DNA of 64,000 bases, from assembly GCA_964019335.1 (NCBI GenBank), contig OZ025694.1, forward strand, positions 476,324 through 540,323, in the 5' to 3' direction. The position numbers and the translations under genes were made by a program. Within the stretch, counting starts at the first letter, position 1. Every line of letters begins with the position of its first letter. Shown piece by piece: positions 1-64,000 of the stretch. The notes below the pieces were generated by a model. The model was not told where the DNA came from. It made no database searches and was given only the letters and a program-made list of their open reading frames with translations. This DNA comes from Diplonema japonicum (taxonomy: Eukaryota; Protista; Euglenozoa: Diplonemea).

Positions 1-1079
1 AGGAAAAAAGAAAAGAGTAGTTTTTTTTAATAGTATTTTTAATAAACAATAATGCTGCTAATTGCCTGGTTTTGTTTTTTGTTTTTTTGTTTTTTTTTTT
101 AATTTTGGACGACTGGAATGAAAAGGGAAAAGGCGTCATAATCTTCTATCAGATTCTGACGCCAGCGCTTCCCAAATAAATGAAGAACGGAAGAAAAAAA
201 GAATATGCTAATATTACGTTAATCGAAAGTGTTCCAAGCAAAAGAGAGGTCAAGTAAATGCACAAGAGGAGGAACACCTTGGGATTCGCTTTTTCTCTCT
301 TTTTTTAAAATTGCTTTTTCTTTTCTTTTTTCTTTTTTTTTCCACAACTGACTGCTATTTTATTTTGTTGTCCCCGCCCGCGAAGCAGAGAAGAAGAATT
401 CAAATAGTTTTGGCCCCATATTTTAATATTATTTTTAAGAGAAAAGAAAAGTCACTTTCTCCTTTTCTTTTCTCACTTTTTCATTCTTTCTTTTTTTTTT
501 TCTTTTTTTTTAAACCACTAAGCCCACAGGCTAATAACCGAAAAAGTCAATTTCCTAAAGAATTCAGAAGAAATGGCAACATTTAACCATTCAAAGTGTT
601 CTTTACATGGATCAGTGACCTCTGGAGACATTCAGGTTCTGAGCAGGCCTTTGACCTTTTGATTTTTGACTCAATACCCTGTTTGGTTAAATACAAAAAT
701 GCACAAAAAATGCATAAAAACACTATTCTAGCCCAGATTTAGCTTGCGTTTCACACCTCTCTTGGCGTCCGGTGGCCTATCGGTGAGTTTCTGGTATTTG
801 TCTGTGTTTCGGGCTCCGATGATCACAGTGAAGCCCCTTCAGGTGGAGTCGAGTATTCCTCACTTTTCCCCAGATTTTAGACCCTTCAAATTCTTAAAAT
901 AATGCTGAAAAGGGCAATTTATGGGTTCTTTTTTTTTCTAATATCATATATTTATGACAGGTGGGTTTAAGGAAAGAAGGGAAAAAGCACCAAGCTGGGG
1001 AGGAGGACGGCAAGACCTAGATGCAGGTAAAGGATGAGAACAAAGGGGCGTCTCACAAAGACCTCCTTTAACTCATATA

Positions 1080-1428
1080 TATGAGGTCTGTCCGGAAAGA
1101 AATGACAACAAATGACCCATTTACCGACACCGCTTTGTGCTCAGAATTGCGGTCTAAGTGTGTGCACCATATAGGTCACAATGCGCGCCGTTAAATCCCC
1201 CCTTTTTTCGGTCCTCTGTTTCCTCCGGGGGCAACCGATTGCAAGGCCTGCCACCCTCATAGCAAAACAAGCATCGCAATTGAAAAGTCGGCAACAAAAC
1301 ACCATATATGTCATCTTCCTATGGTTGCATGCTGCCCCCCTTTTTTTTTTTTGCTCATAATTAAAAAACAAAAGATTTTCGAAACTGCAAAAAAAGTATT
1401 GACATTTTTTTTTCTGTAAGAGCTCATA
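1080..1428 (-). mobile_element. MITE family A copy 1 (Tc1/mariner-like, TA-flanked)
   Basis: Imperfect TIRs TA|TGAGGTCTGTCCGGAAAGAAATGACAA and TTGACATTTTT...GAGCTCA|TA. The interior is the reverse complement of the copies at 48543 and 55662. Confidence 0.7.
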
Positions 1429-2139
1429 TATATATTTCTTTTTTTTTCTTCTTCCATTTTCTAAGGTTTTTTTTTTTTTTTCCAAACAAGATTAAAAAGG
1501 GGGGCAACACCGTAGTACGGGTTATAAACTTTCTTCAGGTTTCTACCCGGTGCGTACAAACAAAAAAGAAGCCTTTTTTTCTTTTTTCTTTTGTATTTAA
1601 CAAGTACCGCTCAGTTTCTTGTAAGAGCAAAAAAAGAGTAGTGGTAGCATGCGGTATGCCCTAGAATTTATACCGTGTGCAAACACAAAAGCTAAAAACT
1701 AACTCTTTTTTTTTTTTTCTTTTTTTTTTCCCTGTTTTTTTTTCTTCCCTCCCTTTTTTTCTCCTATGTTGGAGTCGTCTCTGGACAACGGTATAGTTTT
1801 GTATGCACCGACAATGGTTCCTTTCTTTTTTTTTTTTTCTCTTTCTTTTTCCCCCCTCCTCCCTCTTCACGTAGCTTGTCCCCGTAGTCAGCACCCAGTT
1901 TGTGGTTTTTATGACTTTCAGAGACCCTTCAGACGTCAGAAGCTATTTAATACTACAGGGAGTCTCAGGGAGTCTCAGGGTATCTCTACCTGGCAACGTG
2001 TGTAGAATGATGAAATGAAGGTCCGCAGGTTACATTACAATACGTTCCCCTTTTTTCGTTTTTCCTCAAGGAAGTTTAATATTCGCATTGTGGTCAGAAT
2101 GCATACAACTCCGACAGATTATAGGGGAAAAGAAAGACT

Positions 2140-3355
2140 ATGTTGCTGCTTAGCCTGCTGGCCATGTGTGCCGCGTCGACCTCCCCTGACCCCGTGAGGG
2201 CCGCAGTGATGTCTGTCTTGGTCGCCCGTCTCTGGGACACCGTCATCAGTTCCTGTCTCGGTTCCACCGGCGTCCGGTTCGCCTGGCTCTAGGGTACCCG
2301 TCTCAACAGCACCTGCCTCGACCCCACCGAGCTCTTGGTCACCTGACTCCGGCACACCGTCGTCATCAGTTCCTGTTTCGGTCCCTCCCAGCTCTTGGTC
2401 ACCTGTCTCTGGGACACCTTCATCTGCAGTACCTGTTTCGGTCCCTCCCAGCTCTTGGTCACCTGTCTCTGGGACACCTTCATCTGCAGTACCTGTTTCG
2501 GTCACACCTACATCCGGATCACCCGACTCTAGGGCGCCGATCCCTCCGAACTCTGGAGCACCGTCATTAGCACCAGCTTCGACCCCTCCGAGCTCTTGGT
2601 CACCTGACTCTGGTGCACCGTCATCATCAGTTCCTGGTTCTGGGACACCTTCAACATCAGTTCCAATTTCTGTCCCACCTACATCCGGAGCACCTTCATC
2701 AGTTCCTGTCTCGATTCCTCCCAGCTCATGGTCACCGAACTCTGGGGCACCTGTTTCGACTCCACCGACTCTTGGACACCTTCAACACCGGTTCCTGTCT
2801 CGGTTCCTCCAACATCCGAATCACCGAGCTCTGCGGCACCTTCATCAACACCGAGCTCTTGGTCACCTGACTCTAGGACACCAACATCCGGGTCACCTGC
2901 TTCGACCCCTCCCAGCTCTTGGTCACCAGACTCTGGAGCACCGATCCCGCCGAGCTCTTGGTCACCTGACTCTGGGACACCACCATCCGGGTCACCTGCT
3001 TCGACTCCTCCCAGCTCTTGGTCACCTGACTCCGGGGCACCGTCATCTTCAGTTCCTGTCCCTCCCAGCTCTTGGTCGCCTGTCTCTGGGGCACCGTCAT
3101 CAGTTCCTGTCTCTGGTGTACCAGTGCCTACCTCTGGTCCTGCCCCCTCGCTGGGTGCCAAGTACTGGTGTGCCTTCATCAGTTCCTCTCCCTCCTAGCG
3201 AAATTGCTGTTGTGGCTGCGTCTGTGTCAGGGCTGCTATTTGTTGGTGCAGTCGCCTTCACCGTCTACCGCAGGACACGAGCCTTGCAGTACTACGCAGC
3301 CATCAGCCTGGAGCCAGGGACTCCCTACGATGAGATGGAGCAGGCACTGGAGTGA
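2140..3355 (+). pseudogene. Ser/Pro/Thr-rich mucin-like type I membrane protein, frameshifted
   Basis: Signal-like MLLLSLLAMCAAS at 2140, tandem PPSSWSPDSG(A/T)P repeats, C-terminal TM (IAVVAASVSGLLFVGAVAFTVY-RR) ending 3355. The parts lie in different frames (shifts near 2200, 2760 and 3150). Confidence 0.65.
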
Positions 3356-5267
3356 GCAGCACAACTTTCCTGACATCAACAACAAAGAAAGGCGGAAGTA
3401 AAAAGAATTGAAAAGCAGCCGAACCTACGTTCCGAATAACAAAAAAAACAAAAATAAAAACAACCGCAAACACGATAAGCAGATTTTGATTTTTCCACTT
3501 AAAATCGTGGCAAGCCGCAACCTTCCAAATGTTTGCGTGTCTTCCCGAGGGTTCATCATGGTTGTCGTGTTCGCGAGCTTTTTTTTTATTTTAAATAATC
3601 TTAAATCTCTCTTTTTAAAAAACTGAACTTTAGTGAACAAGCTCCCCACCCATGTGAAGCGAAGCAAGTCGTACTAGTTAACCACTGCAAGGCCAATGTG
3701 CTGTGTTCCTTGTATACCTTTGTAATGTCGTATGTAATTTTCCATGAATCTATCGACCATCAAACACCCGCGTTAGGCTTTCTCCTAGATTACAACATCC
3801 TAGTTTGAGGCAGCCTTCCAAGCACCCCTATCTTCTTCTGTTTCTTAAAGTGAATAAAGCCCTTCGTTGCACGCCGCCGTGTTTGTTGTGTACAGGAAAC
3901 ACGGATCGAAGTGCAAGCGAGTGGGGCAGCGTTTTAGTTGCTTTCTCTTTTATTATTACTTCGCCGGGAGTAATTATTCAGGGCAGCAAGACCTTTGGCC
4001 GGGTCTAGGTGCGTAACGACACCTCCCCTTAAGCGAGTCATTTCAGGGGGGGTGACGGGTGCTCGGCGGAGAGACAAGAATAAGGCAGACCTTGGCTGTC
4101 ACCAGCTGTTCCAAGCAGAGCAACTGTCACCATGCTATCATGTTACTTATGGTACACCAGAAGCCGACTGTGGTAGTCGTACTGAGCGCCGTTTGTCTTG
4201 TGTCACATTAAAAGATCGAGTTTCTTGTTTTCCTCTCTCTTTTGTTCTTCTTTTTTATCCCACACCTTCTTTTTTTTAGAGCATTGCACGATCCTCTTTC
4301 AGTATAGAGGCTGCATGCCTACACAGCTGACCTTACTCATGAATTCAACAACATTCATTTTATGCGGGCCGTTGCTAACCACTTCGTTCCTATCATAGTG
4401 AATTTTATTTTCGTTGACCCCCCCCCCCCCCCCCACTCACTCTTAAAACACACACCAACCTTCGCAGGCCTTCTTCTTTTTATTTTCTTCAAAGATGAAG
4501 ATGAATGGTCGTTGACGGGTGGAACGTCTGGTCTGGAGAGGCAGTTGTGAGGATGATGTTCGAGACACAAGCCAGGCCAAGGTGATCACGCTGAAGACGT
4601 GTAATGAAGCGCACCCACAAGGGTGAGGGGCTTCCAGTGCAGCACATGACGGTGTCAGGACTGGTGGAATGTTGCAGACGGCATCACGTTTGCAAAGCAT
4701 AGACGAAGACATGCACGCAGATGTCAGATCGATGGTGCTGTAGGGGAGGTCATCACTAGGCTAGGGCCCCGAAGAACATTGCCAAACCCTTTACAGGGCA
4801 GTGCTGACCGGACAAGGTACGCCATGGGAATCTTGAGGGACCCTTCATTCTTTCCGTTTTAAAACCAAAGACAAAAGAAAAGAAAAAAGAGGATTCGTCA
4901 ACGAGTCAACGATCTGACCTTTTTTATATTACAGTATTTTGCTTTTTGTTATGCATCCTGACCCTCCAGTCTGCTTTTTTAAAACTGTACTTCTCTCGGT
5001 CCATCCGGTGAGCTTGCCGTCCCACGCCTCGCCTCTCGGGTCTGACAGCCTTCGGGTGGCGATCCCCATGGATCCGAATACCTTCTTCGTGCGCTCCCTT
5101 TATCGGGTTTCCAGAAAAAAGAGTTGGTTGATTGTTGTTTGTGATGGGGGTTAACCTGTAGAAGGATAAGCCCAACAATGCTACCACTACTCTTTTTAGC
5201 ACTAACAATTCACTATCAATATATTGTTTTCTAAAAAAGAAAAAGGAAAATAAAATATGCTCAAAAG

Positions 5268-5921
5268 ATGGCTCAGAAGGTGAACGAACCAGATATTGAA
5301 GAAGGGGATGAGCTAGCGGTTTCATGGGAGTGTCCTTTAGCTTGGGTTGGATGGGCAGAATTCTTCAGAAGATGGGCCGGCAAGGAGAGGTACTGGAAAC
5401 AAGGGGTTCCGTGGTGCGACAGGTTGTTGGATGGGCTTTTATCGTTCTTTGGAGCCTTTGTGAGCTTGTGTTTACTGTGCTGGCTGCACTTCCATTCAGA
5501 TCCTTTGGAAGGCCAGCTCTTTGTGGCGTCGTTTGGTGCGAGTGCGGTGATGATCTACGCTGCCCCAGAGGCTCCTATGTCGCAACCTTGGAATTTCCTT
5601 TTCGGGCACTTCATATCAGCCTTTACTGGTTTATGTGTTCGTGCTGCCTTTGACTATAATGAGGACTTGCGGTTTGTGGCGGCGCCCTTGGCATGCTCAC
5701 TGACCTTGTTCGTGCAGCACATCTTCCTGTGTGTTCACCCCCCTGGGGGCGCGACAGCTATGCTGGTTAACGTCACCCCCATCACCACAAGGTGGAACGG
5801 CTTTTGGTTTCTAGTTGCTCCTGTCTCCCTTAGCCTCACGGTACTCTTTATCATCGGCCTCATAGTGAACAATTTTGCACGCCGCAGGCAGTACCCTCAC
5901 AAGTGGGCCAGCTTTTTGTGA
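5268..5921 (+). CDS. HPP-family integral membrane protein
   Basis: Motifs SFGASAV, P-x-SQPWN, GH and HPPGGA; about 5 TM helices. Confidence 0.92.
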   Translation: MAQKVNEPDIEEGDELAVSWECPLAWVGWAEFFRRWAGKERYWKQGVPWCDRLLDGLLSFFGAFVSLCLLCWLHFHSDPLEGQLFVASFGASAVMIYAAPEAPMSQPWNFLFGHFISAFTGLCVRAAFDYNEDLRFVAAPLACSLTLFVQHIFLCVHPPGGATAMLVNVTPITTRWNGFWFLVAPVSLSLTVLFIIGLIVNNFARRRQYPHKWASFL

Positions 5922-7916
5922 GCGTCTTTTTTAAATGTTAAATGTCTTCTTTTTTTTTTTTCTTTTGCAAGAACGAGTCATTTGACGTGTCTAAACAAAA
6001 GGGACGTGTTTTTCGGGTACAAACTTCTTCTCCAGGTTTTACCCGGTACCGTACCCTTCAAACAACGGGTTCCTCTTTTGTAGAGCACGGTTAAGAAATG
6101 ATAATAGACTTGTTTCTCTTTGTGCCGAGTAAGGATTTACTTCTACCGGCTTTTTTTACCTTTGCTTTCCCCCTTTACTACGGGCGAAAAACAAAAAAGA
6201 AAAAAAAAAAAAAAAAAACGACAGGTTTTTACCAAGGTGTCTCCAAGCGCAGGAAACGGTCACGTTTCATTGCACTTGCCAAAAAGAAGTGTGGCTAGGG
6301 CGGGAACGGCCGACCAATAAACTTTTATGACGGTTTTGCGGATGATGTCCATGAGCATCCACAAGGCCAGAAACACATAGGTATCCACCGTGAAGTCAAA
6401 GTAGGGGTGAAGGAGGCAGATTTTGCCGGAACAGACCGAGCGCAGAAACATATACCTTAAAAGAATGGTTTTTCTTTTTTCTTTTTTTTTTCCCCTTGCT
6501 AACTCCCTGAAAAAAAAAGGAAGGAAAAAAAAGAGAAAAAACCTTGCTTTTTTTTTTTTTTTGTGATCTTCCTATTCGTCAGTTTTTTGATCGAAGCAGT
6601 TCTTTGAATCAAAATCTCTTTGTTTTTTTTTCTTTCTTTTTTTTTTTTAACGCACCATATCTCTAAAACCCGTTAAGAAAGGTCCTAAGTGAAGTAGCTC
6701 TATGCGCTATAGAGGACTTCTTGTGAAAGATCTTGAGAAATCCTGCAAAGGTTGGCTTGAGAAGATTTTGACATTTCACGGAGGCAGGGGAGGTCCTGTG
6801 GTTTCGTTTTTGAATTTTCGAAGAAGATTGTGGTCACTCTTGCAGGAGTAGAGTGACGAACCTCCCAGGGGTTTTACAGTAATTCTTTTTTTTTAAAGCC
6901 CAAACACCCCCTCCACTGCCCAAATAAAGGGATTATTCGGGCCCCCCTTAGTTTTTTATTTGCCACGTTGCATTGGTGACTAGCACCCCCGGAACGGAAG
7001 GGGGTCAACGGGGTTTAGAGATATGGGGCGTTAATAAATTATTATTCAATTGCATATTTGAGCAGAAATAATAACTAGAACTTTGCCACGCCTCTTTATT
7101 AGGTTTGTATTTTGTCTTTTTTGTTTTAAAACAATATTATTGTCGAGACTAAAAACTAGTTGATGGCAGCGTAATGAGCTATTTTATTAGGTAAAATCCC
7201 GCTCGTGCGCACAAACAAAAGCCGAAAAGACCAATACGACAGTTCAAAACTATTATTTTTTGTGGATTGCGTTGCTAACCCCCACCCCCCACCCCCATCA
7301 TTATGAACTCAAATGTCCTTCTCTTTTGTCACATGGTGTGCTACATTCAACGAGACGATTTATCGCCCACCACTCTCTCCGTTTCTTTTTCAGGCGTCCT
7401 GCCACATACCGCAGGTACCCTTAAATGTCTCTTTTTTTTTTTTTTTTTTCTTTTCAAGGGGCAGCAAGACCTTTAGGTAACGACACCTCCCCTTAAGCGA
7501 GTCACGTCGGCGAGCAACTGTCACCAAGGCACAAACAGACCAGACCTGTATGGAGCCGTACGCACAGCACTTTTTCAGATTTTGCTGCGTTCGCCGACAA
7601 CGTAGGGGAGGCACCGCACAAGTTAGAAGCTCATTCCAATGTGTCGGAGGACTACAAGCACACCCATGCGCCGTTTGACTTGTGTCACCTTGACGTTAAA
7701 AAATCGAGTTTTTTCGCGCACAACACAAATGCTTTAACAATATTTTTGTCGAGACTAAAAACTAGTTGATGGCAGCGTAATGAGCTATTTTATTAGGGTA
7801 AACTTCCGCTCGTGCGGCAAGAATGAAAAGTGCCAAAACTAGTTTTTTTTTTTTTTTTTCCCTCTTCTTTTCAGCGCAAAAAAACGCAGTTCTGTTTTCT
7901 CCCCCCCCCCCCCCCC

Positions 7917-8095
7917 TAGGGCTATGCTGGCATGGAAACGCGTTTCCATGCATTTTTTGAAAAAAAGGGAAACGGAAACGGATACGGAAACGTTTCCTTA
8001 TGTTTCCTTAAGAAGGAAGCCGTTTCCATAAGAATTTTGAAAAGTATGGAAACGGAAACGGAAACGTTTCTACGTTTCCTGCCAGCATAGCCCTA
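7917..8095. mobile_element. Small MITE, TA-flanked
   Basis: TIR TAGGGCTATGCTGGCA / TGCCAGCATAGCCCTA; internal GGAAAC/GTTTCC repeats. Confidence 0.75.
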
Positions 8096-8503
8096 GGGGG
8101 GGTCATAAGGGGGTCGTTATTTGCCCTTTTTCAGGCTCTTCGTCAAGGGCATTTTGGGCCCTTAAAAAAACTGTAACCACCCCAAAAGTGCCCACAAATC
8201 ACCCAAACCCCCGTTTCCCGATGGTTTCCGGCCCCAGAAGTGCCCAGAATCATGTTCTAATTTTGGGGCCCCCGTTTGGTACTTTCCCTATGTAATCCTA
8301 GGGAACATAAAATAGGGGCCCCAAAATTAGAACATGATTCTGGGCACTTCTGGGGCCGGAAACCATCGGGAAACGGGGGTTTGGGTGATTTGTGGGCACT
8401 TTTGGGGTGGTTACAGTTTTTTTAAGGGCCCAAAATGCCCTTGACGAAGAGCCTGAAAAAGGGCAAAAAGTGGCCCTTTTTAAGGACCATATGACCCCCC
8501 CTA
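8094..8503. mobile_element. Foldback-type MITE with ~150-bp perfect inverted arms
   Basis: Outer TAGGGGGGGTCATA / TATGACCCCCCCTA. Arms ~8120-8272 and ~8315-8467 are exact reverse complements. Confidence 0.85.
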
Positions 8504-8608
8504 CCCCCGTTCTTTTCCACTTTTTTATCGATTACAAAAAGACTACAGGCACCGACAAACGCCCACAAAAGAAAAAACAGGTCCCCCCCCCCCTTTTTTT
8601 TCGACACA

Positions 8609-11600
8609 ATGAAACCAACGGAAACCACAATCGGTGGAGATAAGAAGCCGGGTTTCTGGGAGAGTGTCAATCTCGCGATGACAAAGAACGCGCGGCTCAA
8701 GCTGCGTTCGCTGAAGACCCCCGCAGTTGTAATACTGCCTGCCTTGATAGCGGCACTGCTTGCTACTACCTTATCGTCCCAGAGCTTCGACGACAGCGAG
8801 CACCTGGAGGACCATATTGATGTTGATTCATATTTCCGTCCATGGATGTGCACGCGACACAACAAGGCAGAGCCTGCAGGGTACGCTCGCTGTCCAGATA
8901 ACCCGCCGGAGTGGCACTGCCTGGGCAACCTCTGCTTGAACAGCTCGCTCTCCGACAACAAGACCCTCAACACCGTCCTTCGTCCATGGTTCGGGATGAC
9001 GAGCTCCTCCACTGTCCCGTGCTTCGACGTCGTAGCGTTGTGGAGACACTTTGCGCAGATGATAAAGCTCCCTGGCGAGAGCAGAGAAGGCGTCAGCCTC
9101 CCTAATGCACTTCGGTCAGGAAAGAAAATCAGCGTGCATGGGGATTCTACGTTAGTTGCGAGATTTGATGACTGGTTCATCAGCAACTCTTACACGTACC
9201 AGTTCGTTCGGTCGTTGAAGTTTTCCGCAGAAAAGGAAGCAACGGAGTACGCGACCTCCCGTGCAGGGTTGAGCAAGATGTGGGCGGTGGTTGTGCTGAA
9301 CGGCCCTGCCGATTACACTATCCGGATGAACAGTACGTCTACACCCTCCACTGCTGCTTCCACCGCTTCCGGGAAGGGGTTTAATGAACAGTTTCGCGCG
9401 TACCTCGGTGGGGGGTTTCTGACCATCCAGAGCCTCATCAACCGCAACCTCACAGGGACCGCCGCCTCTGACGAGCCCCTCCTCGTTCCCATGCCCGTGC
9501 AGGGATACCGCACCGACACCTTCTTGGCGGATGTTGGTGGATTCCTGCCGGTGTTGACGCTGGCTTTTGTTTACTCCTTCACACAGCTTGTGTCAGACAT
9601 CGTGAGGGAAAAGGAGATGGGCACCCGTGAAGCAATGCGTGTCGTGGGGTTGCCCGCTTCGGTTTTCAATATTTCCTGGCTCTTCACTGGGATGATTCAG
9701 ATGGTGCTCGCCAGCTTTCTTGCCGCTGCCGTGGTGGCCGCCTCCTTCCCGATCGAAACGAGCTGTTGCCTCACCCTCGTTCTGTTCATAAGCTACGGGC
9801 TGTCGTTGGCGGCGGCCGGGGTCCTGCTATCGGTGCTGTTTTCTAAGGCGTCGCATGCGGGCCTCGTGAGCCCTGTGGTGTACCTCATGTGCACGATACC
9901 CTCATTCGTCGTGAGTGACCCTTCCATGTTGACGCAGTACAGCCTGTCCTGCTGCAGCACTTACGCCTTCGGGCGGGCACTGGCGCTGCTCTTTAACACG
10001 GCAGAGAATGGCAACACGACGGAGGAGGAAGCGTCGTACTCGGTGATGGCCGCGCTGGCCTGTATTTGGTGCGACACGGCTCTGTACCTCCAGCTGGCCG
10101 TGTGGTTGGACGAACAAAACCTTGACAACTACGTTCCCTTCGACTTCAGCTGGAACAACGCCCTATGGGACAACATGACATGCTCAGAGCACTTGCGCTA
10201 CTACGCTTCTCTAGAGGGAGTGCACAGCACGGAGCTGGATGACCACGTAGACGGCATCCTGGAGAGGCTAGGGATGGGGGGTGACAAGGACACTTATTCC
10301 GCGGTGCTGACAACTGAAATGAGACACAAGCTGGGTACAGGGGTCTCACAGATGGGAAACTCGAAATTCCTGACGCAGGATGTTGAACTGCAACCGACGG
10401 CAGCCTCCGAACCGGGCCTTGCAAACATAAACCCCACACAGCAAGAGGTGGAAGACACCCATACTGCTGCCTTCCAGGTACTGCTGCCTGCTATCGTAGT
10501 GCTGTACACACTGCTACTGGTGACTCTATCTAATGCAGATCTTCCACCTTTGGAACTCGTTAAGTACGAAAGGAACTCAATCTTTCCGGTGTCGGCGCAC
10601 AGCATGTACGCTGGGAAAGGAATAATCCAAGGTGTGGAACCAATGCCAGGTGAGTACAAAAGCGCTGCCGACATGAGCAAGTACCTGCTTCGCAGGGAAA
10701 GCTCCGTTGGTTGCTGGCAGGCACTGTTCGAAGCAGATGATAATACACAAACGGCGTTTTTCAACACAAGCAGTCTGCACAGCCTGCCCATCATGCTAAA
10801 TGGGTACGCCTCCATGCGTTACCAGCAGCGATGGCACAACGAAGGCATCCGGGTCATGAGCCACCCTCTCCCATACGGTGATACGGAACACGGGACGGAC
10901 ATGTTGGCAATGATGGTGGCGGTGTGTGTTGTGCTGCCATTGTGCATTGTACCAGCAAGCTACGCGGCACATGAATTGAAGGCTGAGTTCTGGCCGTCAG
11001 GTTTCTCTAGACACGTGTTGATATCTGCTGCGTCAGCTTTTCTCGTTGTAACGATATTCTTCATGTTCGGACGAGTGGAGTACACAGGGAGCTTGGAGGC
11101 GTACTGTGCTATCGTGTTGTTGTTGTCCTTGTACGGGTTGGCCTCGTTGCTGATGGCGTGCGTTGTGTCTTGTTTCGGGGGGCAGGACGCGATGCTGCTG
11201 GTGAATGTGGTGTCGGGTTTCGTGCTGCCCGTTGCGGTCACAATATTGCGGATGATTGGTTCAACGCCAGAGACAGTGCTGGTGATGAGGTTTGTATTTC
11301 GTGTAGTGCCAGCATTCTGCCTTGGGGATGGTGTCCTCGCGATGGCCCTGCAACTAGCAGCCCCTCTTTCCATGGAAGTGGTGGGATGGGATGCTGTTGC
11401 ACTGTGTGTGATGCTCCCCTTGTTTGCTGTTCTCGCCTTTCGCATATCGGAAAATGCTGAGGACGGGCTGGGACGGGTTCGCAGGGTGGAGGTATTCAGC
11501 AGCGACTTCGATCTGTTCGTGGATGCCGACAGCGAGACTGTTTTCAAAGACAAGGAGAAGGTGAAGGTGTACCCGGAGCACAAGTTGAACTTGATGGACG

Positions 11601-11761
11601 CGAACCAGCTCGTCTTAGATGAAGAATTCAAGAGGAAGGGCTGCTATTTGTTGGTGCAGTCGCCTTCACCGTCTACCGCAGGACACGAGCCTTGCAGTAC
11701 TACGCAGCCATCAGCCTGGAGCCAGGGACTCCCTACGAAGATGGAGCAGGTACTGGAGTGA
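8609..11761 (+). CDS. ABCA-subfamily transporter derivative lacking intact nucleotide-binding domains
   Basis: ABCA hallmarks: N-terminal KN-RLK-R plus TM1, GFLTIQ, IVREKE-G-REAMRV-GL, FNTSSLHSLP and two TM bundles. Only a degenerate NBD1 fragment remains (no Walker A/B) and NBD2 is absent. Confidence 0.8.
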   Translation: MKPTETTIGGDKKPGFWESVNLAMTKNARLKLRSLKTPAVVILPALIAALLATTLSSQSFDDSEHLEDHIDVDSYFRPWMCTRHNKAEPAGYARCPDNPPEWHCLGNLCLNSSLSDNKTLNTVLRPWFGMTSSSTVPCFDVVALWRHFAQMIKLPGESREGVSLPNALRSGKKISVHGDSTLVARFDDWFISNSYTYQFVRSLKFSAEKEATEYATSRAGLSKMWAVVVLNGPADYTIRMNSTSTPSTAASTASGKGFNEQFRAYLGGGFLTIQSLINRNLTGTAASDEPLLVPMPVQGYRTDTFLADVGGFLPVLTLAFVYSFTQLVSDIVREKEMGTREAMRVVGLPASVFNISWLFTGMIQMVLASFLAAAVVAASFPIETSCCLTLVLFISYGLSLAAAGVLLSVLFSKASHAGLVSPVVYLMCTIPSFVVSDPSMLTQYSLSCCSTYAFGRALALLFNTAENGNTTEEEASYSVMAALACIWCDTALYLQLAVWLDEQNLDNYVPFDFSWNNALWDNMTCSEHLRYYASLEGVHSTELDDHVDGILERLGMGGDKDTYSAVLTTEMRHKLGTGVSQMGNSKFLTQDVELQPTAASEPGLANINPTQQEVEDTHTAAFQVLLPAIVVLYTLLLVTLSNADLPPLELVKYERNSIFPVSAHSMYAGKGIIQGVEPMPGEYKSAADMSKYLLRRESSVGCWQALFEADDNTQTAFFNTSSLHSLPIMLNGYASMRYQQRWHNEGIRVMSHPLPYGDTEHGTDMLAMMVAVCVVLPLCIVPASYAAHELKAEFWPSGFSRHVLISAASAFLVVTIFFMFGRVEYTGSLEAYCAIVLLLSLYGLASLLMACVVSCFGGQDAMLLVNVVSGFVLPVAVTILRMIGSTPETVLVMRFVFRVVPAFCLGDGVLAMALQLAAPLSMEVVGWDAVALCVMLPLFAVLAFRISENAEDGLGRVRRVEVFSSDFDLFVDADSETVFKDKEKVKVYPEHKLNLMDANQLVLDEEFKRKGCYLLVQSPSPSTAGHEPCSTTQPSAWSQGLPTKMEQVLE

Positions 11762-13150
11762 GCAGCACAACTTTCCTGACATTAACAACAAAGAAAGGCG
11801 GAAGTAAAAAAAATGAAAAGCAGCCGAACCTACATTCCGAGTAACAAAAAAACAAAAACAAAACAACCGCTAAGATTTGATTTTTCCACTTAAATCGTGG
11901 CAAGCCGCAACCTTCCAAATGTTTGTGTGTCGCTTCCCAAGGGTTTAACATGGTTGTCGTGTTCGCGGGCTTTCTCTTTAGTTGAAACTGACTTTAGTGA
12001 ACAAGCTCCCCACCCATGTGAAGCGAAGCAAGTCGTACTAGTTAACCACTGCAAGGCCAATGTGCTGTGTTCCTTGTATACCTTTGTAATGTCGTATGTA
12101 ATTTTCCATGAATCTATCGACCATCAAACACCCGCGTTAGGCTTTCTCCTAGATTACAACATCCTAGTTTGAGGCAGCCTTCCAAGCACCCCTATCTTCT
12201 TCTGTTTCTTAAAGTGAATAAAGCCCTTCGTTGCACGCCGCCGTGTTTCGGGAGGAGAGACAAGAATGAGGCAGACCTTGTCACCAGCTGTTCCAAGCAG
12301 AGCAGCTGTCACCATGCTATCATGTTACTTATGGTTCAGTGTGGTCGAACTTGTGTTACATTAAAAGATCGAGTTTCTTATTTATTATTTTTTAGGGCGC
12401 CGCCAATACCGGCCTCCTATAAAATATATTATTTTCCTCTCTCAAATTCCTTTTTTTTTATTCCCCACATCTTCTTTTTTTTAGAGCATTGCACAATCCT
12501 CTTTCAGTATAGAGGCTGCATGTCTACACAGCTGACTCATGAATTCACAACATCTATTTTATTTTAAGAAATGATAATAGACTTGTTTCTCTTTGTGCCG
12601 AGAAAAGATTTATTTCCGGCTTTTTTTTTTTTTCAAAGGGCGCCGCCAACACCGGCCTCCTTTAACTCATGTATATTTTTTTACCTTTGCTTTCCCCCTT
12701 TACTACGGGCGAAAAACAAGAAAAAAAAACGACAAGTTTACCAAGGTATTTCCGAGCGCAGAAACGCATACCTTAAAAGAATAGTTTTCTTTCTCTTCCC
12801 CCTGCTAACTCCCTGCAAGAAAAAAGGAAGGAGATAAAAGAAAAAGAAAACCTCTTTCTTTTTGCGATCTTCCTATTATTCGTCAGTTTTTTGATCGAAG
12901 CAGTACTTTGAATCAGAATCTTTTTGTTTTCTTTCTTTCTCGCAGCACCGTAAATGGCTCTGGCTGGCCATAGAGGAATTCTTGTGAAAGATCTTAAGAA
13001 ATCCTGCAAAGGTTGGCTTGAGAAGATTTTGACATATCACGGAGGCATCGTTTTTGAATTTTCGAAAAAGAAAATTGTGGTCACTCTTGAAGGCTACAAG
13101 CACCCACCCCCATGCGCCATTTGACTGACCTTGACGTTAAAAGATCGGGT
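11637..13150 (+). repeat. Condensed segmental duplicate of 3229-~7710
   Basis: 11637-~12550 matches 3229-~4355, 12564-~13090 matches 6091-~6840, and ~13095-13150 matches ~7653-7710, with internal deletions. Confidence 0.9.
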
Positions 13151-13224
13151 TTTTTTTTTCTTCTTCTATTTTTGTTCGTTTCCAGCACTGGAAAAACATC
13201 ATAAAAGGGAGATATTATTTCAAC

Positions 13225-13877
13225 ATGAAGTTTGCCTTACTATTAACATTGTGTGCGGCTGCTGCTGCCATCGAAGATTTGAGCGACGTACGAGTGCTGA
13301 CGGACTCTACCTTCGAACATGACACGCAAGCGGCTTCTGGAGCAACGACGGGGAACTGGTTCGTCCTGTTCTACGCCCCGTGGTGCGGCTGGTGCAAGAG
13401 GATAGCCCCTGACTGGGAACTCCTTGCTTCAGAGGTGAAGGGGGAGTTCTCTGTCGCAAAGATCGATGCCACACAGAACATGCTGACCCCAGCCAGGTTT
13501 GGTGTCAAGGCCTACCCCATGCTCATCCTCTTCTCGCATAACAAGATGTACAAGTACGAAGGGCAGCGTAGCTACGATGAGCTTCTTGAGTTCTCTAGAA
13601 ACGGTTACAAGTCAGCCACAGGCGTCCCCGTACCACCCGAGAAGTTCTTCGTCATACAGTACGCAGAGTTGTTCGGGGCCGAGCTTGCTGTATGACACCT
13701 TTTCCAAAAGGAAAAAAAAACAAAAGAAACAAATAAACACAGCGTGCCGTTGAAGAGGATCCCAACACCCTTCTCGCCACCGTCGCTGGGAGCGCCATCG
13801 CAGGGCTGCTCATTGCTTGGATTTTTATCGCTTGTTTTGGTTTGTGGCATTTTTTAAGAAGAAATAAAGAAGAATAA
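13225..13877 (+). CDS. TMX-like membrane thioredoxin/PDI-family protein (intron 13690-13742)
   Basis: Signal peptide, LTDSTFEHDTQA, FYAPWCGWCK. Splicing a 53-nt GT..CAG intron gives an in-frame TM helix and an RRNKEE* tail. Confidence 0.9.
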
Positions 13878-14078
13878 ATCAACTTTATTTTTTTTTACAG
13901 GGAAGAAGATAGCACCGAAGGCAAAAGACGAGTGACGAATGAAAAGAAAATGAAAAGGAAGAAGGGGATAGGGGGGGGGAATGACAAAAATAAAATAAAA
14001 TAAAGTAAAAACGAGAGATCTTCTTTTCATTTTTTTGTTCTTTTTTTCTTTCCCCCCCCCCAAATCGTAAGGAAAATA

Positions 14079-15686
14079 ATGTTGCTCAATCATGCTGGAA
14101 ACCAAGTTGGGAAGGAAAGGCAGGTGCTGGACGGGATGGGGGACAGGCCGGCACTGCCGATGGTGCGGTTCATGCTGGGTACGATATTGGTGATGGTGCC
14201 GCTGGGGCAGGTGCTTTGCTGGGCAAGACTGAGGACTACGCTGCAGAGGTATTTGGAATACAAGTCGGAGGGAGGCACCATCGAGTCAATGGAACCAGTC
14301 ACCATCTGCACGTGGGTGTCCTTCGCTCTGTCCACAGCCGTCTTCGGCAGGCTGGTTGAGATGTCTAGAAGTCCCAAATCAGTAGCTCTTGTAGGTGCTG
14401 CCATAGGCGGTCTCGCGCTGATGCTGTCTTCTCTATGCACTTCAGTGGCGTCCATCAGCTTCTGCTATGGTGTGCTTCTAGGCATCTCGTGCGGAGCATA
14501 CATCGTCCCCCTCTACTATGTCACGCAATGCTTCCCCCACACCTTGGGCGTCATGATGGGCTTCGCGACTGCCTGCTTTGCTACCGGTGAGATTGTCATG
14601 TACTACCTTATGGGGTACCTCCTCGACCTCACGGAGCTCCCACTCAACGCCGGAGAGGAGATTCCTTATGAGAACTTCAAGAAGGTCCCCTCCATGTTCA
14701 GGTACATTGCGATCTTGTATCTGGTGTCTGTGTTGCTGGGCGGGTTCCTGCTCCCCGAGCCGAAGGAGATCATGTTGAGGGGCATTGCGTTGGGCCCCAT
14801 GGGACACTTCACCTTCGGCGCGGAGGAGAAACGAACGGACAAGTTCAGGATGTTGAAGAAATGGTATTTCTGGTTGCTTCCGTTGATGGCTTTTGTGGGG
14901 TTCTTGGCAGGGACACTGGTGGTGACGAACTATGTGGATGTTGGGGTGCAGCTCACGAACCTTTCAAGGGACGCGTCTGCCAGCGTGGGCGACTGGGCAG
15001 TCATCGCAGGCATAGTAGGACGGCTGATATGGGGCATGGTGTCAGATGCTTTTGGGTACCACTATGCGCTGCTTGCTGTGTCTGTGCTTATGGGCTCGTT
15101 CGTCATTTCTTTTGGATTCATCCACGACACTGGGCTGTTTCACATGTGGGCGTGCTTCCTGTACTTTTCATGGGCTGGCAACGCTGCCGTCCTTCCGACA
15201 GCCGTCGCTGAGTTATTTGGGAAGTCCGACTTTGCCTTTCACTTCCCGGTTGCCTTTATTGCAGCGTGTCTTGGGATCGTCATGTCCATCTTACTTTCGA
15301 CACCATTCGTGAACTCGTTTGACGGGCAGACCTCGCTCATGGTGATGGCGTTTTTGTGCGGTTGTTCAAACCTGTTGATCTTCCCTGTTAGGTATTTCTG
15401 CACGAATTTGGAAGGGGAGCAGGTTTCTTCCCCTACCGATGGAACGCAGTCCGGGCTGCTTTCTCGCACTCATCAGAGCCAGTGCGGGCCTGCGAACGGT
15501 GGTGGTGCGCCTAACCTTACGGGGACGACAAATATTTCGTCTTCTGCGAATAGTTCGAACGAACAGCCTGATCCTTATTACTTCTCTGCGTTCCGGCAGT
15601 TCAGTCGGGTGTCTGAGTCTGCTTCTCCCAAAACCCACCCAAAGCGCTTCAGTACGCTCCCTGGCGCTTTTGCGTTGGCTGAGTAG
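14079..15686 (+). CDS. MFS transporter (OFA/MCT-like)
   Basis: About 12 hydrophobic segments; GRLIWGMVSDAFG motif-A-like loop. Confidence 0.88.
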   Translation: MLLNHAGNQVGKERQVLDGMGDRPALPMVRFMLGTILVMVPLGQVLCWARLRTTLQRYLEYKSEGGTIESMEPVTICTWVSFALSTAVFGRLVEMSRSPKSVALVGAAIGGLALMLSSLCTSVASISFCYGVLLGISCGAYIVPLYYVTQCFPHTLGVMMGFATACFATGEIVMYYLMGYLLDLTELPLNAGEEIPYENFKKVPSMFRYIAILYLVSVLLGGFLLPEPKEIMLRGIALGPMGHFTFGAEEKRTDKFRMLKKWYFWLLPLMAFVGFLAGTLVVTNYVDVGVQLTNLSRDASASVGDWAVIAGIVGRLIWGMVSDAFGYHYALLAVSVLMGSFVISFGFIHDTGLFHMWACFLYFSWAGNAAVLPTAVAELFGKSDFAFHFPVAFIAACLGIVMSILLSTPFVNSFDGQTSLMVMAFLCGCSNLLIFPVRYFCTNLEGEQVSSPTDGTQSGLLSRTHQSQCGPANGGGAPNLTGTTNISSSANSSNEQPDPYYFSAFRQFSRVSESASPKTHPKRFSTLPGAFALAE

Positions 15687-16536
15687 TTGGGGTCGTTTCC
15701 CCCCCCCTCATCCTAGAAGTGTTTTTTTTTTCGCCCCGGTTTTGCTGGAACAAGTAAACAAATTTTTGAAAAGAATTGTTATTGCAAAAAAGAGTAGAGG
15801 CAGCTTGTCCGTTTATCCCTACTGTAGGCGAAAACGGCTTGCACAAACAAAAATATGGCTTGCGCAGACATCGACCCGTCTGAGTTGTCGGTTATGCTAT
15901 ATGCCGGCTTGCACAAACAATCAGCCGACTCTTTTTTTTTTCTTCTTTCAATTGTTCTAAAATCACCTCTCCCCCCTAGGATCTCATAAAGATGAGTTGA
16001 ATCCCACGCTTTTTTAATATGTCCCAAAAAAGGAAAAAAAGAACAGAAGATTTGCCCCATAGTTTTCTTTCTATTTTTTTTCCTCTATTTTCTTTTTCTA
16101 TTTTTTTATGTGTAATGAACAAGAGAGAACAACGTGTTATTGTAATTACCAGAAAAAAGAAGGAAAAAAAGAGAAAGAAAGGCAGCATTATGCGTTACAA
16201 GTAATCTCTTAAATTAAAGGTAAGATTAAGAATTTGTAACCGCAGCTATTACGGGGAGTATATGGGTAGGCAACTGCGGGGGGGGGTTCGTTTTCTCTCT
16301 CTTTTTTTCCCGGGTCGTTGCTAAAAACCCCCTTCCCCCAAGTGCTAAGAAACGAGGACGTACCTCAAGGAAAGAAAAACCACATGGGTGTCTTCATTTA
16401 AGTGGGCTAAAGGTGTGCTTCGCTCAAGAATTCAAGTATTTGTTTCTTCCGTTTTTCGTCTTCTTCTTCTTCTTTTTTTCTTTTGCCACCTATCACTAAA
16501 CTTAACAAAAGGGTTTTGTTGTCACCCAAGAAAGAT

Positions 16537-19500
16537 ATGTCGAGCACCAAGAGGAAGGTAGAGCTGACGGGAGAACTGTGGTACTCCTTAAGCAATGAAG
16601 GGCAGAAGATGAACTGTCATGTGAGCATACACAAGGGGGAGAAGGTGGTTAGGATTAGGTCGGCGGGGGCGAAGAGGAAGGTGGTTTTTGAGAAGAGGTA
16701 CACCTCATTGAACATGCTGTCGACTTTCAGCCACATGCAGCAGGCTCCCGTAAAGGTTCCCGGGCAGGCAAAGTGGTATTATTTAGTGCTGAATGTGAAG
16801 CCTGAAGGAAGGTTCCCCAGCGAAGTGATCATCTTGTCGACAAACAAGCAGATTGAATACAAAAAGTGGGAAGCGTTCCTCAGGTCCGAAGGTGAGGAAA
16901 TTGCCAAGCGCCCCCCGCCCCAGACCATGACGATTCCTCCCACTGACCTGAAAGTACAGATTGCAGCGCTCCAAGCGGAGCGTAACCTCCTGAAGTCCCA
17001 GCTTCGTGGGTCCGATCTCGAGACTCCTGCAGCACTTCAGATCGCATGTGAAGAAGAAGCCGCGCGCAACGTGCTCCACTCAGCTTACACGGACACCATG
17101 TCGTCCTTGTGCATGGTTCTTGCTGGCATCTTCTCCAGAGAGCTCTATGACCATAAGAAAAACATAACGTACAGCGCCAGTGCCTTGACAGGCTATCAGA
17201 GAAAGCTCGAAGACTACTCTCATTCCATCAAGGGTTTCTCACCCAGCCCATCGCGGTCCCCTCAGCTCGCCTGTTCTTCCCCCCGCCAGCCCCACTCCCC
17301 GATGTCCCCGAAGACAGACGACGTTTTGAAGCGCGATAACCTGCTCGAAGCAGCCGAGAACCTCTTGAGAAACGAGTCACGCCAGCGTTCTACAAAGTGG
17401 CTAGTTACCGATACCGTCTCTGTGAAGTCCATCGTTAACGGCGCAGTTTTGAAGGTCCTGCACAGGGGCGATGTCATTGATGTGATTAGAAGGGAACAAG
17501 GCAAGGCATGTGTCTTCGTGACAGTCGAAGGTGTCCTAGCGGAGGACACCATCATCAAGAAGGGAGGCATCACACGCATCAGCACCGACACGGTGCTTCA
17601 AATGGAAACCACGCAGCACGTCCTGCAGGAGGGCTGCAAGATAAACATTTTGTTAGGATTTTCTGTGTCGGTGGATCTGGAAGGCTGGGTGGATGTGACG
17701 GGTGTGATGGAACCTGTTTTAGGAGATGGCTGGATTGTTGCAAGCAAGGAAGGAGTGGCTGTGAGAGCATCATCCAGCCCCACAGCGTACGCCATGAGCA
17801 CCTTGCAATTTGGCACTGTGGTGCAGGTTTCTGAAGCTACAGGAGGCAGTGTGCGTATTGTCTCCCCCATCATAGGTTGGGCATCCGTCGAAGAAGGTGG
17901 ACGGCTCATGCTTGAGCGAGCCTGTGCACGCCGACAGGGAGACCTTGAGACGCAACTGCAGACGGCACAAGCCCGCATCAGGGAGTTGGAAGGATTAAAT
18001 GCATCTCTAGCAGCCAAGGCAGACTTGATGTCAGGGACGTTAGATGCAAAAGAGGAACAACTACAGAACATCAACAAAGAGTACGGCAAACTGAAGAAGG
18101 ATCTTGATACGTGCAGAACTGAGACGGGACATGCTCGAGGACATGCAACAGAACAAAGCAGGATGGTCGAAGAGCTGCACGAGAAACTTGTTGTCAGGAT
18201 TGAGGAAGTGGCTACGGTGAAGTCTGAAATGGAATCACTGCAAGACCAGCACCAAAAGACCTGCATTGAGGTGGAACACAGCAAACGCCTCGCGCTACAG
18301 GAACAGGAACAAGCCTTAAGCGACAGAGATGCTGCTGTCACAGAAAGCGAGCGCCTGAGAGCAGAAGTGACAGAGATGACTGAGAAGCTCATTGAGACGG
18401 AAGAGCTGCTGATTGAAGCGGCAGCACAGCATGTGACCGTCGAAGAGGAGCATAGTCACCAGCTTGCTGTGAAGCAACTTATCGAAGAAGAGCAAAGCAC
18501 CATGTTACGGATCATGAAGGACGAGGCGTATGTTACGAGGCACATGCTGCTTGACACGATGCTTGCCATGGGGCAGTTCTCGGTGCGGGGCAGGAACGAG
18601 GCACGTGCCTTGCAAAAAGAAATAGAAGATGCTGTCACCACATACCGTGAAGCGCAGCAGCTGCAGGATGGTAAGCTGGCCGAGTCATACTGCGTGCGTG
18701 ACAGCATGAATGAGAGAATAACAGAATTAGAGACCGAAGCACGTGCGCTGTGTGCGAGTTTCGAGGGGTGCATCGATGAACACAAGGCGGCAAAGGAGCG
18801 TGATGTGCATGAAAAAGAACTACTGCACTTGACAATTGATGAGATGGCGCAGCGTAGGGCGCTGCACGGTAACGAATCAGAAGATAGGATTGCCCTCTAC
18901 CTTGAGCACCAGGAGGCAGTGGAGCGTGACCTTGCAGACACGCGCCTGGAGCTGCAGGATGCTGCTGAGAACGCGGAGGAGGCGGGCAATAGGTTGCTTC
19001 TATCGAAGCAGTCGGAGTACGGAGTTAACAAGCAGATCCGGGAGTTACAGAGGGAGTGTGCTGAACTGAAATCTGACCTGTTCAACGAGAGGGACCAGCA
19101 CGTGACGGGACAGCAGGACATGCGTCGGTTAGTTGCGAGCAAGGAGGACAAGTACAAAGAAGCCGTGGCAACTATCAAGGAGCTAGAAACCCGTGTTATG
19201 AACATGCAGATCAAGGACGCCTCACAGCAGGCACAAATGGCTCAGCTCAAGAAAACCGCAAGGATGCACAGCCGGCTGCATGAAGAGCTAGTGTGTGCCT
19301 TCGGTCAGGGAGATGCGTTGGAAAAGGTGAAGCACCTGAAGGCAACCCTGGGCGAGAGAGAAACGAGGGAGAAGCAACTGTTGCAAGAAATGGCTAAGTT
19401 TGAGGTGGAGAAGTCAGTATCGATGGCTCTGCGTGAGCAGCTGTCGGCAGTTGAGAGCCAAAAACAGAAGATTGCCAAGCAGCTCACGCGGCAAGTGACG

Positions 19501-19869
19501 GAGCTGGAAGGGAAGTGCCGTGCAAAGGACGATGAAATAATGAAACTAGAGGAGTGGTCCATGCAGCAAGCATGCCAACAGGCCATGGACATGGAGAACA
19601 GATGGAAGGACCCGCTGCATGTGAATAAGATAACCGAGCTATCGAAAAGAGCGGAAATAGCAGAAAAGAGTGAATGGTTGCTGCACAGGGAAAACAGCAT
19701 CATGAAACAGCAGCTGCAGAAGTATGAGTTGAAATGCAAGGCGATGCGTTCTGTGTCTTCACATGTTGCACGCACCACCTTCGAGGACACCCCCAAGAGC
19801 ACCACAACGTGCAGGTATGGTTCACACTCACAACACTCGTCAACAGCCGCACGAGAGGCCGTGCTTTGA
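16537..19869 (+). CDS. Large coiled-coil protein with N-terminal PH-like and SH3b-like segments
   Basis: Long E/K/Q/L heptad region; GVAVRASSSPT...VRIVSPIIGWAS resembles an SH3b-type module. First ATG is at 16537. Confidence 0.75.
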   Translation: MSSTKRKVELTGELWYSLSNEGQKMNCHVSIHKGEKVVRIRSAGAKRKVVFEKRYTSLNMLSTFSHMQQAPVKVPGQAKWYYLVLNVKPEGRFPSEVIILSTNKQIEYKKWEAFLRSEGEEIAKRPPPQTMTIPPTDLKVQIAALQAERNLLKSQLRGSDLETPAALQIACEEEAARNVLHSAYTDTMSSLCMVLAGIFSRELYDHKKNITYSASALTGYQRKLEDYSHSIKGFSPSPSRSPQLACSSPRQPHSPMSPKTDDVLKRDNLLEAAENLLRNESRQRSTKWLVTDTVSVKSIVNGAVLKVLHRGDVIDVIRREQGKACVFVTVEGVLAEDTIIKKGGITRISTDTVLQMETTQHVLQEGCKINILLGFSVSVDLEGWVDVTGVMEPVLGDGWIVASKEGVAVRASSSPTAYAMSTLQFGTVVQVSEATGGSVRIVSPIIGWASVEEGGRLMLERACARRQGDLETQLQTAQARIRELEGLNASLAAKADLMSGTLDAKEEQLQNINKEYGKLKKDLDTCRTETGHARGHATEQSRMVEELHEKLVVRIEEVATVKSEMESLQDQHQKTCIEVEHSKRLALQEQEQALSDRDAAVTESERLRAEVTEMTEKLIETEELLIEAAAQHVTVEEEHSHQLAVKQLIEEEQSTMLRIMKDEAYVTRHMLLDTMLAMGQFSVRGRNEARALQKEIEDAVTTYREAQQLQDGKLAESYCVRDSMNERITELETEARALCASFEGCIDEHKAAKERDVHEKELLHLTIDEMAQRRALHGNESEDRIALYLEHQEAVERDLADTRLELQDAAENAEEAGNRLLLSKQSEYGVNKQIRELQRECAELKSDLFNERDQHVTGQQDMRRLVASKEDKYKEAVATIKELETRVMNMQIKDASQQAQMAQLKKTARMHSRLHEELVCAFGQGDALEKVKHLKATLGERETREKQLLQEMAKFEVEKSVSMALREQLSAVESQKQKIAKQLTRQVTELEGKCRAKDDEIMKLEEWSMQQACQQAMDMENRWKDPLHVNKITELSKRAEIAEKSEWLLHRENSIMKQQLQKYELKCKAMRSVSSHVARTTFEDTPKSTTTCRYGSHSQHSSTAAREAVL

Positions 19870-19998
19870 GCTTCACGACGACACCACTGGAGCCCTCCGT
19901 GCCCTTCCCTTAGAATATAGAACTTTATTAGAGTTTAGTATAATAGACTATTGTGACAGTATAAATTATTGTGTTCAAAACTAAACCTATCAGGAGGG

Positions 19999-20961
19999 AT
20001 GGCTGTGCTACAGAGATTTCTGGCATGCCAGCTGACAAGGCCGCAAGCGGTACGTGTGTCGAAGTGGTATGAGAGCATGACCGCACATGGAAACGACGAG
20101 AAAGGAGAGCTTTTAGAAGCCATGTGCAAGGGGCTGATGCAGGAGGAGGGGTATGAACACGCGGGCCCATGGTTAAGGGGACACGTGACTGGGGTGAGAA
20201 TGAAGCCCCCTACCAAAGGTCAGAAGGGGTGCGGTGATGTGATATCTAGCTTGACGGGGAAGCCTTACTGGGAGCTTGAAGAGGCAGGGGTGACAGATGA
20301 AGCGCTGCGGCAAATGGCAGATGCGGCACAAGCGGATTTGCAGCATACGAAGGAGCACGATGCGTCGTTGTTCCAGCCCTACAGGAACCCTATGGACATG
20401 TGCGAGCCAGGTGCACAGCAGGACGACCTCGGGGGGATGGCGACGACGTCGGGGCATTGGAACGTGTCGTACCTAGACATAGGGGAGGAGACGGGCAGGG
20501 AGCAAGCATCCTTCAGCACCACGCTGCAGAAGGTCAACGACGTGGTGCCTAATGGGTTTGGACACACTTTCATGTCGTGCTTGGCACCGCGCACGAACAT
20601 CATGCCGCACTATGGGCCTACCAACAAAAAGCTTAGGCTGTACCTACCTGTGGTGGTCAAGGGAGACTGCGGGCTGCGTGTCGGCGGTGTGACCAAGCAC
20701 CTCATGGAGGGTGTGGCCATCCTCTTCGACGACTCCTTCCTCCACAGCGCGTGGAACAACACTGACGCATCGAGGTTCGTTCTCATCACAGACGTGTGGC
20801 ACCCTGACCTCTCCCGTGCAGAGGTTGCACTGCTTTCTATGATGCACACTCTGAACGAGCGGTTGGTCAAGACAATGCCGAACAACCCTTATCAGGTGAT
20901 GCAGAGCGCACGGCAGGCCGCTGTAGAACCCACACAATTGTGGGCCGGGTGGGGCTTATGA
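19999..20961 (+). CDS. Aspartyl/asparaginyl beta-hydroxylase-like 2OG-Fe(II) oxygenase
   Basis: IMPHYGPTN-K-LR, FDDSFLHSAWN and RFVLITDVWHP. Confidence 0.9.
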   Translation: MAVLQRFLACQLTRPQAVRVSKWYESMTAHGNDEKGELLEAMCKGLMQEEGYEHAGPWLRGHVTGVRMKPPTKGQKGCGDVISSLTGKPYWELEEAGVTDEALRQMADAAQADLQHTKEHDASLFQPYRNPMDMCEPGAQQDDLGGMATTSGHWNVSYLDIGEETGREQASFSTTLQKVNDVVPNGFGHTFMSCLAPRTNIMPHYGPTNKKLRLYLPVVVKGDCGLRVGGVTKHLMEGVAILFDDSFLHSAWNNTDASRFVLITDVWHPDLSRAEVALLSMMHTLNERLVKTMPNNPYQVMQSARQAAVEPTQLWAGWGL

Positions 20962-21101
20962 TGATATCACACATCTCATCTTTCATGCTTCGATTAGACG
21001 CTTTTTGTTTGGGTTTTGATTCTTTCTTTCCCCTCTTAGAAATCCCTTATTAAACTAAAAGGAGAGCAAGAAAAAAGAAAAAGAAAGAAAAAAAGAAAGA
21101 G

Positions 21102-21863
21102 ATGCGAACGATCGTGAGCCTGCTGCTAGCGGGGTGCGTGGCGGCTGTCGACGAGTGCATCATACAAACGTCGGACGGGAACACGCTGGACCTCAGCGGG
21201 CTGCCTATGCAGGTCTTTAAGATGCAGTCGGCACCTTGGAACGACGTGGAAACCCTGTCATTCGGCTGGTGCCAGAAGTCGGTGTTGGCAACTAACGTAC
21301 CGGAAGGAATGACGCCGTGCTCCGGGTATCCTTTCTACTTCACGAAACATGCCGCGTCAGGGCACTGCGACCAGCTTCTACCGGAGTGGAAGGGGAGCCA
21401 GGTAAAGATGGAAAACGATGGGTACACAGTCACGTACACAATTGCAGACACAGCAGGTTATGTGACAGCAACCTTCACGTTGAAATGCGACAAAGATATG
21501 GAGCCCGAAGAGATTGTGTGTGACCCTTCTGTGAGAAATGGGTGTTATCTTAATAGGGAAAACGGGCCAACAACGGGCACGTACGTCTTCGAGACGAGCT
21601 TCCTGACTGGCGCTACGTGCCCACAGCCCTCTTCCTCCTCCTCCTCGGCGTGTGGCGGTGGATGTGCCTTCCTCATTATTTTCTTCGTTGGCGGCTTCCT
21701 CTATCTCGCAGGTGGCATGGCGTACAATTTCAAGTTCAAGGAACAGCGTGGTGTGGATATGATCCCTAACCAGGAATTCTGGAAGTCCATCCCCTCTCTC
21801 ACTAAAGATGGTGCTGTGTTCCTTGGGGGTAAAATAAAGGATTTGGTTAGTGGGAATAAATAG
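21102..21863 (+). CDS. Mannose-6-phosphate receptor / ATG27-like type I membrane protein
   Basis: Signal peptide, Cys-patterned MRH-like ectodomain, TM, then the tail G-DMIPN-EFW-SIPSL-KDG. Confidence 0.88.
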   Translation: MRTIVSLLLAGCVAAVDECIIQTSDGNTLDLSGLPMQVFKMQSAPWNDVETLSFGWCQKSVLATNVPEGMTPCSGYPFYFTKHAASGHCDQLLPEWKGSQVKMENDGYTVTYTIADTAGYVTATFTLKCDKDMEPEEIVCDPSVRNGCYLNRENGPTTGTYVFETSFLTGATCPQPSSSSSSACGGGCAFLIIFFVGGFLYLAGGMAYNFKFKEQRGVDMIPNQEFWKSIPSLTKDGAVFLGGKIKDLVSGNK

Positions 21864-23062
21864 AAAGAGAAAAAAAATGGGGGGAAAGGTGTAAAGATTT
21901 GAGAGGGGGGGGGGGGGGGGGGGGGGAGGAGGAAATACGGTTCTTTCCTTCCCCATATTTTCTTATAAAAAACCGTGTGCATTGTCATTTTTTAAAAGAT
22001 CTTCTTTTTATTTTTACTCAGTCCGGAGTGACTGGGGGATTTTGTTCTTCTTTTCTGTTTGAGCAAAGTGCCTGAACAAACACACCTTCCGAATATGATA
22101 CCAGTGGCAGCTAGGTCATCGCAAATGCCCCTATGTAAGTGTTTATTTCTTTTTATTGTGCTGCAACACTCTTCCGCTCTTTGATGCGGTTCCATCTCTT
22201 TTTCTTTTCTTAGTCTGGAGAAACGGTCCTACCTTCGCTTTTCTTTTTCCTTTTTTCGAACCACGTGCATTGCGACTTTTGAACGAAGGTATGACGCACA
22301 CTGTGCACGAAGCTGCGTGGCATAGACTCGAAGGAACAAAAAGATGTTTGCTCGCTGTGGTGGAGAGCGGTACGCAGCCCTTCAAGCAAAGAGGCAGGAG
22401 GTGGTCAGATAGGTAGTGGGCGAGAACAAAGGGCGTCTCACAACGATTTCCTTTACCACTCATATGTATTATTTTCTCTCAAGAATTGTGCTTTTCAAAG
22501 AGGTTTACAAAAATATAAAACGCTACTTTTTTTTTTCGTTTTTGTTTTTTGAGCTGCAGACCTTTTCAAGCATCGAACATGCAATGCAAACCCAGAAAAG
22601 AGAAAGCTCAGCTCGGATGGTTTCATTTATCTATTCTCTCTTTCTCTCCCTTTTTTTTTTTTTTTACCCGCTTCATGAAGATCGCACCAGAGGGCTTTAT
22701 CTTTTTAATCTTTGTTTGTTTTTCTTTCCTTCTGTTCTTCTTGATTCCCCCACCTTGTTTTTGCGAAAGGTAAAGTAGGAATGACCAAACCAAGTTTGCC
22801 CATAAGCTGGTACCTGGCTGCTTCGGGGTGTGCCGGGAACGTGGGAGAGGTGTGCTGTTTTATTTTTGTTGACTTGTCTATTTTTTTAGCCCCCCCTTTT
22901 TTTTTCTTTTGTTCTGTCTCTCTCCTTTAGTAAAACAAAAAAACACAAATAAAAAAATAACATTGTGGAAGTGTGGTGTGTCCCCCCTCTTTTTCTTCTT
23001 TCTGAGTTCCCTTTTTTATGCCCCCCCACATTTCTTCCTTTTTCTGACAACCAACAGTAAAA

Positions 23063-24766
23063 ATGACGTACTCCTTACCAGTTTACCACAAAGCAGGAAG
23101 GCTCCCTCCTGAAGGGTTCTGTAGTGCGCAAGAAGGAGAAGATCCTTATACACATGCAGCAACTGGTGCGAGGCTGGCTAATCTCGTGTACAAGGTAAGG
23201 AAGATGCCGGGAGACAAGGACGAGAGAAGGCGCTTGCAGCAATGCATCAATGAATGCGAAGATCTGCCGCCCCTGACGGTGCTGGAAGCAACAGAGAGGT
23301 TTGCGTTTGTGGCATCTCTGAAGACACCGCATTTAGTGACGTGGACAGTAGCACGTGGCACAGCTAGCCCTACTGACATCGGCATTGACTTGCTGTACCT
23401 TCTCACTGGCCGCGTGCACGCTAATCCCCATGCATGGGACCTGCTCAGCTTCCACGACAGCATGTGTGAGCTCACAGAACACACACACAGCTCGCACGAT
23501 GGCTACACTGTGAACCCCTCCCTAGGCTGGACCAGTCCCATGTGGAAGGAGTCACGGCGACCTCTAACTGCCTCCTCCTTCAAAGAAGCTGTCGAGAAGT
23601 GCAATGCACGCGAAGCTTGCATCGGCTTTCAAGAGACACCGCAAGCCGATTTCTTTCAGCTCGTGAAGGAGGGTAGTACATTCGGAGGAGCGCAGCACAT
23701 ATCGTACTCAAAACCGAAAGGCTTCATTCGCATGGCAGCGGGGCACTCGAAGGGCGGTGCTGAGGTGATGGAGCTCGGGCAGCACAGAAAGGACGTAACG
23801 GTGCACTCCTTCAACGGCGGTGGGGTGCACAACCTGCGGGACCTCATGCGCACCTGCCATAACGTCACTTCGCACAAGATATACGGCGACGCCATCAGCA
23901 GCATGATGATCCCCACTGGACACGAGCGGCACTACGCGGCACTCACGGGAACAAAGCACCCTCACAGTTCATGGAACTTTTTGCCTCCTAAAACATACAG
24001 CACCAAGTCCGAGCATAGCACCAACAAGCTTGGAGTTAAACTGGTCAGCCAGCACGTAGACCACAGTGTCATACGAGAAGGGGGCCTGCTGCTGGTGTCT
24101 GTTACCGTGGAAGATGATGAGACCTGTAGCAAGGTGCACACTGCATCTTCATACGTGCTTGTGTCACTAGGGTGTTCTTTGGCAGGTGCATTGAGCGGTG
24201 GCACATGGCAAGCATGCACTATGGCGGGTCTCGTAGAAGGGTCAAGGATGATGGCTGCACAGGCCTTAGGGGGGTACGGTCTTTGTCGTGTGATTGAGGA
24301 CATGGTGCACGGGTGCTTTGACCTGAGGGTTGCTGTCGTGAGGGTGGCAACCGAGGCACTTGTGGCGAATGTGCAGAGGCGATACAGTGGGCCTGCTTTG
24401 GCCATCATGGTGATTAGTCTTCACGCAATGGGACAGCTGCTCACGAGGGTGCTGCAGCACGGCGTGGCAGACCTCAAGAAGCACCTCACCACCAATGTCC
24501 TACCGTCTGTCAAGCGTATGACTGCCTCATATGTGGGAGGCTCCATTGGGGCATCGTTAGGGTCCACTCTCGGGGCCTTATTCCCTCTCCCCCTTGTCTA
24601 CCCATTTGCCACTCCTAACCCACATCTCTCTCCTTTATTGAGCTCCACAAAACACTGGGCCACATCCCTGCTGTTTAGTGTCACTGGCAGGACCCTCGGT
24701 GCACGGTACACACCGGAATACATCGCCACCCCTTATCTGGTCCTTGTCTTCCTTTCTTTATTGTGA
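23063..24766 (+). CDS. Class-3 lipase-like alpha/beta hydrolase with hydrophobic C-terminus
   Basis: VARGT...D-GID, GHSKGG nucleophile elbow, FN, D-IS and H-HS; Gly-zipper helices at the C-terminus. Confidence 0.72.
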   Translation: MTYSLPVYHKAGRLPPEGFCSAQEGEDPYTHAATGARLANLVYKVRKMPGDKDERRRLQQCINECEDLPPLTVLEATERFAFVASLKTPHLVTWTVARGTASPTDIGIDLLYLLTGRVHANPHAWDLLSFHDSMCELTEHTHSSHDGYTVNPSLGWTSPMWKESRRPLTASSFKEAVEKCNAREACIGFQETPQADFFQLVKEGSTFGGAQHISYSKPKGFIRMAAGHSKGGAEVMELGQHRKDVTVHSFNGGGVHNLRDLMRTCHNVTSHKIYGDAISSMMIPTGHERHYAALTGTKHPHSSWNFLPPKTYSTKSEHSTNKLGVKLVSQHVDHSVIREGGLLLVSVTVEDDETCSKVHTASSYVLVSLGCSLAGALSGGTWQACTMAGLVEGSRMMAAQALGGYGLCRVIEDMVHGCFDLRVAVVRVATEALVANVQRRYSGPALAIMVISLHAMGQLLTRVLQHGVADLKKHLTTNVLPSVKRMTASYVGGSIGASLGSTLGALFPLPLVYPFATPNPHLSPLLSSTKHWATSLLFSVTGRTLGARYTPEYIATPYLVLVFLSLL

Positions 24767-25470
24767 TGCATTCCACTACCCCTTCGCCTTTCTTTTATTT
24801 AAGGGTAGCATGGACCGCATTTTGGCTTCGGCAAATGAAAAAGATGCCTCCTACCCTCCAGGCACGCCATGGCACCGCACAGGTTAGAAGCTCACTCCAA
24901 TGTGTCGTATGACTACCCACCCCACCCCATGTACTTTATGGTACACTTGAGCGCAGTTTGACTTGTGTTGACGTTAAAATATCGAATTTTACTTTGCAGC
25001 ACCTGAGGGTGCGTGCGTATTATGACATGCTTTATATTTTAAGAAAGAATTACTTTCCCATCTGCACACAGGATTACACAAGATGCCCATGATGGAGGGG
25101 TCAAGGCTGAGCCCGTTGATGATCGCAATGGGCGACAAGCCAGCAGCAGCAGCTGGCAAGCGATTCTCGAAAGTAGTCTTCAAGGAGGTCCCCCGTAACG
25201 ATAGCATGGCATCAATGCCTGTACGTTTCAAAGCGGCACAGAGTAGTTCGCTTCCGCCTTCAAGCGTTAGTTTTATGAGGCTTCCTACTAGTGAATTGCC
25301 ACGGAAGATACCGAGGTGAAGTGTGTGAGGTGAAGTGAAATGAGGCGATCTGAAGCAGTTGTTGAGGTTTACACTTATCTGGAGTCAGTGTAGTCTGGGT
25401 GTTTGCTTTTTTGTCTTTTCTTTTCACATAAATTGAGCTTGTTTAGTAAAAACAACATTCAGATACTAAG

Positions 25471-26661
25471 ATGTTGCAATTGGTGTCGTTATGCGTGATG
25501 GGCCTGACCCCCCCACCTGCTGTGCCTGCCTCGTTCACGGCCGACGTCTTGTCAATTACCACAAAGCCTGCCAGCGGGTCCAAGTACACTGCGCTCGAGA
25601 CGATGCTGTATGATAAGGAAAACGTGCGCCTAGCAAGGATCAGCACAACGAACACAACGCACGCACCCCCTTCATGGAGCGGGACGGGTAAGGACCTGTA
25701 CGTGCAGGCAACAATTGCCCTCAACACCACGACTTTCTTCCAACTCGATTCACGTAACTACGTTGCGATGCAAGAAAGCACCTTCCCTGATGCCTTCGCA
25801 TGGGTGCCCTTCAGCACGTACATGGGGAACACCACTGTCAATGGCGTCCCCGTCAGCGAGTATTATCTAAGCATTCCCGGGACAGGCCATTACTACTATT
25901 ATTGCACCTCTGCCGGGACACCTGTTCGAACATTCGTGAACACCACTGCCGGAGGGCTCCCGGGAGTGCCCGTCACTATCACCCTTGTTGAGGAGACGTA
26001 TACCAACCTTGTCCGCTCTGTGAACAGTACATATTTTACATCCTTCAATACAACTGCAGCCTATCACCCACCTGTGTGCCCTCAGGTCCCTAAGCCGTCG
26101 CTTGTCACGCTTGATGTGTACATCTTCCACCCACGTGACAATGTCACCATCAGCAACCAGAACGTTGCTGACATTTTAGGAGACACAAGCTTCGTGTGTT
26201 CAGATGCCATCTCCAATCACACGGCCGCCGACCACTATGATGTTGTGTCGTGGTACAAAGTCGAAATGCTGCCTGTGTGGGGGCAGTACCAGTTCTGCAA
26301 CGGATACCCCGGGCAGTGTCTTGGTGAGAATAAGTTCTACGTCGGTAGAGAGCTTCCCTTTGGAATGACACAGGGAGGAGGGCAGTGTGACGAAGAGGAA
26401 TTGAAGCAGGTGGGCACATGGTATTCGATGCCTGAGGATGCAGAGTGCAAGGAAGGGCAAGTGCCTGGCGATGGAAGCTGCACATGGAGAGTCGTGCAGA
26501 GGATGAAAACAATCGATGCGGTTGGATGTCTCTTCAAAGAACTTGGGATGCTTAGCTCTTGCCAGATGGAGGTTCCACCCTTCCAGCAGACTTCACAGCT
26601 CTTCCATGGAGCCTTCACCGCCAGCGTAGGACAGGGTGGGTGCCCTGCCATCGACCCGTGA
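25471..26661 (+). CDS. Secreted glycoprotein, ependymin-like N-half and Cys-rich C-half
   Basis: Signal peptide, P-VP-SFTA...LYD motif, many N-x-T sequons, Cys-rich C-terminus. Confidence 0.6.
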   Translation: MLQLVSLCVMGLTPPPAVPASFTADVLSITTKPASGSKYTALETMLYDKENVRLARISTTNTTHAPPSWSGTGKDLYVQATIALNTTTFFQLDSRNYVAMQESTFPDAFAWVPFSTYMGNTTVNGVPVSEYYLSIPGTGHYYYYCTSAGTPVRTFVNTTAGGLPGVPVTITLVEETYTNLVRSVNSTYFTSFNTTAAYHPPVCPQVPKPSLVTLDVYIFHPRDNVTISNQNVADILGDTSFVCSDAISNHTAADHYDVVSWYKVEMLPVWGQYQFCNGYPGQCLGENKFYVGRELPFGMTQGGGQCDEEELKQVGTWYSMPEDAECKEGQVPGDGSCTWRVVQRMKTIDAVGCLFKELGMLSSCQMEVPPFQQTSQLFHGAFTASVGQGGCPAIDP

Positions 26662-26916
26662 CCCCATGAAACCAGCTCTTCATCTTACAACGAAAACTAC
26701 TAAGTTTATTCTGCTCTCTCATGCGCTATCTCGTCTCGGCAGGCCGAGCATTCATCGTCTGCTCGCATATTTTCAAATTGTTTCGCGGTTTGTTTCACCA
26801 CACATTCCTCCCCTCATTCCGTAGTAAGGGTGTAAGTAACATCCCTAATTTTTCTTTTTTTTATTACTTCTTCCTTGCCAAATCACCCCTACAGAACTCT
26901 TAGCTAGAACTACATC

Positions 26917-28966
26917 ATGTTCTTCTTCAACACCGAACCTGAAGTGCTCCATAAGGTATGCCGGTAATAATAATTATTATAAGCAGGAGGACGCGGACTG
27001 GGAGGCTTTGTTGGAGGCTGCTCTGGAGGAGCAGGAGCAAGAGTGGGAGGAGGACGACGAGGACGACGAAGAAGACGAGCAGGCGGAGCCCGATGAGGAC
27101 GACCGGGAGGACGAAGTGGACGAGGATGACGATGAGCCGGAGCAGCCGCCCGAGCCATGGATGCTTCCCCTCCCGGAGGTGACGAACAACATCTACCTGA
27201 AGTCGTACTTCCCTGTGCTGAAGTGGAACCCGCAGAAGGCGTTCGGGCCGTCTGACCGTCGGGTGTGGGTGGTGGACCACTTCGCGAAGTCGTTCTACTG
27301 CCTGGACGCGAAGGGGAAGATGAAGAAGCAGCACGACGCGAACAAGCTGCTGCAGCTGGAGCGGAACGTGATGGACCCGCGTCGGGCGAGGCTGATGTTC
27401 TTCGACGCGCCGAAGTCGTACGAGATTGTGTTCCCGAGCAACGAGGAGAGGGAGCGGTTCTACGAGACAGGGTCGTCGATCCGTCCGGCGATCCGGGTGT
27501 ACGCGCCGAGCCTGACGAAGCCAGACACGGCGCACGACGGGGGGTCAACGACGACGACGATCGACGGGATCAAGGAGAACGCGGTGACGCAGAAGGTTCC
27601 GAACCCGTTCAAGAAGACGGGGGAGCTGGTGGACAGGGAGCTGAGCGGGCGGTGCAAGATCAACTCGAGCAAAGTGCAGGACGAGCCCGTGTCGGTATGG
27701 ACGGGGACCTTCAACATGTGCGGAGCGCCGCCCCCTCGGGACTCGTCGACCCTGGAGAAGTGGATGCCACGCGGGAAGTACGACCTGTACGCGGTGGGGG
27801 CGCAGGAGTGCTCCTACCAGAAGGACGAAGGGGAGTGGTTCTCGTACGTGCAGGAGTACCTCGGGAAGGACTACCTCACCCTGGCGAGCATGCAGGTGTG
27901 GGACATCACGGTGATCGTGCTCTGCAGGAAGAAGTGCCTGCTGAAGGTGACGAACGTGGAGGGGTCGACGAAGGCGACACTGCACAAGGAGAAGTGCGGG
28001 ATGAAGGGGGCCGCCGGAATCTGCCTAAAGTATCACAACACGTCGATGGCGTTTGTGTCGTGCCACCTCGCGGCGAGGCTGGAGAGGAGCAAAATGAGGC
28101 GTATCAACGTGGAGGAGATCGTGAACCAGATCCAGCTTGCAAACAAGGATGTGGACCTCTCGTCTCAGTTCCACCACGTCTTCTGGATGGGGGACATGAA
28201 CTACAGGGTGGAGATGGAGCACGCGGAGGCGGAGCCCCTGATCAAAGGGAACCAGTTCAACGAGCTGCTGAACCAGGACCAGCTGACGACAGAGATGCGG
28301 GAGAACGACCTCCTGAGGGGGTTCAAGGAGGCTCCCATCACCTTCGCCCCGACCTACCGGTTCAAGACGGGGTCCAAAGACTACATGAGGGACAGGGGAC
28401 GCGCCCCGAGCTACACGGACCGCATCCTCGTGAAGTCCATGCGGAACACGAACATCAAGTGCACCGGCTACAACTCGGCGGAGGGGGTCCACACGAGCGA
28501 GCACGTACCGGTGTCGGCGACCTACGTGGTGCGCTGCGTCCGTCCGCACATGTCATGCTTCCACAGGGACCAGGAGCCGAGGCCACAATTCGAGTTCTCA
28601 TCCGTGAAGTTCGTGGAGCAAGACCACCTTATGTTCAGGAAGCCGCTTGTCATGATGTACACCCCTTTCTCGGAGCACGCCCACAAGGGGAAGGCCATGA
28701 AGGCCTCAACCATGCTCCCAGAGTTCACCGGGGAACATCTCCCGGAGCCCGTGAAGTGCTCCGTCCAGATGACTGAGTACCTCGAGAAGCACTCCCTCAT
28801 CATGGTCTTCAGGGACCAGGCCGAGCCCAGGGAGGACAAGATGTTCAGGGGTGCTGCTGTCATGGAACTCGACGGCAGGGTCGAGCCCTACGACGAGGAG
28901 AGGACCGAGGACATTGAGGTCTTGTGCTTAGGACGCAAGATCGGAGTTGTTCGTGTTACCTACAAG
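26917..28966 (+). CDS. Inositol polyphosphate 5-phosphatase (SHIP/OCRL-like); 3' end probably spliced
   Basis: GTFNM, VGAQE, FVSCHLAA, FWMGDMNYR, PTYRF, PSYTDRIL and SEHVPV. A 28-31-nt intron from 26956 joins ATG 26917 in frame. Probable GT donor at 28967; last exon not identified. Confidence 0.9.
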
Positions 28967-29711
28967 GTGTGGTTTTTTTCAATTTTCTTGTGCCTTCTCT
29001 TGATTGCCAGTGAGCCCGCGGCCGGTGGTCTCGTATCACTTTTGATCCAAGATCTTCGCCTGCGGCTCTGGTGGGACTGACCTAAATCTGAACCAGCCTT
29101 ATGCGGTCGGCTTGGCCGTTGCTGTAGACGGCGTGTGCCAGATAGCATGCTGCAGGAGGATGCTGTCCCCGTTCCTAATGTCATTGAGTGCGTCACACCA
29201 CAGGCATCTAGCAAGCAGTACTCATAAGGTTAGTCAAACAAACGTTTTCCAAGGCCAGAAGTGCAAGAACCTTTATGTGGGACGGAGGGAATGTATGGGC
29301 CTTAGATTACCGACGCCCTCACACCACGCTTCAGGTACTCAACTGAGCAGGTGGTCTCATCTCATTCCTCGATCTCTTAATCACATTGATCAGCTTGCCT
29401 ACACGACCAGCTCCCGATAGCTTTGTCATTTTTTCCATCAAAGCTGCTTTACTTCTTTTTTTTTTTCCTGTTCAAAAAAAAGAAAATGAAAACAACAACA
29501 AAGGTAACGAACTACGGCTACACTCCCCCTCCGGGTGGTGCTCCGGGCCGTGTCCCTGAGGAGGTCTTGATGGATGAAAGGACTGACCAAGTCTCGGAAG
29601 AAGAGTAAGCGCTGCTTCTCCGAGCTTAGTAGTAGTAGATACTCTTAAGAACCGCGGCTCCTTGTTCGAAGATACTAACACACCACCCTTTCACTTTGCT
29701 ACGTGTCTTAG

Positions 29712-31559
29712 ATGACACGAGCTACTTATTCCCTCTTCTCATTTTTAGATTACTATTTCAGCAACAAAAAGCACTTTAGAAAGCCAGGTCACCGCACGAT
29801 GCACGACAATCATGTTCGCAGAGGGAGCAAGGGGTACGCAGTGCATGATGCTATCCTGGCGAGGACAAATGAGTTCAACATGTTTTGCATCAAGGACTGC
29901 GACGGAAGGGGGTACTATCACAGCGCATTAGAAAAGGAGGCCGCTCTGCCGTGCACGTACCGACCGGCCTTCACGTTTCTGAAACTTCTGGGAAGGGTAC
30001 TTGGGCATGTTGAGGGGAGCTGCCCCTCTGCGTATCTACCTATTGTGAAACTTGCTAACCCTATAGCCGCCCGCTCGGAGGAGGTGATCGAGATAAGCCA
30101 CAGGACCATACAAGAGGTACATGATACCGTGAACAAGGACATGTGTCTGGATTCTTTTTACAAGTCTTTAGGCGTTTGCTGTCCATCCGCAGAGCAGGTG
30201 TATGGCAGCAAGGCTTTTTGCATTACGACTAAAGAGGTCTCTGAGCTCCTGCAGTCCACGCTGGTTACTACGGCACCCACGCTCCCGAGAGCTTTCTATA
30301 ACGCTCTTGTGGGGATGTACACCAGCAATTGCAAGTTCGTTGTATTTTTCAACATCTTTAGAGCAACAAAACTGCTGGACTTGCTGGACAACTGGGAGGG
30401 GTGCTTGTCAAGCCGGAAGTCTGTTTTAGAGCAGGAGAAGAATACTCACGACGAGAGAGTGAAGTGTGCAATGCAGGCCTTGCAAGCGGGATGCTGCACC
30501 GACGAAGAGCGCAGGTGCAAGCAGGGGATGAAGTACCGCAACGAGGTGGTGGTGCGAATGCGGACTGCGGCATTGGACTTGCTGAACGACCAAGAAAAGG
30601 TGGACGGGTTGCGGGCGTGCTTCACGGGGTGGGCCAACAAGGTGCTGGAGATGCCCGCACGGTACGGGTTCACCTCCCGCGACGCTGCACTCAACATCTT
30701 AGCAAAGTCCCTCGTCGAGCTCTCGACAGAGGTCTGCATATCTCAGAAGGGCTACTTCTTCACTTCCGGCGCACGGCACCAGCACAACCTCATCGACGAA
30801 AAGCCTGCCCATCCCATCACCTTCCTGTCCTCTCCGGGGTTAGATTTCTGTTTTTCCTCCTGCACCAGCGTAGAGGGTGCTAAGTACTTCACCAAAGTCG
30901 ATAGCCCATCCAACCCATGCGCTGCGTGGGGTGCATTTGCATCTGGCAAGCATGATGAGCTCTACGAGCGTGTCAAGGTGCTGTACACTGTCATTTTCGA
31001 GTCGGCCGAGGCGCAGGTATGGTGGAGAAACCCTCATTATATAAAACAGGGAGTGAAACAGATGAGCATGCTGCCTCTGGGTCTGGGGGTGTTCCTCATG
31101 AGCCTTGGTGAGGAGCTCAAGAGGAGCGTTGTCGAGATCTACTTCAAGGTGCAGTTTGATCTTCTGGCGAGCAAGGACTGGGGCTTCGAGAATGTATGTG
31201 TTTGGCTTGTTTTCTTTTTTTAAACGCAACTCAATGACTGACAGTATTATCTAAACGCGCAGCAGTACACAGAGGTGGCGCAGAACATACTGCGGGAGAT
31301 GCCGACCAGCTGTCCCTGCAATATTGTGCTACATAAGAAGGACGCGAAGTTCTTGGCTGTCGAGCTTTCTCGAGAAGGGAAAGCTGCATTTTTGAACCCG
31401 TCCGACTCACAAGCCGTCATGCAGGGTATGATGGGCCTCTACTGGGAGAAGGGGAGGTCCTGGAACTACGTTGGTGAAGAGGACTGGGCTGCCACCAGCA
31501 CAGGTGTCCTTGCCTGTTTCGGGATCAGCAGCCAGAACATCGGTCTTGCCAGCAACTGA
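29712..31559 (+). CDS. Hypothetical protein (intron 31194-31244)
   Basis: A 51-nt GTATGT..CAG intron joins ORF 29712 in frame to ORF 31275-31559. No family recognised; start uncertain. Confidence 0.65.
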
Positions 31560-32796
31560 GTACGTACGGCAAAGGGCATCTGTATGCCGCAAAGGCGACG
31601 TCGCCCTCTGTACCTAGTCGATTCGTTGCTGCAAGGAAGCGGTGATCCCTTGCTGGTCGGTGTTGCTGTTATTTTACCTCCTCTCCTATCTTCGTTTTCA
31701 TGATATTTCTTTTTTCTTGTTCTCTATTTGCAATTTGGCGCACAGAAGCAAGCATCACCCTACGAGCGAATAGGAACAAATGAAAAAAGGAGTTTTCTTT
31801 TTGAGGCGATCCTGTCACATACTGCAGGTTCCTTTCAAAGACACCTTTTTTATTTTTACCAAGCGACTCTTTTTTTTCTGCCGCCCTCCTCACAATTTTT
31901 TATTCCTCTGAAGGCAACACATGGTCGTCGCAGCCCAGTGCCAAGGGCCCAGACGATTGATATTTGCTTTGAAGTGGATAAAAAGGGTTTGTTTTTGGTG
32001 GCGATGTTGGCTTTTTCTCTCGTTTATTTTCAACAAAGAAATATCGAGAAGAAAGAAAAGAAAAGAAAATGGAAAATCAAGAATATTAATGAAGAAAAAA
32101 GAAAGAAAAAAAGAAAAAGAGATGGATATTTTCCCCTGTTATCCCTCTCTCTTCCTCTCTCTCCTAGTTTAGTCAGTTTTTTCTCTTTTTTTTTTTCTCT
32201 TTTTTTATTTATGGTCGCATTTTTCCCAAAGGTCTTTTTTACGATTTCGGTCAAAAAACCGGGGCTTTCGGGTTTTCCTCCCCGACCCGTCCAAAATTGG
32301 GCCCAGTATCTAACTCGCCATCTGCAGCACTTAGGTCTCCAGTGTTTTATGTCCTCTCCTGCGGGGAGAAGGGGCGGGCACCTTTTCTTTTGTCGAACCA
32401 CAAGAACTACCAATTACAACGACCATACTAAAGGTAAACAAACCCTGATGTCTTGGTAGACATATGGCAATACTGTTTGAAGATTGGGATTTGCTGCCTC
32501 AAACTTTCGGAACAACGCAACCATAAATTTCTCCATTCAAAAGGATTTTCTCCAGTTGTGAAAGGAAGGACGCACCCACGGGTACCGGCGCAAGGACATC
32601 ACGTGTGTTTCGTGTCTTTTTGAATTCGATTTCTCCCTTTACCCCTTCTTTTTAGTTTTTTTCGCAGGCCTGATGCTCTCCCTGGCCATTCAAAGCAAGA
32701 TGTCGTACCTGACCAGGAGAAGAGCGTGGTCACCGTGTTCTTGTGAGATAGACGAAGTGCCACTGTCTACACATTTCTTTTTCTTCTTTAACTAAA

Positions 32797-32975
32797 CTGC
32801 ACGAGCGAATCTTGGTTACCCGGGAAGCCCGGCTGGTTGAGCTGTACACCGCACGTATTAAGGATACGACGCGGAACGCAGAAGAAGCTACAACTCGGCC
32901 GAGGCGTGCCCCCTGTAATCAAGTAGAGTTCTTGTGCAGGGCGCCGCCAACACCGGCCTCCTTTTACTCTTATAT
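32797..32975 (+). repeat. Dispersed repeat family B (possible retroelement 3' end)
   Basis: Near-identical to 54525-54715. The shared right end GGGCGCCGCCAACACCGGCCTCCTTT..CTC-TATAT also occurs near 12395 and 12638. Confidence 0.75.
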
Positions 32976-33359
32976 ATTTCTTTTCTTTTTCCCCCCACAA
33001 GACTTTAATATTTCCCCCTTTTTTTATCTGCTTACCCACTTTTCCCTGCATTCTTTCTTGTTCTGTTCCGACTCTTCTCCCATCTTTCCGATGAACTCCT
33101 TTCACAGTAGTTGTTTTTTTTCTTCTTCTTCTCTTCTCCCCCTTCAAGCGCACTCTAAGCCATTCTAGGGGTGCGACAAAGCCACCAGAAAGGCACCGAG
33201 AGCCCACCATAGAAGAAAAAGACCAGTTGACTACCAATGACTCTTTCCTGTCCCACCCCCTCATCCGTTTTCTTCCTTCCCCCTCTACCCGTTTTTACTT
33301 CCTTCCGTTTCTCGGATTAACAGCAAGAATTTCGAAAGGCTTCACATAACAGACTCAAG

Positions 33360-34739
33360 ATGAACAACATGGCAGCGAGGTCACACGGGCGGCGACGGGG
33401 TTTCATGCCAAAGCTGGTGAACTTGTTGCAAAGCAGTTTTGCTCTTGGTGTGTACAGTACTATAATGGTTAGCTGCGGAGTGGTAATGATCATGGGCTTG
33501 AGCATAGAGAGTGAGAAGCCGAAAGAACACACACCTGCTGGACCGAGGCCTGTTCTGATAGGGACCCTTGAATACGACGAGGTGTGCAGGCAGAGAGAGC
33601 AGCAAATGCAGCATCTGAAGAAGAGGGTGTCCTACATCCCCAACGGGTACCCTGTGGAGAACTACATTAAGAACTCGTTCAAGGAACTTGGGTTTGCGAA
33701 TGTCGAAGACGCGCATCACAAGGCAAGCTTCGTCATAGGTAAGAGCACGCTGGAAAACGTTGGGTGGAAGGTGTGCGAGAAGACGCAGAAGCACAACCAC
33801 ATACCTGGGCAGAAGAATATGGCTGCGAAGAACCTTCTCGCCTTGTCTTTGAGGGTGCGAGACAAGGAGCTTTCCGAGGTCGGGGGCTTCGACTCGTTGC
33901 GGTTCATGAAGCGAACATACCTGACGTACGACAAGGATGAGTGCCAGGTGCTCATGGACAAGGTAAAGTCGTCGTCCCTTTCTACTTCGGAGGCACGGAA
34001 ACCGCAGTACATACAGAAGGCGGTCACCGGCGGGCACAACGGGAAGGGCCTCTCGATCCTTGACGGCTTCGACATGGAGATGATGCTCAAGACCTTCAAG
34101 CGCACTGGGAAGTGTCAAGAGACAGGCAAGCACCTAGTCCAGGAGTTCCTGACCAACCCGCTGCTCATTGACGGGCATACGTTCAACCTCAGGTTGTACT
34201 TCATTGTGTTCAGAGTGAAACCTGCATTGGTAGCGTTCCACGATGGGTACCTCCGCCTGACAAAAGGGAAGTACCAAGAGGACAGCACCGACATTAAGAA
34301 CTTCGTCAGCAACTCTGAAAAGGTCTGGAAGAAGAAGGGCGATAGCGAGCGGCACTTCATGTCCATGGACGAGCTGGTTCGTATCATCAGCGAAAAAGAA
34401 GGGTACCTTAAAGACACGCTGAGGCCGAAGTTCATGCGCATCGTTGAGTACGTTTTCCGAGCTGCAGAGCCGAACCTCTCGCCGTCCCCTGCTTTCTTTG
34501 GGGTGTATGGGCCCGACATGACTCTAGACACACAACTGGACCCGTGGCTGTTTGAGGTGAACTTCAGCCCCGAGCTTTCCCGTTTCGTTCCCCTGCAGCA
34601 CATCCCCAACATGTACACTGACGTCATTAAAGCTCAACTTGCTCTCTCCGAGAACCACCTCACTCCGTGGGAAGACATTGCAGCCAAGCTCTCTACCCCG
34701 CAGAACTTCCACATCGTAATCGATGATCAGAAGCAATAG
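33360..34739 (+). CDS. Tubulin-tyrosine-ligase-like ATP-grasp protein with N-terminal TM anchor
   Basis: NHIPG, YIQK...G-GL, VQEFLTNPLLIDGH-F-LR-Y, G-D...D and WLFEVNFSP. Confidence 0.88.
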   Translation: MNNMAARSHGRRRGFMPKLVNLLQSSFALGVYSTIMVSCGVVMIMGLSIESEKPKEHTPAGPRPVLIGTLEYDEVCRQREQQMQHLKKRVSYIPNGYPVENYIKNSFKELGFANVEDAHHKASFVIGKSTLENVGWKVCEKTQKHNHIPGQKNMAAKNLLALSLRVRDKELSEVGGFDSLRFMKRTYLTYDKDECQVLMDKVKSSSLSTSEARKPQYIQKAVTGGHNGKGLSILDGFDMEMMLKTFKRTGKCQETGKHLVQEFLTNPLLIDGHTFNLRLYFIVFRVKPALVAFHDGYLRLTKGKYQEDSTDIKNFVSNSEKVWKKKGDSERHFMSMDELVRIISEKEGYLKDTLRPKFMRIVEYVFRAAEPNLSPSPAFFGVYGPDMTLDTQLDPWLFEVNFSPELSRFVPLQHIPNMYTDVIKAQLALSENHLTPWEDIAAKLSTPQNFHIVIDDQKQ

Positions 34740-35587
34740 CCTGCACGGCACCCCTTCGCGGGCCCTGTGTCCCCCGCGATATGATACATACCTCTACTAT
34801 TTCTTTTTTTCTTTTGGTGATGGTGGAACTTCATCGCGAAGCCACAGTTTCTCCCCCCCCCCCTCCTTCTTAGGGGGGCAGCTGGAGCCAAGGTCTTCGG
34901 GCCTAGGTCCCAAGTGTGTGACGACATCTTCCTTAAGCCAAGGTGAGGGAACTGTTCACTTTCCGTCTCACGGATGCCACAAAAGCACAATGGGTAACAG
35001 AAGAAGGCAAGGGCTTAACCTCACGGTTTTACCCTATCGTCTTCGTGAGGCTTGCAGCAAAGTGATGGCGGGTGGGGTAGGAACAACCTCTCCTTGACAT
35101 GTTTAATTTTCTTTTCCTTTCACCTGAGATAGCCAATGAGATGCTGGTGGCTGGTGGCGCATACAGCATGCAATATTATATATGGGGCTAGCTTACGATT
35201 TTAACCTGTTTACATTTCGTTTTGAAGCCCTTGCCCTATTACAATATATTAACTACCACGACAACAGGAAATGGAGTGAGTAATACACATGTTTGCCTTG
35301 CAGTAGGTGTTGGTGGTCAGTAGACGTGGCTCAGCGTACGGGGGGAAGCACGAAATTAGAGATCAGATAACGTAATGTCTCTCTCTTGAACACGGACAAC
35401 AAGGCAGGTTCGTTCTCAACAGGAGGGTTGAAGGGGTTCTTCTTCTATACCCTTGTGCCTATGCTCTACACTGCTGTGACTATCCACCTTAGCAGATGCG
35501 CTTCCCACGGGAACGATATGGTTAGTAACTTTTACGATAATATTATCTTTGTATTGACCCCATTCAGTTTTAAAGGAAGACACAATA

Positions 35588-38500
35588 ATGTCGAAAAAAC
35601 AGAGTCGCTCCCCGACTAAAGACGAAGAGCAATCACGGGACAACGGGTTTGTGTTGTGCGCAGCATGCCAGCGTGGACCGACAGAGTTATGCGGAACGAG
35701 TGACGGTGTGCACAGGAATGATGAAGGGCTGGTGCTGCACGGGGAAAATGTCCTGCGGCAGGCATTCATGAATGTGGAGGTCTTGTCTGTTGCGGATAAG
35801 AATATTGACACTGTTAAGTGCAACAAGTGCAAAACGCAAATCGGCCAGAGGTCCATAGGAGGGGTAGCACTGCAGCTGCACGAGAGAAAGATTTTCTACA
35901 AAAGCGACATACCATACTATCTTGATCCGCAGGACTTCTTATCATCACAGAGCAAGCTTGCGCTTCCCAATAAACAAGACTGGAAAACATTTCTGCGGCC
36001 ATCCTTGAACTATCCCTATATGCTGAAATACAGTCAGGTGAGGGGCATGTGCCATGGGGTAATGGAGAACACAGTGATCTGCCTCCCAACAGGTGAAGGA
36101 AAGACACAGGTCGCTGCGGAGATCATGAGGTTGCTTAAGGAGCTTAACCCAACGAAGATCCCGCTTATGATCGTGGACAAGGTACCTTTGACACACGAAC
36201 AGCGAGAAAAACTAGAAGAAGGGTCGGGCCTAAAGGAGATCTTGGCTTTGAATGGAGGTACGAAGGACAAGCGGGCAGTGTGGAACCAGGTTCGCAGCGG
36301 CACATGCGAAGCATTAGTCGCAACGGCGGGGCTTTTAGAAAACGATCATTTCTTTTACAATCAGGTTGCAAAAGGGAAGATCTCTGCTCTCATCTTTGAC
36401 GAGTGTCACAACACCCGAAAGAACCACCCCTACGCAAAGATCCTTGAGAGGGTCAGCGAATTCGGCTTGGCAGACCCAACGAGGCTTCGGATTGTTGGGT
36501 TGACTGCTACCCCTGAGGACTTGAAGGGTACCCTTAGTGACATACTGGAGTTAATGAGTTACAAGGAATGCAGTCCGTATTTCTTTGCTCCACCCTTAGA
36601 CCAGTACAGAACGGACCGCGTCACGCATAAATACGTGCCCATCGAGATACTGCCGGAGCAGCGGTTGGCTTTCGACAAGCTGTGTGATAAACTCCGTGAT
36701 AAGTACCCTGAACTGGGCGAGACCCTGAAAGGGAGCTACGAGGAAGTGCTGCTCGGTTCGCAAAGCACCGCATCGCGACGTGCCGGGTACGGTGGCATCG
36801 TAGGCGAGATACGGAGTAAACTCGAGGCCTCATCGGGGGGGAAGCGAGAGTTGTACGAAAGGGCGCTGGAGGACATCAAGAAATTGGCAGTGATCGACAC
36901 ATTTGGAGTGAAATCCTCGACGACCGAGGATTTCATGACGGCAGATTCGCCTCGTGTGGAGGAATTCTTTAAGATTATCACTGAGGAGCTCATTAAAGGT
37001 GAACGGGGTACTGCTAAGATGATCGTATTCACAGACAATAGAGACACTGCGTGGGACCTCAAGCGCGTTACAAACGATCGCTTTCGCGAGATCAACGCGG
37101 ATGTGATCGTTGGTCACGGCGGCGATGACGGACAGAACTGGTTCACCAGGAACGGACAGCGAGACCGATTAAATAAGTTCAAGGACAACAAGTGCAGGAT
37201 CCTCATCTCCACCTCGGTGCTTCAGGAGGGGATCGACGTTGCAACATGCAACTGCGTGGTTGCCTTCAGTGGTGTGTCGCAGAGCTTCATCGCGCTGCAG
37301 CAATCGGCTGGCCGTGCAAGGGATGAGGACGCCAAGCTCTACCTCATCGCAACTGAGCACGAGAGGGGAAGGTATAACAAGCAGAAGAAGGAATGCGTCG
37401 AAGCACAAGATCTTGTGAAGGGTCGGTTCCTGAACCAGCCGATCAACACAGGTCTGACTGAAGTCGCAAAAGCTATACGCGAGCACATCGAAGAGTCCTA
37501 CGCCAGTTGTGTGGCCACGACATACGATCTTGTCATTGCCTTTTATCACACGCCAGGCGATAATAGCTCATCAGACATTACAAGCTTTTTGGAAGCATCA
37601 TGCATTGTAAATAACTTATGCACCTATCCTTCAGACGAATTCTCCTGGAACCTCCTGCACGGGACATGTGTCACTGAGGTGTCCATCCTCCACAACACTG
37701 CAGACGTCGAGTCCTGTGCCAGAAGCATCTTCAGTACACTCTCCAAAGCCGAATGGAAAATGAATGAAACGGAGATAGCCTGCTTCAGAGTGCTGAACAA
37801 GTTCGACCCGCAGACACTCGAAGAGAGAGCCTGGTTACACATGCATAGTCTATCCCAACGACTTTTTGTCAATGTTTTGAACCCGTTTGAAGTTCAGTAC
37901 AGCAAAAAGGAACTTTCGCATTGTGGTGAGACGAGGTTTGTAGTATGCGACTTGGACAACAATCGTGGACTGTTCGCTACGGGAGCCAAGACAGCGATGT
38001 ACTGGGCACCAGGCCAGGATGTATTACCCTATCTGTTGTTTTATTCATCACAACACAACCTTCCATGCTTTTACCAAAGGCTGGATTACAAGGAAACGGA
38101 AGAAGGCCCGCCCGACACATCAAAAGAGTCCTTCGCGTTACAAGCGGCGGTGTGGAGCTTTGATAACCAAAACGACTTTGCGATCCCCGTAGAGTTTTGG
38201 CAACAAGTCGCTGACATGTTGCATTATCCCGAAAAGTCAAGAAGGCTCCCAATAGTTCTGGATCTCTTACGCCTTTCGTGGGGTGTCGGTGCTGCAGGAC
38301 CCGAAGTGCCGGGAGCACGTGTGTCAGGTGCGATGTGGCCTGGCAGTGTCCTTGCCGCAGACCTTGTTGACCTTATGGAGCTCGATGGACAAGACGCAGT
38401 GCCCGTCCTTCATCTTGATAGAACGAGTAAAGGAGAGTACCATGTAGCACCCCCGCGTTTCTCTCTTGCTCCGTACCGAACAAGCCGCGAAGGCAATGTT

Positions 38501-40825
38501 GTGGTGTACTGCAGTAGTCAAGACGAGGTTGAAAAAAGCTTCGAGCTCCCATGGAAGAAAGGTCAGTGGTTTAAACAAAGGGCTACTGATACAGTGCGCG
38601 ACCGTAGTGTAGTCATTTACAATGCAGATGAACTTGGCTTTGTTCAGGTTCAGGCGACAATGGGCCCCTTGCAGCGCTGGAGTATGAACCGGAGAACAGC
38701 AGCCAAACTGGGTGTCGCTGAATGGGTTTCTGCAGCCCCCGTTGGTTTCTATGACGAAAAGTTCCGTTGTACCAAAGCAGTTGAGGTGCTGGTCCTGAAC
38801 AACCAAACGGAAGACCTCATTGGACGGGAAGAGGGGTGCATGAGGTTGGGTACTGTACGTGCAGAGCCCGAAGGTGATAAAGACCGCAGTATGTTAGAAC
38901 TGTGGGAGGCAGTGAAGAATGGCGAGCCTCTGTTGCACCAGTTACGGGCGGTGGCAGCAGCATCCCCTTTGCACTCTGGCAGGGATAATGACATCATGAG
39001 TGACTTCTGGTTTGATAATCTGAGAAAGGTAAAGCAACCCCTCAAGAATACCGTTTTGTATGCAACTTACGACAGCACTGGCACCCTACCAATGGGTACG
39101 GTCCGTGTGACTGGCGATTACTGGGAAAGAGTGATACCAAGCGGGGCACACGGCGTGTTGTCCGACACTGGATACGAATCCGATTATCAGAAAGTTGAGA
39201 TCAAGACCGGCAAGCACAAGAACATGGATGTCGAAAACTTGATAATAGTATCTAGAGACATAAGACTGAGTGCCGACATCGTGGAATGCAAGCTGACGTG
39301 GGAGGGGGTGTGTCAACCGTCCAACGCGAGCACCCGGTTTGTAAAATGGTCGGTCCTCCTGGAGCATCAGCTTAGGGCGCTGCAAGCGGTCTATGGCACA
39401 ACTACGCTGAGGGAGATAATATGCTGCGAACTACCATCGTGGACAGAAGTGATGGACCTGCATGGTAAGCTGAAGACCATCACGGCAAAAGGCCTCCCGG
39501 AGGTGGGGAACACGTTCAGCTGCCCATATGAGAGACTGGGAGCTGAAATACAGAACGGCCAGCGTGTCCCGTTAGAGGTGAAGCAAGAGCGTGACCTGGC
39601 GTGCCTGGGTGCTATAGACAAGGTCTTGACCCAACCATATGAGGTAGTCTCGTACAATGAAGGGAACGTGGAAGTCGTGTGCCAAGAGTACAAGCAGATT
39701 TCATCCACAATTTGTTACACGAAGCTAGTGCAAGGCACTGACAGGACAACCATTGACGTGGACGGTATCAGAGTCTCGGTAACGCATCGGAGCCCAAACA
39801 GGGACGAGCGGATGCTCAGTGACATTCACAAGTTTCTTGATGCCGACGATACAATGGTGGCCAAGCATCTGTGGTTACTGCTCCCCTATGCAGGAACGAA
39901 TATAGGTCAGCAATGTGAATTCATAAACCTGGTTAAAAGACATTATAAGAAGCCTCTGGGGTACGCTGCAGTGGACACTGTTGTAGATTGCATCAAGAAG
40001 CCCGCAAAGTTCCCAGACCAGGACTACAAGGAGCTGTTGAGGTGCATTCTTCGAGGTGACCAGCTGCCGCTGCTTCCAGTCACGGGCTTTGCACCGTGTG
40101 GCCAGTTCCGACCGTGTGCGGTAGTGTTGAACAAGTACAACCTGAACCTCATTCAAAGAACAGTCTGTAGGCGATTCAACGCCATTCTGGAACTCAAGTT
40201 AAATGGGCAAGAAGTGAAGTATCAGCTGTTGGAACAAGTGAACAGCAAGGTGAACGAGTGTCTCAGGTATCTCCAAAGCGAGGTGGACCGCAAGCAAGCA
40301 AAGCGAGCTGGTGTTGTTTTGTGGGACGCCGACAAGACGGCACTGGTGAAGTTCAGGCGCCCAGAAGCAGCAAAAGAGCCAGGTTTCGTGGCTGTGATAG
40401 AACATGTAGTAGGGATAGGAGAAATGACCTCTTTTTATGATAAGATAGTGGGGTTGCAATTTACAGCGAGCTGCAAGGTCACCCTCAGCATCGGGAAGAT
40501 GTTCTTTATGGACAAGACAAACGGCATCTCGTACAGCCTCACACCAGCCCTCTACGCTGCTGGACTGATACAGAACGCGCTGGACTACAGCTGTGCTGAC
40601 ATCTGTGTTAAGTGGGTGCCCACTGCACAAGACGAGCCGGCCTCCGTCGATGGACTTCGTCCTATTTATACACTACTCGTTATTGTAAGCGACAGCCCTG
40701 AGGTGTCACAGGTTTGTGTTACCTTTTACGACTCCGACGATACCACGGGTGGCAGCTGGGACGAGAGGTGTGGTGCCATCTATGACGAAGTCGAGGAAGC
40801 CGTACAGAGAATCAACTCAGAATAA
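35588..40825 (+). CDS. RIG-I/Dicer-like SF2 helicase with N-terminal Zn domain and degenerate RdRP-like C-terminal region
   Basis: LPTGEGKT, DECH, HPY, GLTATP, IVFT, ISTSVLQEGID and QSAGRAR; CxxC...CxxC at the N-terminus. Confidence 0.88.
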   Translation: MSKKQSRSPTKDEEQSRDNGFVLCAACQRGPTELCGTSDGVHRNDEGLVLHGENVLRQAFMNVEVLSVADKNIDTVKCNKCKTQIGQRSIGGVALQLHERKIFYKSDIPYYLDPQDFLSSQSKLALPNKQDWKTFLRPSLNYPYMLKYSQVRGMCHGVMENTVICLPTGEGKTQVAAEIMRLLKELNPTKIPLMIVDKVPLTHEQREKLEEGSGLKEILALNGGTKDKRAVWNQVRSGTCEALVATAGLLENDHFFYNQVAKGKISALIFDECHNTRKNHPYAKILERVSEFGLADPTRLRIVGLTATPEDLKGTLSDILELMSYKECSPYFFAPPLDQYRTDRVTHKYVPIEILPEQRLAFDKLCDKLRDKYPELGETLKGSYEEVLLGSQSTASRRAGYGGIVGEIRSKLEASSGGKRELYERALEDIKKLAVIDTFGVKSSTTEDFMTADSPRVEEFFKIITEELIKGERGTAKMIVFTDNRDTAWDLKRVTNDRFREINADVIVGHGGDDGQNWFTRNGQRDRLNKFKDNKCRILISTSVLQEGIDVATCNCVVAFSGVSQSFIALQQSAGRARDEDAKLYLIATEHERGRYNKQKKECVEAQDLVKGRFLNQPINTGLTEVAKAIREHIEESYASCVATTYDLVIAFYHTPGDNSSSDITSFLEASCIVNNLCTYPSDEFSWNLLHGTCVTEVSILHNTADVESCARSIFSTLSKAEWKMNETEIACFRVLNKFDPQTLEERAWLHMHSLSQRLFVNVLNPFEVQYSKKELSHCGETRFVVCDLDNNRGLFATGAKTAMYWAPGQDVLPYLLFYSSQHNLPCFYQRLDYKETEEGPPDTSKESFALQAAVWSFDNQNDFAIPVEFWQQVADMLHYPEKSRRLPIVLDLLRLSWGVGAAGPEVPGARVSGAMWPGSVLAADLVDLMELDGQDAVPVLHLDRTSKGEYHVAPPRFSLAPYRTSREGNVVVYCSSQDEVEKSFELPWKKGQWFKQRATDTVRDRSVVIYNADELGFVQVQATMGPLQRWSMNRRTAAKLGVAEWVSAAPVGFYDEKFRCTKAVEVLVLNNQTEDLIGREEGCMRLGTVRAEPEGDKDRSMLELWEAVKNGEPLLHQLRAVAAASPLHSGRDNDIMSDFWFDNLRKVKQPLKNTVLYATYDSTGTLPMGTVRVTGDYWERVIPSGAHGVLSDTGYESDYQKVEIKTGKHKNMDVENLIIVSRDIRLSADIVECKLTWEGVCQPSNASTRFVKWSVLLEHQLRALQAVYGTTTLREIICCELPSWTEVMDLHGKLKTITAKGLPEVGNTFSCPYERLGAEIQNGQRVPLEVKQERDLACLGAIDKVLTQPYEVVSYNEGNVEVVCQEYKQISSTICYTKLVQGTDRTTIDVDGIRVSVTHRSPNRDERMLSDIHKFLDADDTMVAKHLWLLLPYAGTNIGQQCEFINLVKRHYKKPLGYAAVDTVVDCIKKPAKFPDQDYKELLRCILRGDQLPLLPVTGFAPCGQFRPCAVVLNKYNLNLIQRTVCRRFNAILELKLNGQEVKYQLLEQVNSKVNECLRYLQSEVDRKQAKRAGVVLWDADKTALVKFRRPEAAKEPGFVAVIEHVVGIGEMTSFYDKIVGLQFTASCKVTLSIGKMFFMDKTNGISYSLTPALYAAGLIQNALDYSCADICVKWVPTAQDEPASVDGLRPIYTLLVIVSDSPEVSQVCVTFYDSDDTTGGSWDERCGAIYDEVEEAVQRINSE

Positions 40826-40854
40826 GAACAACAACATTGTTTCGCCCCCCTTTT

Positions 40855-41146
40855 TTTTTTGTTTTAACAATATTATTGTCGAGACTAAAAACTAGTTGAT
40901 GGCAGCGTAATGAGCTATTTTATTAGGTAAAATTCCGCTCGTGCGCACAATTTTTGTTTGTGCGCACGAGCGGAATTTTACCTAATAAAATAGCTCATTA
41001 CGCTGCCATCAACTAGTTTTTAGTCTCGACAATAATATTGTTAAAACAAAAAACTAGTTTGGCGCTCCATTTGTTTGTGCGCACGAGCGGTCCACTTATG
41101 AACACCGCTCGTGCGCACAAACAAATGGAGCGCCAAACTAGTTTTT
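40855..41146. repeat. Two adjacent perfect palindromes built from dispersed repeat C
   Basis: Arms 40855-40950 / 40958-41053 (96 bp, 7-nt loop) and 41049-41091 / 41104-41146. The unit also occurs near 7130, 7737, 53150 and 55370. Confidence 0.92.
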
Positions 41147-41160
41147 CCTCAGGCTTTGCG

Positions 41161-43788
41161 ATAGTATCCAGGGTTAACCGATCACCCGCGGGTTTTTAAT
41201 TACAATCGGGTTTTAAATTGACGTCAAATGAAAGGCGAGCATGCAACCATGCTTAAAACCCTTATATTCGTATCCCGGGCCCCCCAGATACACAAAGCCG
41301 GCCCCAGGGAGCATCAAAACGACTTAGAAAAGGATTATTTTCTCGAAAAGCTGTTTTTTCGCTTTTTTTGACGGGTTTTTAATTAAAAGCGAAAAAACAA
41401 AAAAAAATCGAAAATCAAAAATTAAAACAGGAGGAGAGCATGCAATCATGCTTAAAACCCTTCGTTTCATCCCCCGGGCCCCCCAGATACACAAAGCCGA
41501 CCCCAGGGAGCATCAAAATGATAGAAAAGGATTATTTTCCCGAAAAGCTGGTGCTTCCCTGTTTCAGGCAGGATCCTAATTGGGAGCGAAATCAAAAGTC
41601 AATAATTAAAACGGGAGGAGAGCACGCAACCATGCATATAATAACCCTTTTATTCGTCCCCCGGGCCCCCCAGATACACAAAGCCGACCCCAGGGAGCAT
41701 CAAAACGACTTAGAAAAGGATTATTTTAATTAGAACGGGAGGAGAGCATGCAACCATACTTATAACCCTTCTATTCGTCTCCCGGACCTCCCAGGTACAC
41801 AACGCCTGCATCGAAACAACTTAGAAAAGGATTATTTTCCCGAAAGTCGGCATTCTCCCTGTTTTTGGCGGGTTTTTAACTGGGCACGAAAGTCAATAAT
41901 GAAAAACATTGAAACTTGAACGGGAAGTAGCAACGCACAAAGTAAGGGGGCGCCTTGAAAAGCTCCATGGGACACACGGAAGCGTGCCCGTTGAGGCAGG
42001 ATGTTCACCCACAGAGAACTGAATGCACGCACACAGCGATGAACGCACGATTTCTTACCTCCCTGCTTGCAACCCGGCGTGCCTGAGAACGTGGTGCCTG
42101 TCAGACGAAGACAGAGCACCACTGATGTCCTGGTTCAGGTACAAGAACAACAGCTGCCTTCGTACGTCTGGTGCGAGGCGGACGCGACGGATCTCTCCGA
42201 ACTTGGCGTCGATCGAGGAGAACACCGCGTCCACGGCTGTTACCACAGGCTGCGTGTACAGCAGCGACAAGGCCCTGTCATGCAAAACAGGGAGAGCAGC
42301 TTGCTGAGCCAGCCACCACGCTTCAATATCGAATGAGGTACTCGTCTCAAGGCTGTCCATTTGGGCTATGGCCGAGTAGGACAGCATTCCCCCTCTGACA
42401 CGTCTTGCAGAGGTAGGCTGTCGCGTACTGTTGCGAAGCCGGCCTGCATCGCGCTTTGAAATACGGGGTCAAGACAGCGCATCGCTTCCCAAAAAGGAAA
42501 ATTGGGGTGGGTTCGCCATCTAGCCAGGAAAGTTTCACGAGCAGCGGGCTCCAGCTTGCTGGACAAGTCCTCCATCTGCCCCGCGATGTCGGCGGCGATC
42601 GGCTTTCTGACCGGGTCAGCAATGCGGTCCATCGTCTCGATCACCGGCAACAATCGGTGAGCAACCGAAGCGATCTTCTCCTGCATGTCTGGCAACTGCA
42701 GAAGATCCTTGAGCTCCAGCAAGGATTTGCAGGATGCTGAGCCTGTCTTTTCGACCTCCGAAGCCACAAAGCCTTGGAGTAGCTTAAACCGCTTCGCAAT
42801 GTGGAGATAACACCCAAAGGCTGAAGACAGGCGGGTGTCGTTAAGAGTCTTCTTCGCCTGAGGTGGGCCGTCGGAGGCGGAGTCGATGATCGAGGACAGC
42901 ATCGACTTTAACTGCCCGGGGGTCGGTGCTTCGGGCAAAGAAGTTGCCACACGACGAACGGAGGCGACAAGCTCCGCAAACCTGGTCTCGTACGCCGCAG
43001 CACAGCCCTTCCTCGTTTTAAGGGTTTCAACCTTCTCCACGGACGTCAGCATTTGCTGCAACTCCTGCGTCGACCTGACGTGCCCGGCGCTGTTCTGCAG
43101 TTGGAACTGCATCCACCTGGTCTTCCGGGTGGGGCACGAGTAGAACAGGTTACTGAACTTTCGTGCAACCTTCAATGCCTCTGCCTCGTTATCTCTGTGG
43201 AGCTTTTCCATGACATTCTTGAGGAAGTGCAAGAGGTGGCATGGGCCACCAGCTGGTCCCTGCTCTTCTCCAAGAGCTGAGTCTTGTATCGCACCTCTGA
43301 AGAAGTCACAGATTCTTCAGAAGAGGAAGAGGAACAAGTGTCGGACATTTTATCCTAAAAAAAAGTATTTGGGGTGAGTTCTTACGAAAATAATAAAAAA
43401 AGTCCGAAAACCAGTTTTTTCAAAACTGCATTTAAGGCCTTAAATAAGGCTCTATTTTGGGTTTTGATGGCTGGAATGGGCTCAGATCGTCAAAATAGGG
43501 TTTTTAGAAAAAAGAATTTTTGAGCATGGTCTTGGTATTTTTTGCCAGAAATATGGGTTTTGGATCGATCAAACCGATCCGAAATTAAAAAAAAACCGAT
43601 CAGACCGATCCGAAATTAGAAAAAACCGATCAAACCGATCCGAAATTAGAAAAAAACCGATCATAAACCGATCAAACCGATCCGAAATTAGAAAAAAACC
43701 GATCATTAACCCGACTGTGATCGAAAATCTAAAATTGCTCGGGTCGGGTTTCAAAACCCGAAGGTGATCGGTTATCCCTGGACACTAT
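41161..43788 (-). mobile_element. Defective hAT-like DNA transposon
   Basis: TIRs ATAGTATCCAGGGTTAACCGATCACC / GGTGATCGGTTATCCCTGGACACTAT; flanks GCTTTGCG / GCTTTGCT (8-bp TSD, 1 mismatch); subterminal repeats at both ends. Confidence 0.85.
42055..43348 (-). pseudogene. hAT transposase remnant (deleted and frameshifted)
   Basis: PCHLLH (CxxH-like region), DTRLSS (cf. TRWxS) and dimerization-like AWWLAQQAALPVL...AVDAVFS; frameshift near 42375. Confidence 0.72.
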
Positions 43789-44481
43789 GCTTTGCTTTTT
43801 TGCTTTTATTTCTTTTCTTTTAAGTCGAGGGTGCATACCTGCGACATATGGGGGGCCCGACGGCACACGGCTACGACAGGAGACCACTCTTCTCCTCGAG
43901 CCAAACAGCCCCTTACCTTGCACGACTCCATGTAGTGTTCCTCGCCCAGATGCCGTCCATCTCATCGCGACAAACAGCCACCGCAGGCACCAGGCAGCAA
44001 CCGCAGAACGGTGACCGATTAGTGTGAATTTCTTCAGAACAGTGAGCACCCCCATGCACACTGAAACTTTATCGAATTTTCTTTATTTCTTTTTAAGCGA
44101 CGCGTCACATACTGCAGGTTCCCTTCAAAGACATCTTTTCTTTTCTTTTCTTTTTTTACTTCTTATTACTGCAGCAATAACATAATAAATGTACACACAG
44201 GCTGAAAAATGCGGGTCTGCTTGTTCACCGCACAGGTGACTGCTGAGCGCGCAGCTCCCTGCCGATGTTGGGTGCACATCTACCAGATCCTTTTCTCTTA
44301 GGCAGGCGGTTGATGATGGCGCACTTAAGCCACTCCCGCCCCAGCTCCGTTCGTGCGCTCTTGGCGATTCGACTCCGTGATGCCACTCGTGACACAATGA
44401 AAAGATATTTTAGATTCTTTTTTCTTCTTCATCGAGCACGAGAAGGCCGATGAGCGCAAAAACGCACCTACTTTAAAATAA

Positions 44482-44699
44482 TACTATAAAACAAAAAATG
44501 CCGGACGGCAGAAACAACTATGCCAACCGCCGACCCACCACGGGAAAGCCTGGGAACCAGGAAGACAGAACCTTTGCCATCCTACGGTCCATCGATGAGT
44601 TTGGGATTATGCCCCAACCCACCTGGAATATGGACTAAACGGCACTTCAAATGAAAGAACCCGGACGTTTGTCCGTCCGGCATTTTTTGTTTTACAGTA
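44482..44699. mobile_element. MITE with TA TSD
   Basis: TA|CTATAAAACAAAAAATGCCGGACGG ... CCGTCCGGCATTTTTTGTTTTACAG|TA. Confidence 0.85.
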
Positions 44700-44793
44700 G
44701 TCTTTTTCTATTCATGCATGCAGTGATATCAGATTTTGGTAGAAAATAAAAAAAGAAGAGAAAGGGAAAGAAAAAAATAACCGGAAAAGAAAA

Positions 44794-47380
44794 ATGCCGA
44801 GCATCAAGGTGCTGAACATAGCTCTGGTGCTGCTGTGTATCATGTTGACAGCCTTCATTTGCACCTTCCTCGCGATACGCAGCAGCGACGATGCGCTGGA
44901 TGACACGAAGAAGTCGCGTGATGATTCTGTGAAGTCGTGCTTTGCAGTTGGGGAAGACAGCGTGCAGAACAGGACCGAGGAATATCTCGACTTACTCATG
45001 TCCACTGTGTCAGGTCATACACAGCAGTTTATGGACAAGCTGACATCGCACGCCATCGGAGTAGAGAGAGAGCTCGAGGCAAGGACGTGGGACGAGGTGA
45101 AGCATTGGGACTTCCACAACCTCGCAAGGTACTACTGGGCCTATCAGGAGATGCGCAAGACAGGTGCCACAACAATCGGCTTGCATTTCCGTAACGAGAT
45201 GTATTTGCTCTACATCGAGAACTCCAGGACAGTGGACAGACCACCCGACGAGTACCACCACATTGACACCACAATAAACTACGGAGCAGACACCCCCAAC
45301 GGTGGTCTTGGGCAGTACTTCTATGCCAGTGTGAACAACCGAACAGGGTATCCTATTGTCCCTACCCCCTTTGTCATCGACACCGACCCCACGAACTGCA
45401 GCAGGACGGCACTGGAAAGCAATGGCGAAGTCCCCGATGAAGTCTGCGGCACAGGCAGCTTTGAAACCACGTACTACCGGTTCCTCTACGCAGATATAGG
45501 TGCCCAGTACCCTCACCCCCTCTGGTACCCTGCGTCAATTGTTGGCAGTTATCTCGTTATGATGTTTGTGGCGCCCATCGAGTTCTCATTTGTCCCTTCG
45601 GGCTACACCTTCATTGGAGCCGATCTGCGCCAGATCAGTCAGTTCATTCAAAAGATGTCGATTGGCGGCCCTGTCGGGGAATACGAGTCGAGGGGCCGTC
45701 TGTTCATTACAGTGAGGAGTCATTTGCTTGCCCCAGATGACGGCGGGATTCTTGTTGCCGCGTCCCACGGGAAGTATGTATTCTTTTAAAGCACAACGAC
45801 ACTCTGCACAGTTCGGTTAATGAAACAGACAAGAATTCAGTCAACGTAATCTACCCTGCGAACAGCACTGACAGCATTATCCAAAGCGTGGGGCTCATCA
45901 CTGAAGAACAGCAGACGGATTTTGATGGGCTCGTGGAGTCGAAGAACACTTCAACTCTTAACATCACAACTGACTACGCACCAGGTGGGGAGAAATTTTA
46001 CTACAGGTTTGCAAGAAGCTAAAAAGAAGAATTCAATAACTCAATAGAGTGGGAAGCTTAGTCGACCCCTTCCTTGTGGACTGGTACGTGCATGTCTTGC
46101 TGGACAGGGAGTACATTCTGGGTAGCATCGACGCTAAGACAGATGAGACAAAGGCAGCTATTGACGCAGCAGAGAAAAAAGTAGATGACAACTTGTACAG
46201 CGCACGCACTGTGTTGTACCTCCTGGTGGCCGTTGTCGCAGTGGCACTGACAGTGGTGTCTGTTATTTTCGTCCTGCGTATTATCAGCCCGCTCGTGGTG
46301 CTAGAACGGGAAATGGCGATGGTGGCTGTGATGAACTTAGAAGGAGTCAACACAGGAAGGCCTCTGAGCTCTTTGGAAGAAGTTCGCCTCATGCAAGCGA
46401 GCTTCCTGCAGATGATCGACAACCTTGTGGAGTACAGGAACTACATGCCCGCCTCCGTGCTGCAAAACGAGGATGAGACCGACTTCGACGAGGAAACCGT
46501 ACTGGAGAGCAACCACAGCAACAGCAGCAAAGGGACGTCGGGGATGAAGAAGTCATCCAACGGTTCGTCAGCGCACCTTGCGAAGAACATCCTTGCAGGG
46601 ACCGATGTGAAGCAGAAGAGGGTAACACTACTGTCGTGCAACGTGCTAGGGTTCCTAGTAGGACAGGGCCTGGGCGACGTGACGCACAACGTGAGCGACT
46701 ACCTGACGATGGCGTTGTCGATGGTCAAGATCACGAAGGGCATCCCCGACGGCTTCAGCGGGGACAGGCTGTACGTGTCGTGGAACGGTGTGCGCATGTG
46801 CTCATCGCATAAAACCGCAGCCTACAAATGCGCACGAGGCATCACCAAAGACAAGGCACAGGGCAGAAGGTACTCTATCGGGATCGTGTCTGGCGAGGTA
46901 AAGTGCGGGAACATGGGCTGCGAGGGGATGAAGAAGTACTCGTTCGTCGGTTCACTGTCGTCATGGGTGCACATCGTAGAGAGGGTGTGCCGAGTGAGGG
47001 GGGCACCTATTGCAGTGGACTCCTCCGTTCATGAGGAGGTAGCGACCTTGGCCTACATGCGCTCCTTGCAGCACGTGACTTATGAAAAGCACTCTACAAG
47101 GACGCTGATGGTCTACGAAGCAATGGATGAGAAGGAGATGAATGAAGAGGAATGGATGTACCAGCTAGAAGGGGGTGCACGGGTTGACCCCAACAAAGTG
47201 TTCAACACCAGCTTCGACATGTTCATGGCAGGAAATGTCGAGGAGGCGATCAAGGCGCTCGATACCGCGACCGACGATGGCAGCGAGGTCTTCAAACGGT
47301 ATAAGGAGCGGCTCTCCAAAGCGACTGCGCACCCCCAGTTGTGTGACCCTTACGGCACGCATGATGAGCTGGTAAGCTGA
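44794..47380 (+). CDS. Receptor-type class III nucleotide cyclase-like protein (introns 45774-45811, 46007-46047)
   Basis: Two GT-AG introns (38 and 41 nt) fuse both ORFs in frame: TM, ectodomain, TM, HAMP/S-helix (YRNYMP), then a cyclase-like domain (FSGDR, CGNMG). Confidence 0.85.
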
Positions 47381-47714
47381 GTGGACATGAGAGTGAGAAA
47401 CAAGAGGCAGCTTTTTTTAACATGGTTCTCAAGGACTGGTCTTTTCGTATAGCTGCATGAAGAAAAAAGAAATTAAAAAATAGAAAATAGTCAAATTTGC
47501 CCCCCTCAAAAAAATGAAACTTTTAATTTAAAGATTTTTTGTTTTAAAATTTTTCTTCCCCCCCCCCCCCCCCGAACTAACAAGTTCAACAACAACTATC
47601 TAGACTAAACAACAAAAAAGAAACAGCAAGTATTTTATTATTATTATATTTTTTTTTTAGGAAGAAAGAATAACGCTCGTGTCGAACAAATGGAGCGAAA
47701 ACTTTATTAATTTT

Positions 47715-47745
<31 letters not shown>

Positions 47746-48340
47746 GGCAAGCAAGATGTTTCGGATAAAGCCGCCGCAATCCGGAATGAAATCTATATAA
47801 GATAGTCTGGGGAGCGGCCTTTCGGGTCAGATTAGAGAATATCCCTCGACAGAAGGCACAAAAAAAAGAATGAAAACAAAAATGATAACTTCCTGACACG
47901 CTTCAATGCTTGCTGTTATGGCTTTCTCTAAATCCTGTTAGTAACTTTTTTTTTTTTTAAATCCCGTATTTTATATTCTTTTTATACTTTTCTTTATATT
48001 TTTCACCCATATTCACCTTCCTCGTCAGTGCCAAAAAAAAAAAAGATTTTTGTTTCCCTTCCCCCACTTTTTCTTTGCCGTAAGTGTCGCACATGTGAAA
48101 GGCTACTATAATTTGGGACCATGGCTTACCCAAGGAATAACCTTCACACTGTAGTGACAACCAACGAGGAAGAAGAAGGCTCTGCGGCAAGAAAGAAACA
48201 AACCTGTAAATTCTTTTTTTTTTTCATTTTTAAAGAAAAATGAACGAAAGACTCTCTTCACTTCTCTCTTCAAGATCATCCTTAAAATCAAAGAAAGGAA
48301 CGTTGCAGGGGCAACGCGTCCTGCGAACAGGAAGAAAAGG

Positions 48341-48374
<34 letters not shown>

Positions 48375-48542
48375 ATGATCCTTTTTTTTTTTGTTTTTTT
48401 TTTTTACATGATACATAACAGTGCGGTTTACTTTATCTCAGGTTTTGATTCTCTTTTTTTCGTCCCAGAGAAAGATTTCCCAGAAAGTATTATTTTGGCA
48501 GAATACCGTATTTAAACAATTGAGTTTGTATTTTTTTTTCTA

Positions 48543-48935
48543 TATGAGCTCGCCCAAAATGTCAACACTTTTTTTAGCAGTTCGTAAATTCCTTGTTTGA
48601 CTATTTGAGCAAAAAATGGGCAGCATGCAACCATAGGAAGATAACATATATGGTGTACCTGTTGCCGTTCTTTCAATTGCGATGCTTGTTTTGCCATGAG
48701 GGTGGCAGGCTTTGCAACCGACTGACCCCGAAGCGAAAAACAGAAGGTCAAAAAAACGGAAAATGTTTAAAATGCAATTTTAAAGCTTGAAATATTGTGA
48801 CTTATATGGTGAACACACTTAGACCGCAATTCTGCCCGCAAAGTGGTGTCGGACTACTTTTGTACTTATAAATTTTCCGAGGGTTTTCCGTTGCAAAAGA
48901 GGGTCATTTGTTGACATTTTTTTGGACAAGCTATA
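48543..48935 (+). mobile_element. MITE family A copy 2
   Basis: TATGAGCTCG..AAAATGTCAACA ... TGTTGACATTTT..GGACAAGCT; interior shared with copies 1 and 3. Confidence 0.72.
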
Positions 48936-50956
48936 TAGCCATTTTTTTAATTGTTATTAAAATTTTTTTTTTTGGATTTTCTTTTTGAACTTTCAATTTT
49001 TTATAATACAGGCAAACTGTTATAGCAATTACAGTTCACCATCGATTTCACGTCCCGCTCTCCAGTTTAAACACAAAAAAAAAAAGGGAAAAAAAAAAAA
49101 AGGAAAGGGCATTTGCTATCCCGCGATGGGTTCTCGGTACTGAGCGGTGTCGTCTCATTACCTTTTCTTTTTTTCCAGAGCTCTGTCAAATAATAAAGGA
49201 TAGCAGATTTTTATTACCAACAAATATATGAGCCATAGTCTGAGCTTGAGGCTTTTCGATTTTTTTTGCTACGAGGCCCTCGTGCAGAAAGACGGTAACG
49301 AGAGTTTATATTGTGGCCCCATTTGGCGGTTGGTAAGTATGTTTTATTACAGAAAAGAAAAGAATAAATACAACAAAAAAAGGTACTTTTATGATAAGTA
49401 TTTTTACTCTCCCTCCCTTTCGTCTTGACCTCCAGGTCATTTCCCTGCCCCCCTTTTTTATTCGTGATGCACTCGTTTTCTTTTTTGTCTTTTTATTTTC
49501 CCCCCCTTTTTTTTGGCTGACGCACTTCTTTTTTGTTTATTGTTTTGTGTTTCATTTACTTTGTTTCTGTTTTTTAAAAAAAAAAGAAAAACAAAAAAGA
49601 AAAAGGTACGTGTAATGTGAGAATTGTCGGACTGACAAATTCCCGGACCGCCCAAAAAGGCCCCCTGCAGTGGCCTTAAAGAGAAATCTCCCAGGCAGAA
49701 AATGGTCCAGACTGACACATTCCTGCCGATATTTGTCGGTTGGCATTTTTCATTTTTACGTGTCCCGTTTTTCTTTTTTCCTTTTTTTGGTGACGAACAG
49801 GCAACAAACTGCTATTTTCCCCCCCTTTTTTTTTCCCCGTGAGAAGGGATCAGGAGGGTCAAAAAAAAATAAAGAAAAAAAAAGGTGTCAAAAAAAGAAG
49901 AAGTAGAAAACGACCTTTCTTTTTTTTTTTTTATAATGTCGTGATGTTCTCACAGAATCCCGTGCTTTAGAAGCCCTCGTGTGTATTTTGTGTTTTTTTT
50001 TGTTTTTTGTTGCTTTTTTTAATTTCTTTTACTCTTATTGCACTCCGCATACAAAAAAAAGAAAAAGATGGTCTTTTCTTTTTTTTTTTACCGCCGGAAT
50101 TGCTGTTTCCCCCTCTTATTTTATCATTTTCTTTTTTCAGGCGTCCTGCCACATACCGCAGGTACCCTTAAATGTCTCTTTTTTTTTTTATTGCGCTCTT
50201 CTCAATTTTATTTCACTTCAGCAAAATCCAGCGCTAGAAGCGTGTAATGTGGACTCGGGGACCCTTTTTTTTGCGACCTCTATCCCCCAGTTTTTGATTT
50301 ACTAGGATACTGAATGAGGTAAAATTGAGGAGAGCAATATAACACCACCTTATTCACGCTCAATGAACTTTCTGTCACTCTCTTGGAAGGAAAAAAGGAA
50401 GTGACAGAAGGTTCCTTTTTCGTTGTGAATAAATAGCTATTGCTTGAAAGGCGTTAGTTGTAACATTGTTGCACACAATAACAATTAACTGACTCTTTTC
50501 TTCCCCTTTTTTCTTTTATAAAGATGAACTTTTAAAGCCTTATAGTATACACATTTCTTTTTTCCCATTTTCCCCTTGTTGCTGCAGGCATGTCCCCTCT
50601 CTTGATCCTTTTCCATTCCCACCTTCCTACCTTTTGATTCTATTTCTTAACCCGCTCTTTTCTACGCTTTGTTCTTACTGTAGCGCCTGTCAGAAGTTTC
50701 ATTGTTTTTTCTTTCTATTTTTTTTTATAATAGTTTTCCCACATCCTTAGGACAGGTGGTGTCACCTTCTGTAGGAACAGGGCATATTCCCTTTTCTTTG
50801 TTTTATAATTTCCACGGCGATCGTTCAACTCCAAGAAAGAAAGTTTGTCTTTCGCTTTGATCCGGACGGGTGATAGGTACTTGGCAGACCGTTATCTGAC
50901 TGAGACATAAAACTAACCTTCCTTTTTTTTAATTTTTCTTTGTGAAGATAATTAGC

Positions 50957-51227
50957 TACTGTAAAAACCCCCCTTTTTTTATCTTTGCGAACTGTTGAGG
51001 CCTGGGCAGCAAAGGGCAACGTCAAGAAGAAGACATCTTTGCACCTTTGCGTCAGAAAGGAAGACCAGAGGGCTATGGCTACGACAAGACCCTTGTTCTC
51101 GTCTACCAAACATGCAGCCGATGTTCTTAGTCCATGACGACATGTGAGGGCCCCAGTCCACGGTGTGCACCAACCAGCGCACCGCAAAAATTGATCAACT
51201 TTTTTTTACAGCCCGGTTTTTACAGTA
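50957..51227. mobile_element. MITE with TA TSD
   Basis: TACTGTAAAAACC / GGTTTTTACAGTA; the terminus resembles the MITE at 44482. Confidence 0.6.
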
Positions 51228-54200
51228 CTTTTTGCTTCAAGCTGCAAAAGAAGAAAAAGAGATGAAGAAAGAAAGAAAGAAAGAGGAGGAGAGGTGAGCG
51301 AAGGAGGCACTTAAGTTTCTTTTTTCGAGATTGTTTGTTTTCTTGCAGATAATGAATGGTCTTCGTCCCCCCTTTGTCTTTCTTTTCTAATTTGTTTCAT
51401 TTTGGATACTCATAAATTATTGCCCCCCCGCCCCCCCCCGTCCCGAAGGTTTCTGTTCACTTTTTAGTTTTTTTTTCTCCCTTTTCGCCCTTTCTCTGTC
51501 GGATCTTTTTTTTTTAAAAGGATATTCTAGAACGCCCCCCAAAAAGATGTTCTATCATAGACAATGTGATAACCCTGATATTAATGTCCATGAGCAAGAC
51601 GGGATTAATATCATCGAGACGAGAAAAAAAAAAGAAGAAGCAGCATTTTAAGCTGTTTTTATTTATTTATTTATTTATTTCACTCTTCCGAAATTACTTC
51701 ACGCACTAGGGGGCCCGTTACTTCACGCTAAATCTCATTACTTCACGGTGAAATAATGGCCTGTTTTCCGTGAAGTGGTTTCCGGTAAATAATACGCCTC
51801 AGCAGGCCAATTTTTGCCTCCGTTCAGTTCCCAGTGGGGCAACTTTTTCCTTTTTCCTCTCAGTTTGCCAATTTCGCCCCAGGTTCAGCTCAATTGGCCA
51901 ACTTTCTTTCTTTTGCCTCGGCTCAGTTCTAAGTTGGACTACTTTTTCCTTTGCCCACTTGGCTAGGCCTTGTCCCAGTTTCAAATATCAACTTTTCTGT
52001 TTAGTCAGCTTACCAAGCTCCCCAAAAGACATCAAAATACCGAAGCAGCAGCAGAAGGTGATAAACGAGTGCCGCGCCGGGTATGAGAAGGCCTGATTAG
52101 AGGGTGACAGTGGCAGTGCCAGCGACAGCGGCAGCTCTTAGTCAACAAAAGGAGGAAAAACAACTTGTATTGTAACCTTTGTAACCCCCCTCTTGTTGTA
52201 CCACCCCTTTGTGTCTCTCGTGATGAAGTAATTTCAGAGTGTCGTGAAATAAGACCACTTACCAAGTAACGCTTAACCGTCCTCTCGGTTCCGCATTTTA
52301 CCATCGAGTGCCCGCAGACCCGCAAACCCGAATGCAGAACCTCGAGGCAACGGTAAAGTCTACTTGTTGGCAGTAAATAGCTCCCCCCGCTGTAAAAGCC
52401 TCTTACTACCCGTAATTTTAATTCTTGTTCATTATCTCGGGACAACGTTATTCGTTTTGTACTATTTGTAAGAGTGACAAACTTACGGAGATCTTTTGAC
52501 CTTAGTACGAAGAAGTGTGACGGCAGCGCACTGCAGCATACTGTAGGGTTGTAGAACCTATCGCAAAGATCTATTATCCGGGCCACTTCTTCCAGAAATT
52601 AAGAGGTAGAACAGTATTCGCTTCCCCCCCCCCTTTTTTTTTCTCCTTCTCCCAAGCAACGCAACAAATTTGATTTCCCCTTTGTCTTTCCCAGCTCCCC
52701 CATATTATTAAAAGAAAGGGGGGTATTTTTTTTGCTGTATAGTGAAAAAAGAGGAAAAAGAAAAAAAAGAAAACATAGTGACGGGCTGTCCGGCACCTTT
52801 TCATTATTTATTTATTTACATCAGCACTTCTCTCTCCACTAGTAGTTCTATACGGAAGCACTTGTTGTTGTTTGTTGCTGGCTTTGTTCAGCATAGTTTT
52901 TAAACATAGGGAACAGAAAGGAAAAGGAATGAAAGTAAAAAACTATAGTTGTGCAGCACGTTTGTCTTTTGAGGGATCTGCGTTCCCTTTGCTCGGAAAG
53001 TAGCCTTTCAAAGGGGCACATGGCGATGAGAGCAGCCTAACTTTTTTTTCATTTCTTTTTAAATAACAGATTAGTTGAATTTCTAGTGATCGGTGAGCCC
53101 ACCCGCACACCGAGACTAAGAAAAATCAGCTTTTTTCTTTTTTTTTGTTTTAACAATATTATTGTCGAGACTTTAGCTGTTTTATTAGGTAGAACAAAGA
53201 AATATGAACTTGCTGCCTATTCGCGCATTTTGATATTTCTTTTTTCTGGACAACCTTCTTTCTTCCGCTTTCCCTTTCAGTGACATATTTTTCTTTTTAT
53301 TCACACTAAGAATCTAATTAAGCATTTAACTATTCTATGCCCCGTCCTAAAAAAAAAAAGGAAGAATAAATTAACTTTAACCCTTAAAAGACGGGAGAAG
53401 GAAGAGAATCGCTTTTTTGCGGACCCTGAGGTTTTCCTGGCACAAGGCACGCAGAACGGAGAAGTTTGCATGAGCGCTGTGTTTGCATACAAGGCCATCC
53501 GACTTTTACTTGTTCGTGTAAGTAAAATGAATGCAAAACACTTTGCTAAATTGGCTGCTTTCAAACACAGTGGGTACAGATTGAAACAAGGTCCTTGTAT
53601 CCAATTCTTTTGAGCAGATAAAGTCTAAAGCTGCTCCCGTCTTTTAAAGGTAAAATAATTAAAAAAGAAAGATGCAAACAAAACATTAGTTGAGTAGTGT
53701 TTCTTACATCCTATTTTTTTACGTTTTTATTTCTTTATTGTGGAGTTTTTTCTCCTGCAATCCTTTTTTTTAAAAAGTCTCTTGCCAACCTACAGCATTT
53801 GTTGTCCATACAATTATGAAGTGCCCCCCCCCCCCGCCGGTGTTCCCCTCTTTTTTCTCCTCGTTTTTCGGCCTTGCAAGGTGGGGAGCTGGGGTGGCAT
53901 TTTTTCTTTGTAAGTTTCGTTTCTCTGTGTTCTTTTTTTTTTTGGTTTACAATGGTCAAAAACGTAATTCTGTCTTTCCTTGATGTTCGAAAGAAAAGAC
54001 CGCTTTGTTAAGGTACCAAGAAGCTACTTCGCGGGACTTTTCTTTCGTGTATTAACCTTGCAGAATTACTTCTTTCTTTCTATCTTTCTTTATTTCTTTT
54101 TTTTTTTTGCCCGCCTCGGGCAGTGAACTCTTTTTATCTTCAAGAGGAAAACCCCAGAAGTTTTTTTCTTACACTTTTTTAATTGATTCTGTTTAAGTAT

Positions 54201-54524
54201 TTTACCCCCACCCTGGGGGTAGAAATCTCAAGAAGGTTTGCAAAAGGCTTTATCTGAGGAATTTCTCTGTGTAGTGATTTATACTACTGCAAGAGTTGCC
54301 CTTAACCACCCAAGCACTAATGGCGTAGAACGACAGTGGGGAGAGGGCTCGGAAGTTGTTGTTTTTTTTTTCCCCCTTTCTTTTAAAAGGTGGTGGGGAT
54401 AACATGAAAATATAAGAAAAACATCAGATGTGTTGTTCGCTGTTGACCTCCTCGTCGGTCATCACCGGTAGCGCTCGAGTGGAAGAACATAGTGCAGATG
54501 CTCAGGGTGACGAACAGGCAGCAA

Positions 54525-54715
54525 GCTGCACGAGCGCAGAATCTTGGTTACCCGGGACGCACCGGCTGGGGTTGAGCTGTACACCGCACGCATTAAGGAT
54601 ACGACGCGGAACGCAGAAGAAGCTACAACTCGGCCGCGGCGCGCCCCCTGTAATCAAGTAGACAGTTCTTGTGCAGGGCGCCGCCAACACCGGCCTCCTT
54701 TAACTCATATATTTT
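54525..54715 (+). repeat. Dispersed repeat family B copy
   Basis: Near-identical to 32797-32975. Confidence 0.75.
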
Positions 54716-55661
54716 TATTTCTTTTTTCTCTTTTATCATTGTTTCTTATAATGACCTCTTTTTGTGCAAACGCAACCTAGGAACTTAGACTTTTTTTAAA
54801 GAAAAAGAATAAGTTCCCCCCCACCCCCCCTTTCTCCTCTAACGACCCCTAAGTGTGACTATTTTCTAAATAAAATTCTTCTTATTTTCTTTTTTCAGCA
54901 AGCGGGTTGGTAGATATCGTAAAATAAAGATAAGTAAAGTTGAGTTCGTTGTAAACGATTGTTCTCTTTTATTTTTCTTTGGGAAAAGGTGTGCGGCCTC
55001 GCTCTTTGGGTCTTTTAAACACCATGTTGATTTCCCCCAAAAAAGCAACAATCATTCAAAGAGTAGTAACTTAGGCTGGTAGAAGGAATTCACTTATTTG
55101 CACCGAATTAGTTTAGTTCTTTTGGCTCCGTGGCGCATATGCAGGTTCTTTCTATCCTTCATCAATATTTCTTTTTTCTTTACTTATGGGCACGTGGCTG
55201 CTCCACTTTTTTCCCCCAACAAGCAACTAGCCCAGAGTTCGTGCAGTGCATGAAGTTATTAATAAAATAAAACGAAAATAAATTATTGTAATCAAGAAAT
55301 TAATATTCGGGAGACTATATGTGAAGGTCAACGATCAAAATACTTGCCTTTGCTTTTTTTTTTTGTTTTAACAATATTATTGTCGAGACAAATATCTAGT
55401 TGCTGGCAGCGCAGTGAGCTATTTTAAGATTCCGCTCCGTGCACGCAAACAAATGAAGCGCCAAACTAGTTTTTTTTTGTTCCGTTTGCGATTCCACATA
55501 TTTCTTTTTGGATATTTCTTGGTTATAGCACTGTGAGACGAGAAAAAAAAGACTTTGGAAGCTTTTCTCTCTTTTTTTAATTAAATTGTCGAAGAAGAGA
55601 TATTTCGTATTCACAGAAATAAAGAAAAGAGTGCACTTCAGGAAATAGAAGAGAAATGTTA

Positions 55662-56488
55662 TATGAGCTCGGACATGGATTCGGACGAAAATGTCAACAC
55701 TTTTTTGGGCACCTCCGAAAATTTCTTGTTTTGATTATTTAAGCAAAAAAAGGGCAGCATGCAACCATAGGAAGATGACATATATGGTGTACATGATGCC
55801 GTTCTTTCAATTGCGATGCTTGTTTTGCCATGAGGGTGGCAGGCTTTGCAACCGGCTGCCCCCGGGAAGCGAAAAATAGAGGTCAGAAAAACGGCGAAAA
55901 ATGTTTAAAATGCAATTTTATTGCTTGAAATGCAGCATCTAGGGTGCATAAAATTGGTGATCAAGCGCACTTGTGACCCCTGGGTACAACCCAGGGACGG
56001 TTACTGCTATTTGGCATGTTGGATTTCCCCCTATAAGAAAAAAAAAAAAAATCTTGGCACAAAATGGTAGGCTGAAAATCCCGCGAAAATATATGGCGCC
56101 GCATAGCCCCCGAAAATCCGGTTTTACACCCTATTTTTTGGCTTTTTCAAGGGGTTCCTAAGGGATTTTGGCCTTTTTCAGAAAAACCAATTCTTAACAC
56201 TTGCTCCATTCCTCCTGTCACTTTTCACGGAAAAACGAAAATAAAAAATGGAGTCTGGGTTATTTGTAACTTCCAAATTGAATCGTTTGCCAAAAACCAT
56301 TCTAAAAAACATGTTTTTGCACGTGCGTTTTAAAAATAAAACAAACGGCGAGCATTTTGACCTAAATGGTGATGTCAAGCTTAGACTGCATTTCTGCAAA
56401 AGTGGTGTTTTTTACTTAGAAATTTAACGGGGGTTTTCCGCCGCATAGGAGGGTCATTTGTTGACATTTTTTTCCGGACGAGCTCATA
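55662..56488 (+). mobile_element. MITE family A copy 3 (longest)
   Basis: TA|TGAGCTCG...AAAATGTCAACA and TGTTGACATTTTTTTCCGGACGAGCTCA|TA. Confidence 0.78.
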
Positions 56489-57961
56489 TCTTTTATTAAC
56501 ACAACCCATATTGGTAGTAGGTATATTTAAATTATTTTTGCAGGTCCCCATTTCTTTTTTATTCCGCTGTAACTGATCATATTCTATACGTTATAGTTGT
56601 TGGTTATGCAAAAAAAAAAGATAGAATATAATTTCAGCCCCCCATCCTTTTTTCTCCCTCTCTTGTCGTTTCCCCTTTTTGATTCTTCTTTCCAATTCCC
56701 CATCCCCCGCCAAAAGACAAAAGAAAACTCGAAGAAGATACTTTTCCTCCCTTCTTTGTGACGAAAAGAAAAGAGGATGAGAATATTCACGTGAATGGAA
56801 GGCTAAGAGAACAAGCAGCGTCTGGAATATTAAAAAAGATATTTTGGGTTCACATGTTGCTGAGGCAAAGATCCCAATCGAAGCTCTTTATTCCTAGTCA
56901 AGCCATTTTTCTTTAGCATTACTTTTCCACAACTTCCTTCTTCATAGTTTTTATCAACACATTTTCTTTCTATTCTTTTCAATGCAAGACCTCCAGGCTG
57001 CAGATGTCAGACCCCAACGAAGATGTGACAGGAATGGTGGACTCTCTGCAGAAGCACATTAGATGGGAGTTTCGTGAGGCACTGAGGACAACAACACATC
57101 GAAAGGACGGCAATAGCTCAAGAACGTCATGCAGTTGGGCTGAGTCTATCAAATTCGAAGGTACAGAAAAGCGAAAGAAGAATGAGGTACAAGCAAACCC
57201 GGGTTTGCCAGCTGAAATGCACTGCTGAGGGTGTGTAAAAAAATGGACCTTGTAGGAAACGGAACCGAGCACAAAGGGGAGGGAAAGGCGGCAGCAAATC
57301 GGAGAAACCAGAAAGGAACGGAAAGAAGACGCTGCGAGAAGAGGTGGGAATGATTGTACTTACAGGAATTGAAATGGCACTTAAAGGTAAGTTCTCCCCA
57401 CCCCATTTTAATAGTGATTTAGAGTCCGTCCCACCCAAAATGGTTTCACAGATTTCAATCTGCGTCCATTCCTCCTGTCGCTTTTCACGTAGAAACGAAA
57501 ATAAAAATGGAGTCTGGGTTATTTGTAACTTCCAAATTGAATCGTCCACCTTTTATAACATAAATATCCAAACAGAACCCGACTATGGCCGAAAAGGCTG
57601 GAAATGCAGTAGGGGGTCTCCTTGGCAAGGGGCTCAATGCCGTGAGAAAGTAGACTGGAACAGAAAGAGTAAAGTAAAAAAAAGGAAAAGAGACCGAAGA
57701 AAAAGCCATGTGAAATAGAACAAAAAAAAGAAATAGCCGTGCCGTCGTGCCGTGTATCACTCACAATATTCTTGTAAAAAACATTAATCTGCCGTGTTAG
57801 CTTCTGTGGCCAAGTGGTCGTGGCTCCTATAAATGGGTAGAACGTTTTCTTGCTTTGTGTTGTTTATTTTACAAAAAGTTCTACTTGTTTCTTTGTTGAT
57901 AACTGCCACCAATTTACTTATGGTTACAAAAACACCAAAAGGAAAAGTTCACTAAAGCACA

Positions 57962-58210
57962 ATGCCCTCGTCTGTGTTACTGGGAAGGTTTGTTGCAGAC
58001 AAGTAGCTTCAATTCAACGGACTGGAGCGGGAAAAAGGGTCTCCTGGAAGAGAAAGTGAAAGTTGTGCTCGAGCAGCTTTTACGTGGCGAGTACAAAAGT
58101 GCAGGTCTTGATCTGAAGAGATGTGGTGCCCAGCGTGGGGACTACCCTCTGTACACGGTGAAGCTGAGCAGGGATGATTGCCTCCTGTTCACGACAGTGC
58201 AAGAAAAGAA
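57962..58210 (+). pseudogene. RelE-like domain fragment
   Basis: LCYWEG...VVLEQLLRGEY...GLDLKR...LYTVKLSRDDCLLFT. The ATG at 57962 is one base out of frame. Confidence 0.35.
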
Positions 58211-58532
58211 GAGACCCACTCCTTCCTCTCGGGTTTCATTTTTCATCGGTGGACTTGTTGTGTCACAACTTTTTATTTTTAAGACTTTTTTGAAATTTTT
58301 ATTTTTGAATTTTTATCATTTGGAGTTGCCTCTTCTTCTTCCCCTCTCCCTCCCATAAAGAAAAAGAGAAACCCATGCCTTCCTCCCAGGTTGGAACTTG
58401 ATTGTCTGTTTTGGAATATTTTTATTTTCTCTTAAGATTTATCGTGCCTTGTGTGTCTTTTGAAGAAAAAAAAAAAAAAAAAAACATTCTCAAGTCCCCC
58501 TTTTTATTTATTTTCTCAAGTCCCCCTAAAAA

Positions 58533-58571
58533 AACCAACGATTCTAAAGCTACAGTTTCTGTACTTTATTG
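58533..58571 (+). ncRNA. Spliced-leader (mini-exon) 39-mer, diplonemid type
   Basis: AACCAACGATTCTAAAGCTACAGTTTCTGTACTTTATTG is exactly 39 nt with the euglenozoan core CAGTTTCTGTACT-TATTG and the diplonemid AACCAACG start. Confidence 0.93.
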
Positions 58572-58712
58572 GTCGTCTGTGTTTTTGTTGGTGCCTGCTG
58601 CGTCCGCTCGGTGTCCGTTCGTCGTCGTCTGGGGGGGTTGTTTCGGCCCGGCCCGCCTGCCGTTTAGCAAAGGATCCCCTCCCCCCTCAACACAAAAAAA
58701 AAAAAAATAAAA

Positions 58713-61700
58713 ATGGACCCTAGACGAAACGTCGTCGGAGACCGCCGCCCGCAGGAGGAACGCCTACGAGAGACGCCGACCAAGCCGACCACCCGACCAG
58801 ACCGAAATCTGGCCGGGCAGTATGACCCCTCCCCTCCCCTTAGATCCCCTCTAGATGTCGTAAAAAATAATAAAAAACATAAAAAAATAGAACCACCCGC
58901 AGCCAGCGCGCCCGCTCCCGATTCCGCAGCCGCCACCGCCACCCGCCTGAAGACTGAGAGGGGGGAAAAAAAGAAAGAAGGAGGGTGGGTGCTCACGGGA
59001 GGGGACCACCCCCCGGGCTTAAGAACAGGCCCAGCTCCCACCCACCCAGAGACCTTGCTCTCGGGGGGGTGGGAGTCCATTTCGGGGAACAAAGGGAGGG
59101 AAACCCTCCAATTTGGTTTCAGGTGGGTGGGTGCCCGTGCCAAAGTGCGCCGCACCACCCCGATCCCAGAGGGGGCCAGGGGTTGGGTGGCGGAGGTGGC
59201 CACCGCAGCGGGGCTGGGGATCACCCCAGACCAGGTGCTCGTAAATCGATACGAGCCTGGGTGTGGAATCGCCCACCACACCGACGACGTGAGGTTGGGA
59301 CCAGTGGTCCTCATCCTCTCGTACGGCGCAGAGACCACGATGGTCCTGAAGAAGGGGTCCAGGGTATCGAAGTACCTGGTGCCTCCCTTCACCTGGGCCA
59401 TTCTGGAGGGTGAGGCCCGCTACGAATGGACCCACCACATCCCCGAAGGGTGTTCTTCGGGCTCCAGGGTGTCGATCACCCTGCGGACGGTTGGCTGCCC
59501 CGTGCCCCTCCCCTCCCCCTCTGTGTCCTCTGTGGAGGAAATAGAAAAAAAAAAAACTGTGTTTGTGGGGAGAAGGAAAGAGAGTGCGAAGGAGGTGTCC
59601 CCGAGAGAGGGAGGCGCCCCTTCCCCCCCTTCCTCCGCTTCTTCTTGTTCTTCTTTCTCTTGTTTATCTGTCCCCCCTCTTGTAAATTCCCCCCTTGTAA
59701 ACCCCCCCATTGTAGATTCCCCCCCCTTTGTTTCTTCCCAGGGGGAGGACAAGAAAAAAATAGGTAAGGGTGCACTCCCGAGAGAGGGTAGCGCCCCTTC
59801 CTCTGCTTCTTCTATCTCTGGATTATCTGTCTCCCCTCTTGTAAACTCCCCCCCTTCCTCCGCTTCTTCTTTTTCTTCTTTCTCTTGTTTATCTGTCCCC
59901 CCTCTTGTAAATTCCCCCCTTGTAAACCCCCCCCTTGTAGATCCCCCCCCCTTTGTTCCCTCCCAGGAGGAGGATAAGAAAAAAAAAAAAGGGAAGGGTG
60001 CACTCCCGAGAGAGGGTAGCGCCCCTTCCTCTGCTTCTTCTATTTATGGTTTATCTGTCCCCCCTCTTGTAAATCCCCCCCTTGCAAACCCCCCCCAAGT
60101 GGATTCCCCCCCCTTTGTTTCCTCCCAGAAGGAGGATAAGAAGAAAAAAGAGAAGGGTGCTCTCCCTAGAGAGGTTAGCGCCCCTTCGGCCCCCCCATTG
60201 TCACCCCCCCTTTACACCCGGATCCGAATGGGTCCGGGACTTTTTTTGAGGGTGGAAAATAAACAAAAAAACACACCCACACTCACTAACAGGAGGGGGG
60301 TCCTGGCCCCCGTTTCCACCACCCTCCAGGGGGTGGTGGGGGCGGTGGCCCAGGAGGAAAGATGGAAGCCGGAGCGCGCCCCGCAGGGGAGGAATGGAGG
60401 GGGAGTACCCTGGTTGGCCCCGGGACCCCGGAAGACGAGGCAGACGGTGACGAAGGGCCGGAGGAGGAGACACCGTAGCGAGGCCACCCTCCAAAGGCGC
60501 CGCGAGGAGAGGGCCCAGGCCAGGGAGAAGGCTAGGGAAATCGCTGACAGGGAGCGGAGGAGGCTGCACCGCCAGAGAAGGGTCGAGAAGAGGAGGGAAA
60601 GGGAAGCCTGCAAGAAGAAGGGGTGCGGTCCCGCCCCTCCAGCTGTTGCAGCCCGGCTCATCGGGATAGCGGAAGCGGAGGAGAGGGCTGCGATGGCCAG
60701 GAGGGCCATCAGGTCGAGGGCCGGGAAACACCTTGCGAGGAAGAGGTGGGTGGCCAGGAGACGTTGGGGGCCCTATACCAGGGTGGTCTATCGGAGCCCC
60801 GTGCCCCCCCTCCCCTTAGAAGCCTCCTCGCTCAAAGGCGGAGCAACGCTTTCCCAACCCCCACCCCCGCCTCCGCCCCCAGGCGCAGCCGGAGGCCCCC
60901 CCGCCACCAGTAGGAGCACGGCCGGGGCTTCCCGAAGGACCGACGGAGTGTGGGAGTGCCTGCTGTGTGAGAAGGGTAAGAAAGAGCACTCGTCGAAGGC
61001 GGGCTTGCAGTACCACCTGTCGAAGACCCACGCCGGAGAGCTCACGCCAGAGAACGCGAAGGCGATGGGTTTCGCGATCTGCGGAGGGTGCAGCGTGCTG
61101 TTCACGGCGGGGAACAAGGAGCGGTGCGTGAATTGCCGGCCCAAGCCCGAGAAGGAGCCCTCCCGCCTCGTCCGTGGGATATCGGGCTCGTCTGTCACCA
61201 GGGAGTCGATCCTGCACGAGGTGGGTGCCAAGGAGGAGGATGCTGGGGGCGGAGGGGATTGCTTGTTCCGCTCTCTGGCGGTGGTGCTGCTGGGGGAGAA
61301 GGAACGACACGGAGAGGTGAGGAGTCGGGTGGTCAACCACATAAGGGACAACAGGGGCAGGTTCGAGAGCTTTGTGGATCCGATCGGTTTTGAGGCCTAC
61401 ATCCACTACATGGCAAAGCAAGGGGAGTGGGGGGACCACCTTTGTCTGCAGGCGGCGGTGGAGGTCTGGCAAAAGACGGTCGTGGTCGTGACCGGGGGTG
61501 ACGCCCAGGTCTTGAAGCTCGGGGAGGCAAGGGAACCGGAGGATACGGTGGTGCTTGGCTTCACGGGATCCCACTACAGGCCTGTGTTGGTCTCGGAGGG
61601 CGGAAAGTCCACCCTGGTGGATTGGGCGGTGGAGGCGAGGCTAGCCCCCTCGGGGACCAGGCCCGCCATCCTGGACCTCGCCCACCTCCTGATGCCGGAG

Positions 61701-63420
61701 TCCTCCATCAGGCCCAACGGACACCACATGAAGGATGCCCCACGACTGGACAGCAAGGTCAGGAGTTTCCAGTGCCCGGTGAGGGGGTGCGAGAGGTCGT
61801 CCCACATGGGAGGCCCGGCGATCTTGGGGTGGGAACTGCTGAAGTCCCACTTGAACGACCACCTGCTGGACGAGGAGGTACTCCCGCAGGAGCTGAAGAA
61901 GTTTGGCCTCAAGACCTGCGTGTGTGGGTCGGTGGTGGGCGAACGGGAGGCGGCTCACGTCAGGTGCATCGCCAGGTACAGCGCTCCTGGGGGTCCCGTG
62001 GATGTGAAGGCGGCCCCTAGCCGGGACGCACTTCCTTCTCTGGAGGAGGTGGCCACCCGGAAAGTGGGCCTCATGAAGCACATCCCCGTCCCGCTCCAAG
62101 GGTTGTGGAGTCTAGCGCTGAAGACGGCACTGGTGAGGGTGAAGCAGGAGAACTCCTACCTGTCGTGGGTGCTGCTCCTGATGCTTCCGAAGGCTTGCCT
62201 GGGCAGACGCAGGGGTGGAAAGGCACGTCGGAAGTCCGGGGAGAGCAGCGCCAAGCAGAAGTTGGAGGCCTGGATCAGAGGGGAGTACCAGCAGGTGTGG
62301 AACGGAGTCCCCCTATCGGAGAAGAGAGTCTCGAAGGATCCAGACGACGAATCCAGGCTGAAGAGAGGGGAGACGCTGTGCAGGGATGGGCGCTTCTCCA
62401 GAGCCAACGCAGCGCTAACTGCGGGAGGGTTGGCGGAGGACTCCACCGAGACCTTCGAGAAGCTCCTGGGCCTCCACCCTGAGGCATCGGTTGACCCCTC
62501 GGGGCTAGAACTGAATCCGGCTGACTCCTTCGAGGACGTCACGGCCGTCGACGTTCTGAGCATGGTCCGGGACTTTGACAAGGGGAAAGCGGCTGGGCCG
62601 ACTGGGTTGAGCGCCCAACACCTGAAGGACGGGGTGGACGGCGTGGTGACGGAAGTAGGGGCCCTGGCGGCTCTCACCGAGGTGTGCAATATCATGGCCA
62701 GAGGTCAGACTCCGGCTGAGGTGGCACCGGTGCTACTAGGGGCGAGCTTGATTCCGCTGCGGAAACCGGACAGGGGAGTCCGTCCGATCGCCGTAGGAGA
62801 GAGCCTGAGACGACTTGTAGGGAAGGCAATCCTTGACAAGGAAGGGGCGGAAGTGGCCAAGTCCTACCTGAGGAAGGGGGGCCAGATCGGGGTGGCGGTC
62901 CCCGCGGGGATGGAGGCGGCTGTCCACGCGACAAGGCAGTACGTGGAGAAGGCGAAACAGGACGACGTATCCCGAGTGGCGATCAAGATAGACTACGCAA
63001 ACGCCTTCAACACAATCAGCAGGTACGAGATGCTAAAGGAGGCGTGCGCGAAGGTTCCCAAGGGGTACAAGTGGGCCGAATCTTGCTACAGACACCCATC
63101 CAAGCTGTTCCACGAGGGGACGGAGCTACTCTCGAGGGAGGGGGTCCAGCAGGGCGACCCGGTGGGTCCGTTGCTGTTCTCCCTCGCGCTGCAGCCAGTA
63201 CTGGAGAAGATAAGGGCGGATACAAGTCTGGACCTCCAGTTCTTCTACCTCGATGACGGGTTCCTGGCCGGAGAGAGGGGACAGGTGGAGAAGGCCTACC
63301 GCATCGTGGTAGAGGAGTCGGCGAAGCGAGGCCTGAAGGTGAAGCCGCAGAAGTGCGAGTTGATCTGGGTGTCTGGTGAGAAGCCGACCGACCCAGAAGA
63401 GTGGGGCTTCTCCGGTTTCC
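58713..63420 (+). CDS. Retroelement polyprotein: AlkB - S/P repeats - basic tract - Zn fingers - OTU - Zn fingers - RT
   Basis: Manual translation shows no stop from ATG 58713 into the terminal repeat (~1570 codons). AlkB ~59100-59490, OTU ~61240-61590, RT ~62580-63370. Confidence 0.9.
59598..60190 (+). repeat. In-frame coding tandem repeat (about 3 units) in the retroelement ORF
   Basis: PREG(S/G)APS...LSVPPLVN-PL-NPP-VD-PPFV-SQ-EDKKK repeated three times. Confidence 0.85.
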
Positions 63421-64000
63421 GCAAACCCGCAAACCCGCAAACCCGCAAACCCGCAAACCCGCAAACCCGCAAACCCGCAAACCCGCAAACCCGCAAACCC
63501 GCAAACCCGCAAACCCGCAAACCCGCAAACCCGCAAACCCGCAAACCCCCGCAAACCCCCGCAAACCCCCGCAAACCCCCGCAAACCCCCGCAAACCCCC
63601 GCAAACCCCCGCAAACCCCCGCAAACCCCCGCAAACCCCCGCAAACCCCCGCAAACCCCCGCAAACCCCCGCAAACCCCCGCAAACCCCGCAAACCCGCA
63701 AACCCGCAAACCCGCAAACCCGCAAACCCGCAAACCCGCAAACCCGCAAACCCGCAAACCCGCAAACCCGCAAACCCGCAAACCCGCAAACCCGCAAACC
63801 CGCAAACCCGCAAACCCGCAAACCCGCAAACCCGCAAACCCGCAAACCCGCAAACCCGCAAACCCGCAAACCCGCAAACCCGCAAACCCGCAAACCCGCA
63901 AACCCGCAAACCCGCAAACCCGCAAACCCGCAAACCCGCAAACCCGCAAACCCGCAAACCCGCAAACCGCAAACCCGCAAACCCGCAAACCCGCAAACCC
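63419..64000 (+). repeat. (CCCGCAAA)n satellite with an internal block of 10-mer variants
   Basis: 15 x GCAAACCC (63421-63540), 14 x GCAAACCCCC (63541-63680), one 9-mer, then 8-mers to the window end. Confidence 0.97.

Follow-up and report, generated by a model that had tools for sequence, protein, structure and literature searches.

The CRE, SLACS and CZAR elements of trypanosomatids have euglenozoan hosts, are inserted in spliced-leader (SL) RNA genes, and carry an N-terminal C2H2 zinc finger, a reverse transcriptase (RT) and a C-terminal CCHC motif with a restriction-like endonuclease (RLE). R2 elements (represented in the PDB by 9nl3 and 9dou) likewise combine N-terminal fingers with a C-terminal CCHC motif and RLE in a single ORF; they target the 28S rDNA and lack both AlkB and OTU domains. 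Co-occurrence of AlkB and OTU is known from flexivirus replicases, and the replicases of the Betaflexiviridae and Closteroviridae hold AlkB and a cysteine protease (OTU or papain-like) within one polymerase polyprotein, although these are RNA viruses with an RdRp rather than an RT. In RLE-bearing non-LTR elements, proteases of the deubiquitinase superfamily have been added N-terminal to the RT, namely Ulp1 in NeSL-1/Utopia (PMC4640811) and Josephin in Dualen (PMC9977147), and an N-terminal OTU deubiquitinase lies upstream of the non-LTR RT in the ORF2p of Symbiodinium necroappetens (preprint PMC13405545); AlkB has been reported in none of them. An AlkB-family domain is fixed in a Ty3/Gypsy retrotransposon of the orchid Phalaenopsis, an LTR element of a plant host in which a separate ALKBH5-like ORF, unaccompanied by OTU, has demonstrated m6A demethylase activity on ssRNA (PMC9289625). 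Finally, clustering at chromosome ends, head-to-tail arrays and eroded, capped copies characterize HeT-A/TART, Giardia GilM/GilT, Bombyx SART/TRAS and the rotifer Terminons.

The element described here lies towards the 3′ end of the window, the 64,000-nucleotide stretch of Diplonema japonicum DNA that was analysed. Each of its accessory domains has precedents (the orchid Gypsy AlkB, flexivirus AlkB with OTU, NeSL Ulp1, Dualen Josephin and the Symbiodinium OTU-ORF2p), with OTU here in place of the Ulp1 and Josephin proteases. Unlike CRE, SLACS and CZAR, it has the SL as its own 5′ end, a far larger ORF, AlkB, OTU, an acidic tail and a subtelomeric position. As a whole, the locus is probably best explained as part of a family (family A) of SL-mRNA-derived, chromosome-end RLE retrotransposons with an AlkB and an OTU that would serve the element.

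The truncated window copy and the full-length element

The window copy begins on the plus strand with a 39-nt copy of the SL exon (AACCAACGATTCTAAAGCTACAGTTTCTGTACTTTATTG, 58533–58571), which moves the start of the element upstream from the position 58713 given by the initial annotation. The same SL stands at the head of every copy, and the flanks upstream of it are mutually unrelated. A 5′UTR follows (58572–58712, plus strand; invariant among family A copies, with ~73% identity in family B), and then codons 1–1569 of a 2,990-codon ORF (58713–63419, plus strand), the translation of which differs from that of a full copy (L036:486-9455:-) by one amino acid. Frame +1, translated through to 64000, contains no stop codon, in agreement with the single uninterrupted frame first reported; it is missing from the ORF list because it runs past the window end, and the absence of a stop reflects the break in the element after 63419, beyond which the frame goes on to read a telomere-type repeat. 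This repeat, (CCGCAAAC)n, in which the 10-mer variant CCCCCGCAAA forms one block, fills 63420–64000 (plus strand) and caps the broken element, the cap amounting to 582 bp at the contig end, whereas intact copies read on into TCCAAGGAG... instead. The break falls inside the RT, just past FYLDDG, and the thumb, CCHC and RLE are missing. The window copy (58533–63419) is a terminal, 3′-broken copy of family A, and it is dead, having lost both the RT thumb and the RLE.

Full family A copies are 10,659 bp long with a single ORF of 2,990 aa, arranged from 5′ to 3′ as the 39-nt SL, the 5′UTR, the ORF, a 1.5-kb 3′UTR and poly(A). From its N terminus the protein comprises AlkB, Pro/Ser repeats, an Arg-rich region, C2H2 and C4 fingers, OTU and a CCHH finger, followed by RT, CCHC, a PD-(D/E)xK RLE and an acidic tail. 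The endonuclease expected at the outset is present in these full-length copies and was lost from the window copy with its 3′ truncation. Self-BLAST of the 10,659-bp unit revealed internal coding repeats only, with no terminal repeats or LTRs; matches to the 3′UTR stop at an A-run or poly(A), and the 5′ junctions are heterogeneous, some with partial SL duplications. The lack of LTRs points to an RLE-type non-LTR retrotransposon, and the CCHC and RLE of the full copies place it in the same RLE-bearing non-LTR group as CRE, SLACS and CZAR; on these sequence features, the element is LINE-like. The genome carries about 100 copies, belonging to at least three families (A, B and C), and transcription of the element is suggested by one public run that we infer to be RNA, in which depth over the element is low.

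Domains of the polyprotein and possible roles of AlkB and OTU

The AlkB-type Fe(II)/2OG dioxygenase domain was delimited to 58980–59522 (plus strand) by Pfam, PDB search, AF2 and Foldseek, with a Pfam core at 59094–59486. In a Pfam search with codons 1–1576, in which all window-copy matches exceed the gathering cut-offs, 2OG-FeII_Oxy_2 matches aa 128–258 (E = 5e-10, 40.3 bits; cut-off 31.2 bits). The catalytic residues N178-x-Y180, H189-x-D191 (59277–59285), H241 (59433) and R252...R258 all occupy columns that are invariant or at least 90% conserved in an alignment of 59 AlkB sequences, bearing out, together with the profile match, the complete catalytic set claimed by the initial annotation. 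A PDB sequence search with the domain retrieved ALKBH8 (3e-8), and the AF2 model (pLDDT 93.5) gave top Foldseek matches to the AlkB family only (ALKBH6, ALKBH8, ALKBH5, ALKBH3, AlkB and Ofd2), with viral polyproteins carrying AlkB also among the structural matches. By its motifs (HxD...H iron triad, RxxxxxR 2OG pair and NxY) and predicted jelly-roll fold, the domain is a member of the AlkB family. Its nearest structures, ALKBH8, ALKBH6 and Ofd2, have atypical or unknown substrates, and a protein or tRNA substrate is therefore possible; the Phalaenopsis domain, in contrast, is ALKBH5-like.

The OTU cysteine protease domain (61230–61607, plus strand; Pfam and PDB search) matches its profile at aa 846–931 (E = 7e-11, 43.1 bits; cut-off 23.3 bits), and the Cys and His that had been described as intact are indeed found, as Cys850 at 61260 and His954 at 61572. 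Both are conserved in Diplonema papillatum and both align with OTUD3 (5e-7 in the PDB sequence search, which also returned OTUD5 and OTUD1). The third catalytic residue of OTU proteases, which follows the His and orients it, is normally acidic or an amide (Asp/Asn). Two residues past the His, family A has Arg (SHYRP) and D. papillatum has Glu (GHYEK), which leaves it uncertain whether the OTU is fully active.

The RT region retained in the window (62010–63419, plus strand; Pfam, PDB search and homologue alignment) comprises an N-terminal extension and the fingers and palm to just past FYLDDG (63240–63257), consistent with the YLDD-type RT first noted. RVT_1 matches aa 1350–1552 (E = 5.5e-19), and the motifs AFN, QGDP.GPLLF and YLDD align with homologues. 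At E ≤ 0.01 the only PDB matches are three R2 chains, of which the best is remote (2e-8, 37 bits). Across the whole RT–RLE block, 270 homologues show 29–40% identity, and the closest named RT relatives include dinoflagellate RTs; AlkB and OTU were not found in the dinoflagellate and metagenome relatives, those scanned having RVT_1 alone. The CCHC (CPMC...HAMVC, aa 1831–1848) and, downstream of it, the putative RLE motifs (RHDRVRD, RKPADVY, IDVTV and K, aligned with homologues) are assigned in full copies only, by motif alignment rather than by profile.

Pattern scanning located the C2H2 (aa 749–773) and C4 (aa 790–808) fingers of the initial annotation at 60957–61136 (plus strand), a block with weak Pfam hints of zf-BED/DUF629 and a C4 finger alignable with D. 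papillatum, and a CCHH zinc-finger-like motif (aa 1021–1050) between OTU and RT at 61773–61862 (plus strand). Pro/Ser-rich tandem repeats (ALPREG...PLVN units; 59530–60230, plus strand; TRF period 162 at 59873–60187) form a variable linker that is poorly conserved between families A and B and differs in repeat number between sequencing runs. The Arg/Lys-rich segment RRRHRSEATLQRRREER... (60390–60782, plus strand; 24% K+R), the motif of which is retained in family B, may have a nucleic-acid-binding or coiled-coil role. Pfam matches in the window copy and in a full copy, motifs and the open frame together uphold the proposal that one polyprotein joins a non-LTR RT to AlkB, OTU and zinc fingers.

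In the mechanism that we favor, the element would use its RLE to integrate through target-primed reverse transcription. AlkB would be catalytically active as an Fe(II)/2OG oxidative demethylase with a nucleic-acid substrate, the RNA template of the element itself being the likeliest, and would clear it of base methylations that act as blocks or marks. OTU would be an active Cys-His protease with one of two tasks, deubiquitination of element proteins or cleavage of the polyprotein. Each domain would be of benefit to the element, since both remain in frame even though RT identity has fallen to 35–52%.

A more specific proposal, made in the initial annotation, is that the two domains form a counter-defence kit, AlkB erasing silencing marks such as m6A from element RNA and OTU stripping ubiquitin from element proteins to avert their degradation. 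This is plausible by analogy, if doubtful as the actual function. It has a direct precedent in the m6A-demethylating AlkB of the orchid Gypsy element (PMC9289625). AlkB also occurs in several RNA-virus families, joined by OTU in the flexivirus replicases; viral AlkB polyproteins are among the structural matches, and deubiquitinase-type proteases (Ulp1, Josephin and OTU) recur in non-LTR elements. However, the element AlkB is closest neither to ALKBH5 nor to FTO, and the sequence link to the viral domains is at the family level only, and nothing here points to a shared ancestry.

Viral OTU and papain-like proteases carry out both processing and deubiquitination, and the OTU here could be chiefly a processing protease, for example freeing an ORF1-like RNA-binding part (AlkB and the Arg-rich region) from ZnF-OTU-RT-RLE. 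The unusually long, multi-domain single ORF would suit such a role, as would xxGG|A motifs shortly upstream of ZnF-OTU in family A (SLKGG|A, aa 706–711) and likewise in D. papillatum (ELAGG|A and DLRGG|G); yet the family A ORF alone contains 20 [LIVR]xGG motifs, so the match may be due to chance, and we consider this role rather unlikely.

Spliced leader and chromosome-end location

The SL of this euglenozoan is of the kinetoplastid/diplonemid type. DNA copies of the element start at nt 1–3 of the mature SL and finish in poly(A), from which it follows that the template was a trans-spliced, polyadenylated mRNA; the SL on the element is the mark of retrotransposition from such an mRNA. CRE-style insertion inside the exon of an SL RNA gene was rejected, as what follows the complete SL is the element's own UTR, the SL RNA intron being absent there. 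The nine SL RNA genes are separate loci, and their intron after the SL differs from the element UTR. The original label of a CRE-type, SL-associated element is thus retained for its RLE-bearing group and withdrawn for insertion in SL RNA genes. The partial SL duplications at 5′ junctions are read as RT template jumps.

Euglenozoan SLs are hypermethylated at the cap, and reverse transcription is blocked by such base methyls. Classical substrates of AlkB include m3C and m1A, and FTO acts on m3U. In trypanosomatid cap4, nt 1 is m6,6A and nt 4 is m3U (bioRxiv 10.1101/2024.05.04.591051). An AlkB specific to the SL might strip RT-blocking cap methyls (or m1A and m3C) and let the RT copy through, a suggestion that we regard as unlikely. 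In its favor, every full copy keeps the SL down to nt 1–3, so the RT reads through nt 4; nt 2 is the last position reached in most of the unambiguous 5′ ends, just short of the m6,6A position of cap4; and AlkB is found in all SL-capped families of this genome. Nevertheless, nt 4 of the D. japonicum SL is C, not U, the unambiguous 5′ ends are few (about nine), many of the about 200 SL-bearing DNA copies in the genome may be trans-made retrocopies that needed no AlkB of their own, and the SL in a DNA copy is not obviously needed by the element.

Most of the ~118 AlkB matches lie within about 10–20 kb of contig ends (end positions confirmed for contigs C24, C47, C90 and C3, and taken from coordinates for the others), as do most OTU and RT matches; end-proximal matches are on the minus strand at contig starts and on the plus strand at high coordinates. 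The same telomere-type repeat as in the window is present at contig ends across the genome; it is non-canonical, TTAGGG not being found. Elements at contig ends occur in both orientations and in head-to-tail arrays, such as the four tandem units of C24 (98–100% identity to the query, reaching 100% in the three outermost). On C12 the terminal repeat adjoins a 5′-truncated copy that faces inward, and in one family B copy two terminal-repeat units lie 10 nt upstream of its SL. Family A lives at chromosome ends, where tip-adjacent copies have been eroded and healed with terminal repeat.

By analogy with Drosophila HeT-A/TART, the elements might serve chromosome-end maintenance, with AlkB and OTU functioning in telomere chromatin. 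The concentration of AlkB matches near contig ends, the arrays, the non-canonical repeat and the family B copy abutting terminal-repeat units would all fit, the last being the only junction here to suggest insertion into the terminal repeat. Unlike the telomere-associated retrotransposons, though, these elements sit at ends in both orientations, and the ends still carry short simple repeats, typical of telomerase; many copies are broken, and the near-identity of the C24 units is better accounted for by recombination than by successive additions at the tip. A role in end maintenance is improbable.

Conservation across families and species

Collection of genomic copies, with a test of domain co-occurrence and dN/dS, had been proposed in the initial annotation. 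AlkB, OTU and RT occur together in families A, B and C, all of which keep the AlkB–OTU–RT–RLE order in long open frames. Identity to family A is 71% (B) and 51–55% (C) in AlkB, 47% (B) and 52% (C) in RT, and 33% in OTU; the greater similarity of AlkB than of RT between A and B may reflect exchange of a 5′ module rather than constraint alone. Between these two families, dN/dS is 0.24–0.26 for AlkB and 0.43–0.52 for its flanks, at a dS (about 0.8–0.9) near saturation. The D. papillatum protein KAJ9442719.1 has the same domain order, being 35% identical across 1,263 aa and 42% identical within AlkB.

An assembly chimera or chance read-through that fused a host AlkB, a host OTU and a retroelement can be dismissed, for although the frame is open merely through running into the contig end, eight copies spanning essentially all of the 4.7-kb query (98–100% identity) lie on five contigs, a 6.4-kb contig from a public run covers AlkB to RT with one repeat unit skipped, a second organism's run contains near-identical pieces, families B and C as well as D. 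papillatum share the order, and host AlkB genes are just 27–35% identical to that of the element.

As to the suggested novelty, the architecture is already in GenBank, where the D. papillatum homologues are auto-annotated as "SLACS" (SLACS 132 kDa protein, an automatic name and the sole pointer to possible CRE-clade membership) or "tRNA methyltransferase", and we found no published description of it, nor any paper in the literature describing AlkB in a non-LTR element. The AlkB-OTU-RT layout, kept in several families and another genus, has apparently not yet been described in print.

For the SL-mRNA-derived, chromosome-end retrotransposon that we favor, there is also a small chance that AlkB evolved to suit existence as a trans-spliced mRNA, clearing base methyls of the SL cap (cap4-type m6,6A and m3U, or m3C) or other Watson–Crick-face methyls on the template so that full-length cDNA still bearing the SL can be made. 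In that case the element would be the first retroelement known to bring along a 'template-cleaning' enzyme, a parallel in nature to the AlkB pre-treatment used in tRNA sequencing.

Domain architecture of the window copy and the full-length element

The window carries, at 58533-63419 on the plus strand, a copy of the 10,659-bp retrotransposon referred to here as family A. Translation confirmed the uninterrupted frame proposed in the initial annotation: frame +1 is open from 58713 up to the window end, and it is absent from the ORF list, as had been noted, because it runs off that end. The AlkB, OTU and reverse transcriptase (RT) modules claimed for it were all recovered as Pfam domains above their gathering cut-offs (2OG-FeII_Oxy_2, residues 128-258; OTU, 846-931; RVT_1, 1350-1552; numbering of the family A ORF), and every quoted motif was found in its place. 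In an alignment of 59 sequences, the H189-x-D191...H241 iron triad, the R252/R258 2OG pair and N178-x-Y180 of the AlkB domain occupy invariant or nearly invariant columns. OTU Cys850 and His954 are encoded at 61260 and 61572, respectively, and the RT motif FYLDDG at 63240-63257, all on the plus strand; zinc fingers of C2H2, C4 and CCHH type lie at residues 749-773, 790-808 and 1021-1050. Rfam gave no matches to the window, and no 2A-like peptide was found in the element ORF.

The predicted AlkB model (pLDDT 93.5) matched structures of the AlkB family only (ALKBH6, ALKBH8, Ofd2, ALKBH5, NMAD-1, ALKBH3 and AlkB) and, among viral models, giant-virus AlkB-like proteins and the AlkB domains of Picornavirales and flexi/closterovirus polyproteins. 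These matches do not assign the domain to a subfamily, and hence do not assign a substrate either. The nearest matches of the OTU domain are OTUD3, OTUD5 and OTUD1; in family A its Cys-His pair is intact, but conservation does not extend to the usual third residue. Against the PDB, the RT matched only three R2 chains at E ≤ 0.01.

The window element is a broken copy. Beyond 63419, where intact copies read on into TCCAAGGAG..., the window holds 582 bp of (CCGCAAAC)n plus a block of the 10-mer variant CCCCCGCAAA through to its last base, and its right end coincides with the end of contig C47. The 4.7-kb window element has eight near-full-length matches in the genome at 98-100% identity (on C47, C79, C93 and C8, with four on C24), and shorter pieces of it are also numerous, showing recent multicopy activity. 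The four copies on C24 are arranged head to tail with a period of 10,659 bp, a unit without terminal direct or inverted repeats, and two of the four retain an unbroken 3,005-codon frame. The protein of a full copy, counted from the first Met, comprises 2,990 residues, 1,420 more than that of the window copy, with a single residue difference between the two. Only full copies therefore contain the RT thumb, which lies within these extra residues, a CCHC motif (residues 1831-1848), a PD-(D/E)xK-type restriction-like endonuclease (RLE) block alignable with its homologues, and an acidic tail of ~1,000 residues with three RKRVPS(N/H)E..SAQR repeats. At residues 2600-2990 of the full copy L036, the basic motif RKRVPS(N/H)E(A/T)xSAQR..KV occurs three times inside this long acidic C-terminal tail, a region with no Pfam matches.

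In the public sequencing run best matching the stretch, a 6,443-nt contig spans 58942-63419 and beyond, skipping one 162-bp repeat unit, and near-identical AlkB, OTU and RT pieces are present in a run labelled as another organism. One run has the spliced leader (SL) fused to many unrelated sequences, for which reason it was taken as RNA; its low-depth contigs on the element suggest that the element is transcribed.

Element ends and genomic location

All copies begin with AACCAACGATTCTAAAGCTACAGTTTCTGTACTTTATTG, or with the same sequence short of one or two bases at its start. The sequence is a spliced leader of the kinetoplastid/diplonemid type, with a UTR of 141 nt after it; the sequences 5' of the leader are unrelated from copy to copy. 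At the other end, the 1.5-kb 3'UTR closes with an A-run, followed in most copies by a long poly(A). True SL RNA genes, of which there are nine loci genome-wide, continue directly after the SL into an intron beginning GTACCCAATCTGATCC. Insertion of the element into SL genes is thus ruled out, as its SL leads into the element UTR and not into GTACCCAATCTGATCC. Together, the SL at the 5' end with unrelated flanks, the distinct SL RNA genes and the 3' poly(A) show that the element was copied into DNA from a mature mRNA that had been trans-spliced and polyadenylated. The earlier label of a CRE-type, SL-associated element consequently holds for its RLE-type architecture but not for an association with SL genes, the SL having been copied from the trans-spliced mRNA. 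Partial SL/UTR duplications at several 5' junctions (loci L007, L011, L022 and L024) are as expected from template jumps by the RT. Genomic DNA contains 215 copies of the SL exon, and only nine of them belong to SL RNA genes, which have the GTACCCAATCTGATCC intron; trans-spliced RNAs are thus commonly retroposed. One instance is on the minus strand of L024 at 2566.

Two further features are found upstream of family A copies. Many of them, the window copy included (~58400-58480), have immediately 5' a short unit that starts with an SL and closes with poly(A) (TCCCCATTTGTTAAGG...GAAG(A)n). Between the upstream poly(A) and the SL stand one to three copies of a ~25-nt unit, TTTCTCAAGTCCCCCTTTTTATTTA, located at 58480-58532 in the window and in matching flanks in L005, L006, L008, L009 and L028; this unit possibly represents a preferred target, or else filler added without a template.

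Nearly all element matches lie no more than about 10-20 kb from a contig end. Pieces that contain the 5' end mostly point outward, and 3'UTR pieces point both ways. On C12, a 5'-truncated, inward-pointing copy stands immediately behind the terminal repeat, an arrangement that fits a tip from which the outermost end of the element, whichever it is, was eroded and which the terminal repeat then healed. A single family B junction, with two repeat units 10 nt 5' of the SL, hints at insertion into or beside terminal repeats.

The terminal repeat itself, (CCGCAAAC)n with the 10-mer variant, occupies 63420-64000 of the window and contig ends across the genome (L011, L013, L026, L028 and L029), and (TTAGGG)5 does not occur in the genome. 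At every end examined, the strand with its 3' end at the tip is C/A-rich. The corresponding strand of canonical telomeres is G-rich; the polarity seen here is apparently the opposite. In short-read contigs, the same repeat unit in the same orientation was found on another broken copy (at 60529). A literature search for the motif returned chance primer matches only, and no paper with the motif. The elements mark chromosome ends bearing a non-canonical terminal repeat.

Long-term retention of AlkB and OTU

About 118 places in the D. japonicum genome match the AlkB domain. Those of family A are 96-100% identical to the query, those of families B and C, diverged relatives in the same genome, about 65-72% and 51-55% identical to family A, respectively, and host AlkB genes only 27-35%; recent capture of the domain from host genes was rejected on account of this low identity. 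OTU matches (33% identical to family A) and RT-RLE segments (47% in B and 52% in C) are found, spaced as expected, within the long open frames that encode AlkB; examples are the frames of 2,884, 2,967 and 1,951 residues on C9, C16 and C18, respectively. In the AlkB-bearing members of families B and C that were examined, the RT is of the RLE type, as in family A. Between A and B, dN/dS is 0.24-0.26 for AlkB and 0.43-0.52 for the flanking segments, at a high dS of about 0.8-0.9; among family A copies, the synonymous and non-synonymous counts are blurred by neutral decay after insertion and by a repeat linker in the alignment. AlkB and OTU have been retained long-term in the element lineage.

As AlkB is closer between A and B than the RT is, exchange of 5' modules may contribute to this pattern. 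The identity of the B and A modules (~71-73%), set against the values for OTU and RT, suggests such exchange between element lineages. The SL-UTR-AlkB module of family B lies on the minus strand of L033 (C24:39551-41677) and aligns with window 58533-60800.

An exhaustive HMMER search with the AlkB domain returned 1,699 relatives, D. papillatum elements among them; none of the 1.84 billion representatives searched exceeded 45% identity, and the top-scoring match was 39% identical. The few long AlkB matches, at 42% identity, are Diplonema papillatum proteins. One of these, KAJ9442719.1 (2,635 residues; 'Retrotransposable element SLACS 132 kDa protein, partial'), contains AlkB, OTU and RVT_1 domains arranged as in family A, with 35% identity over 1,263 residues that include the CCHC motif and RLE, and 42% in AlkB. 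Its siblings carry the name 'tRNA (carboxymethyluridine(34)-5-O)-methyltransferase', likely a wrong annotation derived from ALKBH8. Of two proteins annotated in this way, KAJ9446222.1 can be aligned to the element over AlkB and OTU and into the beginning of the RT, and KAJ9439924.1, compared in its AlkB domain only, is probably a fragment of a similar retroelement polyprotein. In the D. papillatum genome paper, SLACS-like RTs are listed apart from 'a dozen AlkB-type genes', which are interpreted there as host demethylases (PMC10161547). A database correction follows: the D. papillatum 'tRNA methyltransferase' and some of the 'AlkB-type genes' are likely parts of retroelements. Outside diplonemids, the nearest RT relatives (29-40% identity) are from dinoflagellates, a tardigrade, a moth and metagenomes, and have RVT_1 only, in a search covering proteins of up to 1,280 residues; the RT-RLE block found only generic RVT_1 clusters in the ESM Atlas.

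Precedents, proposed functions and implications

Non-LTR retrotransposons are usually pictured as minimal, with an RNA-binding protein, an endonuclease and an RT. In this lineage, the frame that encodes the RT has also kept an oxidative demethylase of the AlkB type and an OTU protease. Each ingredient has a precedent. AlkB is present in RNA-virus replicases and in orchid Ty3/Gypsy elements, where m6A demethylase activity is proven (PMC9289625), and the acquisition of AlkB by plant RNA viruses and by Gypsy elements of orchids parallels that seen here, a striking convergence. A Ulp1 protease is known from NeSL/Utopia (PMC4640811), Josephin from Dualen (PMC9977147) and an OTU fused to ORF2p from Symbiodinium (PMC13405545). 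In a search without most subscription journals and Repbase, we found no paper on AlkB in a non-LTR element, on the AlkB, OTU and RT-RLE combination or on SL-capped DNA copies of retrotransposons. The element is a real non-LTR retrotransposon, ordinary in kind and unusual in equipment.

We infer that integration would proceed by target-primed reverse transcription through the element's own RLE. AlkB would act as an oxidative demethylase on the element's own nucleic acid, and OTU would serve in deubiquitination, in proteolytic processing or in both; LxGG-type cleavage motifs were dropped as evidence of processing, being too frequent. More specifically, AlkB may remove RT-blocking base methyls from the hypermethylated SL cap, the trypanosomatid cap4 containing m6,6A and m3U (bioRxiv 10.1101/2024.05.04.591051). 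This proposal fits copies that pass SL nucleotide 4 and mostly end at nucleotide 2, as seen at few junctions and with a cap4 that is trypanosomatid and may not be that of this host. The SL-capped DNA copies provide a direct readout of how far an RT reaches into a hypermodified cap.

AlkB and OTU have persisted as the lineage diverged, both among the families of the D. japonicum genome, which number at least three, and between this genus and another. Gene control in euglenozoans is almost entirely post-transcriptional. The long retention of both domains points to a role in euglenozoan retrotransposition for methyl marks on RNA or DNA, and for ubiquitin-like modification or processing of the polyprotein.
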